Virus record (IMG/VR): IMGVR_UViG_3300045988_173429 | DNA: 57,077 nt | From: a virus | Reading direction: 5' to 3' (one strand) | Shown: one piece after another, positions 1-57,077 of the stretch | How positions within the stretch are numbered: the first letter of the stretch is position 1 | Layout: every line of letters starts with the position of its first letter | The notes under the pieces: model-generated | The model's input: only the letters and a program-made list of their open reading frames with translations | Told to the model about the DNA's origin: nothing | Database searches by the model: none | Position numbers and translations under genes: made by a program

Positions 1-375
1 TTCAGTTAACACTTCTACCGGTGTGTTAGGGTTCCCGGCAGCGCTACGGCGGACACCCCAGTTGCTATCCTTAGCCAGTTCAGTTAACACTTCTACCGGT
101 GTGTTAGGGTTCCCGGCAGCGTTATAGCGGACATCACAGTCGCTATCCTTAGCCAGTTCAGTTAACACTTCTACCGGTGTGTTAGGGTTCCCGGCAGCGT
201 TATAGCGGACATCACAGTCGCTATCCTTAGCCAGTTCAGTTAACACTTCTACCGGTGTGTTAGGGTTCCCGGCAGCGCTACGGCGGACACCCCAGTTGCT
301 ATCCTTAGCCAGTTCAGTTAACACTTCTACCGGTGTGTTAGGGTTCCCGGCAGCGCTACGGCGGACATTACAGTC
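1..375. repeat. 78-bp tandem repeat, about 4.8 copies (starts 1, 79, 157, 235, 313)
   Basis: Copies 1 and 235 are identical, and copies 79 and 157 are identical. The two types differ only in a patch of about 20 nt. Confidence 0.95.
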
Positions 376-402
376 GCTGTTTAAAATTTCATTTTTAGTC
401 AT
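1..402 (-). CDS. LRV/HEAT-like 26-aa repeat protein, N-terminal part (continues across the circular junction into 56711..57077)
   Basis: ATG at 402..400 (MTKNEILNSD...). The frame stays open to window start and joins ORF 56711..57034 in frame once the 55-nt overlap is removed. Repeats read VRxxAAGNPNTPVEVLTELAKDS. Confidence 0.7.
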   Translation of the reverse strand, partial: MTKNEILNSDCNVRRSAAGNPNTPVEVLTELAKDSNWGVRRSAAGNPNTPVEVLTELAKDSDCDVRYNAAGNPNTPVEVLTELAKDSDCDVRYNAAGNPNTPVEVLTELAKDSNWGVRRSAAGNPNTPVEVLTE

Positions 403-433
403 TTTCTATATAATTTAGATTTGAATATTAATC

Positions 434-556
434 TTACCAATACATAGTTGTATTTTCCCATTCCCTCTGATATACATCTTCGGGATCTTCCGTCTCTTCA
501 AACCCATCGAAGTCTTGCTCCCCGTCCGGATCTATAATGTAGATATCCCTTACCAT
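434..556 (-). CDS. small acidic protein (40 aa), below the ORF-track cutoff
   Basis: MVRDIYIIDPDGEQDFDGFEETEDPEDVYQREWENTTMYW. Its ATG overlaps the stop of the upstream small ORF. Confidence 0.4.
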   Translation of the reverse strand: MVRDIYIIDPDGEQDFDGFEETEDPEDVYQREWENTTMYW

Positions 557-699
557 CGCTTTTCTTTGAAAAACAGGTATGATAAATACGTCATACCCGG
601 CACGAATAGCCAATATGACGGATTGAAGAACGCGCCGATAAACAGCGTGAATGTCATCAGCAATGAAGCTGTGAGCATGAACAGTTGAATTGCTTTCAT
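550..699 (-). CDS. small hydrophobic membrane protein (49 aa)
   Basis: MKAIQLFMLTASLLMTFTLFIGAFFNPSYWLFVPGMTYLSYLFFKEKRW. First ORF after the long non-coding region, same strand as the early operon. Confidence 0.45.
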   Translation of the reverse strand: MKAIQLFMLTASLLMTFTLFIGAFFNPSYWLFVPGMTYLSYLFFKEKRW

Positions 700-730
700 A
701 TATCGTTGATTTTTAATTTCAGATAAAGAG

Positions 731-758
731 CCGGAGCGGTCTTCCCAGAAAGCTCCGG
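731..758. other. GC-rich hairpin CCGGAGC-N14-GCTCCGG
   Basis: 7-bp perfect stem. On the minus strand it is followed by CTCTTTATCT, about 30 nt upstream of the ATG at 699. Confidence 0.5.
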
Positions 759-862
759 TAACATATATAATTCTTTATTTATACCAAAAGACACCTCGCT
801 ATATCCTCACGGACGAGAGAGGCATAAACCAAAACCAAAAATTTAATTACAAAATACAATGT

Positions 863-938
863 GGATGACGTTGTATTGAACAACATATGGCGTATGTGAA
901 AAGGCCATACACATACGCCATATCACCTGTGGTCATCC
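863..938. other. nested inverted repeats (three-way-junction-like structure)
   Basis: Outer GGATGAC (863..869) pairs with GTCATCC (932..938). Inner GTTG/CAAC (870..884). Inner 14-bp perfect stem ATATGGCGTATGTG (885..898) pairs with CACATACGCCATAT (910..923). Confidence 0.7.
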
Positions 939-1241
939 GTTTGCACCCGGCAGCCGATCCGATCGACAGCATCGCGCCTTCAAAACCGGGTTATATCTTG
1001 AAAACTGGATAGGTTAACCAACGTTTGACTCGTAACACCTAAAGGATGTTCCAGCTTTATAATACTTTCGCATTGTCGCATAAGACTTAATGAAAAGAAC
1101 GATTAAACTTCATCGTGAGCCGGAAATATCTTTCCTCTCTCCATTTTGCCTTATACCACCTTGTCGCTATCCCGATACCTCTTACGTGTAACCTATGATA
1201 GGATCAAGGACTTTCATTGTAACCATGTCAAAGAACGTTTT

Positions 1242-1314
1242 TGTGGGCATCCGGGATTCGAACCCGGTCAGGAACGCTTTCCTTCACCAGCCGAACGCTT
1301 TCAGCTTATGCCCT
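1242..1314 (-). ncRNA. tRNA-like element 1: acceptor stem + T-arm, tetraloop hairpins in place of the D and anticodon arms
   Basis: Minus-strand sequence: GGGCAT..GCTGAA-AGCG-TTCGGC..AGGAA-AGCG-TTCCT..CCGGG-TTCGAAT-CCCGG-ATGCCC-A. There is no 7-nt anticodon loop. Confidence 0.55.
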
Positions 1315-1617
1315 TTATATGCCATTTACAGAATCAAAAGATTTGTATGCTGCTAAAGCTGCTTCTATTTCAAGTCTGGAATACATCAGAGGAGAATTTT
1401 TTCCACCTCCATCTCTATCTCCTTTTATTTTAAGACTATCTTCCAATTTTTTGAGAAGCGAGGGTCTATAACCAAGACCCTTAAGCCATCTATAGACTTC
1501 CCTCTGGCTTATCCTATCAGAAGTAGGAGAACGTCTTTTCTCGGCAGCTTCCGCACCGAGCGTTGCCGCTTCAATGAGGAGGTTTTTTAATTCGAAAAGT
1601 TCTATCTTGATTTTCAT
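1315..1617 (-). CDS. small DNA-binding protein, possible excisionase-like HTH
   Basis: Start MKIKIELFEL overlaps the upstream stop (ATGA). ISQREVYRWL...GGGKNSPLMYSRLEIEAAL resembles excisionase-type HTH proteins. Confidence 0.35.
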   Translation of the reverse strand: MKIKIELFELKNLLIEAATLGAEAAEKRRSPTSDRISQREVYRWLKGLGYRPSLLKKLEDSLKIKGDRDGGGKNSPLMYSRLEIEAALAAYKSFDSVNGI

Positions 1618-1808
1618 GACTGTATTTGCTTTTTCTGTAGTACACATCCATATTCTTTTAATGCAACTTCTCTGATTAAATCAGGTTGATTCCCTTCTGT
1701 TGAAAACCTAAGTGCATTCCTGACCGTTTGCTCTGTTACGCCGAATCTGGAGGATAACTTGGATACTACCCCCTTTTCGTACAAAATCTTATACCTTACA
1801 ACCTTCAT
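1614..1808 (-). CDS. Cro-like small HTH regulator
   Basis: 64 aa. VSKLSSRFGVTEQTVRNAL is an HTH-like stretch. The gene is divergent from the CI-like repressor. Confidence 0.55.
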   Translation of the reverse strand: MKVVRYKILYEKGVVSKLSSRFGVTEQTVRNALRFSTEGNQPDLIREVALKEYGCVLQKKQIQS

Positions 1809-1978
1809 ATCTTGTTTATTTTTTATATTTGCAAATCGCCGTTTTTGTTTTCGTTTGCAAAACGGGTTTGTTATTTATTATGGCACAAATATACTAACAG
1901 TTTGTATAGCGGCAAACTATTGAATATAAAAAGTTAGTATATTAACTTTGTTTAATACTAACAGTTAATATCAGTTCT
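1809..1978. promoter_or_regulatory. divergent immunity-region promoters and operator-like repeats
   Basis: ATACTAACAGTT occurs at 1891..1902 and 1955..1966. Also a palindrome AAGTTA-N6-TAACTT, TTTGCAAA twice, and TAtaTTTG boxes on both strands. Confidence 0.6.
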
Positions 1979-2488
1979 ATGGAAGGTTGGGAAAGAATAC
2001 AGTATGTGATTAATAATGAGGGGCTTAATAAAAACTCCTTTAGTAAAGCTATTGGGCTTAATAATAATGTGACCATTACACGTATTATAAATGAAAAAAG
2101 AAATCCATCTCGAAATACTTGTAAAAAAATAGTAGAAAGGTTTCCAAAATATAATATGGGCTGGCTCCTTACTGGCGAAGGTGATAGTCTGACTTCTACG
2201 TACTCTAATAATAAAGTCACTGTTAATGGTAACGAAAACGTAAGTAATATCGGAGGGCAACATATTAACGTATCCATGCCAGAAAGCGGAACACAAAAAA
2301 TTATTAAACCGGATGGCAGTGTGGAAATACAAAGCCTAAGTTCAAGTGCAGGTACTGGCTTGAACGATACCGATAGACTTAACCAACGTATTCAAGACCT
2401 TGAGAGGATTATTTTAGAAAAGGACGCAACAATTAAATCTAAGGATGAAACAATATGGGCGTTAAGGACTATGTTGGATAGGCAATAG
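1979..2488 (+). CDS. CI-like phage repressor (Phage_CI_repr-type HTH with coiled-coil C-terminus)
   Basis: N-terminus ...NSFSKAIGLNNNVTITRIINEKRNPS...GWLLTGEGD is the hallmark of CI-repressor HTH domains. Confidence 0.75.
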   Translation: MEGWERIQYVINNEGLNKNSFSKAIGLNNNVTITRIINEKRNPSRNTCKKIVERFPKYNMGWLLTGEGDSLTSTYSNNKVTVNGNENVSNIGGQHINVSMPESGTQKIIKPDGSVEIQSLSSSAGTGLNDTDRLNQRIQDLERIILEKDATIKSKDETIWALRTMLDRQ

Positions 2489-2566
2489 ATTTTCGGTTTG
2501 TTCTCAAAACTAATAAAAAGATTTGTAAGGTATTTTTTCAATGTGAAATAGATTAAATAGTATAAT

Positions 2567-3364
2567 ATGAAAAAGATTTTATTTTTAGGATTGGCCATTT
2601 TGTCAATGGTATATATTTCTTGTTCGGATGATAAAAAAATGGAGGATCATGATGATTTGAAAATACAAGAACTTCCTAAGTTGGATAATGTTAGTTTGGA
2701 TTACCATTCATCAGAACAAATGATAACTTTGGCAAGGGATGTAGAATCCGAAGGTGCAATTGTTTCTTTAAAAGATAATTCTTATTGGATAAGCAAGCTT
2801 AATTTAAGTGGAAGTACGCTATCTTTTAATATTTTGGAAAATACAGAGGTAGAGAGAGGTCATCGTTTTGATACTATTATTATTAGCAATAAAGGAGTAA
2901 AAATAGGTTCGATTTGTGTATCTCAGGCAAGAAAACCTATAAGTACCAAAAGGTTAGTTTGGGCTATATCTTCTGCTATGTATCGAAATGACGCTTTGTG
3001 TAAATCGGATATGTCTGGACAAGAGATAATAAAAGCAATCTATAATCTTTCTAAAACAACAAACGGGAAAGATTCTTATAAGAATTATCCTGCTTTTGCT
3101 TATTGTATAGAAATGAACCATGATCCAGAAAAAAATATGGAATGGCATCTTCCCTCATTGACAGAAATGAGGGGTTACGCCAATGCTCAATCTTATGAAG
3201 GTACACCTATAATACAGCATAATTATTGGTGGACCGCAACAGAGAATAGTTTAAGAGGTGATGCTTTTTCTTTGTATTCAAAAAGTGTTGCTTCAAGAGG
3301 CTCTGTTAGCAAGGGACAGGATTGGTGGATTATGGCTTTTAGAAATGGGGAAATGATAGAATAA
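2567..3364 (+). CDS. lipoprotein with DUF1566-like C-terminal domain (lysogenic-conversion moron)
   Basis: Signal peptide ending YISC (lipobox Cys). WHLPSLTEMRGY and YWWTATE motifs. Sits between the repressor and attP. Confidence 0.6.
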   Translation: MKKILFLGLAILSMVYISCSDDKKMEDHDDLKIQELPKLDNVSLDYHSSEQMITLARDVESEGAIVSLKDNSYWISKLNLSGSTLSFNILENTEVERGHRFDTIIISNKGVKIGSICVSQARKPISTKRLVWAISSAMYRNDALCKSDMSGQEIIKAIYNLSKTTNGKDSYKNYPAFAYCIEMNHDPEKNMEWHLPSLTEMRGYANAQSYEGTPIIQHNYWWTATENSLRGDAFSLYSKSVASRGSVSKGQDWWIMAFRNGEMIE

Positions 3365-3381
3365 TATGTAAAACAACAGAA

Positions 3382-3400
3382 GTTTCGCAATTGTTTCGCA
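3382..3400 (+). repeat. arm-type repeat pair GTTTCGCA x2 (11-bp spacing), left of the attP core
   Basis: GTTTCGCA at 3382 and 3393. The same pair recurs at 3615 and 3626 on the other side of the core. Confidence 0.55.
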
Positions 3401-3461
3401 GATGTGTTTCTTTATGATTTGTAATATTCTTTATTATAAATTATTATGTTGTTTTGAATGA

Positions 3462-3507
3462 TAGATTCCGGTTCTGAAGGTCGTGGGTTTGAATCCCACC
3501 CTGGTCA
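3462..3507 (+). other. attP core: 3' portion of a tRNA gene (anticodon loop reads CCG, Arg-like; T-arm; acceptor 3' strand)
   Basis: AGA-TTCCGGT-TCT, then GTGGG-TTTGAAT-CCCAC-CCTGGTC-A. No matching 5' acceptor strand lies upstream, so it is a fragment and not a gene. Confidence 0.65.
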
Positions 3508-3538
3508 CAAGCCTAAAAATCAGTATTTTAGAAGTTTA

Positions 3539-3576
3539 AGCCGTATTTCTTTTATAGATTTACGGCTTTTATTTTG
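3539..3576 (+). terminator. intrinsic terminator after the tRNA fragment
   Basis: AGCCGTA-N15-TACGGCT followed by TTTTATTTT. Confidence 0.6.
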
Positions 3577-3578
3577 CT

Positions 3579-3633
3579 TACTTTTGCTTGAAATCGCTAC
3601 TTTTGCTTGAAAATGTTTCGCAATAGTTTCGCA
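3579..3633 (+). repeat. direct repeats TACTTTTGCTTGAAA x2 plus a second GTTTCGCA x2 pair (right arm of attP / int promoter region)
   Basis: 15-mers at 3579 and 3598. GTTTCGCA at 3615 and 3626. Confidence 0.55.
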
Positions 3634-3646
3634 AAAATATAGAGGT

Positions 3647-4852
3647 ATGGCCACATTTAAGCATGAAGTACAAAAGCAGCGGAAGGACGGTACTTTTAAT
3701 GTAAAGATACTTGTCACTCATAACAGACAGTTGAAGAGATTGCCGACTGGCATTTATATCACCAAAGATGATATGACGCGATCAGGCAAAATCAAAAACC
3801 AGAAAGTATTAGATCAGATAGATGATTTGATAAGGCTATACAGAAAAAAAGCAAATGAACTTTCTATTGCAATTAATACCATGACTATAGATAAATTGGC
3901 AGATTATCTGTGTGAGCCGGAAATAGCCTCTATCGATTTTATAGAAGTGTTTCGTGATTACATAGATGAGAATGCAGATAAGAAAGGTTTGAAAAATTAC
4001 AGATCGGCGCTAAACTCTCTTATTAAATTCATAGGAAGGGATAGGTTGGATGTTTCGGAAATAACTGTTGCTTTTCTGGAAAAATATGAGACTTATCTTG
4101 GGAAAGGCCGTGCGGCGTCTTTGTATCTTGGCAGTATGAGGCATGTTTATTTTTATGCGAAACAAAAATACAACGACGAAGATGCAAAAAGGATATTGAT
4201 ACCTTATTCTCCATTTTCAAGATATAAGGTTCCTCGTCAGAATATTGCTGAAAAAAGAGCGATTAGTGCTGATCTTGTCCGGGAGATAATAAAATTGCCC
4301 TATGACACTACAAGTAGGGGAAATAATAAAGAAAATCGTTATAATCTGGCAAAGGACTGCTTTATACTATCATTCTGTCTTATTGGAATGAACTCTGTTG
4401 ATTTGTACAATGCGGAAATATGCGAGAATAGCGAAATTGTATATTGTCGGACTAAAACAAAGGATCGCAGAAGTGACAACGCAAAGATTCGAATCAAGAT
4501 ACATCCCCTCATATTGCCCATAATTAAAAAGTACATGGATAAAACAGGAAAAAGAGTTTTTAGGTTTTATCAAATGTATGCCGATCAGTCGACATTTAAT
4601 GCCGCTCTAAATAAAGGATTGAAAGCTGTTGGAAAAAAGATTGGTATTCCCGATCTTGAATTTTATGCAGCCCGCCATTCTTGGGCCACGATAGCAAGAA
4701 ATGATTTGAATACTGATAAGTCAACCATAGATGAAGCCTTGAACCATGTTGATAAGAACCTTTCAGTTACAGATTTGTATATAAAGAAGGACTTTTCGAT
4801 TATTAACAAGGTTAATAAGTCGGTTTTAGATTATATATTCAATTTTACATAA
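3647..4852 (+). CDS. int: tyrosine site-specific integrase
   Basis: 401 aa. C-terminal AARHSWATIARN and DLYIKKD catalytic-region motifs. Adjacent to the tRNA-fragment attP. Confidence 0.9.
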   Translation: MATFKHEVQKQRKDGTFNVKILVTHNRQLKRLPTGIYITKDDMTRSGKIKNQKVLDQIDDLIRLYRKKANELSIAINTMTIDKLADYLCEPEIASIDFIEVFRDYIDENADKKGLKNYRSALNSLIKFIGRDRLDVSEITVAFLEKYETYLGKGRAASLYLGSMRHVYFYAKQKYNDEDAKRILIPYSPFSRYKVPRQNIAEKRAISADLVREIIKLPYDTTSRGNNKENRYNLAKDCFILSFCLIGMNSVDLYNAEICENSEIVYCRTKTKDRRSDNAKIRIKIHPLILPIIKKYMDKTGKRVFRFYQMYADQSTFNAALNKGLKAVGKKIGIPDLEFYAARHSWATIARNDLNTDKSTIDEALNHVDKNLSVTDLYIKKDFSIINKVNKSVLDYIFNFT

Positions 4853-4876
4853 CCCGCCGGCGACATTACCGGCGGG
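4853..4876. terminator. bidirectional GC hairpin between convergent int and the leftward operon
   Basis: CCCGCCGG-N8-CCGGCGGG, 8-bp perfect stem. Confidence 0.55.
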
Positions 4877-4930
4877 ACATCCAAACGTGATACGTTGGGT
4901 ACGAAGCCCCAACATGCGGGTCTATGTTAT

Positions 4931-5080
4931 TTATGTAGCAATATTATCTTCTTCCGTCAATTTGTTGCCGGCAATAAACAGCATCACAAGTCCAATTATG
5001 TTACCTAAGAAATATTCGCTTTCCGATCCTGCCAGAAGAACCCCGGCCACTAACAGGAATATCAAGGATAATGCTTTCAT
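4931..5080 (-). CDS. small membrane protein (49 aa)
   Basis: MKALSLIFLLVAGVLLAGSESEYFLGNIIGLVMLFIAGNKLTEEDNIAT. ATGA overlap with the stop of 5077..5412. Preferred over plus ORF 4887..5096. Confidence 0.5.
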   Translation of the reverse strand: MKALSLIFLLVAGVLLAGSESEYFLGNIIGLVMLFIAGNKLTEEDNIAT

Positions 5081-5412
5081 GATGCTATTATTTTAGTCTC
5101 GTTATCTAATCCGACATATTGGTTGTCATTTTTAACACCTGTAAGTCCGAACGGGGTTTTATGTTCAAACCAACATTGCATATTTAAATCATTGACTAAT
5201 TTCACAATATGTAAGAGTGATCTTATTGTAAACCTATTTTCTTCAATATCAAATTCGTCTATATTGAGTATATCTTGAATTAATCCCAGCAAACAGGAAG
5301 GTAAACCGAATATGCCTGCATCATCTAAAATATCTTTGCCGAACTCTGCTAATACACTTACTTGGTCTGCTGTAAGACCTTCGAATTTTGTTGCTAAATC
5401 TTTAAATTCCAT
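5077..5412 (-). CDS. hypothetical protein
   Basis: 111-aa ORF in the leftward operon. No motif recognised. Confidence 0.55.
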   Translation of the reverse strand: MEFKDLATKFEGLTADQVSVLAEFGKDILDDAGIFGLPSCLLGLIQDILNIDEFDIEENRFTIRSLLHIVKLVNDLNMQCWFEHKTPFGLTGVKNDNQYVGLDNETKIIAS

Positions 5413-5506
5413 GATTTTGTAATTATTTTTTTTTGGTTTATTAATTGGTATAATATTGGCTGTCCTGCATTATAAAGGACTGCTGAATAGGTATGTATGT
5501 AAAAAA

Positions 5507-6259
5507 TTATGCTTTAAATAGTGAATGCAAGAATGCCCTGCCTTGTTCCGTCCATACGGTAAGCATAGCCGTGCTTTGTGAGCCGTCCGAACGGGTGTAG
5601 GTGTGCGTCCTTGTCTTGGTGTATCCTTTGTTCTGATATTTGGACGTCAGAACCCATACTCCGCTTTGCCGGTATTGAATACCTTTTTCTTTCAGTCGCT
5701 TGTTGAGAGTTTCCGCACTCATTCCCATTTCCTTTGCAATCAAGTTTGTGGCATAGGTGTTGACGGACTGTAAGACGGTGTCAACGTACTGGACTTTCGG
5801 GGCGGCTTGGGCAAGCTCTTTCTGTTGGAGTTCGATTGTTTCCTCTTTGGCTGCATTGTCGGCTTCAAGGGCTTTTACTCTCTGTTCTGCTGCTTCTACC
5901 CGTTTCTGTAGGATTTGCTGCGAACGCATGAGGATATAATCATCATCCTTAAGCATCATTTCCCGTTTGTTGAACTCGGAAATGAATTTTTCCTTGAACT
6001 CACCTGCTTTTGCTCCTGTGTAGCCCATGACAAGAAAACTGAAACCGTCTTTGGTCATTTCGTAGTAGTGATAAACTTGACCGTTCTGTGGGTGGGTGTA
6101 GGGGGTATGCGCAAAATTGCGCACCCTGAAATCTTCTGAACATGAGAGCTTCTCAATATCTCTCAATACATCTTTGTGATTCTTACCGAACACCTGTGCA
6201 ACGATTAAAGAAGTGGTAACATCGTTGCCGTTGCTGTTTTGAATTACTAATTCTGCCAT
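5507..6259 (-). CDS. Rha-family regulator / antirepressor with KilAC-like C-terminal domain
   Basis: From MAELVIQNSNGNDVTTSLIVAQVFGKNHKDVLRDIEKL (Rha motif). C-terminus AAPKVQYVDTVL...LIAKEMGMSAETLNKRL is KilAC-like. Confidence 0.8.
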   Translation of the reverse strand: MAELVIQNSNGNDVTTSLIVAQVFGKNHKDVLRDIEKLSCSEDFRVRNFAHTPYTHPQNGQVYHYYEMTKDGFSFLVMGYTGAKAGEFKEKFISEFNKREMMLKDDDYILMRSQQILQKRVEAAEQRVKALEADNAAKEETIELQQKELAQAAPKVQYVDTVLQSVNTYATNLIAKEMGMSAETLNKRLKEKGIQYRQSGVWVLTSKYQNKGYTKTRTHTYTRSDGSQSTAMLTVWTEQGRAFLHSLFKA

Positions 6260-6275
6260 AACTTTCAGCATTAAG

Positions 6276-6590
6276 TTATATAATAGGCAACAAAAAAGCG
6301 GCTGCCATATACGCTGCTGAAAGTTGATGGACTTCACCCCGAAAGGCTAATCTTAACTTACGTATAGGCAACCGCCAATATCTTATATGAACTTTGCTCC
6401 CGACATTTATGTCGCCAGCAAAATTTTGGACATAAAAAATGCCCAACAAACAATTGAGCAAATTAACCGCTTGCCCTGCGAGATGATTAAGCTCATCAAC
6501 TTTCAGCACTGCAAATGTAGGGATAAATTCTATTCCCGCAACTAAATTCACAAAATTTTCTTTTTCAAATAGAACTACTTTTGTTTTCAT
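6276..6590 (-). CDS. hypothetical protein
   Basis: 104-aa ORF, operon context only. Confidence 0.4.
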   Translation of the reverse strand: MKTKVVLFEKENFVNLVAGIEFIPTFAVLKVDELNHLAGQAVNLLNCLLGIFYVQNFAGDINVGSKVHIRYWRLPIRKLRLAFRGEVHQLSAAYMAAAFLLPII

Positions 6591-6641
6591 CGAATTATAT
6601 ATGTATTAATATTTGGTTTATGCTTCTTTGTTGAGTTAAGG

Positions 6642-6938
6642 TTATCCGGCTATGGCAACTTTACATTGCCTGTCTATAGCTTCTATTATCCTGCCATAGG
6701 CTTCTTTGTTTTCTTCTTTAAAGTCAATCCCAGTATCGTCGATAAATATTTCATGCGCCAGAACCACATAATCGGTATTCTGTACATAGATAGATAACTC
6801 CGATCTTTCCGGTCGGGAAGTGACAGATATTATAATGTCACTCTTTGCGATCAGTTTCTCGATCATGATTCGCTGGATTCCTTTTAGTACGTCTAATGTT
6901 GTCATAATATTAATCTCCATTATATCTATTGTTAGCAT
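6642..6938 (-). CDS. hypothetical protein
   Basis: 98-aa ORF, operon context. The start is ambiguous (three in-frame Met). Confidence 0.5.
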   Translation of the reverse strand: MLTIDIMEINIMTTLDVLKGIQRIMIEKLIAKSDIIISVTSRPERSELSIYVQNTDYVVLAHEIFIDDTGIDFKEENKEAYGRIIEAIDRQCKVAIAG

Positions 6939-7203
6939 AGTAATTTGTCAGTGTGTTAGCCATGAAAGCCATAGAGCAAGTAGCAACATTGCGTTTAGCA
7001 TCCCGGCTTTCGCATTGCTTCTTATTCAAGTTGAAAAGCTGGTACATCTTCATCGCCTTGTCATAAGAACTTCTTTCGTCCTTCCAAGCCTCCTTAAGGC
7101 ATTCTACGAACGTCAATACGTGATTGCGGTACTTCTTGCCAGCCTTGAACATTGACCAAGCGGATTTCATGATTCTTGCTTTGTTGTACTTTGGTGCTTC
7201 CAT
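6910..7203 (-). CDS. hypothetical protein (first gene of the leftward operon)
   Basis: Start moved to MEAPKYNK (7203) so that the promoter box at 7246..7253 lies upstream. Confidence 0.5.
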   Translation of the reverse strand: MEAPKYNKARIMKSAWSMFKAGKKYRNHVLTFVECLKEAWKDERSSYDKAMKMYQLFNLNKKQCESRDAKRNVATCSMAFMANTLTNYYANNRYNGD

Positions 7204-7245
7204 TTCTGTATATTGTTTATTAGTTATTGCTTTAATTTGATGCTG

Positions 7246-7337
7246 CAAATATAAAGCTATCACTTTGATTGTACAATTGAAAAATGAACCGATAACTTAG
7301 TTTTAACCTTATTTAATCAAAGCTATCACTTTGATTG
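7246..7337. promoter_or_regulatory. divergent promoter region with two 19-bp operator-like repeats
   Basis: AAAGCTATCACTTTGATTG at 7253..7271 and 7319..7337, with internal dyad ATCAAAG-N6-CTTTGAT. TATATTTG box on the minus strand at 7246..7253. Confidence 0.6.
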
Positions 7338-7379
7338 ATCTTTTCTCTATATTTTTGCATCAAATCAATAAATAAAGCT

Positions 7380-7628
7380 ATGGGTTTAAATATTAAGAAG
7401 ACAATCAAAGATTATGGGTTGGAAGTTAGAGAGGTTGCCAAGAGAATGGAAATATCTCCAACAGGGCTATCTCAACATATAAATGGCAATCCCTCTGTTG
7501 AAGTCTTACAACGTATCGCTGATGCAATCGGCTGTGATGTATCTGAACTATTCGAGCACCCCAAGAAAGATTTTCTATCCCTTACCTGTCCTCACTGTGG
7601 CAAGGATATTAGCATAAAAGTTGAATAG
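7380..7628 (+). CDS. XRE-family HTH protein with C-terminal CxxC
   Basis: MGLNIKKTIKDYGLEVREVAKRMEISPTGLSQHINGNPS...CPHCGK. Confidence 0.7.
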   Translation: MGLNIKKTIKDYGLEVREVAKRMEISPTGLSQHINGNPSVEVLQRIADAIGCDVSELFEHPKKDFLSLTCPHCGKDISIKVE

Positions 7629-7716
7629 TATATTGTTAAAAATATAGTAATATTAGCCTTTGTTCGATTTAACTAATACCTTTGTAAACAAATATAACCC
7701 CAAAAAATAAATAATA

Positions 7717-8127
7717 ATGAAAAAGTATTTGCTTTTAATGATTGTTGTCCTAACAACCAGCTGTAGAACTTATTACTCTGAACAAAGCAATGTTCTGGAT
7801 TTTAGAAAATATACAGAAAATGGCTTTGTTATAAACCCCACATCTTCAGGAATGGATTTTGAACCTATTTCTATGATAAGTGTTTCATTTTATTCAGGAG
7901 AAAAATTGAAAGGTGTCTTTAAAAATGAAAACGGAATTATAAATATATACGACAAATCTGTACAAACGAAATTTTACTGTGCAACCCCAGATAGAATGTT
8001 GGAAAAAATAGTCAGTGAATGTAAAAAAATGGGTGCTAACGGTATTATAAACTTTAATATGAAACCGATACCGGAAGCCAAATATCAAAGTTGGGAAGTT
8101 TCAGGTGTTGCCGTTAAGTTGAAATAA
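7717..8127 (+). CDS. lipoprotein, YbjQ/DUF74-like C-terminus
   Basis: Signal LLMIVVLTTSC. C-terminus GANGIINFNM...VSGVAVKL. Confidence 0.55.
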   Translation: MKKYLLLMIVVLTTSCRTYYSEQSNVLDFRKYTENGFVINPTSSGMDFEPISMISVSFYSGEKLKGVFKNENGIINIYDKSVQTKFYCATPDRMLEKIVSECKKMGANGIINFNMKPIPEAKYQSWEVSGVAVKLK

Positions 8128-8164
8128 TACTTAATGACCATGGGGAAACTTAGACATCGCCTTT

Positions 8165-8192
8165 AGCCCCGATCCTTTAACGGGGCTTTTTT
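8165..8192 (+). terminator. intrinsic terminator
   Basis: AGCCCCG-N9-CGGGGCT followed by TTTTTT. Confidence 0.75.
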
Positions 8193-8414
8193 ATACCTCA
8201 AAACTTGCGGAGCAGGATATTAATGACTGTTTTTTAGATAGCCATTCCGGCTATAGGCTATAGGTAAAATGTCGCTTTGCCCTTGACTGCAAATATGATG
8301 TTAAAATCCTTGCAAGTTTGAAATATAAAAGCGAATTTTGCATCACAAAAGAAAACAAAGCAACCTCGCTGGGTAAACAGTCCTGGTGGAGGTTTTGTTG
8401 TATAGTATGCGGTT

Positions 8415-8822
8415 ATGTCAAAAGTAAAAGCAAAATCTATAGAAAATTTTAAGGCTGCTCACCTTTTGTACAATAAAGGAATGCATGCTGCTTCGGTACA
8501 TAATGCTTATTATTCTATACTTCAAATATCAAAACATATATTGCATCATAAATGTTATGTTTCGTATAGTAAGCAAAAGAAAGAAAGTAAAAATGGATAC
8601 GGATCTCATAATTATATAATAGGAGAAATTGAAAACAATTTAACCTCAAGAGGGGAACAAGATCTATTTGATAGTTATGATGATAAAATGTCTGAGATGA
8701 AAAGAATGCGAGTCCTTGCCGATTATGAAGATGCGGAGATCACAAAAGATGAAGCGCAGGCATGTATCGACTATGCTGATGAGTTATTAACTGATTTGAA
8801 AGAGTGCTATAATATATTATGA
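8415..8822 (+). CDS. HEPN-domain protein
   Basis: AAHLLYNKGMHAASVHNAYYSILQISKHIL...GSHNY...RVLADYEDAEITKDEAQACIDYADELL matches the HEPN (PF05168-type) pattern. I did not find a clear Rx4-6H motif. Confidence 0.7.
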   Translation: MSKVKAKSIENFKAAHLLYNKGMHAASVHNAYYSILQISKHILHHKCYVSYSKQKKESKNGYGSHNYIIGEIENNLTSRGEQDLFDSYDDKMSEMKRMRVLADYEDAEITKDEAQACIDYADELLTDLKECYNIL

Positions 8823-9205
8823 ATGAATATGTCGCTAATTTTATAAAGGATATGATGGACACCATTTGTTCAGAATTTAATGGTGTAAGTGTAAGTTATG
8901 CATTTGAAGAACTAACATCTTTTCACATTGTTGAAATAAAAACATCTTTTGAAGGTAACGATGAGTCTGCAACAAAGTTTAAGGATATAATGCATCTTTA
9001 TCGTGTACAAATACGAAACACGTTTCCAAACGAAGATATCATTATTGGATACCCTAAAAAATTTCATGATATGAGTAATACATTGTATAGTAAGGAAAGC
9101 TTTGATATCTTTGGGGGAAAAGAAAAGAGTTATACATTTAATGAATTTCATTCTTCATGGTTAGGAATGGAGACTATAAGTAATGAACAACAGTTAGCAG
9201 CATAA
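8819..9205 (+). CDS. unknown protein, translationally coupled between the HEPN and SecB-like genes
   Basis: ATGA overlap with the HEPN stop. 128 aa. No nucleotidyltransferase (GSxxRG) motif. Aromatic-rich C-terminal tail FNEFHSSWLGMETISNEQQLAA. Confidence 0.6.
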   Translation: MNEYVANFIKDMMDTICSEFNGVSVSYAFEELTSFHIVEIKTSFEGNDESATKFKDIMHLYRVQIRNTFPNEDIIIGYPKKFHDMSNTLYSKESFDIFGGKEKSYTFNEFHSSWLGMETISNEQQLAA

Positions 9206-9209
9206 TATT

Positions 9210-9614
9210 ATGGCGGAAGCAATTGCAAAATTTAGATTTAAAAGGTATAAAATCTTGTCATCTAATATTGAGATAAAAGATGATGACAATCTCGATGGTA
9301 AATTAAATGTTGTGTTTGAACAAACAGGAACAGAGGATGTTGGCATGAATACATATCAACATACTTTGGTTGTTAAGATTTCGAATAAAGATAGATCAAT
9401 TGTCGCAGATGTTAAAATAACAGGATGGTTTGAGTTTGATTCAGAGATAGACGATAAGACAAAATTTATTTTCTTTAATTCAAGTGCTCCTGCTATTTTA
9501 TTCCCATACCTAAGGGCGTACATAACTACTTTAACGGGATTATCAGGAATTAATCCAATAATTCTTCCCACTTTGAATTTATCAAATAGGAATAATGCAG
9601 AAAGGCCGGAATAG
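9210..9614 (+). CDS. SecB-like chaperone
   Basis: FRFKRYKILSSNIEI...GWFEFDSEID...SSAPAILFPYLRAYITTLTGLSGINPIILPTLNL parallels the E. coli SecB stretch [32 protein letters not shown]. Confidence 0.75.
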   Translation: MAEAIAKFRFKRYKILSSNIEIKDDDNLDGKLNVVFEQTGTEDVGMNTYQHTLVVKISNKDRSIVADVKITGWFEFDSEIDDKTKFIFFNSSAPAILFPYLRAYITTLTGLSGINPIILPTLNLSNRNNAERPE

Positions 9615-9631
9615 TCTCCGGCTTTATTTTT
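9605..9631 (+). terminator. intrinsic terminator
   Basis: GCCGGA-N6-TCCGGC followed by TTTATTTTT. It overlaps the stop codon. Confidence 0.7.
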
Positions 9632-9639
9632 ATCCACCA

Positions 9640-9705
9640 CGCCCTCCGATTGCCTCGTAGGGGTTCCGCCCTCCGATTGCCTCGTAGGGGTTCCGCCCTC
9701 CGATT
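9640..9705. repeat. GC-rich 27-bp tandem repeat, 2.4 copies
   Basis: CGCCCTCCGATTGCCTCGTAGGGGTTC at 9640 and 9667, partial copy at 9694. Lies between convergent operons. Confidence 0.9.
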
Positions 9706-9788
9706 ATACGATATCTATTTTTCGATTCAAGGCTTTAGCTTTCGTCGAATTGACCGTGTATAATTTGATGCTTGCAACTTTCATGGTA

Positions 9789-9971
9789 CTATTTTATAAC
9801 AAGCTCTATATTAAGAGCTTCCAATATAGATTCAATTTTATTCTGCCCCAAATTCATTTTCCCATTAAGGAATAAGGACATAGAGCTTTCCGAAAGCCCA
9901 ATGTGTTCCGCAAGGTCTTTGCTTTTTACTTTGCGGAGCTTCATAGCTTCTTTTACAATATCTCTTATCAT
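9789..9971 (-). CDS. XRE-family HTH protein (60 aa)
   Basis: KSKDLAEHIGLSESSMSLFLNGKMNLGQNKIESIL. Confidence 0.7.
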   Translation of the reverse strand: MIRDIVKEAMKLRKVKSKDLAEHIGLSESSMSLFLNGKMNLGQNKIESILEALNIELVIK

Positions 9972-9973
9972 AA

Positions 9974-10258
9974 TTAAAAAACAACAATTTGGAGTTTGTA
10001 GCCATTATTATCTGAAAATTGGTATACTTCGCAATTTTCATTGTAATATTCGGACTCTTTTATGTCATCGCAAGCGTCGACAAGCCCATCAAATAAAAAT
10101 CCTTCTAATTCAGAGACAAAGTTGTCGATGGAATCGTCGCCTTGATTCTGCATAAGATCAAGCCCGGAGCCACCGTTGCCCAATGTTGCCAATACCAAAG
10201 AATTATTGCTTGACAATTCACTCTTTGCAAATTCTATAACTTCCTTTTTTGTTCTCAT
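9974..10258 (-). CDS. small strongly acidic protein
   Basis: From MRTKKEVIEF. Rich in D/E (DDSIDNFVSELEGFLFDGLVDACDDIKESEYYNE). Confidence 0.55.
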   Translation of the reverse strand: MRTKKEVIEFAKSELSSNNSLVLATLGNGGSGLDLMQNQGDDSIDNFVSELEGFLFDGLVDACDDIKESEYYNENCEVYQFSDNNGYKLQIVVF

Positions 10259-10268
10259 GATTGTAGAT

Positions 10269-10574
10269 TTAAAATACTTCTTTTTCAACAACTAATTTGT
10301 CAGGGGTGATATCATATTCTATTGCGAATGCGCATCCATCTTCATATTCTGTATCCTGGATAACATCGTAATCTGGCACTTCGAATGAAAATATAACATA
10401 ATCAGAGGTGTTGTCGGTGATAAAATTAATGGCATCAGCCATGTTGTTGAACCCGAAAACGTAAGATCCAGATAATCTTTCGTCATTCGAAATTTTATCA
10501 CTTTCATTTGAATAAATGCCATATTCTAATATATTTTCTTTATTCTCTATAGGCGATGCGTGATACAGTTTCAT
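10269..10574 (-). CDS. hypothetical protein
   Basis: 101 aa, MKLYHASPIENKENILEYGI... First gene of a three-gene unit. Confidence 0.55.
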   Translation of the reverse strand: MKLYHASPIENKENILEYGIYSNESDKISNDERLSGSYVFGFNNMADAINFITDNTSDYVIFSFEVPDYDVIQDTEYEDGCAFAIEYDITPDKLVVEKEVF

Positions 10575-10618
10575 GGCTATTTATTTTTAATTGTTATTAC
10601 TTGTTTTTTATTACACTA

Positions 10619-10682
10619 CAAAGATATGAAAAGTTTAAGTAATACCAAATTTTATAGGCTAAAAGTTTTTGTAATACCAAAT
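10619..10682 (-). promoter_or_regulatory. promoter box plus two 12-bp direct repeats
   Basis: TATCTTTG on the minus strand (10619..10626). GTAATACCAAAT at 10639 and 10671. Confidence 0.45.
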
Positions 10683-10702
10683 ATTTAACATTTTGTATCA
10701 CT

Positions 10703-10918
10703 TTATCCTCTTTCCTCCAACACCTTTTTAAGCCTTTGCAACCTCAGTATATCACTTGCAAAGGTCGGATTATCCCAATTCCTCTTAACCGATCTGACAT
10801 GCACATCAATGTACTTGCTTAAATCAAATATATTCTCACACTCGCTTAACCGGATCTCGTTAAACGTCACTTGGTAGTTTTCAAACCAGGTTATTAGTTG
10901 TTTTAATTCTTCGCTCAT
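10703..10918 (-). CDS. hypothetical protein
   Basis: 71-aa ORF. Confidence 0.5.
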   Translation of the reverse strand: MSEELKQLITWFENYQVTFNEIRLSECENIFDLSKYIDVHVRSVKRNWDNPTFASDILRLQRLKKVLEERG

Positions 10919-10992
10919 GGTGTTTTTCGGGCAAAGGTAACTACGAAAAGATATTTTATCAACAATGTATTGTTGATATGAGGATTAATTTG

Positions 10993-11000
10993 TAATTTTG
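10993..11000 (+). promoter_or_regulatory. TAATTTTG -7 box upstream of the packaging operon
   Basis: Matches the Bacteroides TAnnTTTG consensus, about 30 nt before the ATG at 11031. Confidence 0.4.
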
Positions 11001-11030
11001 TGCAAAGGCCTAATTTTAAAATAGTATTTT

Positions 11031-11195
11031 ATGTCTTCACAGCAAGGGCCTTTTATACCCCAAAAGAAGCAAGTTGATGTGTTTTGTCCTATTCATGGCA
11101 ACTGGATAGGGCATTATGATTATGGCAGTATTGGATCTTATTACTGCTGGTGCAAAAAGTGTAAAAAAGAAATCAAAATCGTAATGGGAAAATGA
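11031..11195 (+). CDS. small zinc-ribbon-like protein (54 aa)
   Basis: CPIH...CWCKKC. ATGA overlap with the terS start. Below the ORF-track cutoff. Confidence 0.5.
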   Translation: MSSQQGPFIPQKKQVDVFCPIHGNWIGHYDYGSIGSYYCWCKKCKKEIKIVMGK

Positions 11196-11719
11196 AACTT
11201 ACAATCAAACAAGAAAACTTTTGTAATTACTACATAGAATGTGGCAACGCTTCGGAGGCTTATCGGCGGGCTTATTCGTGCGGTAAAATGTCAGATAAAA
11301 CGATATGGGAAGTGTCTTCTAAATTGCTTAAAGACAACAAGGTTGCTACAAGGGTTAAAGAGTTACAAGATGAGCAAAAAGAACAATCTGATCTTACAAA
11401 AGATAGAATATTGGCAGAACTATCAAACATTGCATTTTCCTCTATAGCTCATCTGCATAACACATGGATAGAACGTAAGGACTTTGAGTTACTTACCGAA
11501 AAGCAAAAGTCTTCGATCAAAAGTATATCCACCAAAATATTAAAGAAAAATGTCGGAACTAATGAAGATCCCGAAATTATAGATGTGGAATATGTTAAGG
11601 TCGAATTATATGATAAGATTAAAGCTATAGAGCGTATTTGCAAGATGCTCGGATATGACGAACCAACCGTTTTGGATTTAAGAAATGCCCTTGTCCAGAT
11701 TGATACCGGTATTGATTAA
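11192..11719 (+). CDS. terS: terminase small subunit
   Basis: LTIKQENFCNYYIECGNASEAYRRAYS... is the typical Terminase_2 N-terminus. Confidence 0.85.
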   Translation: MKLTIKQENFCNYYIECGNASEAYRRAYSCGKMSDKTIWEVSSKLLKDNKVATRVKELQDEQKEQSDLTKDRILAELSNIAFSSIAHLHNTWIERKDFELLTEKQKSSIKSISTKILKKNVGTNEDPEIIDVEYVKVELYDKIKAIERICKMLGYDEPTVLDLRNALVQIDTGID

Positions 11720-11805
11720 TGTTCTATTATTTAAGATTTGTATTCGCTTTTTTAGAAAAATATCGGGGTTTATAATTTTATATGTATTCTAAATTTTAGA
11801 TTTTT

Positions 11806-13833
11806 GTGGATAAGAAGGTAATAAGCTATAAGAGGTTCAATCCCAATTTTCATCATTTAAGAGTTGCTCTTAAGAATGATGACAATAGGTTTATCTTCCT
11901 ATACGGTGGATCTTCTTCTGCTAAATCTTTTTCGATTTCGCAAGCTATTGTGTTGGAGTGTATTGAGAATGGATATAACACGATGGTGTTTAGAAAAACT
12001 GGAGCTACTATATCGGATAGTATATATAAGAGTATTCAGGAGGCTATAGGAGGCTTAAAACTTGGCGCATTCTTTAAGCCGGTAGAGGGGCAGATAAGGT
12101 GCTTTAATGGTTCATATATCACTTTCAAAGGCTTGGATGACCCCGAAAAAATAAAAGGCCTTGAAAGTTACCAATATGTATTCTGCGAAGAAATATCCGA
12201 ATTTGATGAAAGTGACTTTAAGCAGATAAGGAAGCGCCTTAGAGGTAGGAAGGGACAAAAGATCATTGCTGCATTTAACCCCATATCCGAAGACCACTGG
12301 ATTAAGAAGAATATATTTGAGCAGGAGAAATTGGTGGAAGTTGACAATCATCTTTACGGGAAATTAAAAGATAATCTAACAGGGAAGATATTAAAAAAAG
12401 AATATTCTGAAATCGCCCAGAAATGGACTAATTCCGCTAAGCTAATATTTAATCCTCGAACAAAAGAATACGATACACATAACCCTGATATAGTGATTAT
12501 GCGGTCTACTTATCTTAATAATTTCTGGGTAGTAGGTTCTCCTGATGGGGGCTATGGTTTTTATGATGCCCAAGTGATAGCCGACTTTGAAAAAGATAAA
12601 GTAAATGATTACGCGTATTATCAAGTATACGCGCTGGGGGAATGGGGGACCGTTAAGACCGGAGGGGAGTTCTTCAGAAACTTCGAGATTGGCAAGCACG
12701 TCGGTCGTTTCGAGTACGATGAACGTTATCCTATCCATATAACTATAGACAACAATGTGCTACCATATATATCAATCGGATTTTGGCAAATTATTACGGG
12801 CGATGTAAATAGCGCAAGACAAGTTCATGAGATACCGGCAGAAGATCCTTTTAATACGGCTTCTAAAGCTTCTGAGGCAGCGGTGGAATACCTCGAGGAT
12901 ATTGGTTATAACGACAAGGTGTATCTATATGGGGATGTGTCGACAAAGAGCGGTAATACAATCGATGATGATAAACTCTCTTTTTTTGACAAATTTAAGG
13001 ATGGTCTGGAAAAATCATTTGTCGTCGAAGAGAGGATGCCCAGAGTAAATCCATCTGTCGCCATGTCGGGGGAATTTATCAATGCCATTTATGCTGGCGC
13101 TATAAAAAGTATAGATATTAGAATAGATGAAAGTTGCAAGGTTTCGATAAATGACTACTCTCGTGTAAAGAAGGATGTGAACGGAGCAATCTTGAAACAG
13201 AGGGTTAAAAATAAAGATACAGGGCAGACATATGAGCAATACGGCCATTTTAGTGATACGAAGCGATATTTTATAACGGAGGCTTTTAATAAAGAGTACA
13301 CGAAGTTTTCTCTTAGAAGAAGTAGAAATAAGATTTCTGATACCTCTATAAAGTATTATGACAAGTCAAAGGTCGACTTGTCTGAAGGATATGGCATGGT
13401 CGAAATCAACCCTTCCATCAATTCGCAATCCGTGTTTGTCAGAGTTATATTTAAAGATAACAAATGCTATGTCACAAGGGCAATGTTATCTGATACCATT
13501 ATAGATGAGCTTGAGGTATCCTCGTTGATTGTTCCAGGTGATAGAGTTCAGGTGGAATGCGATCCTTCACTTGCGGCCTATGTCAAAAATTTAAAGGATC
13601 ATGTCCAAGATGTTAGAGGCAGAAAGCCTTTCCATGATCCTCAAAAAAGGATATCTGCTCATATCGATTATATCCTGAACAACATATTCATCCCAAGTGA
13701 TTATGATACGGATATTCTTTTTGAAGCGTTTATTGAAAACATCCTTGACTACAAGGATAAGAATAACATAGAAGCTATAAATTCATTAGCGGCATTATCA
13801 GAAAGGGTTAAGAGGGGCTTATATGTCGGATAG
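11806..13833 (+). CDS. terL: terminase large subunit (unusually long, 675 aa)
   Basis: GTG start. Walker A FLYGGSSSAKS. PBSX/Terminase_3-like ATPase. C-terminal nuclease-like ...NIEAINSLAALSE. Confidence 0.85.
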   Translation: MDKKVISYKRFNPNFHHLRVALKNDDNRFIFLYGGSSSAKSFSISQAIVLECIENGYNTMVFRKTGATISDSIYKSIQEAIGGLKLGAFFKPVEGQIRCFNGSYITFKGLDDPEKIKGLESYQYVFCEEISEFDESDFKQIRKRLRGRKGQKIIAAFNPISEDHWIKKNIFEQEKLVEVDNHLYGKLKDNLTGKILKKEYSEIAQKWTNSAKLIFNPRTKEYDTHNPDIVIMRSTYLNNFWVVGSPDGGYGFYDAQVIADFEKDKVNDYAYYQVYALGEWGTVKTGGEFFRNFEIGKHVGRFEYDERYPIHITIDNNVLPYISIGFWQIITGDVNSARQVHEIPAEDPFNTASKASEAAVEYLEDIGYNDKVYLYGDVSTKSGNTIDDDKLSFFDKFKDGLEKSFVVEERMPRVNPSVAMSGEFINAIYAGAIKSIDIRIDESCKVSINDYSRVKKDVNGAILKQRVKNKDTGQTYEQYGHFSDTKRYFITEAFNKEYTKFSLRRSRNKISDTSIKYYDKSKVDLSEGYGMVEINPSINSQSVFVRVIFKDNKCYVTRAMLSDTIIDELEVSSLIVPGDRVQVECDPSLAAYVKNLKDHVQDVRGRKPFHDPQKRISAHIDYILNNIFIPSDYDTDILFEAFIENILDYKDKNNIEAINSLAALSERVKRGLYVG

Positions 13834-13872
13834 ATTTTATTCTTAATTGTTTGTTCATCTGAAAATAAGCAC

Positions 13873-13953
13873 TATATTTGTAGCGTATAAAAGAAAATAA
13901 AGAGCCTAAGAGCCATTCTCAGTAGAAATACTGGGGATGGCTCTTTTTGTTTG
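13873..13953 (+). promoter_or_regulatory. late cassette copy 1: TATATTTG, AGAGCCTAAGAGCC, 16-bp hairpin (GAAA loop), TTTTTGTTTG
   Basis: Box at 13873..13880, 14-mer at 13901..13914, hairpin at 13909..13944, U-tract to 13953. Confidence 0.7.
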
Positions 13954-13960
13954 TACAAAA

Positions 13961-15358
13961 ATGAAATATCCTTTATTACAAAAACTTGCTTTTTGGAAAT
14001 CTAACTGGAATAGCAGTTCGAAATCTTTTTCTATGGTAGGTAATGTGAATGCCGTAGAAAAAGATCAAGCAGGGAACATTTGGTATATAAATGCATTATC
14101 AAAAGGACTACAACAAATTATTGGTGGCAAATCTGACGTTTTTGATATGCTTAACCTTGCTGACAAAAGAAAGGCCTTAATAGCCTGCACTCCTTTTGCA
14201 ACTGTTGTTGAGAGATGCGGTTCTATGTTTTCTAACGGGCGATTTTATGTGACGGATAAAGAGGATAATGAGCATTTGGATGGAGATAATAAATACAATA
14301 AGATAAGGACCTTGCTTAAACAGCCTAACCAAATTCAAAGTGGAAAGCAATTTAATAAGCAGGTTGAAATCACCCTCAAAACTTTTGGCTTTTGCCCTAT
14401 TTATACATTTAGAGCTTTGAGATCTGAAATACCGGTTTCGATGTGGATTATTCCCCCTGAACTTTTCCACGCTGAAGTAGATGCTAACATATGGAAAAAA
14501 TCAAGATTAGAGGAAGTTATAAAAAAGGCATGGATTGAATGGGGGAGTGAGAATATCTATATAGAGAGTGATGAATATTTTGTTGTATCTGATGCGAGTG
14601 CTAATATTAATGTAACTGAAAAAGAGTTGTCTTATATCCATATAACAGACTCTCTTACTAGGCCGGTTAACAATTGGATTGCTCAAATGATTGCAAGAGG
14701 CACATTGATCGTTGATGGTGGTCCAAAAGGCGTATTGTGTAACGATGCCAATGGTGATATATATGGGGATAATTCTCTTACCCCAGGAGAGATTGAAAAA
14801 CTAAACGAAAGTTTTAAACGTAAATATGGTGTTGTAGGTAAACTTTTTTCAGTCCTTGTTACTACCGCAAATGTAAAATGGGTTCCAATTACGGGCAATT
14901 CGGAAGATTTAAAATTATATCAAGAAGATAAAGAGTGTCGCAATACCATCTGCAATTCATTAGGGATAAATCCTAATGTTTTGATATCAGATAGCACATA
15001 CGACAATCAGAACGGGGCAAAACGAGATGCCTATCAAGACTTGATCATACCTGATTCTGAGAATTATTGCGAAGCCCTAACAAAGGCTATAGTAGGGGAT
15101 GATGAGATAATTATAAGATTGGATTATTCTCATATATCCGTGCTCCAGGAAGATAAGAAAAGTGCTGCAAGTGCTTTATCTCTTGCTTCTAATGCGGTTC
15201 GTAATTTATACAATGATGGTATCATAACATTGTCCGAATCCAGGAAAGAAGTAGCTAATTATATAGATATAGATCCGGACAATCCTGAAGGTGACTTTAA
15301 ACAAGAATCTCAATCAATAGAAAATAATATACATAATGGCACACAAATTGAAAACTAA
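13961..15358 (+). CDS. portal protein
   Basis: Size and position directly after terL. Start moved to MKYPLLQK because the track start 13937 lies inside the hairpin. Confidence 0.7.
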   Translation: MKYPLLQKLAFWKSNWNSSSKSFSMVGNVNAVEKDQAGNIWYINALSKGLQQIIGGKSDVFDMLNLADKRKALIACTPFATVVERCGSMFSNGRFYVTDKEDNEHLDGDNKYNKIRTLLKQPNQIQSGKQFNKQVEITLKTFGFCPIYTFRALRSEIPVSMWIIPPELFHAEVDANIWKKSRLEEVIKKAWIEWGSENIYIESDEYFVVSDASANINVTEKELSYIHITDSLTRPVNNWIAQMIARGTLIVDGGPKGVLCNDANGDIYGDNSLTPGEIEKLNESFKRKYGVVGKLFSVLVTTANVKWVPITGNSEDLKLYQEDKECRNTICNSLGINPNVLISDSTYDNQNGAKRDAYQDLIIPDSENYCEALTKAIVGDDEIIIRLDYSHISVLQEDKKSAASALSLASNAVRNLYNDGIITLSESRKEVANYIDIDPDNPEGDFKQESQSIENNIHNGTQIEN

Positions 15359-16091
15359 GAAAAAAGAATCGATAGGAATGCAGTATAAGGCTTTTTCTTT
15401 TGAGACCAAAGATATAACGATCAATTCTGAGAGTCGCAGAATTTCTGGATATGCTGCTATTTTTGGGAACAAGGATAAAGCTGGCGATATCTTAATAAAA
15501 GGATGTTTCTCAAAAAGTATACAAGAAAGAGGGCCTCAAAGTAATGCAAATGATAAGATCATCCACCTATGGATGCATAACATGAATGAACCGGTAGGTA
15601 AAATTGTTACATTAATTGAGGATGATAAAGGATTATATTTTGAGGCAGATATTGATAAAATTGATTTAGGGGATAGAGAAATTACCCAGCTAGAATCTGG
15701 CACAATCAATCAATTTTCTATCGGCTATTCTTACGTTTGGGACAAAGTAGACTATGATTCGGAGAAAGATGCCTTTATTGTAAAAGAAGTCGTATTGTAT
15801 GAAATATCTGCTGTTTCTATAGGTTGTAATGGAGAAACTTATTATACAGGTTTAAAAACTGTGGAAGAAGTAGAAGATAAAGTTATTGAACTACATAGCG
15901 AAATTGAAAATAGTTTGCAGGGATTATCCATTAAAAAGAAAACAGAAATATTGGGCTTATTCTCAAAGTTTAAGGCACTTATGCTAATCAAGCCGGAGGA
16001 AGATATGAAAAGTAGGCTTCGTTCACTTGCACAAGATCAAGCCGCCGTAAACCCAAAGAAAAGCTTATTCCATAATGTGAAATTTAAATAA
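15336..16091 (+). CDS. HK97-family prohead protease
   Basis: ISGYAAIFGNKDKAGDILIKGCFSKSI...HLWMHNMNEPVGKIVTLIEDDKGLYFEADI. Alternative start at 15378. Confidence 0.9.
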   Translation: MAHKLKTKKKESIGMQYKAFSFETKDITINSESRRISGYAAIFGNKDKAGDILIKGCFSKSIQERGPQSNANDKIIHLWMHNMNEPVGKIVTLIEDDKGLYFEADIDKIDLGDREITQLESGTINQFSIGYSYVWDKVDYDSEKDAFIVKEVVLYEISAVSIGCNGETYYTGLKTVEEVEDKVIELHSEIENSLQGLSIKKKTEILGLFSKFKALMLIKPEEDMKSRLRSLAQDQAAVNPKKSLFHNVKFK

Positions 16092-16111
16092 CAACTAAAA
16101 GAAGTAGAAAG

Positions 16112-17620
16112 ATGAGAAAGTATTTAAGAGTACTGTTTCAAAACAGCATGAGAGGAAGAAAAGAAAGATTTAAACTTTCCTGTTCTTTATTTGCAATTAT
16201 GGCATTGTCACTAATTGCGGTATTTACTCTTGCAGCTAATCCTGTGGCTGGTGGTGTGTTGTTGTCTGGTCTTGGTTTAATGGCTTTTATCGACGAATCT
16301 ACGCTTGATGATGATCAGAAAAAGTTTTTCAAGGGGCTGGATGACAAACTGGAAGAGTTGAATGTGAAGTTTTTGAAAGACGAGCTAGGAAAACCGGAAT
16401 ATCTCAAGCAGATTAACGATTTGATAAATGAGTTCAAGCAATTGAATGAAAAGAACATGTCGGATAAGATTGATAAGAAAGACTTTGAAAACTTCAAGAA
16501 AGAGGTTTGTGAACAGCTTGTTAGAATCAAAGGAGCTATGGATAAAACCCCGTCTGGAGAATTTCGTTTAAAATCAATAGATGAGCAGATCCGGGAACAG
16601 GTGAAAGAATATATCACAAAAGATCAAAGCGGAAGAGAAATGGTGGACTTAAAGGCGGCTTGCAAATCTTCTCCTGGCTATAAAAAACAATTTAATCTTG
16701 TTGTTAAGGCTAATACGCCTATAACATCAACTGTGACGGCCGCATCCGGTGTGACGCTGAGTCCTGGAGTTGTATTTGATCCTACTATTTCCGCGCCGCC
16801 TATGGCTGAAAGCGAAATCAGACAATTCGCTAATGTCGCGACTATCAATGCTCGGACATTGGTATATACAGAGCTTAAGGATCCTACAGGAGATGCCGAA
16901 TGGGTTCCTGAAGGCGGATTAAAGCCTTCAATGACTGCAACAATCAAGGAAGTTGTTGTTAATGCAGGGAAGGTGGCATTGACAGCTACGCTGACGGAAG
17001 AAACATTAACTGATCTTCCCCAGTTAGTGGCAGAGGTTCAAGCTGAAATTATTAATAAAATCGGTATTGAAGAGGAAAATGGGATTTTATATGGTTCTGG
17101 CTCTGATGGAGAAATAAAAGGTGTTTTCACAGATATCCCCGAATATTCATTAACCAGTATCAAGGTGGACAAACCGAACAACTTTGATGCTATTATAGCA
17201 GCTTATACACAAGTTGTTTCGACATCTAAAATGAATTATGCTCCAAATGTCGTCCGCGTTAATCCTATTGATTTGGCGAATATGAAGCTGACAAAAGATG
17301 CTAATGGCCAGTATCTCTTCCCGCCTTTTACATTACAGGATGGATCTCTTATTTCGGGAGTCCAGATCCGGCCATCCACTTCCATCACGGAAGGTGAATT
17401 TGTATTGGGCGATTTTAGATATCTGAACATCCGTGACTATGTAGGATTATCTATTACGTTCGGTTGGGTCAATGACGATTTCCAGAAGAACCAAGTGACA
17501 ATGATCGGCGAAAAAAGATTGTTGGCTTATATTAAGTCGAATTACAAGACTGCATTCGTCAAGGGTTCTTATGCCACTATCAAAGAAGCTATTGATTCAT
17601 CTAAAGGAATAGGAGGTTAA
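16112..17620 (+). CDS. HK97-fold major capsid protein with N-terminal scaffold (delta) domain
   Basis: DAEWVPEGGLKPSMTATIKEVVVNAGKVALTATLTEETLTDLPQLVAEV. Coiled-coil N-terminal region. Confidence 0.85.
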   Translation: MRKYLRVLFQNSMRGRKERFKLSCSLFAIMALSLIAVFTLAANPVAGGVLLSGLGLMAFIDESTLDDDQKKFFKGLDDKLEELNVKFLKDELGKPEYLKQINDLINEFKQLNEKNMSDKIDKKDFENFKKEVCEQLVRIKGAMDKTPSGEFRLKSIDEQIREQVKEYITKDQSGREMVDLKAACKSSPGYKKQFNLVVKANTPITSTVTAASGVTLSPGVVFDPTISAPPMAESEIRQFANVATINARTLVYTELKDPTGDAEWVPEGGLKPSMTATIKEVVVNAGKVALTATLTEETLTDLPQLVAEVQAEIINKIGIEEENGILYGSGSDGEIKGVFTDIPEYSLTSIKVDKPNNFDAIIAAYTQVVSTSKMNYAPNVVRVNPIDLANMKLTKDANGQYLFPPFTLQDGSLISGVQIRPSTSITEGEFVLGDFRYLNIRDYVGLSITFGWVNDDFQKNQVTMIGEKRLLAYIKSNYKTAFVKGSYATIKEAIDSSKGIGG

Positions 17621-17624
17621 TATA

Positions 17625-17867
17625 ATGAAAAGAGGAAAAGTAAATAAAAATGATGCAAAGAGTTACAGGTTTGAACCTTCGGATGTATATGAAGTTACCT
17701 ATATTAAGGCTAAACATCATGAAATCGGAGATAAAGATTATGTGTCTCTTCCTGTCGCAATCATGTTCATAAATGAGGGTAAAATAGCCTCTACTCCTGA
17801 AATAGAAGAGGCTATTGCAAAATATGGCATGAGCGGCTTGATCAAATCAAAAAATAAAAAACAGTAA
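17625..17867 (+). CDS. hypothetical head-associated protein
   Basis: 80 aa, directly after the capsid gene. Confidence 0.55.
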   Translation: MKRGKVNKNDAKSYRFEPSDVYEVTYIKAKHHEIGDKDYVSLPVAIMFINEGKIASTPEIEEAIAKYGMSGLIKSKNKKQ

Positions 17868-17870
17868 ATC

Positions 17871-18386
17871 ATGCTTATAGATGAGACATTTTTCACAGGT
17901 GAACTTCATATAGAAGGAGTGATTTCGTATACTGGCGTGCCATCAAAGACTAATGAGGCTTCCAATTACGAACTTAAGTCCTTGATTGCTCAATATGAAC
18001 TTGAATTTTATCATAAAATATTAGGTTATGATAATGCAAAAAAGTTTGTTGGGTATATCGAAAGTGGAGAAGGCGAAGAAAAATGGGATAATCTAAAAAA
18101 CATGTTGGTCGAACAGGTAGGTAATCGGAAGGTATCTCCGGTTGCCTACTATGTATTCTTCTTCTATCTGAGAAAAAATCAAACACAGGCTACGCCTATT
18201 GGCAATGTCGAGGAAAGCTCTTCCAATAAAATTTCGCCATGTAATATCAAAATGATAAACGCATGGAATCAGATGGCCTATATGAATAGGTATATGTCTG
18301 ATTATCTATATGATCATAGAGATGATTATGGCGGATATTTTTTTGATGAGCATTTACTGGAATTTATGAATAAGATGGGGATATGA
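17871..18386 (+). CDS. putative head-tail connector protein
   Basis: Position only. Confidence 0.4.
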   Translation: MLIDETFFTGELHIEGVISYTGVPSKTNEASNYELKSLIAQYELEFYHKILGYDNAKKFVGYIESGEGEEKWDNLKNMLVEQVGNRKVSPVAYYVFFFYLRKNQTQATPIGNVEESSSNKISPCNIKMINAWNQMAYMNRYMSDYLYDHRDDYGGYFFDEHLLEFMNKMGI

Positions 18387-18901
18387 TAAATATCGTAGAT
18401 ATATTCAAGGATATTAGCCGTAATACTTCTATAAGTGTTGGGATAGAAATAAATTTCCTATTTGGGGAATGGGCGCAAATAGCACGGGAAATGGAGATAT
18501 TAAGCAAATCCCCTATCACTGAATCGGGCAAATGGCCACTTCTTGCTCTTTTTACCCCATTTGAAGAAGATAAAGGCGATCCCGATCTATATTGTAAAGC
18601 AAATATTGACCTGATGATAGCTACTCGCACGTTATCTGATTATACCAATGATCAGAGGCTTGCTATTTCTTACAAAGAAATCCTACATCCTGTTTACGAA
18701 CATTTTATTTTAGAATTAGCCAAAGACCAAAGGTTTGATTTTGGATCTAAAAATGTCGTGCCGCACCGGTATGTGGATAATATGAGGTATGGCAGTCGAG
18801 GGGTTTATGGTTCTGACGGGAAAAAGCCTTTTGCGGATTTATTTGACGGAATAGATATATTGGATTTGGAGATAAAAGTAAAGAAACCTAATTGTAGATA
18901 A
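18383..18901 (+). CDS. putative head-tail joining protein
   Basis: Position only. 4-nt overlap with the upstream gene. Confidence 0.4.
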   Translation: MINIVDIFKDISRNTSISVGIEINFLFGEWAQIAREMEILSKSPITESGKWPLLALFTPFEEDKGDPDLYCKANIDLMIATRTLSDYTNDQRLAISYKEILHPVYEHFILELAKDQRFDFGSKNVVPHRYVDNMRYGSRGVYGSDGKKPFADLFDGIDILDLEIKVKKPNCR

Positions 18902-18903
18902 AA

Positions 18904-19752
18904 ATGAAAAAGTACAGAGATTGCGGAAGCGAGATATTTAATACGGGATCAAGCAAATGTCCGTTTGTTCCGGATTATGTAAAAGTGATCATTCTGACAC
19001 CGGAAGATATGGTGATAAAAGATGATGAACTGGAAGAAAAAATAGAAGAAATGATTCATGCGAACCGTCCGGGACGTATCTATCCTATAGGACCTATCGC
19101 GGAGTATGCACCAAGTGGTGGTGAGGCCCAAACGTCTAAACAAGGATATGGTCCTTCTCAAATTACTTCTTACTCGGAGCTTGTTGAAGCCTGGACGCTT
19201 GAAAATTATGATGAAGGACTGTTGGCGAATTTAATGAAGCTTAAAAACGAAAGAATGAGAGCTTTATTTGTGGATAAAAATAACGTTGTTTATGGTCAGT
19301 ATGACACAGATACTACTATTAAAGGCTATCTGATGTCTTCTATTTATCCTTCATCAGTACAACGATTTAAAACGAGTGGAGATAATGCATCTATGGCGGT
19401 TAGCCTGGTGTATGATGATGTAGAAAAGGCTTGGATGGAAACCAAATCTCTTCAGGGGGAAACGGATTTGGTTGAAAAAGCCAAAGGGCTAGTGTGGGTA
19501 GATGTCGTAAAAGTAGGTAATAGTGGATCTAATTATAAGGTAGTTGAACATTATGGCAAATATGATTTGACGACAGCCTATGGGACTTTGCTTGGAAAGA
19601 CAGAAGGTGTGTGGGGGGGTAGTGTTAGTGCTGCCCAATACAATTCTGCGGATGGCACATTGAGCCTGACTAGCGATAGTACACCGACATTATTGAGTCC
19701 AGAGCAGTTGCTTACTGCTGGTATTAAAGGTATTGAGCAATGGAAGTCGTAA
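18904..19752 (+). CDS. virion structural protein (possible major tail protein)
   Basis: 282 aa. Position after the connector genes. Confidence 0.35.
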   Translation: MKKYRDCGSEIFNTGSSKCPFVPDYVKVIILTPEDMVIKDDELEEKIEEMIHANRPGRIYPIGPIAEYAPSGGEAQTSKQGYGPSQITSYSELVEAWTLENYDEGLLANLMKLKNERMRALFVDKNNVVYGQYDTDTTIKGYLMSSIYPSSVQRFKTSGDNASMAVSLVYDDVEKAWMETKSLQGETDLVEKAKGLVWVDVVKVGNSGSNYKVVEHYGKYDLTTAYGTLLGKTEGVWGGSVSAAQYNSADGTLSLTSDSTPTLLSPEQLLTAGIKGIEQWKS

Positions 19753-19928
19753 TGAATGGGGTTTCTTTTAATCGGGATTTATGTTCTAAAATGACAAAAA
19801 AACAATTTTTGGAAGCCCACGAAAAATCTTGTTTTTTAGATCGTAATATCGAAAATAGAAGAAAGATCCTAACGGATGTTTATAGCATTATAAAAGGTAA
19901 ATCAGTTACAAACGAGGGGCTTTATTAG
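19740..19928 (+). CDS. hypothetical protein
   Basis: 62-aa ORF. Confidence 0.4.
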   Translation: MEVVMNGVSFNRDLCSKMTKKQFLEAHEKSCFLDRNIENRRKILTDVYSIIKGKSVTNEGLY

Positions 19929-19946
19929 GTCCCTCTGTGTTTTAAT

Positions 19947-20495
19947 ATGGGTACTATAGCGGGAGTTTCAAATGCCGTAAGGATGTTAAAAAATAATTTC
20001 ATGCCAGAGGTTGCAAATAGCCTTCGTGAAAGTGAGGATCTGATTCATGATTTGATTACCGACCAACTGATGGCCGGACTTGATGAAAATGGAAAACAGA
20101 TAAGACCTACATATCTTCAAGACCCTTACTTCCGGGAAACGACAAAGACGGAAAAAGCAGCAAGAAAAAAAGCTATGTGGTGGAGAGATATGAAAGAGCG
20201 TATCACACCACCTGAAACGTCCAATCTTTTAAAATTCCCTCCCCGAAATAGAAATACGCCTAACCTTATAATAACAGGAGAGTATCATAGAAGTATTACC
20301 CCTGTTGTTGTGGATGGGAAAGACGGAGGAAAGATTATAACCAGATCTATAGGTTTTTATGCTGGGGATAATGCGCTTGAAGAAAAATATGGTCCATCGC
20401 ATTTAGGATTGACGAGAAAAGCAAAAAAGTATTTGCTGGATAATCGTATAAAACCAGCGATTGAAAGTTTACTAAAAAAATATGGATTCAAATGA
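19947..20495 (+). CDS. putative neck/tail-completion protein
   Basis: 182 aa. Weak resemblance to HK97 gp10-like proteins (NLIITGEYHRSI). Confidence 0.3.
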   Translation: MGTIAGVSNAVRMLKNNFMPEVANSLRESEDLIHDLITDQLMAGLDENGKQIRPTYLQDPYFRETTKTEKAARKKAMWWRDMKERITPPETSNLLKFPPRNRNTPNLIITGEYHRSITPVVVDGKDGGKIITRSIGFYAGDNALEEKYGPSHLGLTRKAKKYLLDNRIKPAIESLLKKYGFK

Positions 20496-20698
20496 ATGCG
20501 AAAGCACCTTGTAACTGTTCGTCTCAAAATAAGGCTATGGCCAACCGAGAAAATATGAGAAGATTGGCAAGTAAAGCCGCCAGAATGGATCAGCGTATTT
20601 ATGTTATTATTCGTAAACATGACGATACGTACACTTTCGAACCAATTGACGCAATTGGAACTAACGGAGATATAATAGAATATGTACATTATTTATAA
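20492..20698 (+). CDS. hypothetical protein
   Basis: 68-aa ORF, overlapping start. Confidence 0.45.
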   Translation: MNAKAPCNCSSQNKAMANRENMRRLASKAARMDQRIYVIIRKHDDTYTFEPIDAIGTNGDIIEYVHYL

Positions 20699-20706
20699 CG
20701 ATCAAA

Positions 20707-20979
20707 ATGGAACTTAATGATTTAACTTTTTCACTTCAGAATGGGGTTTATAAAACTTCTTTTCAGCCAACAGGTGATTTTAGAATACATATTAAACGAC
20801 AAGCGTCTGGTCGGTTGTCGTTCTTTGAAACAATAACAGGATCAGATCCTGTTGCTTTTGGAGTTATAAATTGGACTCTTCCTAACTTTGAGGCAAAAGT
20901 ACCCGATGTGACTCCGGGGATGACCATTGTTATTGAAAGCGAGACTCCTGTTACAAAATGCCAATACACTTATGAATGA
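20707..20979 (+). CDS. hypothetical protein
   Basis: 90-aa ORF. Confidence 0.5.
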   Translation: MELNDLTFSLQNGVYKTSFQPTGDFRIHIKRQASGRLSFFETITGSDPVAFGVINWTLPNFEAKVPDVTPGMTIVIESETPVTKCQYTYE

Positions 20980-23035
20980 TCTTGCGTTGAAAACATTAGA
21001 GCCAAGAGAACTGAGGCTAAATACAATTAGTCTTCGGGGGTTCTATGGTAAAAAGCTACGGAAGGGTTCCGGTGGCGGTTCCGGCGACGGTTTCCCGCAA
21101 CTTCCGGGCGATGTTACGCGTTGGCATTTCGGCGGCCTGACGAACGAGATGATGGCGGCTATGGACGATCCTCGGATTGAGGATGCGGATGGCAAAGGTA
21201 GGTTCCTATCCTTCAAGAATTTCGCTTGGAAGGGGATGTCCGGGGTTGGCGGATATACCGAGAACTATGATAGCAATAAATGGTATAAGGTAGCATCAAG
21301 AATTGATACTACTTGGACTTATAAGTCTTTTAATGTAAAATCAATAAAGGACAACAATGCAGCTCAATTATTTTATCAATCATTATCAAGTGATACTGGA
21401 TTTAGGGTTTTATCATGTACTATCAAAGTTTCTGGTTTAACAGACGGACAAGGAATTGAATATGTTTCGAATGAGGCACAACCAACTGTTATAATGAGAA
21501 TTGAAAATGATGGTATATATCATCTACCAAGTTTTGATTTTGGAGCTAAAAATGCTTATTACGGATTCAAGTTCTCAAAGTTACAAGAATCATGCGACAT
21601 CACCATCGAGCAACTTCCCCTCTACCCCGGCGCACTTGTCTTTGACGGAGTAGACGATTGGGCGGGATGTGACAACTTGCCATTATTGCCTAAAGAAAAA
21701 GGATATAGTATTATTGCATTGAGGAATTGGATAACACGATATGATGCAACTCAATATAAAAGACCTTTAATATCAAATCTTGACACAAATGATGAAGGCG
21801 CTTTTTTAATTGAATATAGAAAGGATGAAAATGTAAATGACGTTACGGGATCTTATAATAGTTTTACAGATGTATATATTGATGATAATAACCCTATTAC
21901 ATGGCAAACATCAAGTAGTTACAATGGTCAAATAATAAAAAAAGGAACATCTAAATCTACTAATAAGCTGTGTATTTGTAAAACTTATTTTGGCCAATTA
22001 AGTAATTATGCCAATGCTGCCATTTGGGAAATAGTCATTCTCGATCATGATGCCACCGAAGAAGAACTGACCAAGATCAAAGACTACTTCGTTAAAACCT
22101 ATCCCTGGCTCTTCCCCGACCAGGCATGGACTGTCACCGGCAAAACCAACGAGGACGAAGATCGTGCTACTATTGCCAACATTACGGGCAATGGTAATGA
22201 TCTTGTACTGTTGAATTTTGGGTTTGCAGAAGGGAGTGGGTATGGGTTGTATGCATATAATTTCAACTTGTTTAGTCTTAGAGATGCTACAGTTAAGCCC
22301 ACAGATGTAAAAAAAGATTCGTTTAGAATAATCGGAACTGGAGACAGGGGTAATGTTTTAGTTTTATCAAATGTATCTAATTCTACTGATTGGAAAATAC
22401 GTATTACCGGTATGAAAGATGGTGATCATCTTTTAGCTGGAAACGCAAATAAAAGTGGCGATTATGTTAAAATAACTAAGGATGGTGTATATACTTTCCA
22501 AAAACAATATGCAGCAAATGCTGCGAATGGTATATGGTATAATTCTTCACAAGAAGTAGATGTTTTAGTTGAACAAATCCCCGAATACGAAGGATACCTC
22601 ATTACTGATGGGGTGGATGATAAGATAACTTCGTCTACATTTGAAATGGGTAATGATTGGACTGTAATAGGAGATTGGGAGCTTATAAATACAGGGAAAA
22701 ATGCCAATGCTGGTATTGTAAAATTTAATAGTATAGTCATTTATAATTATAATCCAATACTTATTAACATAAAAAATGGTAGAAATAATTTGATTCCCGA
22801 TCAAAATACCGTTAATGCAATTTGTTCTGATGGCAGGATTTATTCAAAAGACTGGAAAGAATCTATTTATAATGAAGAAACGGAATCTACCAGTAAAAAT
22901 CTCTTAACTATAGGATATTCAGGTAACAGTTATACTAAAATTGCTTTCAAAAACTTAGCGATTTATCCTACAGTCCTTTCCAAGGAAGATTGTATAAAAG
23001 CATATAATTATTTACAAACATTAAAAGCAAAATGA
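20972..23035 (+). CDS. protein with two LamG/concanavalin-like domains
   Basis: Start MNDLALK (ATGAATGA overlap). Motifs LVFDGVDDWAGC and LITDGVDDKITS are typical of Laminin_G_3 domains. Confidence 0.6.
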   Translation: MNDLALKTLEPRELRLNTISLRGFYGKKLRKGSGGGSGDGFPQLPGDVTRWHFGGLTNEMMAAMDDPRIEDADGKGRFLSFKNFAWKGMSGVGGYTENYDSNKWYKVASRIDTTWTYKSFNVKSIKDNNAAQLFYQSLSSDTGFRVLSCTIKVSGLTDGQGIEYVSNEAQPTVIMRIENDGIYHLPSFDFGAKNAYYGFKFSKLQESCDITIEQLPLYPGALVFDGVDDWAGCDNLPLLPKEKGYSIIALRNWITRYDATQYKRPLISNLDTNDEGAFLIEYRKDENVNDVTGSYNSFTDVYIDDNNPITWQTSSSYNGQIIKKGTSKSTNKLCICKTYFGQLSNYANAAIWEIVILDHDATEEELTKIKDYFVKTYPWLFPDQAWTVTGKTNEDEDRATIANITGNGNDLVLLNFGFAEGSGYGLYAYNFNLFSLRDATVKPTDVKKDSFRIIGTGDRGNVLVLSNVSNSTDWKIRITGMKDGDHLLAGNANKSGDYVKITKDGVYTFQKQYAANAANGIWYNSSQEVDVLVEQIPEYEGYLITDGVDDKITSSTFEMGNDWTVIGDWELINTGKNANAGIVKFNSIVIYNYNPILINIKNGRNNLIPDQNTVNAICSDGRIYSKDWKESIYNEETESTSKNLLTIGYSGNSYTKIAFKNLAIYPTVLSKEDCIKAYNYLQTLKAK

Positions 23036-23036
23036 C

Positions 23037-23696
23037 ATGAAATACGCAATTGTAGACATCGTGTGGTGCAAGTCCCACGGAATAGAAGTCCTGCCGGAAA
23101 TGAGGATAAGTACGGATCAAAGCAAGGTAATCTTGCATGAGGAATACCTTGCACCCTTCGATGATGAAGATTTTCCTCGCTATAGTTTTAGCGATCCGTC
23201 TTTTGTCGAACTACTGAATAGTGAAGAATGGACTTATCCAGAAGGAGAACAACCCGTAATCAATAGGCAGTTCAGCAGATTATTGGCTTTGGACGAACTG
23301 GATAAAGAAGCTACAGAAGAGATAAATACATATGACCTTTCCCCGTCGGAAGCCTTACAGGTCAAAGATCGATACCCCGAATGGGAAACCGGAATAAACG
23401 TCAAAACCGGTGAACGATACCGAGTTGAAGATGTCCTTTGGGAATGTGTTAAAGACCATCTCACACAAGATAACTGGAAGCCTAGCACAGCTACCCTAAG
23501 CCTGTGGAAAATAGTAGACGCGGAAGAACATTCCGGCACGATAGAAGATCCTATTCCATATAAGCAAAATATGGCACTTGAATTTAACAAGTACTACACG
23601 CAGGACGGAGTATTGTACCTCTGCATACAGGCTATGACACCGGGACCGTACGATTTAAAGGATGTGCCGGCGCATGCGCAGCCGATAAAGCAGTAA
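23037..23696 (+). CDS. protein with CBM5/12-like carbohydrate-binding repeats
   Basis: GERYRVEDVLWECVKDHLTQDNWKPSTATLSLWKIV. Confidence 0.4.
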   Translation: MKYAIVDIVWCKSHGIEVLPEMRISTDQSKVILHEEYLAPFDDEDFPRYSFSDPSFVELLNSEEWTYPEGEQPVINRQFSRLLALDELDKEATEEINTYDLSPSEALQVKDRYPEWETGINVKTGERYRVEDVLWECVKDHLTQDNWKPSTATLSLWKIVDAEEHSGTIEDPIPYKQNMALEFNKYYTQDGVLYLCIQAMTPGPYDLKDVPAHAQPIKQ

Positions 23697-23746
23697 TGGG
23701 GTTTAAATAACTCATAGATTGATTTGGCTATTCCGTGCAATTTGGC

Positions 23747-23835
23747 TATGTTTGTAACAGCATAACAAAAGATTTAGAGCCTAAGAGCCATACCCGGTAA
23801 GAGTCATATCCTGCGGGGTATGGCTCTTTTTGTTT
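23747..23835 (+). promoter_or_regulatory. late cassette copy 2
   Basis: TATGTTTG at 23747. AGAGCCTAAGAGCC at 23776..23789. Stem AGAGCCATACCC/GGGTATGGCTCT. TTTTTGTTT to 23835. Confidence 0.7.
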
Positions 23836-23854
23836 AATTTAAAATGAAAAAGAG

Positions 23855-24553
23855 ATGAAGACAAATCAGATTATGACTCGCACAATGGGTGATTTCAAAG
23901 TTATCCAAAGAACCTGTGATGGAAAATTCGACTGCACAAGTTTATTATCTCAGTGGAATAGTTCAAATAGAAACAACACTAAAAAGATAAGTGATTATCT
24001 TAGATTAAAAGAAACAAAAGACTTTGTCAAAGCCCTTATGGAAGAGCCTGAATTTAAAGACGGGAATTCCCACCTTTTAGAAAGCACTGATTATAAAGAT
24101 TTTCCCAAATCCATCGTTGCCGTAACAAGGGGTAAAAATGGAGGGACATATATGACACCTCTTATGTTTTTAGATTTTGCAATGTGGCTAAATCCCGCAT
24201 TCAAGGTCAAAGTACTAAAATTCGTTCAAGACGAAATGATCCGATACCGTAATGACGCAGGAGATGCCTATAAAGAGCTTTCATCCGCAGTTATGAAAAT
24301 CGTTCCGAGTCACTTCATGCCTAAAGCGATGCAAAAAATTGGCGAGGCATTGAACTGGATCATTTTTAACTCCCACGAAAAGATGTTACGGAATAAGCAT
24401 GGAGATGAAGCAAGGTTGCGTGAGTTATGGCAATTAGAAAAGAAAATTGCTGGCTTGATAGAAGAAGGATTTATATCAACCTATGAACAGTTGATATCAT
24501 ATCTAAGAAAGCTGTATCGTAAAAACTGGGAGCCAAAAGTACTAACGGTATAA
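23855..24553 (+). CDS. KilA-N domain protein
   Basis: GKNGGTYMTPLMFLDFAMWLNPAFKVKVLKFV. Confidence 0.75.
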   Translation: MKTNQIMTRTMGDFKVIQRTCDGKFDCTSLLSQWNSSNRNNTKKISDYLRLKETKDFVKALMEEPEFKDGNSHLLESTDYKDFPKSIVAVTRGKNGGTYMTPLMFLDFAMWLNPAFKVKVLKFVQDEMIRYRNDAGDAYKELSSAVMKIVPSHFMPKAMQKIGEALNWIIFNSHEKMLRNKHGDEARLRELWQLEKKIAGLIEEGFISTYEQLISYLRKLYRKNWEPKVLTV

Positions 24554-24633
24554 AACATTTTTTGATAAGTCTTCATATAGATCATGCTGGTCTGTGAAGA
24601 TAGGCATGAATATTTTTTAACTTGAATTTTGAT

Positions 24634-25218
24634 ATGGCAAAGTTATACACGAAATGCGATGAGATACCTCTCTGTAGGTTCATAGAGGCATACAATGGGA
24701 ACTTGAAAGCGTTGATAATTTCCGGGAGGTCTTCGGACAAAGAGTTGCGTTTGATTTTCAGTAGAATCATGGATGAATATAACCAAATTATAGAAAATAA
24801 AAATCTACAATTCGCAGTTTCTAAACGTTCTTTGATCATAAATTATTATACTAAAATATCCATTATATCAGCTATATTAAATTTTATAAAACTAGGTGAA
24901 ATAGATAAGATCTCCGATTTGCTCACTATTGTTGACATAAAAAATGTGAATATTGAAACAGTTGCGGATGCGGAGAAATTGATAAATAAAATAGAATCCT
25001 CATTGGCTTATATTCGGTTAAGATTGAAAATGACTCAAGAGCAGCTTGATAGTACCAGTCAAATCAATAGAAAAGTAGATTTTACTAAAGAGCGAATGAT
25101 TTTATCGGCTCATTTCAAAATGCGGATAGATGACAAGACATATACTGCGTCAGAATATGCAAACCTTATTAGATTAATGTTGAACGAAATAGAGGAGGTT
25201 AAAAAATATGGCAAATGA
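24634..25218 (+). CDS. putative tail assembly chaperone
   Basis: Position immediately upstream of the tape measure gene. No frameshift partner seen. Confidence 0.35.
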   Translation: MAKLYTKCDEIPLCRFIEAYNGNLKALIISGRSSDKELRLIFSRIMDEYNQIIENKNLQFAVSKRSLIINYYTKISIISAILNFIKLGEIDKISDLLTIVDIKNVNIETVADAEKLINKIESSLAYIRLRLKMTQEQLDSTSQINRKVDFTKERMILSAHFKMRIDDKTYTASEYANLIRLMLNEIEEVKKYGK

Positions 25219-28200
25219 AACAAAAATAACGACAATCGTTGGAAAAGAGGCTTTTAGACAGCTTGAAAAACTCGATGATTTAATAGGGAAGGCAAACGAT
25301 TCGTATTTGATTGCGGCAAGAAATATGGCTAAGGGGTTGTCTTTTGAGCCTAAAAACATGTCCGAGTTGATTGAAAAGAATAATCAGTACATGGCTTCCC
25401 TAAAAGAGATACAGAAAGCTGAAACTGAAATTAATCGATTACGTCAAGAGAAGAACAAGGTAATACAGGAAGGGGTTAACGAAGTAATGGCCCAGATCAA
25501 AGCCGATCAAGAGGCGGCACGTATAGCTAAGGAAAAAGCCAAATTGGAAAAAGAGCAGTCGAAAGTATCAAGAGAACTTGCTGCTACAGAAAAGATTAGA
25601 AAGAAAACTTCAGAAGATCTAAGTAGGGCTAAACTGGCTGAAGAACGAGCAACAATGGCAGCATCTAAGGCGGATAAATTACATGCTCAAAATGTGCAGT
25701 TGACTTCTGATCAGGTTGAAAACCTAATTTTAAAACTTGACACAGCAAATCTTTCTTACAAAGAGCAAGCTCGCATATTAAGTCAATTGAAGGCTTATTC
25801 CAGAACTCAAGTTGGTGGTATAGATGCAGTTAACCCCAAAGTGCTTGAGAATATCCAGAAATTGGATAAACTATTGAAAGAGCAAGATGCTAAAATGGGG
25901 GTATATGGCCGAAATGTAGGTAACTATGCTTCTCATTGGGATGGATTAGGAAATGCAATCAACCAGTTAAGTCGAGAAATGCCTGCATTTGCAGTATCTA
26001 TGCAGACAGGATTGCTTGCGATCAGCAATAACTTGCCTATTCTAGCTGATGAAATAGCCAGGATACGACGTGAGAATGTCGAATTAACAAAAAGCGGTCA
26101 AAAAGCAGTGCCGGTATGGAGGCAGGTCGCTGGGAGTTTGGTTTCATGGCAAACATTGTTGTCTGTAGGTGTTACGCTGCTGACTGTATATGGAGATAAA
26201 ATATTTGATTTTGCTGCTAATCTATTTAAAAGCAAGGATGCTTCAAAGGCTGCATCTGATGCATTGGAAGACCTTAATTCAACAAGTGGTAAGTTTTTCG
26301 ATGAGTTGAAAAATTCAGCATCCACCTATGGACAGAATGTTGTTTCCATTAAGAAGCTACAGGATGAATGGAATAGTCTGGGAGATAATCTTGATAAGAA
26401 GAAGCAATTTATCATTGACAATGAGTCTGAGTTTAAAAAATTGGATGTTTCTATTTCTAATGTGAATGAGGCAGAGAATTTTTTAGTTAATAATACTGAC
26501 GCATTTCTGAAGGCGCTTGAGCAAAGAGCGAAATATACAGCTGCATCAAAATTAGCAGCAGAGAAATATGCAGAAGCGTTAGAATTAGAAGCAGAAGCAG
26601 AGATAAGAAAAAATAATCCTACCTGGTTGGATAAGCTCAATACGACCAATCCTAATAAAACGATTATTGCAACAGCATCATCCATGTCTGCATTAAATGG
26701 ACAATTGGTTCTTTATAATGACTCAACAATAACAGCAAAGGATAATGCAGAAAAAGCGGCAGAAGGAATAAGAGGGCAAGCTAAGGCGGCAAAAACGGCG
26801 GCTTCCATCTATATAAATGCGATGTCAGAAGCGCTAAAAGAAGAAAATAAAACACTTGAAGATGCCGGTATTGACAAATACTCGGATAAAGAAAAGGCAA
26901 AACGTGAGGAAGAACGAGCAAAACGTGAAGCTGAACGAAGAATGAAACTCGAAATGGAAGCCGAACGGACAATCCAGGAAGCCCGTATAAAATTAATGGA
27001 TGAAGGCTATAAAAAAGAAGTTGCGACTCGTAATGCCCAATATCAAAAGAAAATAGATGATGTAAAGACAAAAGGAGTCCGTGTCAATGAGCAGATTGCC
27101 GCAATAGAGGCCATGAGAGACAAAGAATTGTCCGATTTTAGGGAAGAATACGAGGCCAAACGTGCAATGATTGATGCGCATAATCGAATTTCCTATGCTA
27201 AAAAGGGTAGTTTGCAAGAGCTTGATGCACGGCTGGACATTCTTGAACTCCAAAAAGAGGCGGAATTGAAAGAGGCAAAAAAGACAGAAGCAAGCAAATT
27301 GGCGATAGAGAATAAGTACTTAAAACTTATAGAAGATGCTTATATGGAATTTGGTAAAGTACAACTCTCCCGTCAGCAATCTCAAAACGAGTTAGAATTG
27401 TCAGATCAGCAGATTTTCTTGAACAAAGAATTATCTATGCTTGAACAGCAATATTCTAAAGGAATAATCAAGAAAGAAGCCTACGAAAAGAAGAAAGCAG
27501 ATTTGCAATATCAATATGCAGTTCAAGCCCTGCAACAGGAAATTGATCTGCTAGAGAAGAGTTTGTACCTGTTTTCTGGAGACGAACGCTTGGAAATGGA
27601 GAAAAAAATAGCCCAATTAAGGGTCCAGCTATCAAAAGAAACCACTGATAAAATAAATGCAGATGCAGAAAAAGAACTAAAAGAAAGGCAAAAGGTAGAG
27701 GAAGCAAAAAAGAAGTTGATTCAAGAAGCTGTAAATGCCATAGCAGAAATAGGATCTTCTATGTTTGACCGTAGAATACAAGAAATAGAAGCTGAGATTG
27801 ACGCTAATCAAGAGGCTTATGATAAGAAGGTTGAAGAAATTGATGCTTTGGCCGAAAAAGATGTTATTACAAAAGAGGAAGCAGAAGCCCGTAAGCGCGT
27901 AGCAGAGGAACAATCGTCTGCAAGAAACGCCGAACTTGAAAAGAAAAAGGCTGATTTGCAAACAAGACAGGCACGATTTCAGAAAACAATAGATATTGCT
28001 CAAACTATAGCATCCACTGCGCAAGCTATAATGACCGTATATAAACAACTTGGAATATTTGCAGGCCCTATGGCTGCGCTTGTTGCTGCAACGGGTGCTA
28101 TTCAGCTTGCTACCATTATAGCCCAGCCTATCCCCAAATATGCAAAGGGTACTGATTATCATCCCGGAGGTTTGGCTATTGTTGGTGATGCCGGTAAACA

Positions 28201-28525
28201 TGAAGCTGTTATATCTGGAGGTAAAGCGTACATTACTCCTGACACGCCGACATTGATGCCTATACCTAAAGGGGCAGAAGTTTTGCCAGACATTAACGAT
28301 CCTGAGTTTTATTCCCGTTTTATGGATAACAGTTATTGGTTGACTCATAACAAAGCCGGGGAACGGGTGCAGATAGTGAACCACTTTAATGCAGAAGGCA
28401 TTATTCAAGCAAGCAATAAGACGAACAACGACCTAAAAAAAGAGATTCGTTCTTTGGGCAGGATCATATCTAAAGGGCAACGTAGAACAGAATACAACTC
28501 GTATAAAAACTCAAAATTGAATTGA
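25208..28525 (+). CDS. tail tape measure protein
   Basis: 1105 aa, long coiled-coil/charged repeats, hydrophobic segment near the C-terminus, position. Confidence 0.85.
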   Translation: MANETKITTIVGKEAFRQLEKLDDLIGKANDSYLIAARNMAKGLSFEPKNMSELIEKNNQYMASLKEIQKAETEINRLRQEKNKVIQEGVNEVMAQIKADQEAARIAKEKAKLEKEQSKVSRELAATEKIRKKTSEDLSRAKLAEERATMAASKADKLHAQNVQLTSDQVENLILKLDTANLSYKEQARILSQLKAYSRTQVGGIDAVNPKVLENIQKLDKLLKEQDAKMGVYGRNVGNYASHWDGLGNAINQLSREMPAFAVSMQTGLLAISNNLPILADEIARIRRENVELTKSGQKAVPVWRQVAGSLVSWQTLLSVGVTLLTVYGDKIFDFAANLFKSKDASKAASDALEDLNSTSGKFFDELKNSASTYGQNVVSIKKLQDEWNSLGDNLDKKKQFIIDNESEFKKLDVSISNVNEAENFLVNNTDAFLKALEQRAKYTAASKLAAEKYAEALELEAEAEIRKNNPTWLDKLNTTNPNKTIIATASSMSALNGQLVLYNDSTITAKDNAEKAAEGIRGQAKAAKTAASIYINAMSEALKEENKTLEDAGIDKYSDKEKAKREEERAKREAERRMKLEMEAERTIQEARIKLMDEGYKKEVATRNAQYQKKIDDVKTKGVRVNEQIAAIEAMRDKELSDFREEYEAKRAMIDAHNRISYAKKGSLQELDARLDILELQKEAELKEAKKTEASKLAIENKYLKLIEDAYMEFGKVQLSRQQSQNELELSDQQIFLNKELSMLEQQYSKGIIKKEAYEKKKADLQYQYAVQALQQEIDLLEKSLYLFSGDERLEMEKKIAQLRVQLSKETTDKINADAEKELKERQKVEEAKKKLIQEAVNAIAEIGSSMFDRRIQEIEAEIDANQEAYDKKVEEIDALAEKDVITKEEAEARKRVAEEQSSARNAELEKKKADLQTRQARFQKTIDIAQTIASTAQAIMTVYKQLGIFAGPMAALVAATGAIQLATIIAQPIPKYAKGTDYHPGGLAIVGDAGKHEAVISGGKAYITPDTPTLMPIPKGAEVLPDINDPEFYSRFMDNSYWLTHNKAGERVQIVNHFNAEGIIQASNKTNNDLKKEIRSLGRIISKGQRRTEYNSYKNSKLN

Positions 28526-28526
28526 T

Positions 28527-30497
28527 ATGATACGTGTACAGTTATTAATAGGCGGAAAGAAATACGAAGCCACCAACGATTTAGTTAATTGGGAAGATGT
28601 TGAAATATCGATAAAGAGAAAAGACTTTGGGGGTGTATATAGGACGTTTGGCGATTCATTTGAGTTTGCCGGTGATTCTTATATGCTCTTGGAGAACGAG
28701 TTCTTGACAAACTATCTGAATGCTTCTGCTGTGATAGTCATTGGGGTATTGAATAATTCTTGGACATATAATGAGAAGATCCGGTGTAATCTTGATTTTT
28801 CTTCATACCAAAATAATGGCAACACTATATCCATAAAGGCTATAGATAACAGTGCGGAGGCTATAATCAATGCTAACAAGTCACAGGTGTATGATATCCC
28901 TGTTTCAAGTCTCAAATCGGATGAGCTGTATTATGATCGCATGGAGCTGAACAACAAAGCGGATTTTGTTGTGATACCGACCGAAGAACAGACTGATGAA
29001 GGTATTTATAAAATAAGTTTGCCTTCCAATTTTATCTTAGGAGAATATAATTTTCCGGTTGGATATACTACAACTAATTTTCCCGTTAAAAACAAAATTG
29101 ATGTTGGGGACGTTAATATAACAGCTCCAGACAATGCTAATTTTTATTCTGGGTATATGATTAAGGCGTTAACTCGCATAAGCATACAATATCGAATGAG
29201 TTTTGATGTATATGCTACAATAACAAATGGGAATGCAAGTAAATTGCGATTGGAAATTGCCAAATATGCAAGGGTGAAAGACGGAGATAAACCTACACCT
29301 GTAATAATAGATTCTATATCCATACCTTTTAAGAGTAAAATCAGCATAGATAAGGCATATGATGTTGACTTAAAGGAGGGGGATAGAATTATAATGTGGA
29401 TAGGTCAGGGTGATAGTTATGCCCTTTGGGAGGGAGATGTTATAATGACGGTTTCGAATGTAAAAGAAATTAGCGTATCTTATAAAGGTAGAAACAAACC
29501 TGTTAATTTTGATGTTTTCACCCCTAATAAATTACTCACCTCCATACTGTCCAATATGGGCCTTACCGATATGACCGGAGAAGTAAAGGAAGGTGATATT
29601 ACGATACCATATATGATAGCAGCGGAAAGCATCAGAGATATCAAGAATGCAAAAGTCCATACCTCTTTCAGTAAATTTTCAGAATGGGCAAAAGCATGTC
29701 TTGGATATTACTACAAGATAGAAGGCAAGAAGGTTATATTTTGTCATTTGACTGAATTATATGATCCAGAGACGGTGAAAGAACTTGAGCATGTGAACGG
29801 GCTTGATATCTCAATTGACAACTCCTTGATATGCTCCGGGGTAGATGTGGGCTATGAGAAGAAAGATTATGATGAAATAAACGGTCGTGACGAATTTCAT
29901 GTAAAGAACAGCTTTTCGACCGGTATTTCAATCAACGATAACATATACAAACTTATTAGCCCTTATCGTGCTGATTGTTATGGAATAGAGTTCTTGGCGC
30001 AAAAAAGAGATGAAGAAACAAAGGATGATAGTTCGGATAATGATTTGTTTTTTGTTGATGCTGTTTCTGTTTTGGATCCTTCTACATCTTCGATAAAGTT
30101 AAAATTAAACAGGCAAGGAGATCGGCCTTCCGGAGTATTATTTCCTTCTTCGGTATTTAATATTGCATATTCTCCAAGAAGGATGTTGCTTGCAAATAAG
30201 GATATATTATCATCTTGTACAAGCAGATTTGAGTTTACTGCTTCTGAAGGGAATGCTGATGCGGTTTTATGGAGGGAAAGTGAAAAGTCCCCCGTTGTAT
30301 TAGACAGTCGTTATTTTAGAGTTGAAACGCTTAAAGTTGAAACGATAGGGCTGTCGCCATTTCCTGTTTTATATGATGGTCTTATATCTTTTGATTATAA
30401 CAGCAGAAAATATACCGGTTATGTTTCCGATATAACAGAGTTTCTTGGTAAGAGACAGACAACGGAATATACTTTGATATGTAAAAATATCGATTAA
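28527..30497 (+). CDS. distal tail / baseplate protein
   Basis: 656 aa, directly after the tape measure gene. Confidence 0.5.
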   Translation: MIRVQLLIGGKKYEATNDLVNWEDVEISIKRKDFGGVYRTFGDSFEFAGDSYMLLENEFLTNYLNASAVIVIGVLNNSWTYNEKIRCNLDFSSYQNNGNTISIKAIDNSAEAIINANKSQVYDIPVSSLKSDELYYDRMELNNKADFVVIPTEEQTDEGIYKISLPSNFILGEYNFPVGYTTTNFPVKNKIDVGDVNITAPDNANFYSGYMIKALTRISIQYRMSFDVYATITNGNASKLRLEIAKYARVKDGDKPTPVIIDSISIPFKSKISIDKAYDVDLKEGDRIIMWIGQGDSYALWEGDVIMTVSNVKEISVSYKGRNKPVNFDVFTPNKLLTSILSNMGLTDMTGEVKEGDITIPYMIAAESIRDIKNAKVHTSFSKFSEWAKACLGYYYKIEGKKVIFCHLTELYDPETVKELEHVNGLDISIDNSLICSGVDVGYEKKDYDEINGRDEFHVKNSFSTGISINDNIYKLISPYRADCYGIEFLAQKRDEETKDDSSDNDLFFVDAVSVLDPSTSSIKLKLNRQGDRPSGVLFPSSVFNIAYSPRRMLLANKDILSSCTSRFEFTASEGNADAVLWRESEKSPVVLDSRYFRVETLKVETIGLSPFPVLYDGLISFDYNSRKYTGYVSDITEFLGKRQTTEYTLICKNID

Positions 30498-30522
30498 TGT
30501 TGTCTTTATTCTGAATAATTGC

Positions 30523-30592
30523 TACATTTGCAAGCATAGAGCCTAAGAGCCGTATACGTAGTTAACGCTGCGTATACGGCTCTTTTTGTTTG
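30523..30592 (+). promoter_or_regulatory. late cassette copy 3
   Basis: TACATTTG at 30523. AGAGCCTAAGAGCC at 30538..30551. Perfect 13-bp stem AGAGCCGTATACG/CGTATACGGCTCT. TTTTTGTTTG. Confidence 0.7.
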
Positions 30593-30601
30593 TATAAGCG
30601 T

Positions 30602-31501
30602 ATGATAAAAATAAGCAGTGTATCTCCTTTGATATTTGACGTTGAAAGTACAGGCTTTGAACATTCGATCGATTATGTTCAGAAGTTTGAAAGGGAAGAT
30701 ATACCTATCCTTATACAGATCGTAGATGTTCCAAACAAGACATTTACCATGTTACTTGTTGATTTATATAATGGGACTTCATATCAAATATCTCCACAAA
30801 AATACGAGATTAACGATTACAACACGTTGTACGAATTTACGATAAGTCCTTCAAATGATGGAACCTATCAAGTTCGAATAACAAATGAGGCTGAAGAGGC
30901 ATCAGTTAGTTTGCCCTTCTGTGTACATAGTTCATCGTATACTCCATTTACAATGCAAATAGAATATACAAATGCAAATAATCAACAAGCATTTGGGGCT
31001 GTATTTGATGTATCAGGGAATAAACGTGTATTTAAAACACGTGTAGAAGGAGGGTTTAAATCTGATAGCCGGCAATTAGCTGTTGAAAGCGAACAATTCA
31101 GAACTCAAAAGCAAGAACCTATTAATCTATATTCTGTCCCTTATGAAAAAAGGACACTTACGATTGGTGATAATGAAGGTGTCCCTTTTGAAATGGCCCG
31201 GCTTTTAAACAATATCTTCTGCTTGTCTTCTGTGAAAATTGATGGAGTGTCTTATGCCAGAAGTGAATCAAGCGTACCGGAACAACAGGTTATTGCCGAG
31301 AGATATCCACAGTTCAATTATACTTTAACGGTGGAATGCTCCGAAAATGTTTCTTACAATGGTTTTACCGAATATCCAGATGGATCTGGTATTGTTGGAG
31401 AAGTCAGTTTAAACGTTTCTAATGCTAAAGACGGTCAAGTTTTAGTCTTTGACGGAAACGAAGGAAGTTTTGTTAACCAATCACATCTTGATTCGCTATG
31501 A
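30602..31501 (+). CDS. tail/baseplate-associated hypothetical protein
   Basis: Start MIKISSV after the hairpin. 4-nt overlap with the next gene. Confidence 0.5.
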   Translation: MIKISSVSPLIFDVESTGFEHSIDYVQKFEREDIPILIQIVDVPNKTFTMLLVDLYNGTSYQISPQKYEINDYNTLYEFTISPSNDGTYQVRITNEAEEASVSLPFCVHSSSYTPFTMQIEYTNANNQQAFGAVFDVSGNKRVFKTRVEGGFKSDSRQLAVESEQFRTQKQEPINLYSVPYEKRTLTIGDNEGVPFEMARLLNNIFCLSSVKIDGVSYARSESSVPEQQVIAERYPQFNYTLTVECSENVSYNGFTEYPDGSGIVGEVSLNVSNAKDGQVLVFDGNEGSFVNQSHLDSL

Positions 31502-34395
31502 GTATAAAAAAGTTAACAAAACGAATATGGTACGGGTCAGATACTACGGTAGACAGTGAAGGGAAAACTGTTGCTGCTGCTCCCCCTATTGCCACCAATG
31601 ACGGTTCTGAGGATTGGGATTTGAATGGTCTTGTAAGAGGTGAATTATATCTCAATGATAATAAAGATGATCCTGCTTTGTTTTGTTTGGGTAGTGATAA
31701 TTTACCCAAGCGAATAGGAGGTGGTACGGCTTCAGGAGGTGGAGGAATTGTAAATGTAGATGTAGACGTAAAAGAAGGAAGAGGTATTGATGTAAAAAAA
31801 GATTTGATTGGCGAAACTGTTATTTTCACGGTTTCGCATGAAAATACATCTTCAGCAGTTTCAACATCTAATTTTGACGATTTATTTGTCCAAAATATCG
31901 GTGTTGATGATTTTGGACATGTAACATCTGTAGAAAGTGCAAGGCTGGCGACTTATCTTGATGAGCGATATCTTCGCAAAGATATCGACGATACCGCCCA
32001 CGGGAATATACTTTTTGACAAGAAGATCGGCTCTTCCATTTTCATAGATGGCTGGGAAGGTAAAGGCTGGGAGATCCAGAGTACGGGCGCCGCCATATTG
32101 GATTCGCTTCGTGTGCGGAGTGATATCTATGTGGGGGGCAATACCGGATCGCCAACTTTTGCATCCGGTTTTACCGGTTGGGGATGGCAGATAGACACAC
32201 CGACGGCCACCGGGGAGATGGACAACCTCTTTATTCGAAAGACATTCACTGCTTACGAGATTGTTTATTCCCAGATTTACGGTTTAGGAGGTAGCCAGAT
32301 TGTTTCTGACATCAACAAAATAGCCAGAGTAGAAGTGATGTCTGACCGTTATCGCTGTTATATGGACGATATGGATGGTCTTATGCTTATGAACCTGCGT
32401 AAGGGTGACGGTGTCAGAATACAGACACGGACGGGAACGACCAGTATCAAGTATCTTTTCGGACGTTGTATCGGTGTAGACAGTGACTATTTTGATATAG
32501 CTATTCCTCTGATAGAAGGGACAGGGCAACCGGAAGCCGGAGATTTTGCCCTTCGTTGGGGTAACAATGAAGATACGGACCGGCAGGGATTAATATATCT
32601 AACAACGGCCGATAGCGGTGCGCCATTTATCGATGTGTACGATGGTATTACTGATGCCAGCACCGAAGGCAAGTTGAAAGCCCGTATTGGACACCTGACA
32701 GGAATCAGGACACAGAGAGGCGATCAGTTGTCTGGTTATGGGGCTTATTTGAACGGGATATACGTTGAAAACTCGACATTCATTCTTCAAAACGGAGATA
32801 CCATTGAGCAGACTTTTATTGCCATGAACGGCAAGTTTGAAAGCCTTATTGATAGTATCCGTAACGACATATCCGCAGAAGGTGGTAACATCCTTGTAAA
32901 CTCTTCTTTCAGCCAGAATACAAACTATTGGACAGCCGCAAATAACGTTCATTTTATCAATGTAGGTGGAGAATATCTTTGGCTGGATGGTAGCTTCTAT
33001 GTAGAAAAGGATCAAGTTGCCGATATTTATAATGACAACGGTCAAAACGTTCTGCGAATAAGGAACACGTATATCCTTCAGCAGAATGCTATAATGAATA
33101 TCCCGGATCACACGGAAGAAGAGGAAAAGACGTATTCTTTCTCTTTGTTCTATAAGGTGCTCCGTCCCGGTTCTTGCGGTTTCGGTATTCCAGGAACTGA
33201 GTTGTATCATGAAGAGCAGCTATCGGAAAGCGACAGCTATCAAAAGCTGTCTAAGGTCGGGAAATGGAACGGGAAAGGTGATTTTGAACTGAGGTTCACT
33301 GGTGAGATACTTATTTATGGTGTAGGGCTGTTTTCTGATGAGATTGCGGATGCTATTGTACATCTACAAACTCAAATCACACAAAACGAAGAAGAAATTA
33401 AGTTACGTGCAACTAAAGATTATGTTGATGCCGAGACCGGTAAAATTTATACTAAATATGATACCTCTTTATCTTTAAAGGCAGATAAAGCAGAACTTAC
33501 TTCGTTTAAGGAAGAATATGACGAATTCCAGCAAGTTGTACGAAGGGATTACGCTACTCAGTCCTGGACAAGTAGTAAAATACAAACCGAGGTGGGATCT
33601 TATGTTGATGGAGCTTTAGTTGGATATGCTACAACAAGTTGGACAAGTAGCCAGATATCATCTTCTGTAAAAGGACTTGCAAGTGAGAGTTTTGTTAATC
33701 AAACGGCTGAGGGTTTAAATATCAATATAAATAATTTAGGGAATAGAGTTGATAGTGTTGAAGGTGAATTAGATTCCGTGACAGATATAACCGGTGCATT
33801 TTATTCTTTTGGATCAAACAAAATGAGGTTAAATAGGCGTATAGAAATGGGATCTGGTTCTAATTCATCTTTTGTCTGTTTAGCGGGTATGTCTCCTGAT
33901 ATTACAGGTCCTGCATTTTGGGCGGGGAGCTCATGGGAAGATAGAGCAAATTCTGCTATACGTTTGGGGCATGATGGTGCGGGATGGTTAGCTAAGAAGA
34001 ATATTTTTTGGGATATAAATGGGAATACCCAAATAACAGGTTCTTTGCAAACAAGTTCAGACGGGAAGAGAGTGACAATAAATCCTTCTAATTCTGATAG
34101 ACTTATATCTTTTTACAATAATACGACTCTTGTTGGGAATTTAGGTATTGATACAGAAAATAATTATGCCTATCTAAAACTTGGTCCTAATTCAGCGTAT
34201 AATATAAGATTGTCAACAGCCGGTCTTTTTTGGAATTCTCCCACAAACGACTTGGTATTTAATCTATATCAATATGGTGGGGTTGTACATATGAATGCGG
34301 CTTGGCCCACAGATCCGAATTCTTTAGAAATAAAATTCAGGAGAGGGGAAATTTATGTGGATTCAAATAATTATCTAAGAATTAGTCCTTTATAG
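31498..34395 (+). CDS. large tail fibre / host-specificity protein
   Basis: 965 aa. Repeated SWTSS(K/Q)I motifs and a coiled-coil segment. Position. Confidence 0.6.
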   Translation: MSIKKLTKRIWYGSDTTVDSEGKTVAAAPPIATNDGSEDWDLNGLVRGELYLNDNKDDPALFCLGSDNLPKRIGGGTASGGGGIVNVDVDVKEGRGIDVKKDLIGETVIFTVSHENTSSAVSTSNFDDLFVQNIGVDDFGHVTSVESARLATYLDERYLRKDIDDTAHGNILFDKKIGSSIFIDGWEGKGWEIQSTGAAILDSLRVRSDIYVGGNTGSPTFASGFTGWGWQIDTPTATGEMDNLFIRKTFTAYEIVYSQIYGLGGSQIVSDINKIARVEVMSDRYRCYMDDMDGLMLMNLRKGDGVRIQTRTGTTSIKYLFGRCIGVDSDYFDIAIPLIEGTGQPEAGDFALRWGNNEDTDRQGLIYLTTADSGAPFIDVYDGITDASTEGKLKARIGHLTGIRTQRGDQLSGYGAYLNGIYVENSTFILQNGDTIEQTFIAMNGKFESLIDSIRNDISAEGGNILVNSSFSQNTNYWTAANNVHFINVGGEYLWLDGSFYVEKDQVADIYNDNGQNVLRIRNTYILQQNAIMNIPDHTEEEEKTYSFSLFYKVLRPGSCGFGIPGTELYHEEQLSESDSYQKLSKVGKWNGKGDFELRFTGEILIYGVGLFSDEIADAIVHLQTQITQNEEEIKLRATKDYVDAETGKIYTKYDTSLSLKADKAELTSFKEEYDEFQQVVRRDYATQSWTSSKIQTEVGSYVDGALVGYATTSWTSSQISSSVKGLASESFVNQTAEGLNININNLGNRVDSVEGELDSVTDITGAFYSFGSNKMRLNRRIEMGSGSNSSFVCLAGMSPDITGPAFWAGSSWEDRANSAIRLGHDGAGWLAKKNIFWDINGNTQITGSLQTSSDGKRVTINPSNSDRLISFYNNTTLVGNLGIDTENNYAYLKLGPNSAYNIRLSTAGLFWNSPTNDLVFNLYQYGGVVHMNAAWPTDPNSLEIKFRRGEIYVDSNNYLRISPL

Positions 34396-34418
34396 TAAAA
34401 TAATTAAAAAAAAGAATT

Positions 34419-34769
34419 ATGAAAGTAAATTTTCACATTAATTTAAAAGAGTTTGACGGAACAGATGCAGTAGAAGAAAAAAAAGTAATGCAGGACGGAC
34501 GAGTTGTTACGGTAAAAAGCCCTGTAATTATAAATGATCTTGTAGGAAAGGCATTGTATAACGGAGGTGGGCTTGAACGTGCAGGGAAAGCAGATACCGA
34601 TAACGACTATAGATTCAAGGCCTATAAACTTTGTCAAAAAATAATTGCTTCTACGGGTGAAATTGATTTATCTCCAGAAGAACTGGTTATGGTCAAACAG
34701 GCTGCTACAATTTATAGTGCCGCCGGAGTATATGCACAGATTGTTGAACTTGTAGATCCTGAAAAGTAA
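34419..34769 (+). CDS. hypothetical protein
   Basis: 116-aa ORF. Confidence 0.55.
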   Translation: MKVNFHINLKEFDGTDAVEEKKVMQDGRVVTVKSPVIINDLVGKALYNGGGLERAGKADTDNDYRFKAYKLCQKIIASTGEIDLSPEELVMVKQAATIYSAAGVYAQIVELVDPEK

Positions 34770-34770
34770 T

Positions 34771-35049
34771 ATGGCGACAAAGTTATCTTCTATACAGAGA
34801 TCCGTGTATAAAAATACAATAGGAGATGTTGATATTCAATATAACATTTCGCAAGAGACGGGAAAAGATGCAACAAATATTACCGGAGTTTTAAAAAAAG
34901 GTGAAGTTCGTCTTGGAGAAATAAACATAGCCGTAGATGGTACAATGAACATTTATACCCATTCCGGCTTGAATAACGACGAGAAGAAAAACATCGTATC
35001 TACGGTTATTGACGATGTACAACAAATTTATAACGAGTTGAATCAATAA
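34771..35049 (+). CDS. hypothetical protein
   Basis: 92-aa ORF. Confidence 0.55.
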   Translation: MATKLSSIQRSVYKNTIGDVDIQYNISQETGKDATNITGVLKKGEVRLGEINIAVDGTMNIYTHSGLNNDEKKNIVSTVIDDVQQIYNELNQ

Positions 35050-35062
35050 TAGATTAACACCT

Positions 35063-36934
35063 ATGGCAGCAGGAGATATCATATTATCAGACGGGACAAC
35101 GATCACGCCGGAAGACTTGCAGAAGATTGCGGCAGCGGTGGAGGATTTGATTGCGTCTACGGCGAAAGATCCGGGGCAGTACGAAGAGGTAAGTTCACTT
35201 ACCGGTGTGTCCTCTCTTCCCGCCTTTCAGGTATTGGGTAGCACATATAAGCTTGTACGTGTTGCTCTGTCTGTCTTGAAGGGTGTAGATGGACGTGAAG
35301 TATTCTTGCAGGTAAATCAGGATAAAACCTATATCCAATGGCGTTATACGGACGGTAATTGGCAGAATCTTGTCGCTTTGTCCGATCTGAAAGGTACTGC
35401 CGGTGATACTCCTGTTTTCCGTACCGGTAGCACAGGCATTGAATGGAAGTACACCAGTGAAGAAGATACAGCTTATCGTGTACTTGTCCCTTACGATGAT
35501 TTGAAGTTGAAGTTTTCCGATCTAACGCCGGAACAGAAAGACGAGTTGAAATTGCATTTTTCTGATTTGACGGAAGAAGATAAGGCAGAATTGAAGGGTG
35601 AAAAGGGTGATATTGGTCCGCAAGGTCTTAGAGGAGAACAAGGGATTCAAGGAGAAACAGGCCCGCAGGGACCTATTGGCGAAACTGGTCCACAAGGCCC
35701 TGTTGGGCCTAAAGGCGAGCAGGGAGTAAAAGGCGATAAAGGAGATACGGGAAGTGGTTTTAAGGTACTTGGATATTTTAGCACGCAGGAAGAATTAGAG
35801 TCTGGAATAGTTTCCCCACAAGCTGGTGATGCTTATGGCGTTGGTAAAGGTGCTCCGTACGACATTTATATTTATGATGCAATCAATTCCGTGTGGAAAA
35901 ACAATGGTCCGCTTCAAGGTGCTCAGGGTCCAAAAGGCGACAAAGGTGATACCGGTCCTCAAGGACCTCAAGGTGAAAGAGGTGATATAGGTCCTCAAGG
36001 TTTGCAGGGTATTCAAGGCGATCCTGGCCCTCAAGGTCCTACGGGAGAACAGGGCCCGAAAGGCGATAAAGGAGATCGAGGTCCAGAAGGTCCGCAAGGC
36101 CCAGCAGGAGAAGATGCGGCTATTACGGTAGATGCTCCAAAAGACGGAAAAACCTACGGGCGTAACAATGGGGCGTGGTCGGAGATAGTGGCGAGCAATC
36201 AGTATCTGGATGTTGCAACTTTATTCCCAGAGGAGAATGGTACATTGTCAGATGAAAATTATCAAAAGGTAGTTGATGCAGTAAATAAAGGAATAACAAC
36301 AGCAAGAATTGAGACTAACCCTGATGGATTTGGCCCGATAACAATTAATAATTCTACTGAAATATATGGTATTACAACAAATATTTTAGCGGTAGACCCC
36401 AGTGATCGTTCTATATGGTTGACAATAATAGCCATAATTATTAATAAGAGTGACAAGACCTATACTTTGGTATCTAATCGACAAAGTTTACAAAATACTG
36501 GCTCCGGTACAAAATACCTCTCCGACAACGGTGAATACCTCACTCCCCCTACCGCCACCTCCGCCACAGCGGGGTATATGTCGGCGGAGGACAAGAAGAG
36601 GGTGGATGATATAGTAAATTTCGGCACAGGGAGTAATGCTGTCACCACTCTTGTGAATATACCGACAAGCAAGAGGTTGGTTAAGGCTACCCTATCCTCC
36701 GCTTCAAACCTGTCGATAAATGAGTCTGCAAGGGCATTGAATGTAGGCGAAGAGATATATCTTGATTGTAATCCTACCGCTTCTTTTACGCAGCCCATCC
36801 CTACTACTGGCAGTTTTAGATCAATGTCCGGTAGTTCTATTACCACTACTTCCGGCGTGCCTTTCGAGATGTCCATTTTGAAGATCGCTACGAGTGGTGT
36901 CATGTATTCAATAACCGTTAAAGAGAAGGATTGA
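35063..36934 (+). CDS. collagen-like repeat tail fibre protein
   Basis: Two Gly-X-Y blocks ([26 protein letters not shown]... and [23 protein letters not shown]...). Confidence 0.8.
35597..35758 (+). repeat. collagen G-X-Y block 1 (about 18 triplets)
   Basis: aa 179-232 of the fibre protein. Confidence 0.85.
35918..36109 (+). repeat. collagen G-X-Y block 2 (about 21 triplets)
   Basis: aa 286-349 of the fibre protein. Confidence 0.85.
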
Positions 36935-36935
36935 T

Positions 36936-37658
36936 ATGTTGAGAAGAAGGACGATAGGAAGTAAGAAGTTAGTATTCTTTCAGAAGCGGTTTTATCCGGC
37001 AGGAAATTACACATGGACGGTTCCACCTGGATGTACGGAGGTTGATGTGTTTCTTGTCGGTGGTGGGTGCGGAGGCAATAGAGGATATACAGATACAGGA
37101 GGAGCTGGAGGATATACAAAAACCTTTAAAAAAGATACATCCGGATGGAGAGATGGTGATGCTATCCCTGTTATACCGGGTCAGTTAATTTCAATAATAG
37201 TTGGCAAAGGAAGTAGTAGAAGTTCTAATAGTACTCCACCTAATGATGGTGGATACTCGCAATTTCTAAACTCGAATTATAGAGCTTATGGAGGGAGTAT
37301 GTATGGATACGAAAATAGTCCATGGCATTCAGATGGCGGTTCAGGTAGCGGTGGAGGAGGTTCTATAGGAGGTAATGGCGGTTCGGATGGTGGTAATGGA
37401 TCAAACGGCAGCGCTCATGAAGGAGGTATAGGACAAGGTCATACGACTCGAGATTTTGGGGAATCTTCAGGTAAACGGAATGCTGCTGGTGGTGGAGGTG
37501 GTGGTAGTGAAAGATATGGAAAAGCAGGAGTATCTGACTATACAGAAGGTAAAGGAAGTGGAGTAAATGGTGGCGGTGGTTATGGTGGTGGTGGTGGATC
37601 AGAAGGTGACGGCGGTGATGGCACTGTCCTGATCCGATACTGGGCTTACGAAGAATAA
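36936..37658 (+). CDS. glycine-rich domain protein
   Basis: YTWTVPPGCTEVDVFLVGGGCGGNRG and long GGxGG runs. Common next to phage fibre genes. Confidence 0.6.
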   Translation: MLRRRTIGSKKLVFFQKRFYPAGNYTWTVPPGCTEVDVFLVGGGCGGNRGYTDTGGAGGYTKTFKKDTSGWRDGDAIPVIPGQLISIIVGKGSSRSSNSTPPNDGGYSQFLNSNYRAYGGSMYGYENSPWHSDGGSGSGGGGSIGGNGGSDGGNGSNGSAHEGGIGQGHTTRDFGESSGKRNAAGGGGGGSERYGKAGVSDYTEGKGSGVNGGGGYGGGGGSEGDGGDGTVLIRYWAYEE

Positions 37659-37675
37659 AAACAAATATAAGTGAT

Positions 37676-38704
37676 ATGAGTAAATATATATACATACAAA
37701 AAGACGCAGCAAACATATATGTCACAATGCCGGAAAAGCTCGATACAGCAAACAACGATATCGGCACAACATGGGAAGATTATGTTGCAGGAAAGTACGT
37801 TTTGCTGACAGAAGAACAGATTGCCTTTAAAGAGGCAAACGAAGGTGCATCCGTAGAAGAAGTGTTCAATATGCAATTGACGCCTATTCCCGAACCGACA
37901 CCGGAAGAAAAACTTCAAATTGCAAAAGACTTGAAGCGTCAGGAAGTCTACAACACCGACTACCGGCACTATTACATAGAGGACAACGATGTATATACAT
38001 ACGACCGTTTGTCTCTAAAAGACCAGTGTGCCCGAAAAGATACGGTTGAAGTAAACGGGAAATCGTATAAATCATCTCTGTTATTGGAAGCTCTCAATGA
38101 GATGGCAGACTATAATGATATCTGTATAGGTCTATCAGAAAAGTTACTCTCTGATATTGAAGCTGCCGAGACAGTGGAAGATGTAGAAGCGATTGAGGTG
38201 ACAGGCTATCCCGATGTAATCCATAGAACAACAGCCGAATTACAGGAAGCCGTAAAATACACGGAAACGCACGATTCAGAGAAGCAACTATCCCGTATCA
38301 CCCGTAAATCTGTGTCTGCAATGTCACTGACGGATGATGAAGCGATTGGTGCCAAATACGCACATGCGGAATGGAAAGAATTTATTAACGGGAAGTTGGA
38401 AACCGGCAACCGGGTAATTAACGATGACTGGTTATGGAAAGTCCGGCAACCGATAAATCCGGTTCTCGAAATATATCCTCCTTCGGTAGATACGGCTGCT
38501 CTTTATGAGCGCATGGACGAAAATCACAAAGGCACGGAATACGATCCCAAACTCTATGCGCCAGGCATGACGCTTGAACAGGAAAAGTATTACACGGAAA
38601 TGGAAGACGGTGTAAGGAAGAAATATTACTGCTTTTATGGTACGATTAATCCGGTATATGCCCATTTGAAAGAATTGATTAACATAAATGTAAGATTGGT
38701 ATGA
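37676..38704 (+). CDS. hypothetical protein with CBM5/12-like C-terminal repeats
   Basis: GNRVINDDWLWKVRQPINP resembles the repeats in 23037..23696. Confidence 0.45.
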   Translation: MSKYIYIQKDAANIYVTMPEKLDTANNDIGTTWEDYVAGKYVLLTEEQIAFKEANEGASVEEVFNMQLTPIPEPTPEEKLQIAKDLKRQEVYNTDYRHYYIEDNDVYTYDRLSLKDQCARKDTVEVNGKSYKSSLLLEALNEMADYNDICIGLSEKLLSDIEAAETVEDVEAIEVTGYPDVIHRTTAELQEAVKYTETHDSEKQLSRITRKSVSAMSLTDDEAIGAKYAHAEWKEFINGKLETGNRVINDDWLWKVRQPINPVLEIYPPSVDTAALYERMDENHKGTEYDPKLYAPGMTLEQEKYYTEMEDGVRKKYYCFYGTINPVYAHLKELININVRLV

Positions 38705-39213
38705 TAACTATTTTGACGATTATTTCAATGCTTGTTATTGCGGCCTACACGGCTGCCGTGTGTGTAAAGACTAAGGGTGTACCTTATTCCATAAGTGCAA
38801 CCTATTACTACCTGGAGCATAAATTGTGGTTTATGGCAACAATGTGGCTGACTGCCGGTTTATTGATGCCTGCAATATTGGAGGTAAGTAAACCAAACAC
38901 GGAATGGGTTGCATTTCTGTCCTGTGCTGGCATGTTCTTTGTTGGTTCAGCTCCCAATTTCAAAGATGATTATGAGAGCAAGATACATTCTGCTGGAGCA
39001 ATCATCTGTATTGCCGGATCGCAACTTTGGGTGGCATTGAACCTCTGGCCAATGTTGTTAGTATGGCTTGCCTATGTAGGGTATACTGCATTAAGCATTG
39101 CCAAAGAAAAAGAGGGCACATTTTGGTATAAGTTCTACCAGAGCAAGCCGATGTTCTGGATTGAGATAGCAGCCTTATTATCCACTTATTTAGGCATATT
39201 ATTTTTACTTTAA
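38701..39213 (+). CDS. multi-pass membrane protein (holin candidate)
   Basis: 170 aa with about 5-6 hydrophobic segments, first gene of the lysis-like block. Confidence 0.35.
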   Translation: MITILTIISMLVIAAYTAAVCVKTKGVPYSISATYYYLEHKLWFMATMWLTAGLLMPAILEVSKPNTEWVAFLSCAGMFFVGSAPNFKDDYESKIHSAGAIICIAGSQLWVALNLWPMLLVWLAYVGYTALSIAKEKEGTFWYKFYQSKPMFWIEIAALLSTYLGILFLL

Positions 39214-39585
39214 ATGATGGAAATGCAAGAAATAGTCCAGTTGATAGGATCATTTATCAGCGCAGCAGGCCTGCCGTTAATTGGAGCATTCATGTTTTAT
39301 GAATCTCGAAAACGTAAGGCTGCCGCAGAAGCTAAAAAAGCAGAAGCGGATAACATTACTCAGTATGCTGATGAATGGAAAGAATTATACGAGAAAAAGG
39401 AAAAAAGAGTGGGTGAACTGGATACTAAAATAGATACTTTGTATGCAAAAATAGAAGAATTGCGTCAGCGTATCCGTGAGCTAACTGAAAAGAATACGGA
39501 ATTGATAATTAGGAATAGTGCTCTTGATTTTCGGAAATGTAATAAACATGGATGTCCAGATCGAGAGCCACCCAGTGAGTTTTAG
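39214..39585 (+). CDS. N-terminal TM + coiled-coil protein (holin/i-spanin-like)
   Basis: IVQLIGSFISAAGLPLIGAFMFY followed by a charged coiled coil. Confidence 0.35.
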   Translation: MMEMQEIVQLIGSFISAAGLPLIGAFMFYESRKRKAAAEAKKAEADNITQYADEWKELYEKKEKRVGELDTKIDTLYAKIEELRQRIRELTEKNTELIIRNSALDFRKCNKHGCPDREPPSEF

Positions 39586-39618
39586 ACAAGTTTAATTTAG
39601 ATAATGGAGTAATATATT

Positions 39619-40020
39619 ATGACAGCAAGAGGACTTAGAAATAACAATCCTGGTAATATTCGGATTAATAACGACTTGTTCCAAGGAGAAGTAAGGCCCA
39701 GTGAGGATAAGTCGTTTAAGCAATTTACAACAATGGCTTACGGATACCGGGCTATGTTTAAAATATTATCTAACTACTTCAAAAATTACAAGCTCGACAC
39801 TATCCGTAAGCTGATTACCCGTTGGGCCCCACCGGAGGATAATAACCATACGGAAGCCTACATTATGGCTGTATCTGATTATGCCGGAATCCCGGCCGAC
39901 GATCCGATCAATGTAAATGACCGTGAGCAGATGATCCGTATTGTGGCAGGTATGAGCCGTGTGGAGAATGGGGTAGAGGCTGATATGCCAGATGTGATTG
40001 ACGGATGGAGCTTGTTATGA
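39619..40020 (+). CDS. putative cell-wall hydrolase (endolysin candidate)
   Basis: GLRNNNPGNIR motif near the N-terminus. Position between membrane proteins. The family assignment is from memory only. Confidence 0.3.
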   Translation: MTARGLRNNNPGNIRINNDLFQGEVRPSEDKSFKQFTTMAYGYRAMFKILSNYFKNYKLDTIRKLITRWAPPEDNNHTEAYIMAVSDYAGIPADDPINVNDREQMIRIVAGMSRVENGVEADMPDVIDGWSLL

Positions 40021-40451
40021 TGGACGAAAGAGACAAAGACGAATTATTAGGTGGTTTGATCGGGTTATTGATAATAGCACTGATCTGTATGCTTACATCT
40101 TGCCGTACGCAAGTCCGTTATGTCCCGGTTGAAACGGTCAGAATTGATAGCGTGTTCTTTAACTCGGCCCGGATCGATAGCGTGCTTATACATGATTCGG
40201 TCTCTGTAATTCAAAGAGGCGATACCGTTGCCGAATATCGGTACAGGTACATCTATAAGTACAAGGACAGGGTAGACACGCTATATATAAACCGAACAGA
40301 TACTATCCGAGTACCATACCCGGTTGAAATCGAAAAGAGGCTGACAGTCTGGCAACGGATGAAGATAGAAGTAGGCGGCTGGGCGATGGCGGCTGTCATT
40401 GTCATAATACTGATCGTTGTTGGCCGGATGGTTTACAAACTGAAGCAGTAG
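40017..40451 (+). CDS. unimolecular-spanin-like protein (N-terminal lipobox + C-terminal TM)
   Basis: LICMLTSC lipobox and C-terminal WAMAAVIVIILIVVGRMVY. ATGA overlap with the upstream stop. Confidence 0.5.
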   Translation: MMDERDKDELLGGLIGLLIIALICMLTSCRTQVRYVPVETVRIDSVFFNSARIDSVLIHDSVSVIQRGDTVAEYRYRYIYKYKDRVDTLYINRTDTIRVPYPVEIEKRLTVWQRMKIEVGGWAMAAVIVIILIVVGRMVYKLKQ

Positions 40452-40476
40452 ACTTTTGTTCATAGTCTCTTCCTAT

Positions 40477-40632
40477 GGGGCTGGGAAGTAAAATAAAAGC
40501 CCCCAACGTATCACGTTTAACTGCTACATAAAACTGATACACAAGCATAGACACTCGCACGTTGGGGACTTAATATCTTCAACATGAATGTCTATGCTTT
40601 TGTTGCATTATGTGCGATAAGTTTTATGTAGC
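40477..40632. other. cluster of nested/crossing inverted repeats
   Basis: GGGGCT/AGCCCC (40477/40498). CCCCAACGT/ACGTTGGGG (40501/40559). GCTACATAAAACT/AGTTTTATGTAGC (40523/40620). AAGCATAGACA/TGTCTATGCTT (40543/40589). Confidence 0.75.
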
Positions 40633-40664
40633 AAAGGCAAAGATATAACTAAAATTCAAACATT

Positions 40665-40970
40665 ATGTGTAAATCTGAAATCTTTGCCAAAATATTAAGA
40701 ATTGTCTCTAAAGAGACAGAAGTATCAGAAGACCTGATACTGTCAAAGTGTAAACGAAGTGATATTGTTGATTCACGCGGTATCATGGTTGTTATACTAT
40801 CTGAATATAAATTCAGTGAATCTCAAATATCGTCATTTACCGGATTTACGCAGCAATCGATCAACAAGTTGAAAAATATCTACCCTGACAGAATACGCAG
40901 AAATTATCTGCTAAAGGTTATAGTTAGGAATATACGTGAGTCGCTTGATATGCCATTAAGGTGTTTGTAA
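40665..40970 (+). CDS. DnaA-domain-IV-like HTH protein (possible regulator)
   Basis: LSKCKRSDIVDSRGIMVVILSEYKFSESQISSFTGFTQQSINKL parallels the DnaA C-terminal stretch [35 protein letters not shown]. Confidence 0.55.
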   Translation: MCKSEIFAKILRIVSKETEVSEDLILSKCKRSDIVDSRGIMVVILSEYKFSESQISSFTGFTQQSINKLKNIYPDRIRRNYLLKVIVRNIRESLDMPLRCL

Positions 40971-41079
40971 ATTAAGATAACATATTTGTTATGAAGAAAC
41001 ATTGCATAGTTTTTATAGGAGGCTAATACAGAAAAGATAAGGGAACAAGTAAAAAAATCAGACAGTTTAACAACAACTT

Positions 41080-41123
41080 TACAACAATCCTACAACAATC
41101 CTACAACAATCCTACAACATTCT
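41080..41123 (+). repeat. 11-bp tandem repeat TACAACAATCC x4
   Basis: Copies at 41080, 41091, 41102 and 41113 (the last degenerate). About 75 nt upstream of the ATG at 41199. Confidence 0.9.
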
Positions 41124-41198
41124 ACCATTCAATACAATTACTGTTTTGCGACATTTGCGATGCGGTTGATATTGACCGTAACTAAGATTTAAAATACA

Positions 41199-42170
41199 AT
41201 GGAAAAAACTTATGTATTTAATCAAGACGGGGCAGGTGGAACGAGTAACGGCTTACTTGCATCAATCCTTCCGTCTTTGCAGAACAGGGGTATTGACACA
41301 GGTTACCTCATGGGATTAATGAACGGTGGAGGCGGTAACGGTGGTTTCTTCGGGAACAACGGCGGTTTTCAGGACATTATTGCGTTGATTGTGATTGCTG
41401 CCATCTTTGGCAACGGCAACTTCGGTTTTGGAGGAAACAACAATCAGGGTGCCAATGAAGGAAGAGACATGATTATGCAAATGCTTAATCGCAACGGTGT
41501 GGACATCGCATCACTTGCCCAGGCGTTGAATTTATCTTCAGACCAAATCCTTGCTGGTATTAACTCTGTATCTCAGGCAATATGCGGTTTAGGCAATCAG
41601 ATGGGACAGAATACCAACAGTATCATTACTGCAATTATGCAGGGCAATCAATCTATCTCTGCTCAATTAGCCGATTGTTGCTGCAAAACGCAGACTGCGA
41701 TTGAACGACAGGGGTATGAAAGTCGCTTAGCGAGTTGCGAAAACATGAATACGCTTACACGTACAATGGAAGGGAATACTCGTTCTTTGTCGGACGCTTA
41801 CCGTGAAGGATTCCAGGCTATTGTAGCCAAGATGGATGCCGCAGAGGCACGCCGTCAGCAGGAAGCCCTTGCTGCAAGGGATGCAAGAATTGCAGTTTTG
41901 GAGGGGGAAATCTCTCAGCGTAATCAGAATGCGACAATCTTGAGCAACTTCGGTCAGCAGATCGCGCCGTTGGTAGCCGGCTTGCAGGCATTGCAAAGTG
42001 ATGTAGACGGTATCAAGTGCAAGATGCCTCCAACGGTATCCGTTCCTTATCCACAGTTGCAGGTGTATAACCCGGAAACCTATCGTGCGGCCGCTTTCGG
42101 TGCTTATGCCGGTGACGCGGCTTATGGACGCGGCGGTTACGGATGTGGTTGCAATAACTACTGGGGTTGA
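41199..42170 (+). CDS. Gly/Asn-rich + coiled-coil protein of unknown function
   Basis: GGGGNGGFFGNNGG, hydrophobic IIALIVIAAIF, CCCK, Ala/Gln-rich coiled coil, C-terminal GRGGYGCGCNNYWG. GC-rich coding sequence. Confidence 0.65.
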   Translation: MEKTYVFNQDGAGGTSNGLLASILPSLQNRGIDTGYLMGLMNGGGGNGGFFGNNGGFQDIIALIVIAAIFGNGNFGFGGNNNQGANEGRDMIMQMLNRNGVDIASLAQALNLSSDQILAGINSVSQAICGLGNQMGQNTNSIITAIMQGNQSISAQLADCCCKTQTAIERQGYESRLASCENMNTLTRTMEGNTRSLSDAYREGFQAIVAKMDAAEARRQQEALAARDARIAVLEGEISQRNQNATILSNFGQQIAPLVAGLQALQSDVDGIKCKMPPTVSVPYPQLQVYNPETYRAAAFGAYAGDAAYGRGGYGCGCNNYWG

Positions 42171-42193
42171 TCCGGGTAAGAAAGGAGGTAATT

Positions 42194-42610
42194 ATGTGGC
42201 CTAACTTTTTTACAGGATTTCCTTTTCCGTTCCCTTCACTTGGCAGGGCAAACTTTAACACCTTGCCAACGGTGGCTGTGACGGTAGGGACGGAGAACGT
42301 GACATTAGAGCTTCCGAACCATGCGTTTCGTAACCGGGATTATGTAGGCGGTTTCTATGTCAATATCCGTCAAGCTATCCCGGCTGGAACAACAGCAACA
42401 CTGCCCATTCTGATAGGGACGAACGGGGACACGAGACCGTTGATGGCTTACGGCGATGTGCCTGTGCGAGTAGAGAACCTTGCCGGTCCGGGTATCTATG
42501 AGATCCATTACAACAAATACACGAACGAATTGTATCTTGTTAATGGTGGATATAGACCGACAACTACTCCGGCTCCTACAGCAGAAACGGCTTCTTTGCG
42601 AAGCAAGTAG
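42194..42610 (+). CDS. hypothetical protein
   Basis: AAAGGAGG 6 nt before the ATG. MWPNFFTGFPFPFPSLG... Pro/Thr-rich tail. Confidence 0.6.
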   Translation: MWPNFFTGFPFPFPSLGRANFNTLPTVAVTVGTENVTLELPNHAFRNRDYVGGFYVNIRQAIPAGTTATLPILIGTNGDTRPLMAYGDVPVRVENLAGPGIYEIHYNKYTNELYLVNGGYRPTTTPAPTAETASLRSK

Positions 42611-42679
42611 TAATTAACATGGAGCTCTGTGGTTGTTGTAAAAATTGCAATAACCACACTCCTTTAAAATCAAACAATC

Positions 42680-43216
42680 ATGTTTCAGAATCTTCGAGTA
42701 AATAATCAGTTGTATATTCTTCATAAGGAAGCCAAACATTTCATAGAGATTGGTTCTGTGGTAAGCGTTTCTGCACCCAAGCCTAAATATCCTATGCCCG
42801 CTCCTATGGGGCAGATACCTCAGATGGAGATGGTCGTAGATGTCGTGGCTAATATTAATGGTCAGAACACGACGTTTCAGAATCTTCCTTCCGGTAGTGA
42901 TATAGCCGACTTTGGGCAAAACGGGAATCTTGTTGTCTCATGTTCCCGCGATGCGATGAACAATGAAATATCCATGATAAAACAAAAAAGATTGGATAGG
43001 GTTAACAGTCGGGACTATGACCTCAGCGTGATAGCATCCTGCGATGAGATGTTGACAATGATCAATCCTGAGTTTGCAGAAAAGCAACGTCAAGAACAGG
43101 AAATCAACACCCTTAAGGCCCAGATGTCTGATATGAGCAAGAACATGTCTGAACTTATGGAGCTAAACAAGCAATTGATGCAACAGCTTGGAGTTAAGGA
43201 AACAACTAAAAAGTAA
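42680..43216 (+). CDS. hypothetical protein with C-terminal coiled coil
   Basis: 178-aa ORF. Confidence 0.6.
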   Translation: MFQNLRVNNQLYILHKEAKHFIEIGSVVSVSAPKPKYPMPAPMGQIPQMEMVVDVVANINGQNTTFQNLPSGSDIADFGQNGNLVVSCSRDAMNNEISMIKQKRLDRVNSRDYDLSVIASCDEMLTMINPEFAEKQRQEQEINTLKAQMSDMSKNMSELMELNKQLMQQLGVKETTKK

Positions 43217-43221
43217 TAATT

Positions 43222-43497
43222 ATGGGATCAAATAGAAAACTAGAAGAGCTTTTCAGAGAGTTCGATGCTTATGAAGACGAAGACTTGATGGAAGCGATAG
43301 AAGAAGCCTATAAACTTGGTTGCAAGGAAGGCAAGAGAAAAGCAATGGAAGGCGGTATGGGATTCCGAGACGATGACGATGACGACGACGATGAATTCCG
43401 CGATATGTGGAGACGCGGTGGAGAAGGTTTCGGTGAAAGGCGCGGCGTGAGAGGAACCGGACGGTATGCCGGGGAATACCGCAGACGCAGACGTTAA
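43222..43497 (+). CDS. small protein with poly-Asp run and Arg-rich tail
   Basis: FRDDDDDDDDEFRD...GEYRRRRR. Confidence 0.55.
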   Translation: MGSNRKLEELFREFDAYEDEDLMEAIEEAYKLGCKEGKRKAMEGGMGFRDDDDDDDDEFRDMWRRGGEGFGERRGVRGTGRYAGEYRRRRR

Positions 43498-43538
43498 ATC
43501 AGAAGGGGACATTGTGCCCCTTCTTAAAAAGTAAAGAT

Positions 43539-43949
43539 ATGAGATTAGATATGTACGATGATTTTCCTTCGGGGATGAAAGCTTATTTAAGCGCATATGG
43601 CTGGCATTTTTCTAAGGCTATGTGTGATTGGGCTATTTCCATGATGGAAAAAGAAGATGGAACTGGCAAGAAAATAAAGGTACAGCCCTGGACAAAAGAG
43701 CAGATCGACGAAATGCTTAAAAAATATAACGTCGATGTAAAGAAGAAAGGCGGCTATGACTATGTGTATGTTGCCAATATGTGCAAGGCTGATTTTCTTG
43801 GTTCCTCCGTTCCACACGATCAATATGCTGCTTTATACGTGAAGAACGTTTGCGACGATCCGGATGCTTACGATGGTATTGTATTTACTCGTTTCTATGC
43901 TGATTGCATCGGTTCTGGAACGCCTATTATTTGGGATGAAATGATGTAA
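43539..43949 (+). CDS. hypothetical protein
   Basis: From MRLDMYDD. Hairpin AGAAGGGG-N8-CCCCTTCT just upstream (43501..43524). Confidence 0.55.
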   Translation: MRLDMYDDFPSGMKAYLSAYGWHFSKAMCDWAISMMEKEDGTGKKIKVQPWTKEQIDEMLKKYNVDVKKKGGYDYVYVANMCKADFLGSSVPHDQYAALYVKNVCDDPDAYDGIVFTRFYADCIGSGTPIIWDEMM

Positions 43950-43951
43950 AT

Positions 43952-44398
43952 ATGATAAGAAGAGGCCTATACATAATGAAGTACGATTGGCAGGTGCATA
44001 TATTTTATCGTGTCACCTGCTATTATACGGAAGAGATCATAGGTTTGTTGAAATCAATAGATTGTCCGAAAGACAAGGCAAGAGAGGCTTACAATAATTT
44101 GGTGTCATGCAAACTTGATACCGGTGTCACGTACTCCAATTACAAGCTACGGAAATCTGTAATGGTCATAAGCAAGACTTCGTCTCCGGAAGAGTTTTTT
44201 AACTCCCTAAAGCACGAATGCCGCCATTTGGAGGATCATATAGCTACGGCATTTAAAATGCCTATAGGAGGTGAAGAAGTGGCGTATTTGGCCGGTTATT
44301 TAGGTAGGATGTTGTACGAGGATGTGCAGTTGTTTATATGCGACTGCCGCAAACATAAACGGGAAAAGTTATGCGTAAAGCGAATAAAAAAGAAATAA
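43952..44398 (+). CDS. hypothetical protein with HExxH motif
   Basis: LKHECRHLEDH contains H-E-C-R-H. Confidence 0.5.
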   Translation: MIRRGLYIMKYDWQVHIFYRVTCYYTEEIIGLLKSIDCPKDKAREAYNNLVSCKLDTGVTYSNYKLRKSVMVISKTSSPEEFFNSLKHECRHLEDHIATAFKMPIGGEEVAYLAGYLGRMLYEDVQLFICDCRKHKREKLCVKRIKKK

Positions 44399-44520
44399 GA
44401 AAATTAAAAAGGGAGTCAGCCAGACGCGAGATTGACCGCCTGGTTGACTCCCTTGACTTTGAGCCGGTCAACTTCAACGAGAAGGTGTGCCGGCTAAGGA
44501 GGCTGATGTGCCTGCTATGA
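44371..44520 (+). CDS. possible small basic protein (49 aa)
   Basis: MRKANKKEIRKLKRESARREIDRLVDSLDFEPVNFNEKVCRLRRLMCLL. Overlaps the upstream gene end out of frame and contains an 11-bp hairpin. Confidence 0.25.
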   Translation: MRKANKKEIRKLKRESARREIDRLVDSLDFEPVNFNEKVCRLRRLMCLL

Positions 44521-44642
44521 GGCTATATCGCCAAGTAGACTATCAAGCAGATGTACTGTAATAGCCAAGTCAAGACTTGTTCAGGCATTAGTTTAGTCTC
44601 TTCTGCATAAAGTGTCCGATATTTTTTTTGAGAAGTTACAAG

Positions 44643-45086
44643 TTATTCTTTCAAAAATTCAGGATTATCAAAAACATTCCCAATAATACACCCTTGGCAT
44701 ATCTCTGAATCTAATAAATCGTACGGATTAACTCCATCTAAGGATATGCACCATCCTGTATGTTCGTATAAGTCAATTACTTTTGGAAACTTTCTTTTCT
44801 CTTCATGCTTCCATGTTGAGAATATAACGGAATAAATACGTCCGCTTGGTGCTTTTATCAAGTCTCCTTCGTAAATCTCCTTTTCATTTTTGTCTTTTAA
44901 GCCTGTGTACTGACCGATAGAGTCAGACATAACAAAATCCCATTTTGAAAAGAAAGGTGATGCAGAACCGTCATTAAATACTCCTCTTTCTTCTATGATT
45001 ATTGTACCTTGTTCTAAATTTACAGGAGTACCGTATTTCCACTTTTTGTAAGTAGTGCTTTTCCCTCTGAATTTTATTTCACGCAT
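44643..45086 (-). CDS. YopX-family protein
   Basis: MREIKFRGKS...WKYG... is the typical YopX N-terminus. Confidence 0.8.
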   Translation of the reverse strand: MREIKFRGKSTTYKKWKYGTPVNLEQGTIIIEERGVFNDGSASPFFSKWDFVMSDSIGQYTGLKDKNEKEIYEGDLIKAPSGRIYSVIFSTWKHEEKRKFPKVIDLYEHTGWCISLDGVNPYDLLDSEICQGCIIGNVFDNPEFLKE

Positions 45087-45088
45087 AA

Positions 45089-45262
45089 TTAAGCTTCTAT
45101 TAAAATATGTCCTTGCTTTCTTAATTGTTCGACGTATTTCATCATACCTTTTTCCGTAGAAAATGATTCATCGTCCCACCAAATGCCCAATCGTTTAACC
45201 TGCACTTGATACCACTGATCACCGAAGAAGTTTTCATATAGTCCGTATCTATATTTAGCCAT
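45089..45262 (-). CDS. small hypothetical protein (57 aa)
   Basis: MAKYRYGLYENFFGDQWYQVQVKRLGIWWDDESF... Stop lies 2 nt before the yopX ATG. Confidence 0.45.
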   Translation of the reverse strand: MAKYRYGLYENFFGDQWYQVQVKRLGIWWDDESFSTEKGMMKYVEQLRKQGHILIEA

Positions 45263-45273
45263 TATCAGTCCTC

Positions 45274-45585
45274 CTAATTAGGTAATAAATCATCGATGTA
45301 TGCCCAACGCAAAATCTTGTCGTAATGGCAAGCTTTTACCCATTCATATTCAGAACGCCAATCAATACAAATGCAGACATTTCCGTCTCCATCCATGTGT
45401 TCAACCAAACAGTCCTTTCCCGGTTCAGCTATGTCACATGGTTTGTGCCACACCGAGTTGATGCGCCATTCTGCACCTTTCTCGAATGAATAGTCAAACA
45501 GTCCTCTTGTTTCCTCCGGATCATGATCCCAACCTATCATATTAGCATGTTGGGTTGCTGCTTTTTCAATATCTTCTCTTTCCAT
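45274..45585 (-). CDS. DUF551-like protein
   Basis: C-terminus ...ILRWAYIDDLLPN resembles the DUF551 ending. Confidence 0.45.
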   Translation of the reverse strand: MEREDIEKAATQHANMIGWDHDPEETRGLFDYSFEKGAEWRINSVWHKPCDIAEPGKDCLVEHMDGDGNVCICIDWRSEYEWVKACHYDKILRWAYIDDLLPN

Positions 45586-45609
45586 TTTTTTCTTTTGTTA
45601 AATTAATAT

Positions 45610-45629
45610 CTTTCGTGATTTGAGCTATT
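45610..45629 (-). other. conserved 20-mer (minus strand AATAGCTCAAATCACGAAAG), copy 1
   Basis: Exact second copy at 54337..54356. Both are intergenic in the early operon. Confidence 0.8.
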
Positions 45630-45761
45630 TTACCAGTCTTCTAAATCTTCGGTTGAATAAGAATCACTAGCATCATTTTCGTCAGAATAATTCGCGCAAT
45701 AATTTAGAAGGTTGAAATGATTATCACCTATTGAACAATCATCTCTGTTCGCACAATTCAT
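45630..45761 (-). CDS. possible small acidic protein (43 aa)
   Basis: MNCANRDDCSIGDNHFNLLNYCANYSDENDASDSYSTEDLEDW. Confidence 0.25.
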   Translation of the reverse strand: MNCANRDDCSIGDNHFNLLNYCANYSDENDASDSYSTEDLEDW

Positions 45762-45771
45762 GCAGCACCAT

Positions 45772-46272
45772 TCATCGCTTTGCCTCATAGTCTTTTTCGT
45801 TTGTTTGACTTAACACACTATCATCAAACCCAGAGCAGGCAGCATCGTTCTGCTCGGCACCGGCCATCTGACATTCGAAGTAAGCGTCACAATCTCCACA
45901 TATCTGGTCGTTCGGTTTTTCCGAACAACCACTGTCTAGTCCCTGATCCAGGCAAGCGATAAAATGCTTCAAGGCTTCTTCCGCTGTCGGGCAGTCCGGT
46001 GATTCGAAATAAATCATCGCTTCATTAAAGGCTTCGATAGCCTTTTCTTTCATCACATCCTTGATGATTATAGTACCGTCCGCTCCTTGTTCTCCGGGAG
46101 GATCGGGATGTCCTAATTGCTGTAGTTGCCATTGGGCACCGGCTATAAAAGCATCTTCAAGATCTTTAGCGCAAAACAATTTCATATTCGTTTCGAATAT
46201 GTCGGGCTCTCGTAGCAGATGCAATGCTACTTTGGTGGCATTGACCTTATATTCATGTGCGTTGCTGTTCAT
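45772..46272 (-). CDS. hypothetical Cys-rich protein
   Basis: 166-aa ORF. Confidence 0.55.
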   Translation of the reverse strand: MNSNAHEYKVNATKVALHLLREPDIFETNMKLFCAKDLEDAFIAGAQWQLQQLGHPDPPGEQGADGTIIIKDVMKEKAIEAFNEAMIYFESPDCPTAEEALKHFIACLDQGLDSGCSEKPNDQICGDCDAYFECQMAGAEQNDAACSGFDDSVLSQTNEKDYEAKR

Positions 46273-46278
46273 AATTAT

Positions 46279-46419
46279 TTAATTATTATCTTCTTTCTTG
46301 ATCTTAATCTTATCAATCATCCTTTGATATTTAGCGGCCACATAGTCACAGTGTATTGCCAAATTCCTGTCGCGCTCCTTTTCGAGGCGCTTTATTTCTT
46401 CTTCTATCCAATCTTTCAT
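46279..46419 (-). CDS. small coiled-coil protein (46 aa)
   Basis: MKDWIEEEIKRLEKERDRNLAIHCDYVAAKYQRMIDKIKIKKEDNN. Confidence 0.35.
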   Translation of the reverse strand: MKDWIEEEIKRLEKERDRNLAIHCDYVAAKYQRMIDKIKIKKEDNN

Positions 46420-46435
46420 ATTTCATCTTTTTTTG

Positions 46436-46978
46436 TCATTTTTCGCATGATTCAAACGCTTTTTCAAATACTTCCGTCCTAAGCATATTGTTTGCTATGG
46501 CCTGAAAAGCGTTTGCAATTTCTGGCAACTCATTCAAATTCACATGTACCTCTTTGGGGGTAAGTACCTCTGTAAGCTCCCTTGCAAAGTGCAGCATCTT
46601 ATCCATGGTGAGATACCGAAGGGGATTGTAAGCCAGTGGGGCGTATTTGCTTATGGCGGTAAAGAAATCCCGGATGGTAATTTGGGATGTCTGGCATAAC
46701 ATGTCCACCGTAGAGCAAATGGAAAGGGCTTTGTTCAAATCTTCATGGCATCCGGCATTATGCAATGCCTGGCTGACGGTAAATCCATAGCGATCTATAT
46801 GAGGCTTGATATCGTCCTCCATGCTCTGCGTAATGAGGGCCATGGCTTCCGCGTTTACACCTGCGATCCGGCATATTTGTCTGTTGTATGCGGCCATTTG
46901 GCGGTCCATGCTGTTGATCAGCATTTTGACCTTTTGGCGATAAAGTCCGCATCCCTTGATGTGATCGGAAAGCAGCAT
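46436..46978 (-). CDS. hypothetical protein
   Basis: First ATG is MLLSDHIKG. The track start 47029 is a TTG. Confidence 0.5.
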   Translation of the reverse strand: MLLSDHIKGCGLYRQKVKMLINSMDRQMAAYNRQICRIAGVNAEAMALITQSMEDDIKPHIDRYGFTVSQALHNAGCHEDLNKALSICSTVDMLCQTSQITIRDFFTAISKYAPLAYNPLRYLTMDKMLHFARELTEVLTPKEVHVNLNELPEIANAFQAIANNMLRTEVFEKAFESCEK

Positions 46979-47055
46979 TTCGAAATTATACACTTGGTCG
47001 TTGACGAATAGGACGATATATGTCAACAACGTAACAAGACCGCCGGTGTCCTTGT

Positions 47056-47253
47056 CTATTTCATCCCAACTGTTATATTTTTTTCATATCTATGAGTTAA
47101 TAATTCTACTTCAGTGCATCTTATCCATTTGGCACTTCTTGATAAACACAGTTCGTGAGTGATTCGATTGATGTCATACACTTCTCTGATTTTACTCTTG
47201 TATCGGACTTTGCTACCGATACGGCATTGGGTGTTGAATATGTTTATTTTCAT
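47056..47253 (-). CDS. hypothetical protein
   Basis: 65-aa ORF. Confidence 0.45.
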   Translation of the reverse strand: MKINIFNTQCRIGSKVRYKSKIREVYDINRITHELCLSRSAKWIRCTEVELLTHRYEKNITVGMK

Positions 47254-47265
47254 GCTATAGGTTGT

Positions 47266-48609
47266 TTAAAAAGGAGCATCATTTTCTTCTACAAGTCTAT
47301 AAGATTGATCCATTTCATAAAAATGAGTTGTTTTAGGGCTGAATTGAACAATAAATTTCTCAAGGCCAATATTTCTGCCTTTCGCAATATCGATCATTGC
47401 GGTTCCTTTCGTTTCTGCATTTTGAAAAGGCTCAGGGTAAAATTTGCCATATAATTCCGGCCTATAAATCAAAATGACAACATCTGCAGCTTCCCCGATC
47501 TGCCCGGAATCGCGAAGGCGGGCAAGAGAAGGGATAGGATTAATGGAATCCCTGTTTAGTTGTGATAAAGCAATTATCCAAATGTCCAGTTCTTTTGCTA
47601 AATTTTTCAATCGTCTTGCTGCTTCTCCCATCATTTGCTCCTTATTGCTCCCTTTCATGTTTACTGTTAGAATTTGCAAGTAATCCACAATAGCCCCTGT
47701 GATGCCGTATTTCAGCTTCATTGTTCTAATGGATGCGAGTATAGTATCAATGTTAGAAGTGCTTCTATCGTCAAAAAAAACAGGTTTTCCGGCAAGTTTT
47801 CCAATGCCTCTGTCTATCCTGTCGAATTGCTCCGGTGAAAGGCGTGAATACATGATCTCATTTGCGGGTATTCCTGATTCGATTGAGATCATCCTAGCGA
47901 CGATTTGCTCTTTCTTCATTTCCATAGAGTAAAATGCCACTCCGTCCCCATAACAAGCCGAAGAAAGGGCAAATGCTATTGATAAACTCGTCTTACCGGA
48001 AGATGTATCAGCCGCAATGATAATCAAATCGGATTTTTGTAATCCTCCGCTTCTCCCGTCAATTTTTGAGAATCCGGTGGGGGTTCCAGTCAGTTTTTTA
48101 TCACCGGATGAATTAAACTCCATTTGTTTTGTCACTTCACGTACAGCATCGTCAATTGTAGACATATTGCTTTTTGAAGATTGGAACACGGATTTAAGGG
48201 ATTCTTCCGCTTCTGACATGATATCGACGATATCTTCCGATTCGCTGAAGGCTTTATTCTGCATGGTCATGCCGATTTCTATAAATCTGCGCCTTTTCTC
48301 CTTATCATGCAATAATGCTGCATGTTGGTAAATATCGTTTGTGTAATAACTCGAAATTTGACTGATAGCAAACAAATCGACGGATTCGTTCTTTTTTCTC
48401 ATTTCGTTTGTGACAGTGATCAAGTCTGGACTTTCTCCTCTGGAGTCTATTGCGATAATGGCTTTGTAGACTTGATTGTTTAAGTTATCATAGAAACAAT
48501 TAGGAGACAATATTTCTCTCACCTCGTTCAGTGCATTGCGATCGGACATAATTGTTCCCAAAACTACTTTTTCAGCATCTGTATCATGCGGCATAACTCT
48601 GTTATCCAT
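47266..48609 (-). CDS. dnaB: replicative DNA helicase DnaB
   Basis: PHDTDAEKVVLGTIMSD N-terminus. Walker A AADTSSGKTSL. Full DnaB-like length. Confidence 0.9.
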   Translation of the reverse strand: MDNRVMPHDTDAEKVVLGTIMSDRNALNEVREILSPNCFYDNLNNQVYKAIIAIDSRGESPDLITVTNEMRKKNESVDLFAISQISSYYTNDIYQHAALLHDKEKRRRFIEIGMTMQNKAFSESEDIVDIMSEAEESLKSVFQSSKSNMSTIDDAVREVTKQMEFNSSGDKKLTGTPTGFSKIDGRSGGLQKSDLIIIAADTSSGKTSLSIAFALSSACYGDGVAFYSMEMKKEQIVARMISIESGIPANEIMYSRLSPEQFDRIDRGIGKLAGKPVFFDDRSTSNIDTILASIRTMKLKYGITGAIVDYLQILTVNMKGSNKEQMMGEAARRLKNLAKELDIWIIALSQLNRDSINPIPSLARLRDSGQIGEAADVVILIYRPELYGKFYPEPFQNAETKGTAMIDIAKGRNIGLEKFIVQFSPKTTHFYEMDQSYRLVEENDAPF

Positions 48610-49621
48610 ACTCTTTCTTTTTAATTTCCATGATTGTTTGGTATACACTGTTTTTATAGCGGGTGATATAGCTGTCGTTGTTTATTTTTCTCACTATATC
48701 TGTCAGCATACTCTTATTCATTTTCGCAAGAGATTCAACTTCTTGATCTGTGGGCTGTGAAGGCATTTTCAACAACAAAGGGCCATTGTCCTCCAAGAAT
48801 TTTCTAAACCTTTCCTGTAGCGGCGTAAGCTGCTCCGGCTCCGGATTGACATTTCTTCGTTTATAGACTTTATTTTGCGGTTGGTCTAAGGCCTTTTTGA
48901 ATGTGCTAACCCAATCGATGTTTTTGGTCTTGCTGATCTTTTTCCTTTTCCAACCGGCTTCTTGGCTCCAATAGTCTTCAAATGCTTTTTTTAGGGACAA
49001 TACGATGTCCAACTCTGGATGATATTTTTGTCTGTTTTTTATAAACTCTTTGTCGGAAGATATTTTTTCAAATGCTTCTGTTACTTCCGAGAGGTAAATA
49101 TCAAAATCATCTCTCCAAGTTTTGCCAGATGCAACGTCCCCCTCTTGGGGGGTAGGGGGGATATTATTATTTATATTATTAATATTATTATCTTTATTAG
49201 ATTTGTCCCGACGTTGTCCCGACGTTGTCCCGACGTTGTCCCGGTTTTGTCCCGCGAGTTGTCCCGGATTTTTGGGAATGATATTGTATTTATCAAAATT
49301 ACAGACTGTTATAACTGTCTGCTTTGTCCCTTCAGCTGTCCTTTTTGTTATCATGCCTTCGGATATTAGCAGATCCAGGAACTTGTCAACTTTGTTTTTC
49401 GACCATCCCCACAAGTCGGCTAATCGCCTCAATGATGCGGGGTATTCCCCTCTATGGATTTCTACTGCTTTGCCCCCAATCAGCATCTTGGTCGAATTCG
49501 CCTCAAACCGTACTAGTCTCAAAATGTCGATCCACGCTTCGGCATAACTGAATTCTCGCTTTTCGCTCCAAAAAGGATGCTCAAATAGCTTTCTGCTAAT
49601 TGGGATATATCCCTCTTCCAT
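48602..49621 (-). CDS. replication initiator / replisome organiser (winged-helix N-terminus)
   Basis: MEEGYIPISRKLFEHPFW...ASLRRLADLWGWSKNKVDKFLDLLISEGMI. Low-complexity linker encoded by the iterons. Confidence 0.65.
   Translation of the reverse strand: MEEGYIPISRKLFEHPFWSEKREFSYAEAWIDILRLVRFEANSTKMLIGGKAVEIHRGEYPASLRRLADLWGWSKNKVDKFLDLLISEGMITKRTAEGTKQTVITVCNFDKYNIIPKNPGQLAGQNRDNVGTTSGQRRDKSNKDNNINNINNNIPPTPQEGDVASGKTWRDDFDIYLSEVTEAFEKISSDKEFIKNRQKYHPELDIVLSLKKAFEDYWSQEAGWKRKKISKTKNIDWVSTFKKALDQPQNKVYKRRNVNPEPEQLTPLQERFRKFLEDNGPLLLKMPSQPTDQEVESLAKMNKSMLTDIVRKINNDSYITRYKNSVYQTIMEIKKKEYG
49164..49266. promoter_or_regulatory. candidate origin: AT-rich tract + six TTGTCCCG iterons at 11-12-bp spacing inside the initiator gene
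   Basis: Iterons start at 49203, 49214, 49225, 49236, 49247 and 49259. AT-only tract at 49164..49200. Confidence 0.65.
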
Positions 49622-49623
49622 GA

Positions 49624-49788
49624 TCAATATATTATTCCTCTGTTCAACAGTTCTTTTCTATATTCTTCAAGTGCCTTTACGCACCTATCCTTATTCATAT
49701 GTCCCATTGGCATAATACCGGAAAGCCTTGCATTGCAACGGTCTATACCATATTTGAGATCGATATTTGACATCTTCTTTATATCCAT
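49624..49788 (-). CDS. small hypothetical protein (54 aa)
   Basis: MDIKKMSNIDLKYGIDRCNARLSGIMPMGHMNKDRCVKALEEYRKELLNRGIIY. Confidence 0.4.
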   Translation of the reverse strand: MDIKKMSNIDLKYGIDRCNARLSGIMPMGHMNKDRCVKALEEYRKELLNRGIIY

Positions 49789-49834
49789 ATTAATGTAGAT
49801 TTTAAAAATTAGACATTCGATTGTATAATGAAAA

Positions 49835-50017
49835 CTAATCTTTTATGTCATCGTCTTTTCTATGCTTATAAGCGTAATAAATAGCGCAGCACATATTTAC
49901 AAGAGCATTGATAAGCAATAGATTTTGTACCCAAATATCGAAACCGGCTATGTAGCTAATCTGGTAGGATATGAATGATAGCCAAAAGACAATTTCTTCA
50001 TATTGATAACTTTTCAT
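49835..50017 (-). CDS. small membrane protein
   Basis: 60 aa with two hydrophobic segments. Confidence 0.5.
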   Translation of the reverse strand: MKSYQYEEIVFWLSFISYQISYIAGFDIWVQNLLLINALVNMCCAIYYAYKHRKDDDIKD

Positions 50018-50029
50018 ATTTTCTTTTTG

Positions 50030-50176
50030 CTATTTCTTTTTGAACAATAAGCATATCCTAATTGCGTTCCCTACCAAGTTTACCTTCTTCTCTTTGCAGG
50101 TAATGACCAGTTCTGAGAACGCTTTAGAGTGTATGCAATCACTACACCTTGCATGAGTAATTTCTTTCTTAGCCAT
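50030..50176 (-). CDS. small Cys-containing protein (48 aa)
   Basis: MAKKEITHARCSDCIHSKAFSELVITCKEKKVNLVGNAIRICLLFKKK. Confidence 0.35.
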   Translation of the reverse strand: MAKKEITHARCSDCIHSKAFSELVITCKEKKVNLVGNAIRICLLFKKK

Positions 50177-50177
50177 A

Positions 50178-50672
50178 TTATAATTTTATTGGTAATCCTG
50201 CATAAACCCATGATAGGATGCAGGAATCCCTGGCATCCTGATTTAACCTCTTATCCAATCCCCCAACGATCTTTGATAGTTCTTCTTGAGTTATTTTCCC
50301 GTCTTTACCCTTCCAGCATTTTCTAAGAGGTCTAATTTCGTCAACTTCCAGTCCTATATGCCTTGCCATTTCAGCTATTTTGTGAGCGACCTCATGGTTT
50401 CGACCAGTATTCTGACCTATTTTAGCTGCAGCAGCCGGAGTGGAGCGTGTAGCGTGCCAGTTGCTTTCATTCATCCAGCCGGCCTCGACAACGACTATGA
50501 TAGATTCTTTTTGACGATCAACAAAATCCTCTTTCATGTACTTTAAGTAGTCAACAAGGAGAGGAAATGAAAGATTAGTCACGTTTAAACACCTTGATTT
50601 AACATGAAGCTCTGTAACTCCTGATTTGTCACAATCGGGATCTATTCCTATTACTCTGTCTTTCTTAATCAT
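50178..50672 (-). CDS. putative RuvC-fold Holliday junction resolvase
   Basis: From MIKKDRVIGIDPDCDKSGV, then VVVEAGW. Confidence 0.45.
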   Translation of the reverse strand: MIKKDRVIGIDPDCDKSGVTELHVKSRCLNVTNLSFPLLVDYLKYMKEDFVDRQKESIIVVVEAGWMNESNWHATRSTPAAAAKIGQNTGRNHEVAHKIAEMARHIGLEVDEIRPLRKCWKGKDGKITQEELSKIVGGLDKRLNQDARDSCILSWVYAGLPIKL

Positions 50673-50746
50673 AATTGTAATTGTCGTAATCATCCGGTTC
50701 AAAATCCGGAATATCATATCCAAAATCCATAATTCCAATATCAATG

Positions 50747-50799
50747 TGGGGCGGATCGGAATCGAACCAATCTAATATACATCTACTACCTTTCGCCCC
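50747..50799 (-). ncRNA. tRNA-like element 3: 53-nt acceptor stem + T-arm mini-structure
   Basis: Minus-strand sequence: GGGGCGA-N21-ATTGG-TTCGATT-CCGAT-CCGCCCC-A. No D or anticodon arm. Confidence 0.45.
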
Positions 50800-50865
50800 T
50801 AAACACCCTGCATATTCTCTCGAACGGCAGGGGGTGAAAACCTAAATTATTAACCGCATGAAGTT

Positions 50866-51066
50866 CTACTTATGCTTACACCTTAATATCTCCCGTCTCT
50901 TTATTATCGCTCTCCCCGTACATATTGTGTCGGAGCCTAAAGAATGAATAAGGGTAGATTTTGCCATTCCAATATCATCTTCACTCAAATAATCAAATAT
51001 GGCAGAAATACTACCAAAGAAATGATCTTGTTTTTTAAAGATCAAATGAACATGTATTACTCTCAT
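50866..51066 (-). CDS. hypothetical protein
   Basis: 66-aa ORF. Confidence 0.45.
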   Translation of the reverse strand: MRVIHVHLIFKKQDHFFGSISAIFDYLSEDDIGMAKSTLIHSLGSDTICTGRAIIKRREILRCKHK

Positions 51067-51081
51067 AGTTCCATATTTTTC

Positions 51082-51243
51082 TTATTTGGAAATAAGTGAT
51101 TCAATTTTCTTTAAATCCTTCTTGGTTAGTCGGACTGCATCAGCTACCCGACTACAACCTTTGTATTCTACATGATCTACAATTTTTGATACATGTCGAA
51201 GAAATGATTTTATCAGGTAGTCGGGGAGTTGATGTTGTTTCAT
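51082..51243 (-). CDS. small hypothetical protein (53 aa)
   Basis: MKQHQLPDYLIKSFLRHVSKIVDHVEYKGCSRVADAVRLTKKDLKKIESLISK. Confidence 0.4.
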   Translation of the reverse strand: MKQHQLPDYLIKSFLRHVSKIVDHVEYKGCSRVADAVRLTKKDLKKIESLISK

Positions 51244-51246
51244 AAG

Positions 51247-51876
51247 CTATTTTGCTTCTACAGGTTTGCTGTTTTTTAATTTATAAAATGTATCGGCTTT
51301 AATTGATATTCCGTCGACTTTAAACGCCTGTACATTTATAATAGGATAAGTATTTCCATCCCAATCACCTCTTTCTGTTAATACAATCCAACAGCCCATA
51401 GCTCCTTTGGCTTTACTATCGTATCCTGTTACGATAGCTATGCTGTCTTTCCCTTCTACGCTGGCTGCTGACCGATCGCCGGTGTTGGTGGCTGCTGACT
51501 GATAGCCGGTGTTGGTGGCTGCTGACCGATCGCCGGTGTTGGTGGCCTTGTTGTTCCCCCAATCTACTTTGTCAAGTATAAATTTAACTCCAGCGGAAAT
51601 AAGACCACTTAATCCGATTTCAGTATGTATGTGTAGTTTTGAGCAAGCGACTTTACTGTCACTATTGTCTGTATCTATTTTACCATCACCTTCAACATTA
51701 CAATATCTACTATCGGAAGGGGAATAATAATTGAATACATTAAATGGATTTTCGCAAAAGTGAAAACCGCTTTCGCATGCTTTAATTGTCCCTTTTTCTT
51801 CAAATGTTTCACCGACTTTATATTGAAAGCCTCTGCATTGTAGTTTTTTATCAAACCCTTTATAACCTTTAATCAT
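51247..51876 (-). CDS. conserved phage protein with ATNTG(D/Y)xSA repeats
   Basis: MIKGYKGFDKKLQCRGFQYKVGETFEE...CESGFHFCENP, then three 9-aa repeats. Confidence 0.6.
   Translation of the reverse strand: MIKGYKGFDKKLQCRGFQYKVGETFEEKGTIKACESGFHFCENPFNVFNYYSPSDSRYCNVEGDGKIDTDNSDSKVACSKLHIHTEIGLSGLISAGVKFILDKVDWGNNKATNTGDRSAATNTGYQSAATNTGDRSAASVEGKDSIAIVTGYDSKAKGAMGCWIVLTERGDWDGNTYPIINVQAFKVDGISIKADTFYKLKNSKPVEAK
51463..51543. repeat. 27-bp tandem repeat x3 inside the CDS
   Basis: GGCTGCTGACCGATCGCCGGTGTTGGT at 51463 and 51517. Variant copy at 51490. Confidence 0.9.
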
Positions 51877-52069
51877 ATTTTTCTTTTATTATTTCGGTAA
51901 TTAACTTTTTGCATTTTAAAAGGCTATCCATGTCTCCATTCTTTAGGAGCTGAATAGCCTTTTCTTTTTTGTTGCATCCCAATCGGGTAGGTGTTTGTGC
52001 TATGTACAGTGCTTTAAATTCTTTTTCCATTATACTCTGATACCATCTCTTCATAGCCAGGATCACCAA
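51869..52069 (-). CDS. hypothetical protein
   Basis: 66-aa ORF. An internal start MEKEFKAL is possible. Confidence 0.4.
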   Translation of the reverse strand: MVILAMKRWYQSIMEKEFKALYIAQTPTRLGCNKKEKAIQLLKNGDMDSLLKCKKLITEIIKEKYD

Positions 52070-52436
52070 AGTAGGGTAGATAGCATCCTAACTCTGATTG
52101 AGCCCAGATTTTCATCTTGTCCATGAATGAAGATAATTCGGAAGTGCTCATTTCAGATGTTTTGTAATCGACTTGTTGAATTTCTCCCGTAAATCGGTTC
52201 GCTTCCTCTTTTGTCCCAAGAAGAGCTCTTTTTATATCTCTCTTGCAGTTATCAAAAGAGGTGTAGCCGGCATGGTCGGCTATTACTTGCACCCACATGT
52301 GAAAAAGAGCATTCTGTGATAACGATCTTTTCTTAGTTTTTTTTGTTATTTCGAATGAATCGGTGCCGGACATTAATTTATTGTAATAGGCCTCGGATCG
52401 TTTTCTATCAAAAGGATTTTTGGGGTCAAATAACAT
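52014..52436 (-). CDS. NinB/Orf-like recombination mediator
   Basis: KRSLSQNALFHMWVQVIADHAG parallels the lambda NinB stretch NRSLDQNRKLWACLGDVSRQV. Neighbours are SSB and ERF. Confidence 0.55.
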   Translation of the reverse strand: MLFDPKNPFDRKRSEAYYNKLMSGTDSFEITKKTKKRSLSQNALFHMWVQVIADHAGYTSFDNCKRDIKRALLGTKEEANRFTGEIQQVDYKTSEMSTSELSSFMDKMKIWAQSELGCYLPYFGDPGYEEMVSEYNGKRI

Positions 52437-52445
52437 AATGCAATA

Positions 52446-52880
52446 TTAAAAAGGTAGTTCGTCTTGAATTGGAGTATTAGGCGGCATAGGTGGAACATAA
52501 TTCTGTTGTGGTTGTTGATATACCACTTGCTGTTGCGAAGCAGGCTGTGATGACCTTTGCTGTCTTGCTTCTATTTTATATCCTCTTATGGAATTTATAT
52601 ATTTAGTTTTCCCTTCTGCATCAATCCATTTCCTTCCTTGTATTTCGAAAGAAACAGTAACAATGTCATTTATTTGGAAATTGTTAAGCTCAGCACATCT
52701 GTCTCCCGAAAATTCAAACATTGGAAAATTTTCGAATTTATCACGTTCTCCAGTGTATGGATCGAACCGCGTAGAATCAATAACTACTTCTCTTTTCACA
52801 AAAGGATTACCGCCGTTTTTGGAAGGAATTTCCTGAATAGGTCCTATGTAGGAAATTTTGCCAGTAATTGTATTTGCCAT
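52446..52880 (-). CDS. ssb: single-stranded DNA-binding protein (DUF3127 type)
   Basis: OB-fold-like N-terminus, Q/P-rich linker, acidic tail IQDELPF. Confidence 0.8.
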   Translation of the reverse strand: MANTITGKISYIGPIQEIPSKNGGNPFVKREVVIDSTRFDPYTGERDKFENFPMFEFSGDRCAELNNFQINDIVTVSFEIQGRKWIDAEGKTKYINSIRGYKIEARQQRSSQPASQQQVVYQQPQQNYVPPMPPNTPIQDELPF

Positions 52881-52882
52881 TT

Positions 52883-53356
52883 TTATTTGAATTTAATTGT
52901 GTAACTTTGTTTTGCCATTTTAACCGCAGGGTGCAGTGTTATGATCTCCCCAGTGTTATCGTCTACAATAGTTGTATTATCGTGAACGGATTTCAAGAAT
53001 CCTTCTCGCTCTTTCATCTTTGCTTGTAGTTCTTTCAAACTTGCCAAATATGCGTTGTATACAGGATCATTGCAAACGCTGTAATCATATGAAACTCCCA
53101 TCTCTTTTAATGTTATCTCGCATCCGTTCCATGAAGTAGACTTGCCGTATTTCTCTGTCTCAGTAATAACAGAATCTTTTATTCTATCGTCATCCAATAC
53201 TTTCTTCAATGTGTCATATAACCCTCTTATCTTAGCCACATGTTCTATCGGGTTTACATCGCCATCAAGAACAGGTATGATGATCGAGTTTGCAAGTTCT
53301 TGTTGACTTTGCTTGGTGACAGGGAATATCCCTATCTTCTTAATACTATTCTCCAT
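52883..53356 (-). CDS. hypothetical protein
   Basis: 157-aa ORF between erf and ssb. Confidence 0.55.
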   Translation of the reverse strand: MENSIKKIGIFPVTKQSQQELANSIIIPVLDGDVNPIEHVAKIRGLYDTLKKVLDDDRIKDSVITETEKYGKSTSWNGCEITLKEMGVSYDYSVCNDPVYNAYLASLKELQAKMKEREGFLKSVHDNTTIVDDNTGEIITLHPAVKMAKQSYTIKFK

Positions 53357-53984
53357 ATTTCGATTTTTTATATTGTAGATACATATCTATTACTGTTTGT
53401 AATTCAACTGACCCTATCTTGTAAAGGCTTTCCATTAACCGAGATACGGAGAAGTTTTGCTTTTTCTGTTTTGCATCCTTCTCCTTTTCTTCTATAAAAG
53501 CATACAATTTGTTCATGGACTCATCATTGTTCAGAAAGTCCGGTCGAAAAATCTTACGTGCGTCCAGATTAGTCTTTGGCGCATCTGCTGTATTTACTTG
53601 CAAGTTGGATGCTTTGTTTGCATCATCATCATCGTCTATATTTAGGTTCAAGATAGAGCCGATAGCATATCTACGCTGGTAAGTAATACAAGACCCTATG
53701 CTTTGAGGATCATTCTTTACAGGACGCATAGCGTATGACGATAAAATCCATTCACCGGAGTTGTGCATAAGTATTGTTTCTAACTCATTCTCTCCTTTAG
53801 GCATCTGCATAATAGAAAGCCCGCATTCTGACAATGGTTTTTGTATCACATCCAGTATGTCTGCCAGTGAGGCATATTTACTTTTAAAGTAGGGATTTTT
53901 GCTGTCTTTTTTCACCTTTCCAACCTCTTGCTGGAATTTACAGAGAGCATTGGCAATCTCTTTTATCGATTCTGATCTTTCCAT
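53346..53984 (-). CDS. erf: ERF-family single-strand annealing recombinase
   Basis: From MERSESIKEIANAL. NPYFKSKYASLADILDVIQKPLSECGL...ITYQRRYAIGSILNLNIDDDDD. Confidence 0.8.
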   Translation of the reverse strand: MERSESIKEIANALCKFQQEVGKVKKDSKNPYFKSKYASLADILDVIQKPLSECGLSIMQMPKGENELETILMHNSGEWILSSYAMRPVKNDPQSIGSCITYQRRYAIGSILNLNIDDDDDANKASNLQVNTADAPKTNLDARKIFRPDFLNNDESMNKLYAFIEEKEKDAKQKKQNFSVSRLMESLYKIGSVELQTVIDMYLQYKKSKYGE

Positions 53985-54001
53985 ATTATAAATGTTTAAT
54001 G

Positions 54002-54070
54002 TGTGGATGCTAGGGAATCGAACCCCTTTCTTCCCCGGTAGGGGACGCTTTACCATTAAGCTATGCGCCC
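54002..54070 (-). ncRNA. tRNA-like element 2: D-arm and T-arm present, tetraloop 'anticodon' hairpin, unpaired acceptor
   Basis: Minus-strand sequence: GGGCGCA-TA-GCTT-AATGGTA-AAGC-G-TCCCC-TACC-GGGGA-AGAA-AGGGG-TTCGATT-CCCTA-GCATCCA. Ends 17 nt before the erf ATG. Confidence 0.45.
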
Positions 54071-54147
54071 TGTTGCCTGCCTCCTGGCGGTAATTGTTCC
54101 CGGATAACCTATCAAAGTACACCGGGATGTTGTTTGAAATAATAAAT

Positions 54148-54194
54148 GGAAACAAAATAACCGGTCTCTCACCGGACGCTGTCCTTTAACAGCG
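54148..54194 (-). terminator. two adjacent hairpins followed by a U-tract (weak terminator) in the erf leader
   Basis: Minus-strand sequence: CGCTGT-N6-ACAGCG, then CCGGT-GAGAG-ACCGG, then TTATTTTGTTT. Confidence 0.4.
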
Positions 54195-54336
54195 GAGTTG
54201 ATTAATTAAACATTGATTATTAATACTCACCCTACCGTGCTCCTGCCTACCGGACCATTGCAAATGTCAAGGTCTACCACTTTCAAGATTTGCGGTTGCC
54301 GATCTGAGGCGAGGTTTACACCTCGGATGCTTATTC

Positions 54337-54356
54337 CTTTCGTGATTTGAGCTATT
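54337..54356 (-). other. conserved 20-mer, copy 2
   Basis: Identical to 45610..45629. Confidence 0.8.
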
Positions 54357-54371
54357 CCGACTCAGTTCTAT

Positions 54372-54539
54372 TTATCTATGAGTTTTCTTATTCTTGTTTT
54401 TCTTTCTCCGCTTGGCAATAGCTTTTCGGTTATTTCCCTCTTTAGTAGATGAGCCTTTCCAGGCATAAGGACCTCTATCTAAAGCCTCTTCATTTGGCAC
54501 TATATGATATACACTATCTTTATCATAATAATTTCCCAT
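54372..54539 (-). CDS. small protein with basic tail (55 aa)
   Basis: MGNYYDKDSVYHIVPNEEALDRGPYAWKGSSTKEGNNRKAIAKRRKKNKNKKTHR. GGAGGAAGG lies upstream. Confidence 0.4.
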   Translation of the reverse strand: MGNYYDKDSVYHIVPNEEALDRGPYAWKGSSTKEGNNRKAIAKRRKKNKNKKTHR

Positions 54540-54690
54540 AACCTTCCTCCTTTCCGTATTGCTTGTTAAATGCGGAATCCGCTTGTTGAAACTGTTTTAC
54601 AAACCGGTTTGGCTTACTTGTAATTACCACTTTCTGCGGTGTGCATCCGGCGAGCATGGCCAGCAGGCACATGATTGTTACTATCTTCAT
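54523..54690 (-). CDS. small lipoprotein (55 aa)
   Basis: MKIVTIMCLLAMLAGC lipobox. Confidence 0.5.
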   Translation of the reverse strand: MKIVTIMCLLAMLAGCTPQKVVITSKPNRFVKQFQQADSAFNKQYGKEEGYGKLL

Positions 54691-54696
54691 TTCTTT

Positions 54697-55533
54697 TTAA
54701 AATTGAATTTTCTGTTGTAGAACTTCGTCAGCATAAAACTGATCGAAGCCTTTATCACTTATCCACCAGTTGAAGCCAAATTCCGCATCGGTAAAATTGT
54801 GATTGATATATCCGGCATCAATGAGTTTTTGAATTGTTTGTACCCATTTCCTACGAACATGAGGAAACCGCTTTATATCTTTCATCTTTTGTTTTCGGTT
54901 TGCCATCGGGCAAAGAATACAACCTATTCGCTTATATCCTTCATCGTACAAAGAACAGTGTTCTATTCCATTTCCATTCAGAAAGCCCCACACATCTCTG
55001 TCTGTCCAATGGATAATCGGAGAAACAAGAATCTTGTCCTTACCTTTAACACAAGTAACCATCTTTTCTTTATGCTCAGAAAATTGGTCGAAGTTCCCGC
55101 TGAATTTACGGCCGCTAATCTCAATTTCTTCACGTTTGGAACGCTGCACACTTTCAGTTTTACGAATGCCGATCAAGGTAACTTTCCCTGCACCGGACAT
55201 TTCTTTAAATTCAGCGCAACACCAGCGAAACGTCCTTGTTGGAATAAAGTGCTTCTTTAGAGCCATATCATAAACCGACATCGTTGGCTTTATCAGCTCT
55301 ACATCCGGATAGTTCTGTTTCACAAACCGAATGACTTCCGGAGGGTCAACAGATGTAAGATTCATGTGAGCCTTAAACTTTACACCAGCCATCTTTGCGA
55401 TGTGATAAAGTGCTTGACTATCTTTTCCACCGGAAAAGGCCAAATAAAAGCCATTCTCCGGATCATAATCAAGCGCCATCTTCTCGCACTTACGCAGCAG
55501 TGCAATGGAGTAGTTTATTTTGTCCTGTAACAT
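54697..55533 (-). CDS. PAPS reductase-family (PP-loop) protein
   Basis: FYLAFSGGKDSQALYHIA PP-loop. C-terminal CILCPMA cysteine motif. Confidence 0.85.
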   Translation of the reverse strand: MLQDKINYSIALLRKCEKMALDYDPENGFYLAFSGGKDSQALYHIAKMAGVKFKAHMNLTSVDPPEVIRFVKQNYPDVELIKPTMSVYDMALKKHFIPTRTFRWCCAEFKEMSGAGKVTLIGIRKTESVQRSKREEIEISGRKFSGNFDQFSEHKEKMVTCVKGKDKILVSPIIHWTDRDVWGFLNGNGIEHCSLYDEGYKRIGCILCPMANRKQKMKDIKRFPHVRRKWVQTIQKLIDAGYINHNFTDAEFGFNWWISDKGFDQFYADEVLQQKIQF

Positions 55534-55547
55534 TGTCTGTTTATTTG

Positions 55548-55784
55548 TTATGAATCAGATAAATATTTTATCAAACTCTCTTTGTCTTTAAAAAGTCTTT
55601 TATCCCATTTGGGATAATTATTTCTGGGTACACTAAGTCCATCTGACAGCTTATAAACCATAAGAAAACTATCATCAGTATAGGATATTTCGATGATTAT
55701 TTTGCTTATAGTTGTATGGATAATGTTATCCCCGCTCAGATAGCATACGCTATCTCCTACGTTAAATTCAGTATCTATATTCAT
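55548..55784 (-). CDS. hypothetical protein
   Basis: 78-aa ORF. Confidence 0.55.
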   Translation of the reverse strand: MNIDTEFNVGDSVCYLSGDNIIHTTISKIIIEISYTDDSFLMVYKLSDGLSVPRNNYPKWDKRLFKDKESLIKYLSDS

Positions 55785-55790
55785 ACCTTT

Positions 55791-56036
55791 TTAAAATTTC
55801 ATCTTTTCCAATGCTTCTATCTGTTTTTTCAAAGAAGCAATCTTTTTTAATCTCATCTTCTCGGCTCTTTCCATAGCCTGTTCTTTTGTCTTAAAACATT
55901 CCTTGCCTAAAGAATAACTCGAAAACTCTTCTTTCACGTATGCTCTTATATGTCCATTTCCATAATCGCATATTTCCGCTTCTTTTTCCAATATACCTTT
56001 TGTTAAGGCATATTTAGTTATAAAAACTTTTTCCAT
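55791..56036 (-). CDS. hypothetical protein
   Basis: 81-aa ORF. Confidence 0.55.
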   Translation of the reverse strand: MEKVFITKYALTKGILEKEAEICDYGNGHIRAYVKEEFSSYSLGKECFKTKEQAMERAEKMRLKKIASLKKQIEALEKMKF

Positions 56037-56051
56037 ACTTTTTATTGTTAA

Positions 56052-56651
56052 TCAATACTTCTTTCCGTGCATTACAGGTCTGAGTGTGTTGTATTTCATC
56101 TTCTGGTCAATATGCCAAAGAAGATCAATACCCAATATATCAGCATGTAAGAATATTATCACTATAGATGATCTGACAACATCTTCAATACTTTCTCTGC
56201 TTGTTAAAAGAGAACATAGGCAGAATATTATTTCAGTAAAGCTCATCTCTTTAATCTGATATTTCCATTTGGTTAATTCAATATTATCCTTGAATTTACC
56301 CAATAATGGCTCTTGTAATTCCGATAGATCAATTGAACGAATTCCTGCAAGGTCAAGGAGGCGAATAACTATATCAGCTAATTCTTCTTCAACGGTTCCT
56401 TTAATATCGGCTCTGTAAGCTTTCAGAAACCAATCGTCCCGAACAATGCCTTGATAGGCATTTTTTATGCAGGTTTCGAAGCCTATCATATTGGCTCTGC
56501 TATCATTTCTATCTGCTTCAACCGCTTCCATCAGTTCGCTGATAACAAGACAAAGGAGATGCTCATTGCTCCAGTCGGCATCGTGAAAACCATGATCTCG
56601 TGCAATTTTGTATGCCCGGTCGCGGAGTTCGTTTAAATTAATTGTACTCAT
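56052..56651 (-). CDS. MazG-like nucleotide pyrophosphohydrolase
   Basis: ARDHGFHD...LVISELMEAVEADR...EEELADIVIRLLDLAG. Confidence 0.55.
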   Translation of the reverse strand: MSTINLNELRDRAYKIARDHGFHDADWSNEHLLCLVISELMEAVEADRNDSRANMIGFETCIKNAYQGIVRDDWFLKAYRADIKGTVEEELADIVIRLLDLAGIRSIDLSELQEPLLGKFKDNIELTKWKYQIKEMSFTEIIFCLCSLLTSRESIEDVVRSSIVIIFLHADILGIDLLWHIDQKMKYNTLRPVMHGKKY

Positions 56652-56710
56652 ATTGGTGATTACCTGTTTAATGTTGATACTCCCCCATTCCCTCTGATTC
56701 TGTTTTTCTT

Positions 56711-57077
56711 CTACCGACCGAACACCTCTTTGAATTTGTTGTCTAAAGCATTAAGTATTCTAACCCTTATTGTCGGATCACAACTTATATTATCAATCGA
56801 ATAGATTCTAGCGAGAAGTTGTTCTCTTGAACCGCAGAAACATCCACAAGTATAAAAAGGGGCGATTTGGGGGTAATTGTGTTTATACCACATATGATTA
56901 GTTCCTTTTACCGCCACATAGTTTTTAGTGACTACGAAATCGTAGGTTGTTTCTTTATAACCCGGTGTGTTAGGGTTCCCGGCAGCGCTATAGCGGACAC
57001 TCCAGTCGCTATCCTTAGCCAGTTCAGTTAACACTTCTACCGGTGTGTTAGGGTTCCCGGCAGCGCTACGGCGGACA
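56711..57077 (-). CDS. LRV/HEAT-like repeat protein, C-terminal part
   Basis: The frame is open to the window end. Non-repeat C-terminal domain with a CGCFCG motif. Joins 1..402. Confidence 0.7.
   Translation of the reverse strand, partial: VRRSAAGNPNTPVEVLTELAKDSDWSVRYSAAGNPNTPGYKETTYDFVVTKNYVAVKGTNHMWYKHNYPQIAPFYTCGCFCGSREQLLARIYSIDNISCDPTIRVRILNALDNKFKEVFGR
56962..57077. repeat. 78-bp repeat family, copies at the right end
   Basis: Partial copy from 56962, then 57023..57077, which equals 1..55. Confidence 0.9.
57023..57077. repeat. 55-nt terminal overlap with 1..55 (circular assembly signature)
   Basis: Exact identity by direct comparison. Confidence 0.95.

What the first reader, a model, noticed from the sequence alone, without database searches (positions are those of the whole stretch)
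8415..9614. HEPN, unknown and SecB-like three-gene operon: candidate toxin-antitoxin-chaperone (TAC) module in a phage
Seen: three tightly coupled plus-strand genes (ATGA overlap, then a 4-nt gap), bounded by terminators at 8165..8192 and 9605..9631.
- Gene 1 has the HEPN signature (AYYS..., RVLADY...EITKDEA...A..L).
- Gene 3 aligns with SecB, including the ILFPY(A/L)R core.
- Gene 2 (128 aa) has no nucleotidyltransferase motif and ends in an aromatic-rich tail.

Established: SecB-like chaperones outside the Sec pathway are the third partner of TAC systems (M. tuberculosis HigB1-HigA1-Rv1957, gene order toxin-antitoxin-chaperone). There the antitoxin carries a C-terminal chaperone-addiction segment. 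HEPN proteins are frequent RNase toxins, normally paired with MNT antitoxins.

Inference: this may be a TAC-like or abortive-infection/superinfection-exclusion module with a non-MNT middle partner.

Caveat: I could not find a clear Rx4-6H catalytic motif in the HEPN protein, so the toxic partner could be gene 2.
Basis: partly seen in the sequence, partly recalled or inferred. Interest (0 to 1): 0.75.

Follow-up and report, generated by a model that had tools for sequence, protein, structure and literature searches.

The report
HEPN toxin-antitoxin-chaperone module in prophage
A Bacteroidota prophage carries a self-contained three-gene cassette that looks like a toxin-antitoxin-chaperone (TAC) system: a likely HEPN RNase toxin, a new kind of antitoxin ending in a protease tag (LAA), and a SecB-like chaperone related to the phage-sensing chaperone CmdC of E. 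coli.

Summary
Three coupled plus-strand genes lie at 8415-8822, 8819-9205 and 9210-9614, with an ATGA overlap and then a 4-nt gap, between two terminator hairpins.

- **Gene 1:** passes Pfam's HEPN threshold.
- **Gene 3:** passes Pfam's SecB threshold and matches PADLOC's PD-T4-9_C (CmdC) model at 1.3e-22.
- **Gene 2:** matches no family. It has a confidently folded N-terminal domain (residues 1-97) and a disordered tail with 6 aromatic residues in its last 36, ending in LAA.

The same triad turns up next to nearly every relative of the chaperone, in about 170 Bacteroidota genome and phage loci. Of 99 distinct middle proteins, 93 end in AA and 78 in LAA. Their consensus C-terminus, (D/G)(E/N)NNYALAA, reproduces the tmRNA tag GENNYALAA.

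The HEPN family lacks the canonical Rx4-6H motif but keeps K7, H29, Y32, Y33, H65, R99, D103 and Y104 invariant.

Best reading: a TAC system in which gene 2 is a ClpXP-labile antitoxin shielded by the chaperone, and the HEPN protein is the toxin. It most likely protects lysogens from other phages.

It is not CmdTAC: the toxin and antitoxin are unrelated to CmdT and CmdA. I class it as a new variant of a known kind. Toxicity, chaperone binding and defence are all untested.

The parts
8165..8192 (+). Terminator hairpin (AGCCCCG/CGGGGCU, 9-nt loop) plus U6, closing the upstream lipoprotein-like gene. It is also the left edge of the shared cassette.
   Evidence: Folds at -12.5 kcal/mol, z -2.58. 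L007, a different phage backbone, is 100% identical to the window from 8164 to 9650 and unrelated just upstream.
8193..8414 (+). 222-nt leader, presumed to hold the module's own promoter (not identified). It contains a weak hairpin plus U-rich stretch at 8366-8389.
   Evidence: No exact Bacteroides -7 motif TAnnTTTG on the + strand here. The sigma-70-type scan finds nothing here. The hairpin is not significant, z -1.33.
8415..8822 (+). Gene 1, 135 aa: HEPN-domain protein of the PF05168/UPF0332 type and the probable RNase toxin. Family-invariant residues are K7, H29 (8499-8501), Y32, Y33, H65 (8607-8609), R99 (8709-8711), D103 and Y104 (8721-8726).
   Evidence: Pfam HEPN 32.2 bits against a cut-off of 22. 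PADLOC PDC-M05B 4.7e-5. 55 of 73 family members hit Pfam HEPN. The family profile hits PDB 9xbd 'HEPN domain-containing protein' at 8.2e-9 and 2hsb (AF0298, UPF0332) at 0.28.
8819..9109 (+). Gene 2, residues 1-97: folded alpha-beta-beta-alpha-beta-beta domain of an undescribed family, the presumed toxin-neutralising part of the antitoxin.
   Evidence: AlphaFold2 with a 46-sequence alignment gives pLDDT 94-97 over most of residues 1-90. No family hit. No significant Foldseek match in PDB or BFVD. 47 proteins at E <= 0.001, including the protein's own cluster, matching mainly residues 5-95.
9110..9205 (+). Gene 2, residues 98-128 plus stop: disordered tail rich in aromatic residues (F99, F102, Y109, F111, F114, W118) ending in L126-A127-A128 (9194-9202). 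Presumed chaperone-addiction (ChAD) segment plus ClpX degron.
   Evidence: pLDDT 53-67. The tail is the variable part of the family. 93 of 99 distinct family members end in AA and 78 of 99 in LAA, against 7 and 2 of 865 background ORFs.
9210..9614 (+). Gene 3, 134 aa: SecB-like chaperone of the CmdC (PD-T4-9_C) type.
   Evidence: Pfam SecB 30.2 bits against a cut-off of 26. PADLOC PD-T4-9_C 1.3e-22 over residues 6-129. phrog_21664 6.9e-15. 33% identity, E 8e-13, to the annotated PD-T4-9_C of a Vibrio phage. The profile hits SecB structures 1fx3 and 1qyn at about 3e-3 to 5e-3. It scores far below the NCBIfam cut-offs for export SecB, 30 against 103-277 bits.
9602..9631 (+). Intrinsic terminator overlapping the stop codon of gene 3.
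   Evidence: Found by the scan. Folds at -14.0 kcal/mol, z -3.25, with 0 of 200 shuffles as good.
9640..9705 (.). Perfect 27-bp tandem repeat (2.4 copies) at the right edge of the cassette. Its copy number varies and it coincides with mosaic break-points.
   Evidence: Tandem Repeats Finder, 100% matches. 1-5 copies in L001-L010, and homology breaks fall at 9650 and 9705.

Best explanation
The three genes form a toxin-antitoxin-chaperone (TAC) system carried as an independent cassette in the lysogeny region of a Bacteroidota prophage.

Roles:
- Gene 1 is a small HEPN protein and the toxin, probably a metal-independent RNase. Its active site would use R99 with H65 and/or H29, and D103-Y104, in place of the canonical Rx4-6H.
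- Gene 2 is the antitoxin. Its folded N-domain would bind and neutralise the toxin. Its disordered aromatic tail would be held by a tetramer of the SecB-like chaperone, gene 3.
- The tail ends in LAA, an ssrA-type ClpX degron. While the chaperone holds the tail, the degron is hidden and the antitoxin is stable.

Trigger: by analogy with CmdC, which binds the T4 capsid protein Gp23, and HigC, which binds the lambda tail protein gpV, newly made structural protein of an infecting phage would outcompete the tail for the chaperone. ClpXP would then degrade the antitoxin, the freed HEPN toxin would shut down translation, and the infection would abort. That would protect the lysogen population.

Shown here: the anatomy, the family memberships of genes 1 and 3, the folded-domain-plus-tail-plus-LAA architecture of gene 2, and conservation of the triad and the degron across about 170 loci. 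Inferred: toxicity, neutralisation, chaperone binding, ClpXP dependence, the trigger and the anti-phage role.
For: Anatomy:
- T-A-C order, a 4-nt overlap and a 4-nt gap, and flanking terminators.
- The same coupling across 83 distinct T-A pairs: a -4 overlap in 52, and an A-C gap of 1-5 nt in 65.

Chaperone: Pfam SecB above its cut-off, PADLOC CmdC model at 1.3e-22, and 33% identity to an annotated phage PD-T4-9_C.

Antitoxin marks on gene 2:
- Confident fold for residues 1-97 and a disordered tail.
- The tail is variable while the N-domain is conserved.
- 93 of 99 distinct family members end in AA and 78 of 99 in LAA, against 7 and 2 of 865 control ORFs. Ten carry ENNYALAA.
- Real tmRNAs encode GENNYALAA, one of them next to a prophage 92-95% identical to this one.

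Published precedent:
- CmdA ends in LAA and is degraded by ClpP unless CmdC is present, and CmdC binds T4 Gp23 (PMC11618068).
- Changing CmdA's terminal AA to DD abolishes CmdTA toxicity.
- ChAD recognition uses aromatic residues preceded by a polar residue and followed by a small one. N-Y-A in the family consensus fits that pattern (10.1101/2024.02.24.581848).

Toxin:
- Pfam HEPN above its cut-off, and 55 of 73 family members hit HEPN.
- Eight invariant polar or aromatic residues.
- The PF05168 clade is described as often replacing the motif His by Asp while keeping a conserved His upstream that could form an alternative active site (PMC3710099).

Context:
- The cassette lies between the integrase, antirepressor and Cro/CI-type HTH genes and the terminase.
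- Its boundaries are discrete and shared with another phage backbone.
- E. coli HigBAC sits likewise downstream of cI in a lambdoid prophage (10.1101/2024.02.24.581848).
Against: - Nothing functional was tested.
- The HEPN protein lacks the canonical Rx4-6H motif, so RNase activity is not assured. PMC3710099 notes that some HEPN domains are inactive binders.
- The window's own tail ends NEQQLAA. It lacks the Tyr at -5 and keeps only LAA of the tmRNA-tag consensus.
- No promoter was identified in the leader.
- The single-sequence model of gene 1 was too poor to confirm the fold by structure (pLDDT 51).
- That Bacteroidota ClpXP recognises LAA is assumed from E. coli and mycobacterial work.
- The hosts of the window phage were not shown directly to use GENNYALAA, only the contig of a close relative.
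Confidence: 0.7

Rival explanations
1. The TAC architecture is the same, but the biological role is prophage maintenance or a stress response rather than anti-phage defence. Loss of the element, or proteotoxic stress that occupies the chaperone, would free the toxin.
For: TAC was first described in M. tuberculosis as a stress-responsive system (Sala 2013, cited in PMC7159879; PMC6377645). The module is on a mobile element and has a labile antitoxin. Many family members sit in chromosomes with no obvious phage genes within 3 kb (not examined in detail).
Against: Every SecB-type TAC tested for it gives phage defence: CmdTAC, MqsRAC and HigBAC (PMC9519451, PMC11618068, 10.1101/2024.02.24.581848). 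The chaperone here is closest to CmdC. The cassette sits in the lysogeny region between its own terminators, like a moron. The two roles are not exclusive.
Confidence: 0.15
2. The roles are reversed or different. The gene 2 N-domain is the harmful or active component, kept scarce by its LAA degron. The HEPN protein is a catalytically dead RNA- or nucleotide-binding regulator or sensor.
For: There is no canonical Rx4-6H motif. PMC3710099 notes inactive HEPN domains used as binding modules. The gene 2 N-domain is a conserved domain of unknown activity with invariant or near-invariant Y27, H36 and E39.
Against: In all characterised TACs the protein that carries the chaperone-addiction tail and the degron is the antitoxin, and the first gene is the toxin (PMC11618068, PMC6377645). 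The HEPN family keeps eight invariant polar or aromatic residues, including R99, H65 and H29. That pattern is expected of an enzyme, not a degenerate binder. Releasing the chaperone would destroy a gene 2 toxin rather than activate it.
Confidence: 0.07
3. A type VII-like system. Gene 2 is a cryptic enzyme, functionally like the MNT nucleotidyltransferase, that covalently modifies the invariant Tyr104 next to R99 of the HEPN toxin. The chaperone merely stabilises that enzyme.
For: HEPN toxins of HEPN-MNT systems are neutralised by AMPylation, with the MNT antitoxin transferring an NMP to the toxin (abstracts of PMC7641770 and PMC11586414, listed). That the modified residue is a tyrosine in the active-site motif is my own recollection. 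Y104 is invariant. The closest solved HEPN protein was deposited both as wild type and with Phe at the aligned position (9xbd and 9xbc). Foldseek lists the MntA antitoxin 6m6w_A among the top hits for gene 2, although not significantly (E 0.51, TM 0.27).
Against: There is no nucleotidyltransferase hit at E <= 1. There is no conserved Gly-Ser or DxD signature in the gene 2 family. The predicted topology, alpha-beta-beta-alpha-beta-beta, is not the pol-beta-type core. The Foldseek match is at noise level.
Confidence: 0.05
4. This is not a toxin system at all. The SecB-like protein is a phage-encoded folding or export chaperone for phage or host proteins, and genes 1 and 2 are unrelated accessory proteins.
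For: Public sources name homologues 'protein-export chaperone SecB'.
Against: Gene 3 scores 30 bits against NCBIfam SecB equivalog cut-offs of 103-277 bits. The three genes co-occur with fixed order and coupling in about 170 loci. The middle protein carries a conserved degron. The best-matching model is a defence-system chaperone.
Confidence: 0.03

Closest known systems
CmdTAC (PD-T4-9) of E. coli ECOR22 and P2-like phages
   Same: Three-gene T-A-C operon on a prophage. The chaperones are homologous (PADLOC PD-T4-9_C 1.3e-22; 33% identity to a Vibrio phage PD-T4-9_C). The middle protein is small, with a disordered C-terminus ending in AA or LAA. CmdA of ECOR22 ends in LAA (PMC11618068) and the Vibrio phage CmdA ends in GFAA.
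   Different: The toxin is a HEPN protein, not an ADP-ribosyltransferase: no PD-T4-9_A hit and hhalign probability 0.1% against a phage CmdT. The antitoxin N-domain is unrelated to CmdA. The host phylum is Bacteroidota, not Proteobacteria.
HigBAC (M. tuberculosis Rv1955-57; E. coli NT1F31) and MqsRAC TAC systems
   Same: The logic is the same: toxin, then an antitoxin with a chaperone-addiction tail that uses aromatic residues, then a SecB-like chaperone. M. tuberculosis HigA1 carries a C-terminal ClpX degron. E. coli HigBAC lies in a prophage downstream of the repressor (10.1101/2024.02.24.581848; PMC6377645).
   Different: Those toxins are RelE/HigB- or MqsR-type RNases, and their antitoxins are canonical HTH proteins extended by a ChAD. 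Here neither the toxin nor the antitoxin domain belongs to those families.
HEPN-MNT (HepT/MntA, type VII TA) and other HEPN-toxin defence systems (RnlA-RnlB, LsoA-LsoB, AbiV)
   Same: A small HEPN protein is paired with an adjacent neutraliser. The RnlA and LsoA toxins are held in check by unstable upstream antitoxins of the RnlB type (PMC3710099). AbiV is an anti-phage HEPN RNase (10.1101/2024.05.05.592566). A few family members weakly hit Pfam HEPN_AbiV and HepT-like_2.
   Different: There is no MNT partner. The motif is R-x3-D-Y rather than Rx4-6H. A third, chaperone gene is present. The gene order is toxin first.
HEPN-T / PF05168 / UPF0332 proteins (AF0298, PDB 2hsb; PDB 9xbd)
   Same: These are gene 1's own family. 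The alignment to 9xbd keeps YY, SH and LR..sDY. The literature describes a conserved upstream His with Asp in place of the motif His (PMC3710099).
   Different: Those proteins are usually associated with nucleotidyltransferases or stand alone. I found no published link to a SecB-like chaperone.

Membership tests
TAC (toxin-antitoxin-chaperone) systems | Three co-transcribed genes in the order toxin, antitoxin, SecB-like chaperone | tested here: met
   ATGA overlap, 4-nt gap and flanking terminators. The same layout is seen in 83 distinct related T-A pairs.
TAC (toxin-antitoxin-chaperone) systems | The third gene is a SecB homologue distinct from the export SecB | tested here: met
   Pfam SecB 30.2 bits against a cut-off of 26. 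NCBIfam export-SecB equivalogs score 30 bits against cut-offs of 103-277. PADLOC CmdC model at 1.3e-22.
TAC (toxin-antitoxin-chaperone) systems | The antitoxin carries a C-terminal intrinsically disordered chaperone-addiction (ChAD) extension with aromatic anchor residues | tested here: met
   This is predicted only. Residues 98-128 have pLDDT 53-67 after a domain at 94-97. 6 of the last 36 residues are aromatic. [quoted passage not shown] Binding to the chaperone was not testable.
TAC (toxin-antitoxin-chaperone) systems | The antitoxin domain is homologous to a canonical type II antitoxin (typical, not universal) | tested here: not met
   No family hit in four libraries and no significant fold match. 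CmdA is likewise not a canonical antitoxin.
TAC (toxin-antitoxin-chaperone) systems | The toxin is toxic, and neutralisation needs both the antitoxin and the chaperone | not testable with these tools
   Needs expression experiments.
CmdTAC / PD-T4-9 | CmdT ADP-ribosyltransferase toxin. The authors required a CmdT homologue, a second ORF and a SecB-like third gene (PMC9519451). | tested here: not met
   No PD-T4-9_A hit at E <= 1. hhalign of the gene 1 family against a phage CmdT gives probability 0.1%.
CmdTAC / PD-T4-9 | CmdC-type chaperone | tested here: met
   PD-T4-9_C at 1.3e-22, covering residues 6-129 of 134. BLASTP E 8e-13 to an annotated PD-T4-9_C.
CmdTAC / PD-T4-9 | Antitoxin ending in an Ala-Ala or LAA ClpX degron | tested here: met
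   Gene 2 ends in LAA, and 93 of 99 distinct relatives end in AA. Dependence on ClpXP was not testable.
HEPN superfamily | Match to a HEPN profile above the curated threshold | tested here: met
   PF05168 scores 32.2 bits against a cut-off of 22, covering profile positions 4-116 of 117. The family profile hits PDB 9xbd at 8.2e-9.
HEPN superfamily | Catalytic Rx4-6H motif | tested here: not met
   The motif is R99-V-L-A-D103-Y104. No family member has His there, but H65 and H29 upstream are invariant. This fits the PF05168-clade variant described in PMC3710099. Activity is untested.
HEPN-MNT (type VII TA) | Adjacent minimal nucleotidyltransferase antitoxin | tested here: not met
   No NTase family hit for gene 2. 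The MntA fold match is at noise level, E 0.51.

The most novel reading that the evidence does not exclude
In this family the antitoxin's C-terminus is a genome-encoded copy of the host's own tmRNA (ssrA) tag, with consensus ...ENNYALAA against the tag GENNYALAA. The polar-aromatic-small motif N-Y-A, which fits the published ChAD recognition pattern, sits directly against the ClpX degron LAA. The SecB-like chaperone and ClpX would then compete for the same six to nine residues, a degron-masking switch. The chaperone might also bind ssrA-tagged polypeptides in general. If so, the system would sense the load on trans-translation and ClpXP proteolysis during infection, not only a specific phage structural protein.
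Probability: 0.15. Interest if true: 0.8.

Novelty: new variant of a known kind. Interest (0 to 1): 0.62.

Why it matters
TAC systems are a recently recognised class of phage sensors. The chaperone reads newly made phage structural proteins and releases a toxin. The ones studied so far come from Proteobacteria and mycobacteria and use RelE/HigB, MqsR or ADP-ribosyltransferase toxins.

This finding would add three things:
- **A new toxin type:** a HEPN-toxin TAC with a previously undescribed antitoxin domain.
- **A new host range:** the triad is conserved across Bacteroidota and is common in human-gut metagenomes. The window's gene 2 cluster alone was seen on 98 contigs.
- **A clear degron example:** an antitoxin that carries the host's ssrA tag.

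It gives gut-phage biologists a concrete, testable candidate for prophage-encoded exclusion in Bacteroides. It gives TA researchers a compact system to test whether chaperone masking of a ClpX degron is the general TAC switch. It would also correct the widespread annotation of these genes as 'protein-export chaperone SecB'.

Tried and rejected
- **DNA similarity to deposited phages:** no match for 7300-10600.
- **Homologue searches:** word-indexed searches found only the genes' own clusters for gene 1 and gene 2. The exhaustive HMMER search was needed to find relatives of gene 2.
- **Locus search with the gene 2 alignment:** The search for related loci failed because no stretch was conserved enough. 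The gene 3 alignment was used instead.
- **Fold search for gene 2:** nothing at E <= 0.001 in PDB or BFVD. The best hits are CzrB (E 0.25) and an uncharacterised Myoviridae protein (E 0.12, target-normalised TM 0.74). The MntA hit (E 0.51) was treated as noise.
- **Structure of gene 1:** The single-sequence model is all-helical but has pLDDT 51, so I did not fold-search it.
- **Comparison with a bona fide phage CmdT and CmdA:** no relationship.
- **RNA families:** nothing of note in 7600-10000.
- **Promoter:** none identified in the leader, neither sigma-70-type nor the Bacteroides TAnnTTTG motif.
- **Hairpin at 8366-8389:** considered as an attenuator but not supported, z -1.33.
- **Literature:** no paper links HEPN with a SecB-like chaperone operon. 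'GENNYALAA' and '9XBD' gave nothing useful.
Full report
**1. The observation**

The sequence shows the ATGA overlap at 8819-8822 and a 4-nt gap at 9206-9209.

Both terminators are real hairpins followed by U-runs:
- Upstream, 8165-8187, -12.5 kcal/mol, z -2.58.
- Downstream, 9602-9625, -14.0 kcal/mol, z -3.25.

The quoted peptide motifs are all present. Most public gene calls shorten gene 1 to 113 aa. Invariant K7 and near-invariant S8 and N11 in the family, and a Pfam match beginning at residue 4, support the 8415 start.

**2. Family assignments**

*Gene 1.* It passes Pfam's HEPN threshold (PF05168, 32.2 bits against 22). It weakly matches a PADLOC defence-candidate model, PDC-M05B (4.7e-5).

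*Gene 3.* It passes Pfam's SecB threshold (30.2 bits against 26). It lies far below the NCBIfam cut-offs for the export chaperone (30 bits against 103-277). Its best match is PADLOC PD-T4-9_C, the chaperone CmdC of the CmdTAC defence system (1.3e-22, near full length). It is 33% identical (E 8e-13) to the gene annotated PD-T4-9_C in a P2-like Vibrio phage.

*Gene 2.* It matches nothing in Pfam, PHROGs, PADLOC or NCBIfam at E <= 1.

**3. Gene 2 looks like a TAC antitoxin**

- An exhaustive HMMER search found 47 proteins at E <= 0.001, including gene 2's own cluster. They match mainly residues 5-95.
- With that alignment AlphaFold2 gives a confident alpha-beta-beta-alpha-beta-beta domain for residues 1-97 (pLDDT mostly 94-97) and a disordered tail for residues 98-128 (pLDDT 53-67).
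- The domain has no significant structural neighbour in PDB or BFVD.
- The tail has six aromatic residues and ends in LAA.
- Nearly all full-length relatives also end in AA.

This matches published TAC antitoxins:
- The ChAD is a disordered C-terminal extension recognised through aromatic residues (PMC6377645; 10.1101/2024.02.24.581848).
- Changing CmdA's terminal AA to DD abolishes CmdTA toxicity (10.1101/2024.02.24.581848).

**4. The triad is a conserved family**

Using an alignment of gene 3 relatives I fetched 80 loci from GTDB species genomes and 75 from IMG/VR. By record title, the GTDB hits are nearly all Bacteroidota (Bacteroides, Parabacteroides, Prevotella, Dysgonomonas, Flavobacterium, Fulvivirga and others), plus one Chlorobiota MAG.

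A script that took the two upstream same-strand ORFs found the same layout almost everywhere: about 130-140 aa, then about 125 aa, then the SecB-like gene. In all, 162 ORFs in these loci matched the gene 2 profile. Among 83 distinct T-A pairs, 52 have the 4-nt overlap and 65 have an A-C gap of 1-5 nt.

Of 99 distinct middle proteins:

| C-terminal feature | Middle proteins (of 99) | Other ORFs in the same loci (of 865) |
|---|---|---|
| End in AA | 93 | 7 |
| End in LAA | 78 | 2 |
| End in YALAA | 36 | not counted |
| End in ENNYALAA | 10 | not counted |
| Ala at position -2 | 99 | not counted |

The position-wise consensus of the last nine residues is (D/G)(E/N)NNYALAA.

ARAGORN finds real tmRNA genes whose tag is GENNYALAA in 32 of 33 IMG/VR loci that contain that coding pattern. 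One of them, L202, lies next to a prophage that is 92-95% identical to the window over parts of its lysogeny region. So the family's antitoxin terminus copies an ssrA tag used in this host range. The window's own protein keeps only the LAA (…SNEQQLAA).

**5. The HEPN protein**

In a 73-member alignment of first-gene products, K7, H29, Y32, Y33, H65, R99, D103 and Y104 are invariant. 55 of the 73 members hit Pfam HEPN on their own. The profile hits the solved 'HEPN domain-containing protein' 9xbd at 8.2e-9, aligning YY, SH and LR..sDY. It hits AF0298 (UPF0332, 2hsb) weakly.

There is no Rx4-6H. The motif is R-x3-D-Y. Anantharaman et al. (PMC3710099) describe exactly this for the PF05168 clade. 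Asp often replaces the motif His, and a strongly conserved His upstream could form an alternative active site. HEPN domains with no conserved polar residues are the ones they consider inactive.

Eight invariant polar or aromatic residues argue for an enzyme, but activity is unproven. I could not obtain a usable structure.

**6. Relation to CmdTAC**

Only the chaperone is shared. The gene 1 family is unrelated to a phage CmdT and the gene 2 family to its CmdA (hhalign probability 0.1% each). PADLOC's PD-T4-9_A and _B models do not hit. The authors' own definition requires a CmdT homologue (PMC9519451), so this is not CmdTAC. It is a different T-A pair attached to a CmdC-like chaperone.

I found no paper linking HEPN toxins with SecB-like chaperones, within the limits of the library searched.

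**7. Context**

The window is a Bacteroidota prophage. The gene order is:
- integrase (3647-4852)
- Rha/ANT antirepressor (5507-6337, minus strand)
- Cro/CI-type HTH protein (7335-7628)
- a lipoprotein-like ORF (7717-8127)
- the module
- a second Cro/CI-type HTH protein (9789-9971, minus strand)
- DUF6965
- terminase and portal

In related contigs the element sits next to bamA/Omp85 or asnA.

The module behaves as a discrete cassette. A phage with a different terminase and portal (L007) is 100% identical to the window from 8164 to 9650 and differs immediately upstream. Other relatives break at 9705. These edges are the upstream terminator and a perfect 27-bp tandem repeat (9640-9705) whose copy number varies from 1 to 5. 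The close relative L202 carries other cargo in its immunity region.

E. coli HigBAC is likewise in the variable locus downstream of cI in a lambdoid prophage (10.1101/2024.02.24.581848).

**8. Mechanism and confidence**

The best-supported model has four steps:
1. The HEPN toxin is neutralised by the gene 2 N-domain.
2. The gene 2 tail is held by the SecB-like tetramer, which hides the LAA degron.
3. A client from an infecting phage displaces the tail.
4. ClpXP removes the antitoxin and the toxin acts.

Step 2 is supported by the architecture, the family-wide degron and precedent. Steps 1, 3 and 4 are inference by analogy. I put 0.7 on this model as a whole, somewhat more on the TAC architecture alone, and less on the anti-phage role specifically.

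Rivals are an addiction or stress role (0.15), reversed roles (0.07), a covalent-modification antitoxin acting on Y104 (0.05), and a non-toxic chaperone function (0.03).

**9. Verdict**

This is a new variant of a known kind: a HEPN-toxin TAC with a novel antitoxin domain and an ssrA-like degron. It is widespread in Bacteroidota and their phages and is currently annotated as 'SecB' plus hypothetical proteins. Interest is 0.62. The finding is not categorically new, but it is well-defined, testable and relevant to gut-phage biology.

Noticed in passing
window 9640-9705: A perfect 27-bp tandem repeat (CGCCCTCCGATTGCCTCGTAGGGGTTC, 2.4 copies) lies directly after the module's terminator. Copy number is 1-5 in related contigs, and mosaic homology break-points fall on it. 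It may be a recombination hot spot or a protein-binding array.
   Followed up: partly
window 1-378 and 56962-57077: A 78-bp tandem repeat (4.8 copies, 94% matches) lies at the start of the window, and the same unit appears again at the very end. The window may be a circularly closed or terminally redundant assembly. The same repeats occur in IMG/VR locus L203.
   Followed up: partly
window 54003-54071 (minus strand): ARAGORN reports a tRNA-like gene with an undetermined identity, 'tRNA-???', and a two-base anticodon (ac). The same oddity occurs in L184, and a similar one with anticodon (aa) in L199. L184 matches the window at 54003-54235 (79% identity).
   Followed up: no
window 7717-8127: A 136-aa ORF with a lipoprotein-type signal peptide (MKKYLLLMIVVLTTSC...) lies between the Cro/CI-type HTH gene and the module. 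It has no family hit. Relatives L007 and L202 carry a 191-aa ORF in the same position, in L202 with a signal-peptide-like N-terminus. It is a candidate superinfection-exclusion protein.
   Followed up: partly
L202 5700-9000: A prophage 92-95% identical to the window in flanking parts carries different cargo in its immunity region: a 79-aa plus 135-aa pair and a 295-aa plus 102-aa pair. I ran no family search on these ORFs. They may be other TA or defence modules. A tmRNA gene with tag GENNYALAA lies at 12156-12554.
   Followed up: partly
window 8366-8389: A terminator-like hairpin followed by GGUUUUGUUGU lies inside the 5' leader, 25 nt before the start of gene 1. It is not significant against shuffles (z -1.33), so its status as an attenuator is open.
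   Followed up: partly
L011-L014 and L015-L018 (gut Bacteroides contigs): Two further versions of the triad are very abundant in gut metagenomes. Their chaperones are P0012 (951 contigs) and P0057 (193 contigs). One version lies beside an AbiH-like gene and a CoiA_N-domain gene, the other downstream of a RadC-family gene. Public sources name the chaperones 'protein-export chaperone SecB', which looks like a systematic misannotation.
   Followed up: partly
PDB 9xbd / 9xbc: The closest solved relative of gene 1 was deposited as a pair that differs by Tyr to Phe at the residue aligned with the invariant Y104. This suggests the depositors consider that tyrosine functionally important. I could not find the associated paper.
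   Followed up: partly

What the first reader, a model, noticed from the sequence alone, without database searches (positions are those of the whole stretch)
13873..13953. Conserved promoter-like box + AGAGCCTAAGAGCC + covarying terminator hairpin, copy 1 of 3 (before the portal/head genes)
Seen: three intergenic elements (13873..13953, 23747..23835, 30523..30592) share the same architecture.
- A TAnnTTTG box.
- The exact 14-mer AGAGCCTAAGAGCC, 7-21 nt downstream of the box.
- A hairpin whose base is AGAGCC(A/G)T...A(T/C)GGCTCT.
- A TTTTTGTTT tract.

The inner stems have unrelated sequences but stay paired. This copy has 16 bp with a GAAA loop; copy 2 has 12 bp; copy 3 has 13 perfect bp. Copy 3 carries a compensatory A:T to G:C change at stem position 7. 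Each element ends 8-25 nt before the first ATG of a plus-strand late gene block. The track start 13937 lies inside this hairpin, so the portal more likely starts at 13961.

Established: TAnnTTTG is the Bacteroides primary-sigma -7 element. A stem followed by a U-tract is an intrinsic terminator. Promoter-proximal terminators are how lambdoid Q proteins and HK022 put RNAs gate late transcription.

Inference: late genes may be controlled by processive antitermination, or the elements may each release an RNA of roughly 55-80 nt. The duplicated AGAGCC half-site could be a protein- or RNA-recognition box. I cannot tell whether this element family has already been described.
Basis: partly seen in the sequence, partly recalled or inferred. 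Interest (0 to 1): 0.8.

Follow-up and report, generated by a model that had tools for sequence, protein, structure and literature searches.

The report
Com-like protein switch at phage terminators
Three promoter-plus-terminator cassettes in this Parabacteroides-type prophage each carry a tandem GAGCC repeat that matches the RNA site of phage Mu's zinc-finger protein Com, and the phage encodes a small Com-like protein, so they probably form a protein-controlled terminator switch for the late genes that also occurs in gut phages of at least three bacterial phyla.

Summary
Three exact copies of AGAGCCTAAGAGCC lie on the + strand. Each follows a Bacteroides-type TAnnTTTG box. In each, the second AGAGCC is the 5' base of a strong hairpin ending GGCTCT-TTTTTGTTT.

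The element is not private to this phage. (A/U)GAGCC repeated 2-4 times (spacers 0-2 nt), then a terminator, occurs in phages and prophages of Bacteroidota, Bacillota and Gastranaerophilales. Hairpin interiors are unrelated but covary.

In many Bacillota phages the repeats form the 3' end of a ~50-aa zinc-ribbon ORF (Pfam Cys_rich_KTR, function unknown). The constraint there is on nucleotides, not amino acids. The window encodes such a protein at 11031-11195, the first gene of the terS-terL operon.

KTR proteins are distant homologues of phage Mu Com. Com's published RNA motif, CC(N)2-3GAG, is what the repeat junction provides (CC-UAA-GAG).

Best explanation: KTR binds the repeats in nascent RNA and blocks the terminator stem base, allowing read-through into late genes. 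This step is inferred, not shown.

I rate it a new variant of a known kind and found no prior description.

The parts
10958..10977 (.). Perfect palindrome ATCAACAATgtATTGTTGAT, a candidate operator upstream of the promoter of the KTR-terS-terL operon
   Evidence: Read directly from the sequence. Its function is inferred.
10993..11000 (+). TAATTTTG, a Bacteroides-type -7 box 30 nt upstream of the KTR start codon. No GAGCC element follows it.
11031..11195 (+). 54-aa Com-like / Cys_rich_KTR-like zinc-ribbon ORF (..VFCPIHGNWIGHYDYGSIGSYYCWCKKCKKEIKIVMGK). It is the proposed trans-acting RNA binder. Its stop codon overlaps the terS start (ATGA).
   Evidence: Local KTR HMM built without this sequence: E 7e-5. 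Broader HMM: E 8e-13. Recovered as P0104 by the profile search, E 2e-10, seen on 710 contigs. Profile-profile comparison (hhalign) of Mu Com against alignment A3, whose first sequence is this protein: probability 88%, E 3e-6. Pfam itself gives no hit.
11192..13833 (+). terS (11192-11719) and terL (11806-13833), transcribed together with KTR and lying upstream of element 1
   Evidence: Pfam Terminase_2 and Terminase_3
13850..13880 (+). Element 1 promoter-like part: TTTG (13850-13853), 19 nt, TATATTTG (13873-13880)
   Evidence: The consensus is recalled from the literature.
13901..13914 (+). Element 1 tandem repeat AGAGCC-TA-AGAGCC. It contains CC-UAA-GAG, which fits the Com-type site CC(N)2-3GAG.
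   Evidence: PMC6483171
13909..13952 (+). Element 1 intrinsic terminator: 16-17 bp hairpin (2 G-U pairs, GAAA loop) at 13909-13944, then TTTTTGTTT
13961..15358 (+). Portal gene, the first gene gated by element 1. Its start is revised from 13937 to 13961.
   Evidence: Pfam Phage_portal; orthologue check of the start codon
23723..23754 (+). Element 2 promoter-like part: TTTG (23723-23726), 20 nt, TATGTTTG (23747-23754)
23776..23789 (+). Element 2 tandem repeat AGAGCC-TA-AGAGCC
23784..23835 (+). Element 2 terminator: 12 bp outer stem plus an inner extension. An internal third copy, AAGAGUCAUAUCC, can pair with the same 3' arm instead. TTTTTGTTT follows. The element precedes the KilA-N gene (23855-24553).
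30523..30530 (+). Element 3 -7 box TACATTTG, 7 nt before the repeats, so the transcript would start at or next to the first repeat
30538..30551 (+). Element 3 tandem repeat AGAGCC-TA-AGAGCC
30546..30591 (+). Element 3 terminator: 17-18 bp hairpin at 30546-30583, then TTTTTGTTT. It precedes the tail-region ORF whose first ATG is at 30603 and which ends at 31501 (ORF listing: 30590..31501, TTG start).

Best explanation
Each element is a conditional intrinsic terminator controlled by a small phage-encoded RNA-binding protein.

**Proposed sequence of events**
1. A Bacteroides-type promoter starts transcription at, or a few nucleotides before, two tandem (A/U)GAGCC hexamers.
2. The second hexamer is also the bottom 5' strand of a long hairpin that runs straight into a U tract. 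Without a factor, RNA polymerase therefore stops after about 50-75 nt, depending on the copy, and polymerases arriving from upstream genes stop there too.
3. The 54-aa Com-like zinc-ribbon protein (KTR, 11031-11195) is made from the terminator-free KTR-terS-terL transcript.
4. KTR binds the CC-N(1-3)-GAG junction of the repeats in the nascent RNA before the 3' arm has been transcribed.
5. With the lowest six base pairs of the stem occupied, the remaining hairpin ends too far from the U tract to terminate. Polymerase then reads through into portal/head genes (element 1), the KilA-N/tail genes (element 2) and the distal tail genes (element 3).

Every terminator has its own site, so control is local, as with HutP or LicT, rather than processive.

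**Shown here**
- The anatomy of the elements.
- Hairpin covariation and the U tract.
- Conservation of the repeat at nucleotide level.
- Its association with KTR genes.
- KTR-Com homology.
- The match to Com's published RNA motif.

**Inferred**
- That KTR binds these repeats.
- That binding prevents termination.
- That the boxes are active promoters.
For: **1. A terminator on the + strand RNA.**
- Fold energies are -28 to -31 kcal/mol with z-scores of -6 to -8, and the minus strand folds more weakly.
- 67 of 86 distinct elements have at least 6 T in the 8 nt after the stem, against 1.6% of random 8-mers.

**2. Hairpin covariation.** I built 50 distinct constructs anchored at the stem base.
- 89.5% of cells pair, against 72% in shuffles (0 of 500 reach the observed value) and 29-51% when the partners are slid.
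- All 7 variable pairs show changes on both sides.

**3. The repeat is tied to the terminator.**
- 95 of 126 exact 14-mer hits in IMG/VR have GGCTCT within 70 nt downstream.
- Generic AGAGCC..GGCTCTTT terminators almost never carry the upstream repeat: 4 of 138 matches, from 2 loci.

**4. Cross-phylum spread.** The strict pattern has 26 places in GTDB genomes. They are in Lachnospiraceae/Roseburia/Dorea, Erysipelotrichaceae, Oscillospiraceae, Syntrophomonadaceae, Gastranaerophilales, Muribaculaceae, Paludibacteraceae and Parabacteroides. I counted 78 distinct elements with unrelated hairpin interiors and spacers TA, TT, TG, AA, A, T, C, AC or none.

**5. The constraint is on nucleotides, not amino acids.**
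- Where the repeats lie in the KTR ORF, the tail reads EPxS. The residue x is only K, E, Q, L, M or V (52 of 52), which are exactly the N[A/T]G codons.
- With a 1-nt spacer the tail reads EPRA.
- The DNA sequences predicted from these tails were confirmed in L265, L273, L277, L278 and L279. One of them has a compensatory UGAGCC..GGCUCA change.

**6. Association with KTR.**
- A Cys_rich_KTR ORF (Pfam E 1e-11 to 1e-4) lies on the same strand, overlapping the element or at most 400 nt upstream, in many independent lineages. This holds for 13 of the 26 GTDB places.
- In all 8 Bacteroidota sources (the window and seven loci) that reach far enough upstream, KTR sits just before terS.

**7. KTR is Com-like.**
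- PHROG 'translational regulator' E 2.7e-6 and 'gpCom' E 5.7e-4.
- Profile-profile comparison (hhalign): probability 88%, E 3e-6.
- BLASTP: 36% identity over 36 aa.

**8. Motif match.** SELEX for Com gave GAG(N)2CC and the bipartite motif NGAGNNCC(N)2-3GAGNNCCNN. Com recognises CC(N)2-3GAG, and the GA dinucleotide is crucial (PMC6483171). The window repeats read GAGCC-UAA-GAGCC.

**9. Positional homology.** In Mu, the Com site begins at the codon right after the zinc-finger domain of com and abuts the regulated hairpin. The KTR repeats begin at the same point of the KTR ORF.

**10. No other strong terminators.** The three elements are the only strong terminators in the ~33-kb late region.
Against: - No experiment was done. 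Binding, and the direction of its effect, are inferred.
- Mu Com acts on translation, not termination.
- The published Com core has two nucleotides between GAG and CC. Here there are none.
- Roseburia phage Jekyll carries one perfect element but no KTR-like ORF.
- Some KTR genes (P0013/L276 and the P0105 subfamily/L271) have no adjacent element.
- In the window, KTR lies 2.7-19 kb from its proposed targets.
- The window protein falls below Pfam's threshold, and its first zinc knuckle is C-x2-H.
- The AlphaFold model is of only moderate confidence (pLDDT 73), and Foldseek found nothing significant.
- The loci were seeded with the 14-mer, so the census is biased towards this exact variant.
Confidence: 0.55

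Rival explanations
1. KTR binds the repeats as Com does, but the output is post-transcriptional. Opening or remodelling the hairpin would activate translation of the gene just downstream, as in the Mu com-mom logic, or would change mRNA stability or processing. Termination would not be the controlled step.
For: - KTR is homologous to a translational activator.
- In the window the hairpins end only about 16-27 nt before the start codons.
- Bacteroidota lack Shine-Dalgarno-led initiation and are sensitive to 5' structure (from general knowledge).
Against: - The hairpins never include the start codon or ribosome-binding site.
- In Bacillota phages the gap to the next gene reaches 70-130 nt.
- A U tract follows the stem in about 80% of distinct elements, which translation control would not require.
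Confidence: 0.15
2. Processive antitermination of the lambda Q or N kind. The repeats would be a loading site (DNA or RNA) next to the promoter. From there KTR or another factor would join RNA polymerase and make it resistant to this and later terminators.
For: - The order promoter - site - terminator resembles pR'-qut-tR'.
- In Bacteroidota-type and some Bacillota-type elements the repeats start at about +1 to +20.
Against: - No Q-like, N-like or NusG-like family was found in the window ORFs scanned.
- Every terminator has its own site, which processive modification would not need.
- Many elements sit inside the KTR ORF with no promoter in front.
- No other strong terminators in the late region would call for processivity.
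- KTR is about 50 aa and is related to an RNA-binding protein.
Confidence: 0.1
3. There is no trans-acting factor. The cassettes would be constitutive partial terminators combined with promoters that insulate and re-set transcription between late gene modules. The GAGCC repeats would be a relic of KTR 3' ends spread by recombination at module boundaries.
For: - The elements sit at module boundaries: terL|portal, tape measure region|KilA-N, tail|tail, tail fibre|holin.
- Jekyll has an element without KTR.
- L218 holds a decayed KTR tail with intact outer repeats.
Against: - The hexamers are conserved exactly in non-coding copies across phyla while hairpin interiors diverge completely.
- The codon constraint inside ORFs points to selection on the RNA/DNA sequence.
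- The match to the Com motif would have to be coincidence.
Confidence: 0.1
4. The main product is the short terminated RNA itself, a 5'-AGAGCCUAAGAGCC-hairpin-U tail of roughly 50-75 nt depending on the copy. It would act as a small RNA or as a decoy that titrates KTR or a host factor.
For: - Promoters are placed so that the transcript begins at the repeats.
- There is a precedent: a regulatory sRNA is released from the terminated pR' transcript of Stx phages (PMC7547250; I saw only the abstract).
Against: - Many elements have no promoter of their own and lie inside an ORF.
- No conserved single-stranded seed exists beyond the protein-type motif.
- The hairpin interiors are unrelated.
Confidence: 0.05

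Closest known systems
Phage Mu com-mom module (Com zinc-finger translational activator and its mRNA site)
   Same: - A small (about 50-60 aa) zinc-finger protein with detectable homology to KTR.
- An RNA site built from GAG and CC elements, CC(N)2-3GAG, often bipartite (PMC6483171).
- The site begins right after the zinc-finger-coding part of the protein's own ORF.
- The site abuts the hairpin that is regulated.
   Different: - In Mu the hairpin sequesters the mom start codon, so control is translational, and there is a single site. Here the hairpin is followed by a U tract and lies upstream of the start codon, which suggests transcription termination.
- The sites are multiplied, with 3 in this phage, and in Bacteroidota each is fused to its own promoter.
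- The genes controlled are structural/late genes, not a DNA-modification gene.
- The hosts are Bacteroidota, Bacillota and Gastranaerophilales, not Proteobacteria.
RNA-binding, non-processive antiterminators (B. subtilis HutP; BglG/LicT-RAT)
   Same: - A regulator gene lies upstream of a terminator, and the target genes lie downstream (the hutP arrangement).
- Short repeated RNA motifs overlap the 5' side of the terminator, so binding prevents hairpin formation.
- There is one site per terminator.
   Different: - There is no sequence relationship. KTR is a zinc ribbon, not a HutP or CAT/PRD fold.
- No ligand or phosphorylation input is evident.
- These comparisons rest on textbook knowledge and were not tested here.
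Lambdoid Q / pR'-tR' late-gene antitermination
   Same: - A promoter-proximal terminator silences the late genes until a phage protein appears.
- A short terminated RNA is a by-product.
   Different: - Q binds DNA in the promoter, loads at a sigma-dependent pause and acts processively.
- None of these features is seen here, and no Q family protein was found.
PeSL promoter/stem-loop cassettes of T4-type phages (recalled from memory)
   Same: Repeated intergenic cassettes of promoter plus stem-loop at module boundaries.
   Different: - PeSLs have no conserved protein-type RNA motif and no partner protein.
- They are discussed as recombination substrates.

Membership tests
Intrinsic (Rho-independent) terminator | Stable G+C-containing hairpin immediately followed by a U tract on the transcribed strand | tested here: met
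   - Fold energies -28.5, -31.3 and -31.1 kcal/mol, z-scores -6.2 to -8.2.
- Top three terminator-like sites of the late region.
- 67 of 86 distinct family members have at least 6 T in the next 8 nt.
Bacteroides primary-sigma promoter | TAnnTTTG at about -7, with TTTG at about -33 | tested here: met
   - The -7 box is present at all three elements.
- TTTG lies 19-20 nt upstream at elements 1 and 2. Element 3 has TTTA-like sequence only.
- All 41 Bacteroidota-type contexts have the box 3-25 nt upstream of the repeats, but those contexts were defined by the presence of the box.
- Promoter activity cannot be tested with these tools.
Mu Com / mom regulatory module | Small zinc-finger protein homologous to Com | tested here: met
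   - PHROG gpCom E 5.7e-4 and 'translational regulator' E 2.7e-6 for KTR P0007.
- Profile-profile comparison (hhalign): probability 88%, E 3e-6.
- BLASTP: 36% identity over 36 aa.
- This is distant homology, not membership of the same Pfam family.
Mu Com / mom regulatory module | RNA target with CC(N)2-3GAG, or the bipartite GAG(N)2CC motif | tested here: inconclusive
   - The repeats give CC-UAA-GAG, which is CC(N)3GAG.
- Variants with shorter spacers give N1-2.
- Within each unit GAG is followed directly by CC, not by N2-CC (PMC6483171).
- Binding was not measured.
Mu Com / mom regulatory module | Regulated hairpin sequesters the start codon or SD of the downstream gene (translation inhibition structure) | tested here: not met
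   Start codons lie 16-27 nt (window) to more than 70 nt (Bacillota loci) beyond the hairpin, and a U tract follows the stem.
Pfam PF14205 Cys_rich_KTR | Score above Pfam's gathering threshold | tested here: not met
   - The window protein has no Pfam hit.
- It is linked through a local HMM (E 7e-5 and 8e-13) and through the profile search (P0104, E 2e-10).
- Bacillota partners of the element do pass: 37.5, 44.8 and 26.4 bits against a cut-off of 25.5.
Lambdoid Q antitermination | Q-family protein, a DNA Q-binding element in the promoter with a sigma-dependent pause, and processive action from one loading site | tested here: not met
   - No Q, N or NusG family among 50 window ORFs scanned with Pfam.
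- One site per terminator.
- Sites also occur inside ORFs without promoters.
- Pausing and processivity cannot be tested here.
HK022 put or other described cis-acting RNA (Rfam) | Match to a curated covariance model | tested here: not met
   - At the gathering threshold the whole window gives only a tRNA-like hit.
- Permissive scans of element 1 and of L139 give only chance-level hits.

The most novel reading that the evidence does not exclude
Cys_rich_KTR proteins are currently a Pfam family with no assigned function. About 1,900 clusters at 50% identity match the profile. In this reading they are a Com-related class of RNA-binding antiterminators.

Together with (A/U)GAGCC-repeat terminators, they would form a portable 'regulator plus conditional terminator' switch. 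The switch would time late gene expression in temperate phages of several gut phyla.

It may also gate read-through downstream of tet genes in elements such as phi-m46.1, and possibly in Tn916-family elements.
Probability: 0.4. Interest if true: 0.8.

Novelty: new variant of a known kind. Interest (0 to 1): 0.72.

Why it matters
- **Late-gene control.** How temperate phages of Bacteroidota and gut Bacillota control their late genes is essentially unknown. This gives a concrete, testable cis/trans pair: a 54-aa protein and a 14-nt RNA site on three terminators.
- **Protein function.** It assigns a probable function to an uncharacterised protein family.
- **Com paradigm.** It extends the Mu Com mechanism from one translational curiosity to a widespread transcriptional switch.
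- **Evolution.** It shows an RNA signal preserved inside a coding tail across reading frames.
- **Synthetic biology.** The parts are small and modular, which suits regulated terminators in Bacteroides.
- **Annotation.** Start codons such as the portal's, and small ORFs of this kind, are easily mis-called.

Tried and rejected
- **Rfam.** Gathering and permissive thresholds gave no family.
- **Literature.** Searches for the 14-mer, 'AGAGCC' with terminator/phage, Cys_rich_KTR/PF14205, and zinc-ribbon antitermination found no description.
- **Shared-protein search.** I compared the window with complete Roseburia phage Jekyll, which has one element. Only YopX is shared and there is no KTR. This first suggested a host factor. 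I considered boxA/NusB-S10, sigma-dependent pausing, pairing with rRNA, RNase III sites, attC-like recombination sites and REP/MITE-like mobility. I dropped these because nothing tested here supported any of them, and because the KTR link then emerged.
- **Rha/ANT antirepressors.** They recur within a few kb of the element. I judged these common accessory genes rather than partners.
- **Type C zinc protein.** An 82-aa CxxC..CxxC protein lies upstream of 'type C' elements. It is not KTR.
- **Structure.** The model had pLDDT 73 and Foldseek against the PDB found nothing significant.
- **Phage collection (INPHARED).**
  - DNA searches with the window gave only unannotated fecal contigs, and the 'type C' locus L047 gave no match.
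  - A tblastn search with the window KTR also gave no match.
- **Tn916 orf6.** I could not confirm that it is a KTR from the paper read.
Full report
**1.

The 14-mer AGAGCCTAAGAGCC occurs exactly three times in the 57-kb window (13901, 23776, 30538), all on the + strand. No further match appears even with two mismatches. None of 100 shuffles gives three. GAGCC-N1-3-GAGCC finds the same three sites only.

Each copy has the same layout:
- a TAnnTTTG box 20, 21 or 7 nt upstream;
- a second AGAGCC that is the 5' base of a hairpin closed by GGCTCT;
- a following TTTTTGTTT tract.

TAnnTTTG is not enriched in the window as a whole: 70 matches on both strands against 63 expected. Its presence just upstream of all three copies is therefore a specific association, with a chance probability of roughly 5e-6 by my arithmetic.

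The RNAs fold at -28.5, -31.3 and -31.1 kcal/mol (z = -6.5, -6.2, -8.2). The opposite strand folds 5-10 kcal/mol worse because of G-U pairs. The three sites are the strongest terminator-like signals in the whole late region.

**2. Gene context**

Pfam scans give the following layout on the + strand:
- terS (11192-11719) and terL (11806-13833);
- element 1;
- portal, prohead protease, major capsid protein and a long ORF (20927-23035) that I take, from its size and position, to be the tape measure;
- a 219-aa ORF;
- element 2;
- a KilA-N gene and large tail ORFs;
- element 3;
- further tail ORFs.

An integrase lies near the start of the window. Early and replication genes lie on the minus strand near its end. 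So the elements sit inside a co-directional block of about 33 kb of late genes, at module boundaries.

The portal start at 13937 lies inside the hairpin. In the orthologues L260 and L120, a stop codon separates that ATG from the downstream one, so 13961 is the likely start.

**3. The element is a widespread family**

Of 126 hits, 95 have GGCTCT within 70 nt downstream, followed by T's.

The reverse does not hold. Generic terminators of the form AGAGCC..GGCTCTTT are common, but almost none has the upstream repeat: 4 of 138 matches, from two loci. The duplication is therefore a specific feature.

The strict pattern 14-mer + N10-40 + GGCTCTTT occurs at 26 places in GTDB species genomes. The hosts are:
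- Lachnospiraceae (Roseburia, Dorea), Erysipelotrichaceae, Oscillospiraceae and Syntrophomonadaceae;
- a Gastranaerophilales MAG;
- Muribaculaceae and Paludibacteraceae;
- Parabacteroides hominis (three copies, orthologous to the window) and P. distasonis.

Across all loci I counted 78 distinct elements. The spacers are TA, TT, TG, AA, A, T, C, AC or none, there are 2-4 hexamers, and the hairpin interiors are completely unrelated. All fold with the last hexamer at the stem base.

To test covariation I built 50 distinct constructs anchored at the stem base (hexamer + 7 nt | linker | 7 nt + GGCTCT). The results were:
- 89.5% of cells pair, against 72% after shuffling (0 of 500 reach the observed value) and 29-51% when partners are slid;
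- all seven variable pairs show double changes.

The pairing of the inner stem was not part of the selection of these sequences.

A U-rich tail (at least 6 T in 8 nt) follows 67 of 86 distinct elements, against 1.6% of random 8-mers.

Rfam has no family for the element. The searchable literature does not mention it.

**4. Promoters**

In every Bacteroidota-type context the repeats are preceded by TAnnTTTG at 3-25 nt. At the shortest distances the transcript must start at the first hexamer. Non-coding Bacillota versions have TATAAT 7-10 nt upstream. Many other elements have no promoter at all because they lie inside an ORF (see section 5).

So the constant part is repeat + hairpin + U tract. 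The promoter is an add-on.

**5. The partner gene**

In many Bacillota loci the 14-mer is the 3' end of a 48-60-aa ORF of the form CPxCG..(N)FPxYCKKCKxE..I(T)IEPKS... This is Pfam PF14205 Cys_rich_KTR (E 1e-11 to 1e-4), a family for which I found no functional literature.

A local HMM finds such ORFs in these positions:
- on the same strand, overlapping the element or at most 400 nt upstream, in many independent lineages, including 13 of the 26 GTDB places and a Muribaculaceae genome;
- just upstream of terS in the window and in all seven other Bacteroidota loci that extend far enough upstream.

In the window this ORF is 11031-11195. Its stop codon overlaps the terS start. It has its own TAATTTTG box and a perfect palindrome upstream. 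The profile search recovers the window protein as P0104 (E 2e-10; seen on 710 contigs). About 1,870 clusters at 50% identity match the family profile.

KTR genes sit in phage structural modules, for example terS-terL-portal-minor capsid-KTR-[element]-scaffold-major capsid.

**6. The repeat is conserved as nucleic acid, not as protein**

Where the repeats are translated, the tail reads E-P-x-S. The residue x is only K, E, Q, L, M or V (52 of 52), which is exactly the set encoded by N[A/T]G. The constraint is therefore (A/U)GAGCC.

With a 1-nt spacer the second hexamer shifts frame and the tail reads EPRA (20 clusters). With four hexamers it reads EPEPKSQSR.

I predicted the DNA from these tails and then checked it:

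| Locus | Sequence found |
|---|---|
| L265 | AGAGCC-T-AGAGCC |
| L277 | AGAGCC-TT-TGAGCC |
| L278 | TGAGCC-TG-TGAGCC |
| L279 | AGAGCC-TG-AGAGCC |
| L273 | AGAGCC-AT-TGAGCC, with a compensating GGCTCA in the 3' arm |

In the window, and in 'type C' phages, the same hexamers are non-coding.

**7. What KTR is**

PHROGs links KTR to 'translational regulator' (E 2.7e-6) and to 'gpCom' (E 5.7e-4). Flavonifractor phage Cormatin annotates its KTR in the same way.

I took Mu Com from the Mu genome record. It aligns to the KTR profile with 88% probability (E 3e-6) and to P0007 at 36% identity over the 36-aa zinc-finger region.

Com is an RNA-binding zinc finger. SELEX gave GAG(N)2CC and a bipartite motif, NGAGNNCC(N)2-3GAGNNCCNN. 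Com recognises CC(N)2-3GAG, with the GA dinucleotide essential. The native site, GAAUGCCUGCGAGCAUCCCACGGAG, abuts the hairpin that blocks mom translation (PMC6483171).

The window repeats read GAGCC-UAA-GAGCC, which is CC(N)3GAG flanked by GAG and CC.

In Mu the site starts at the codon immediately after the zinc-finger domain of com. KTR repeats start at the equivalent point of the KTR ORF. The two modules therefore look like evolutionary relatives: a zinc-finger ORF, an RNA site embedded in its 3' part, and a regulated hairpin.

**8. Mechanism proposed**

Unlike the Mu hairpin, these hairpins do not cover a start codon, and they run into a U tract. The structure that a bound protein would disturb is therefore a terminator.

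KTR bound to the hexamers would hold the bottom six pairs open. The remaining stem would then end too far from the U tract to terminate. Read-through would follow.

Each terminator has its own site, and there are no other strong terminators in the late block. That argues for local rather than processive control. HutP is the closest functional analogue, and this comparison rests on textbook knowledge.

In the window, KTR is the first gene of the terminator-free KTR-terS-terL transcript. Its accumulation would then open elements 1, 2 and 3.

All of this step is inference. I put it at 0.55.

**9. What does not fit**

- Roseburia phage Jekyll has one perfect element between tail fibre and holin but no KTR-like ORF. 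It shares only YopX with the window.
- Two KTR subtypes lack an adjacent element.
- The Com core has a 2-nt gap between GAG and CC that is absent here.
- The window protein is below Pfam's cut-off.
- The structure model is modest (pLDDT 73) and the fold search is uninformative.
- My sample was seeded with one exact variant of the motif.

**10. Verdict**

It points towards a Com-like RNA-binding protein encoded at 11031-11195.

Relative to what is known, this is a new variant of a known kind. Com-type RNA recognition is known, and terminator control by RNA-binding proteins is known. What is new is that the two are combined, multiplied within a genome, fused to promoters, and spread across phyla.

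It has not been described in Rfam or in the literature I could search.

Noticed in passing
window 54003-54071 (-): A tRNA-like sequence (Rfam tRNA 36.4 bits; ARAGORN 'tRNA-???' with an undetermined anticodon) lies inside the ERF-family recombinase ORF 53346-54155.
   Followed up: no
window 10958-11000: A perfect 9+2+9 palindrome, ATCAACAATgtATTGTTGAT, lies just upstream of the TAATTTTG box that precedes the KTR-terS-terL operon. It is a candidate operator for whatever switches the late cascade on.
   Followed up: no
window 23799-23828: Element 2 contains a third, internal copy, AAGAGUCAUAUCC, of the 5' arm. It can pair with the same 3' arm through G-U pairs, giving an alternative 13-bp terminator hairpin. 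Relatives keep this copy with wobble-compatible changes.
   Followed up: partly
window, whole: The pentamer GAGCC is rarer than expected: 44 matches against 58.8 +/- 7.5 expected, and 9 of the 44 lie in the three elements. This may reflect avoidance of stray binding sites.
   Followed up: no
L281 (Streptococcus phage phi-m46.1, FM864213.1) 2498-2740: A canonical KTR (ORF60) lies directly downstream of tet(O). It is followed by AGAGCC-AGACGC-T-TAAGACGC-AGAGCC, a hairpin and TTTTTGTTT. From memory, Tn916 orf6 occupies the same place after tet(M), but I could not verify this.
   Followed up: partly
L282 (Flavonifractor phage Cormatin, ON453905.1) 3058-3230: The KTR homologue is annotated 'translational regulator'. 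Two direct repeats of AGCGCCUGAGCCA are present: the first lies within its coding 3' end and the second spans its stop codon, forming the 5' arm of a terminator. The whole lies upstream of HNH-terS-terL.
   Followed up: partly
L121 (Roseburia phage Jekyll, LR596902.1) 3050-3107 (-): One perfect element lies between the tail fibre gene (whose stop codon is the TAA inside the 14-mer) and the holin. The genome has no KTR-like ORF. Related contigs have TATAAT 7 nt upstream of the repeats.
   Followed up: partly
window 8415-9614 and 5507-6337 (-): The accessory region holds a HEPN-domain ORF, a SecB-like ORF and a Rha/ANT antirepressor. Rha/ANT homologues recur within a few kb of the element in about 20 loci of both phyla. 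I judged this coincidental.
   Followed up: partly
L218 (IMG/VR contig), minus strand, about 12388 from the minus-strand start: A decayed KTR tail (..ITIIKEPDAKTQSR, preceded by stop codons) keeps the outer AGAGCC hexamers and the terminator. This shows that elements can outlive the adjacent KTR gene.
   Followed up: no
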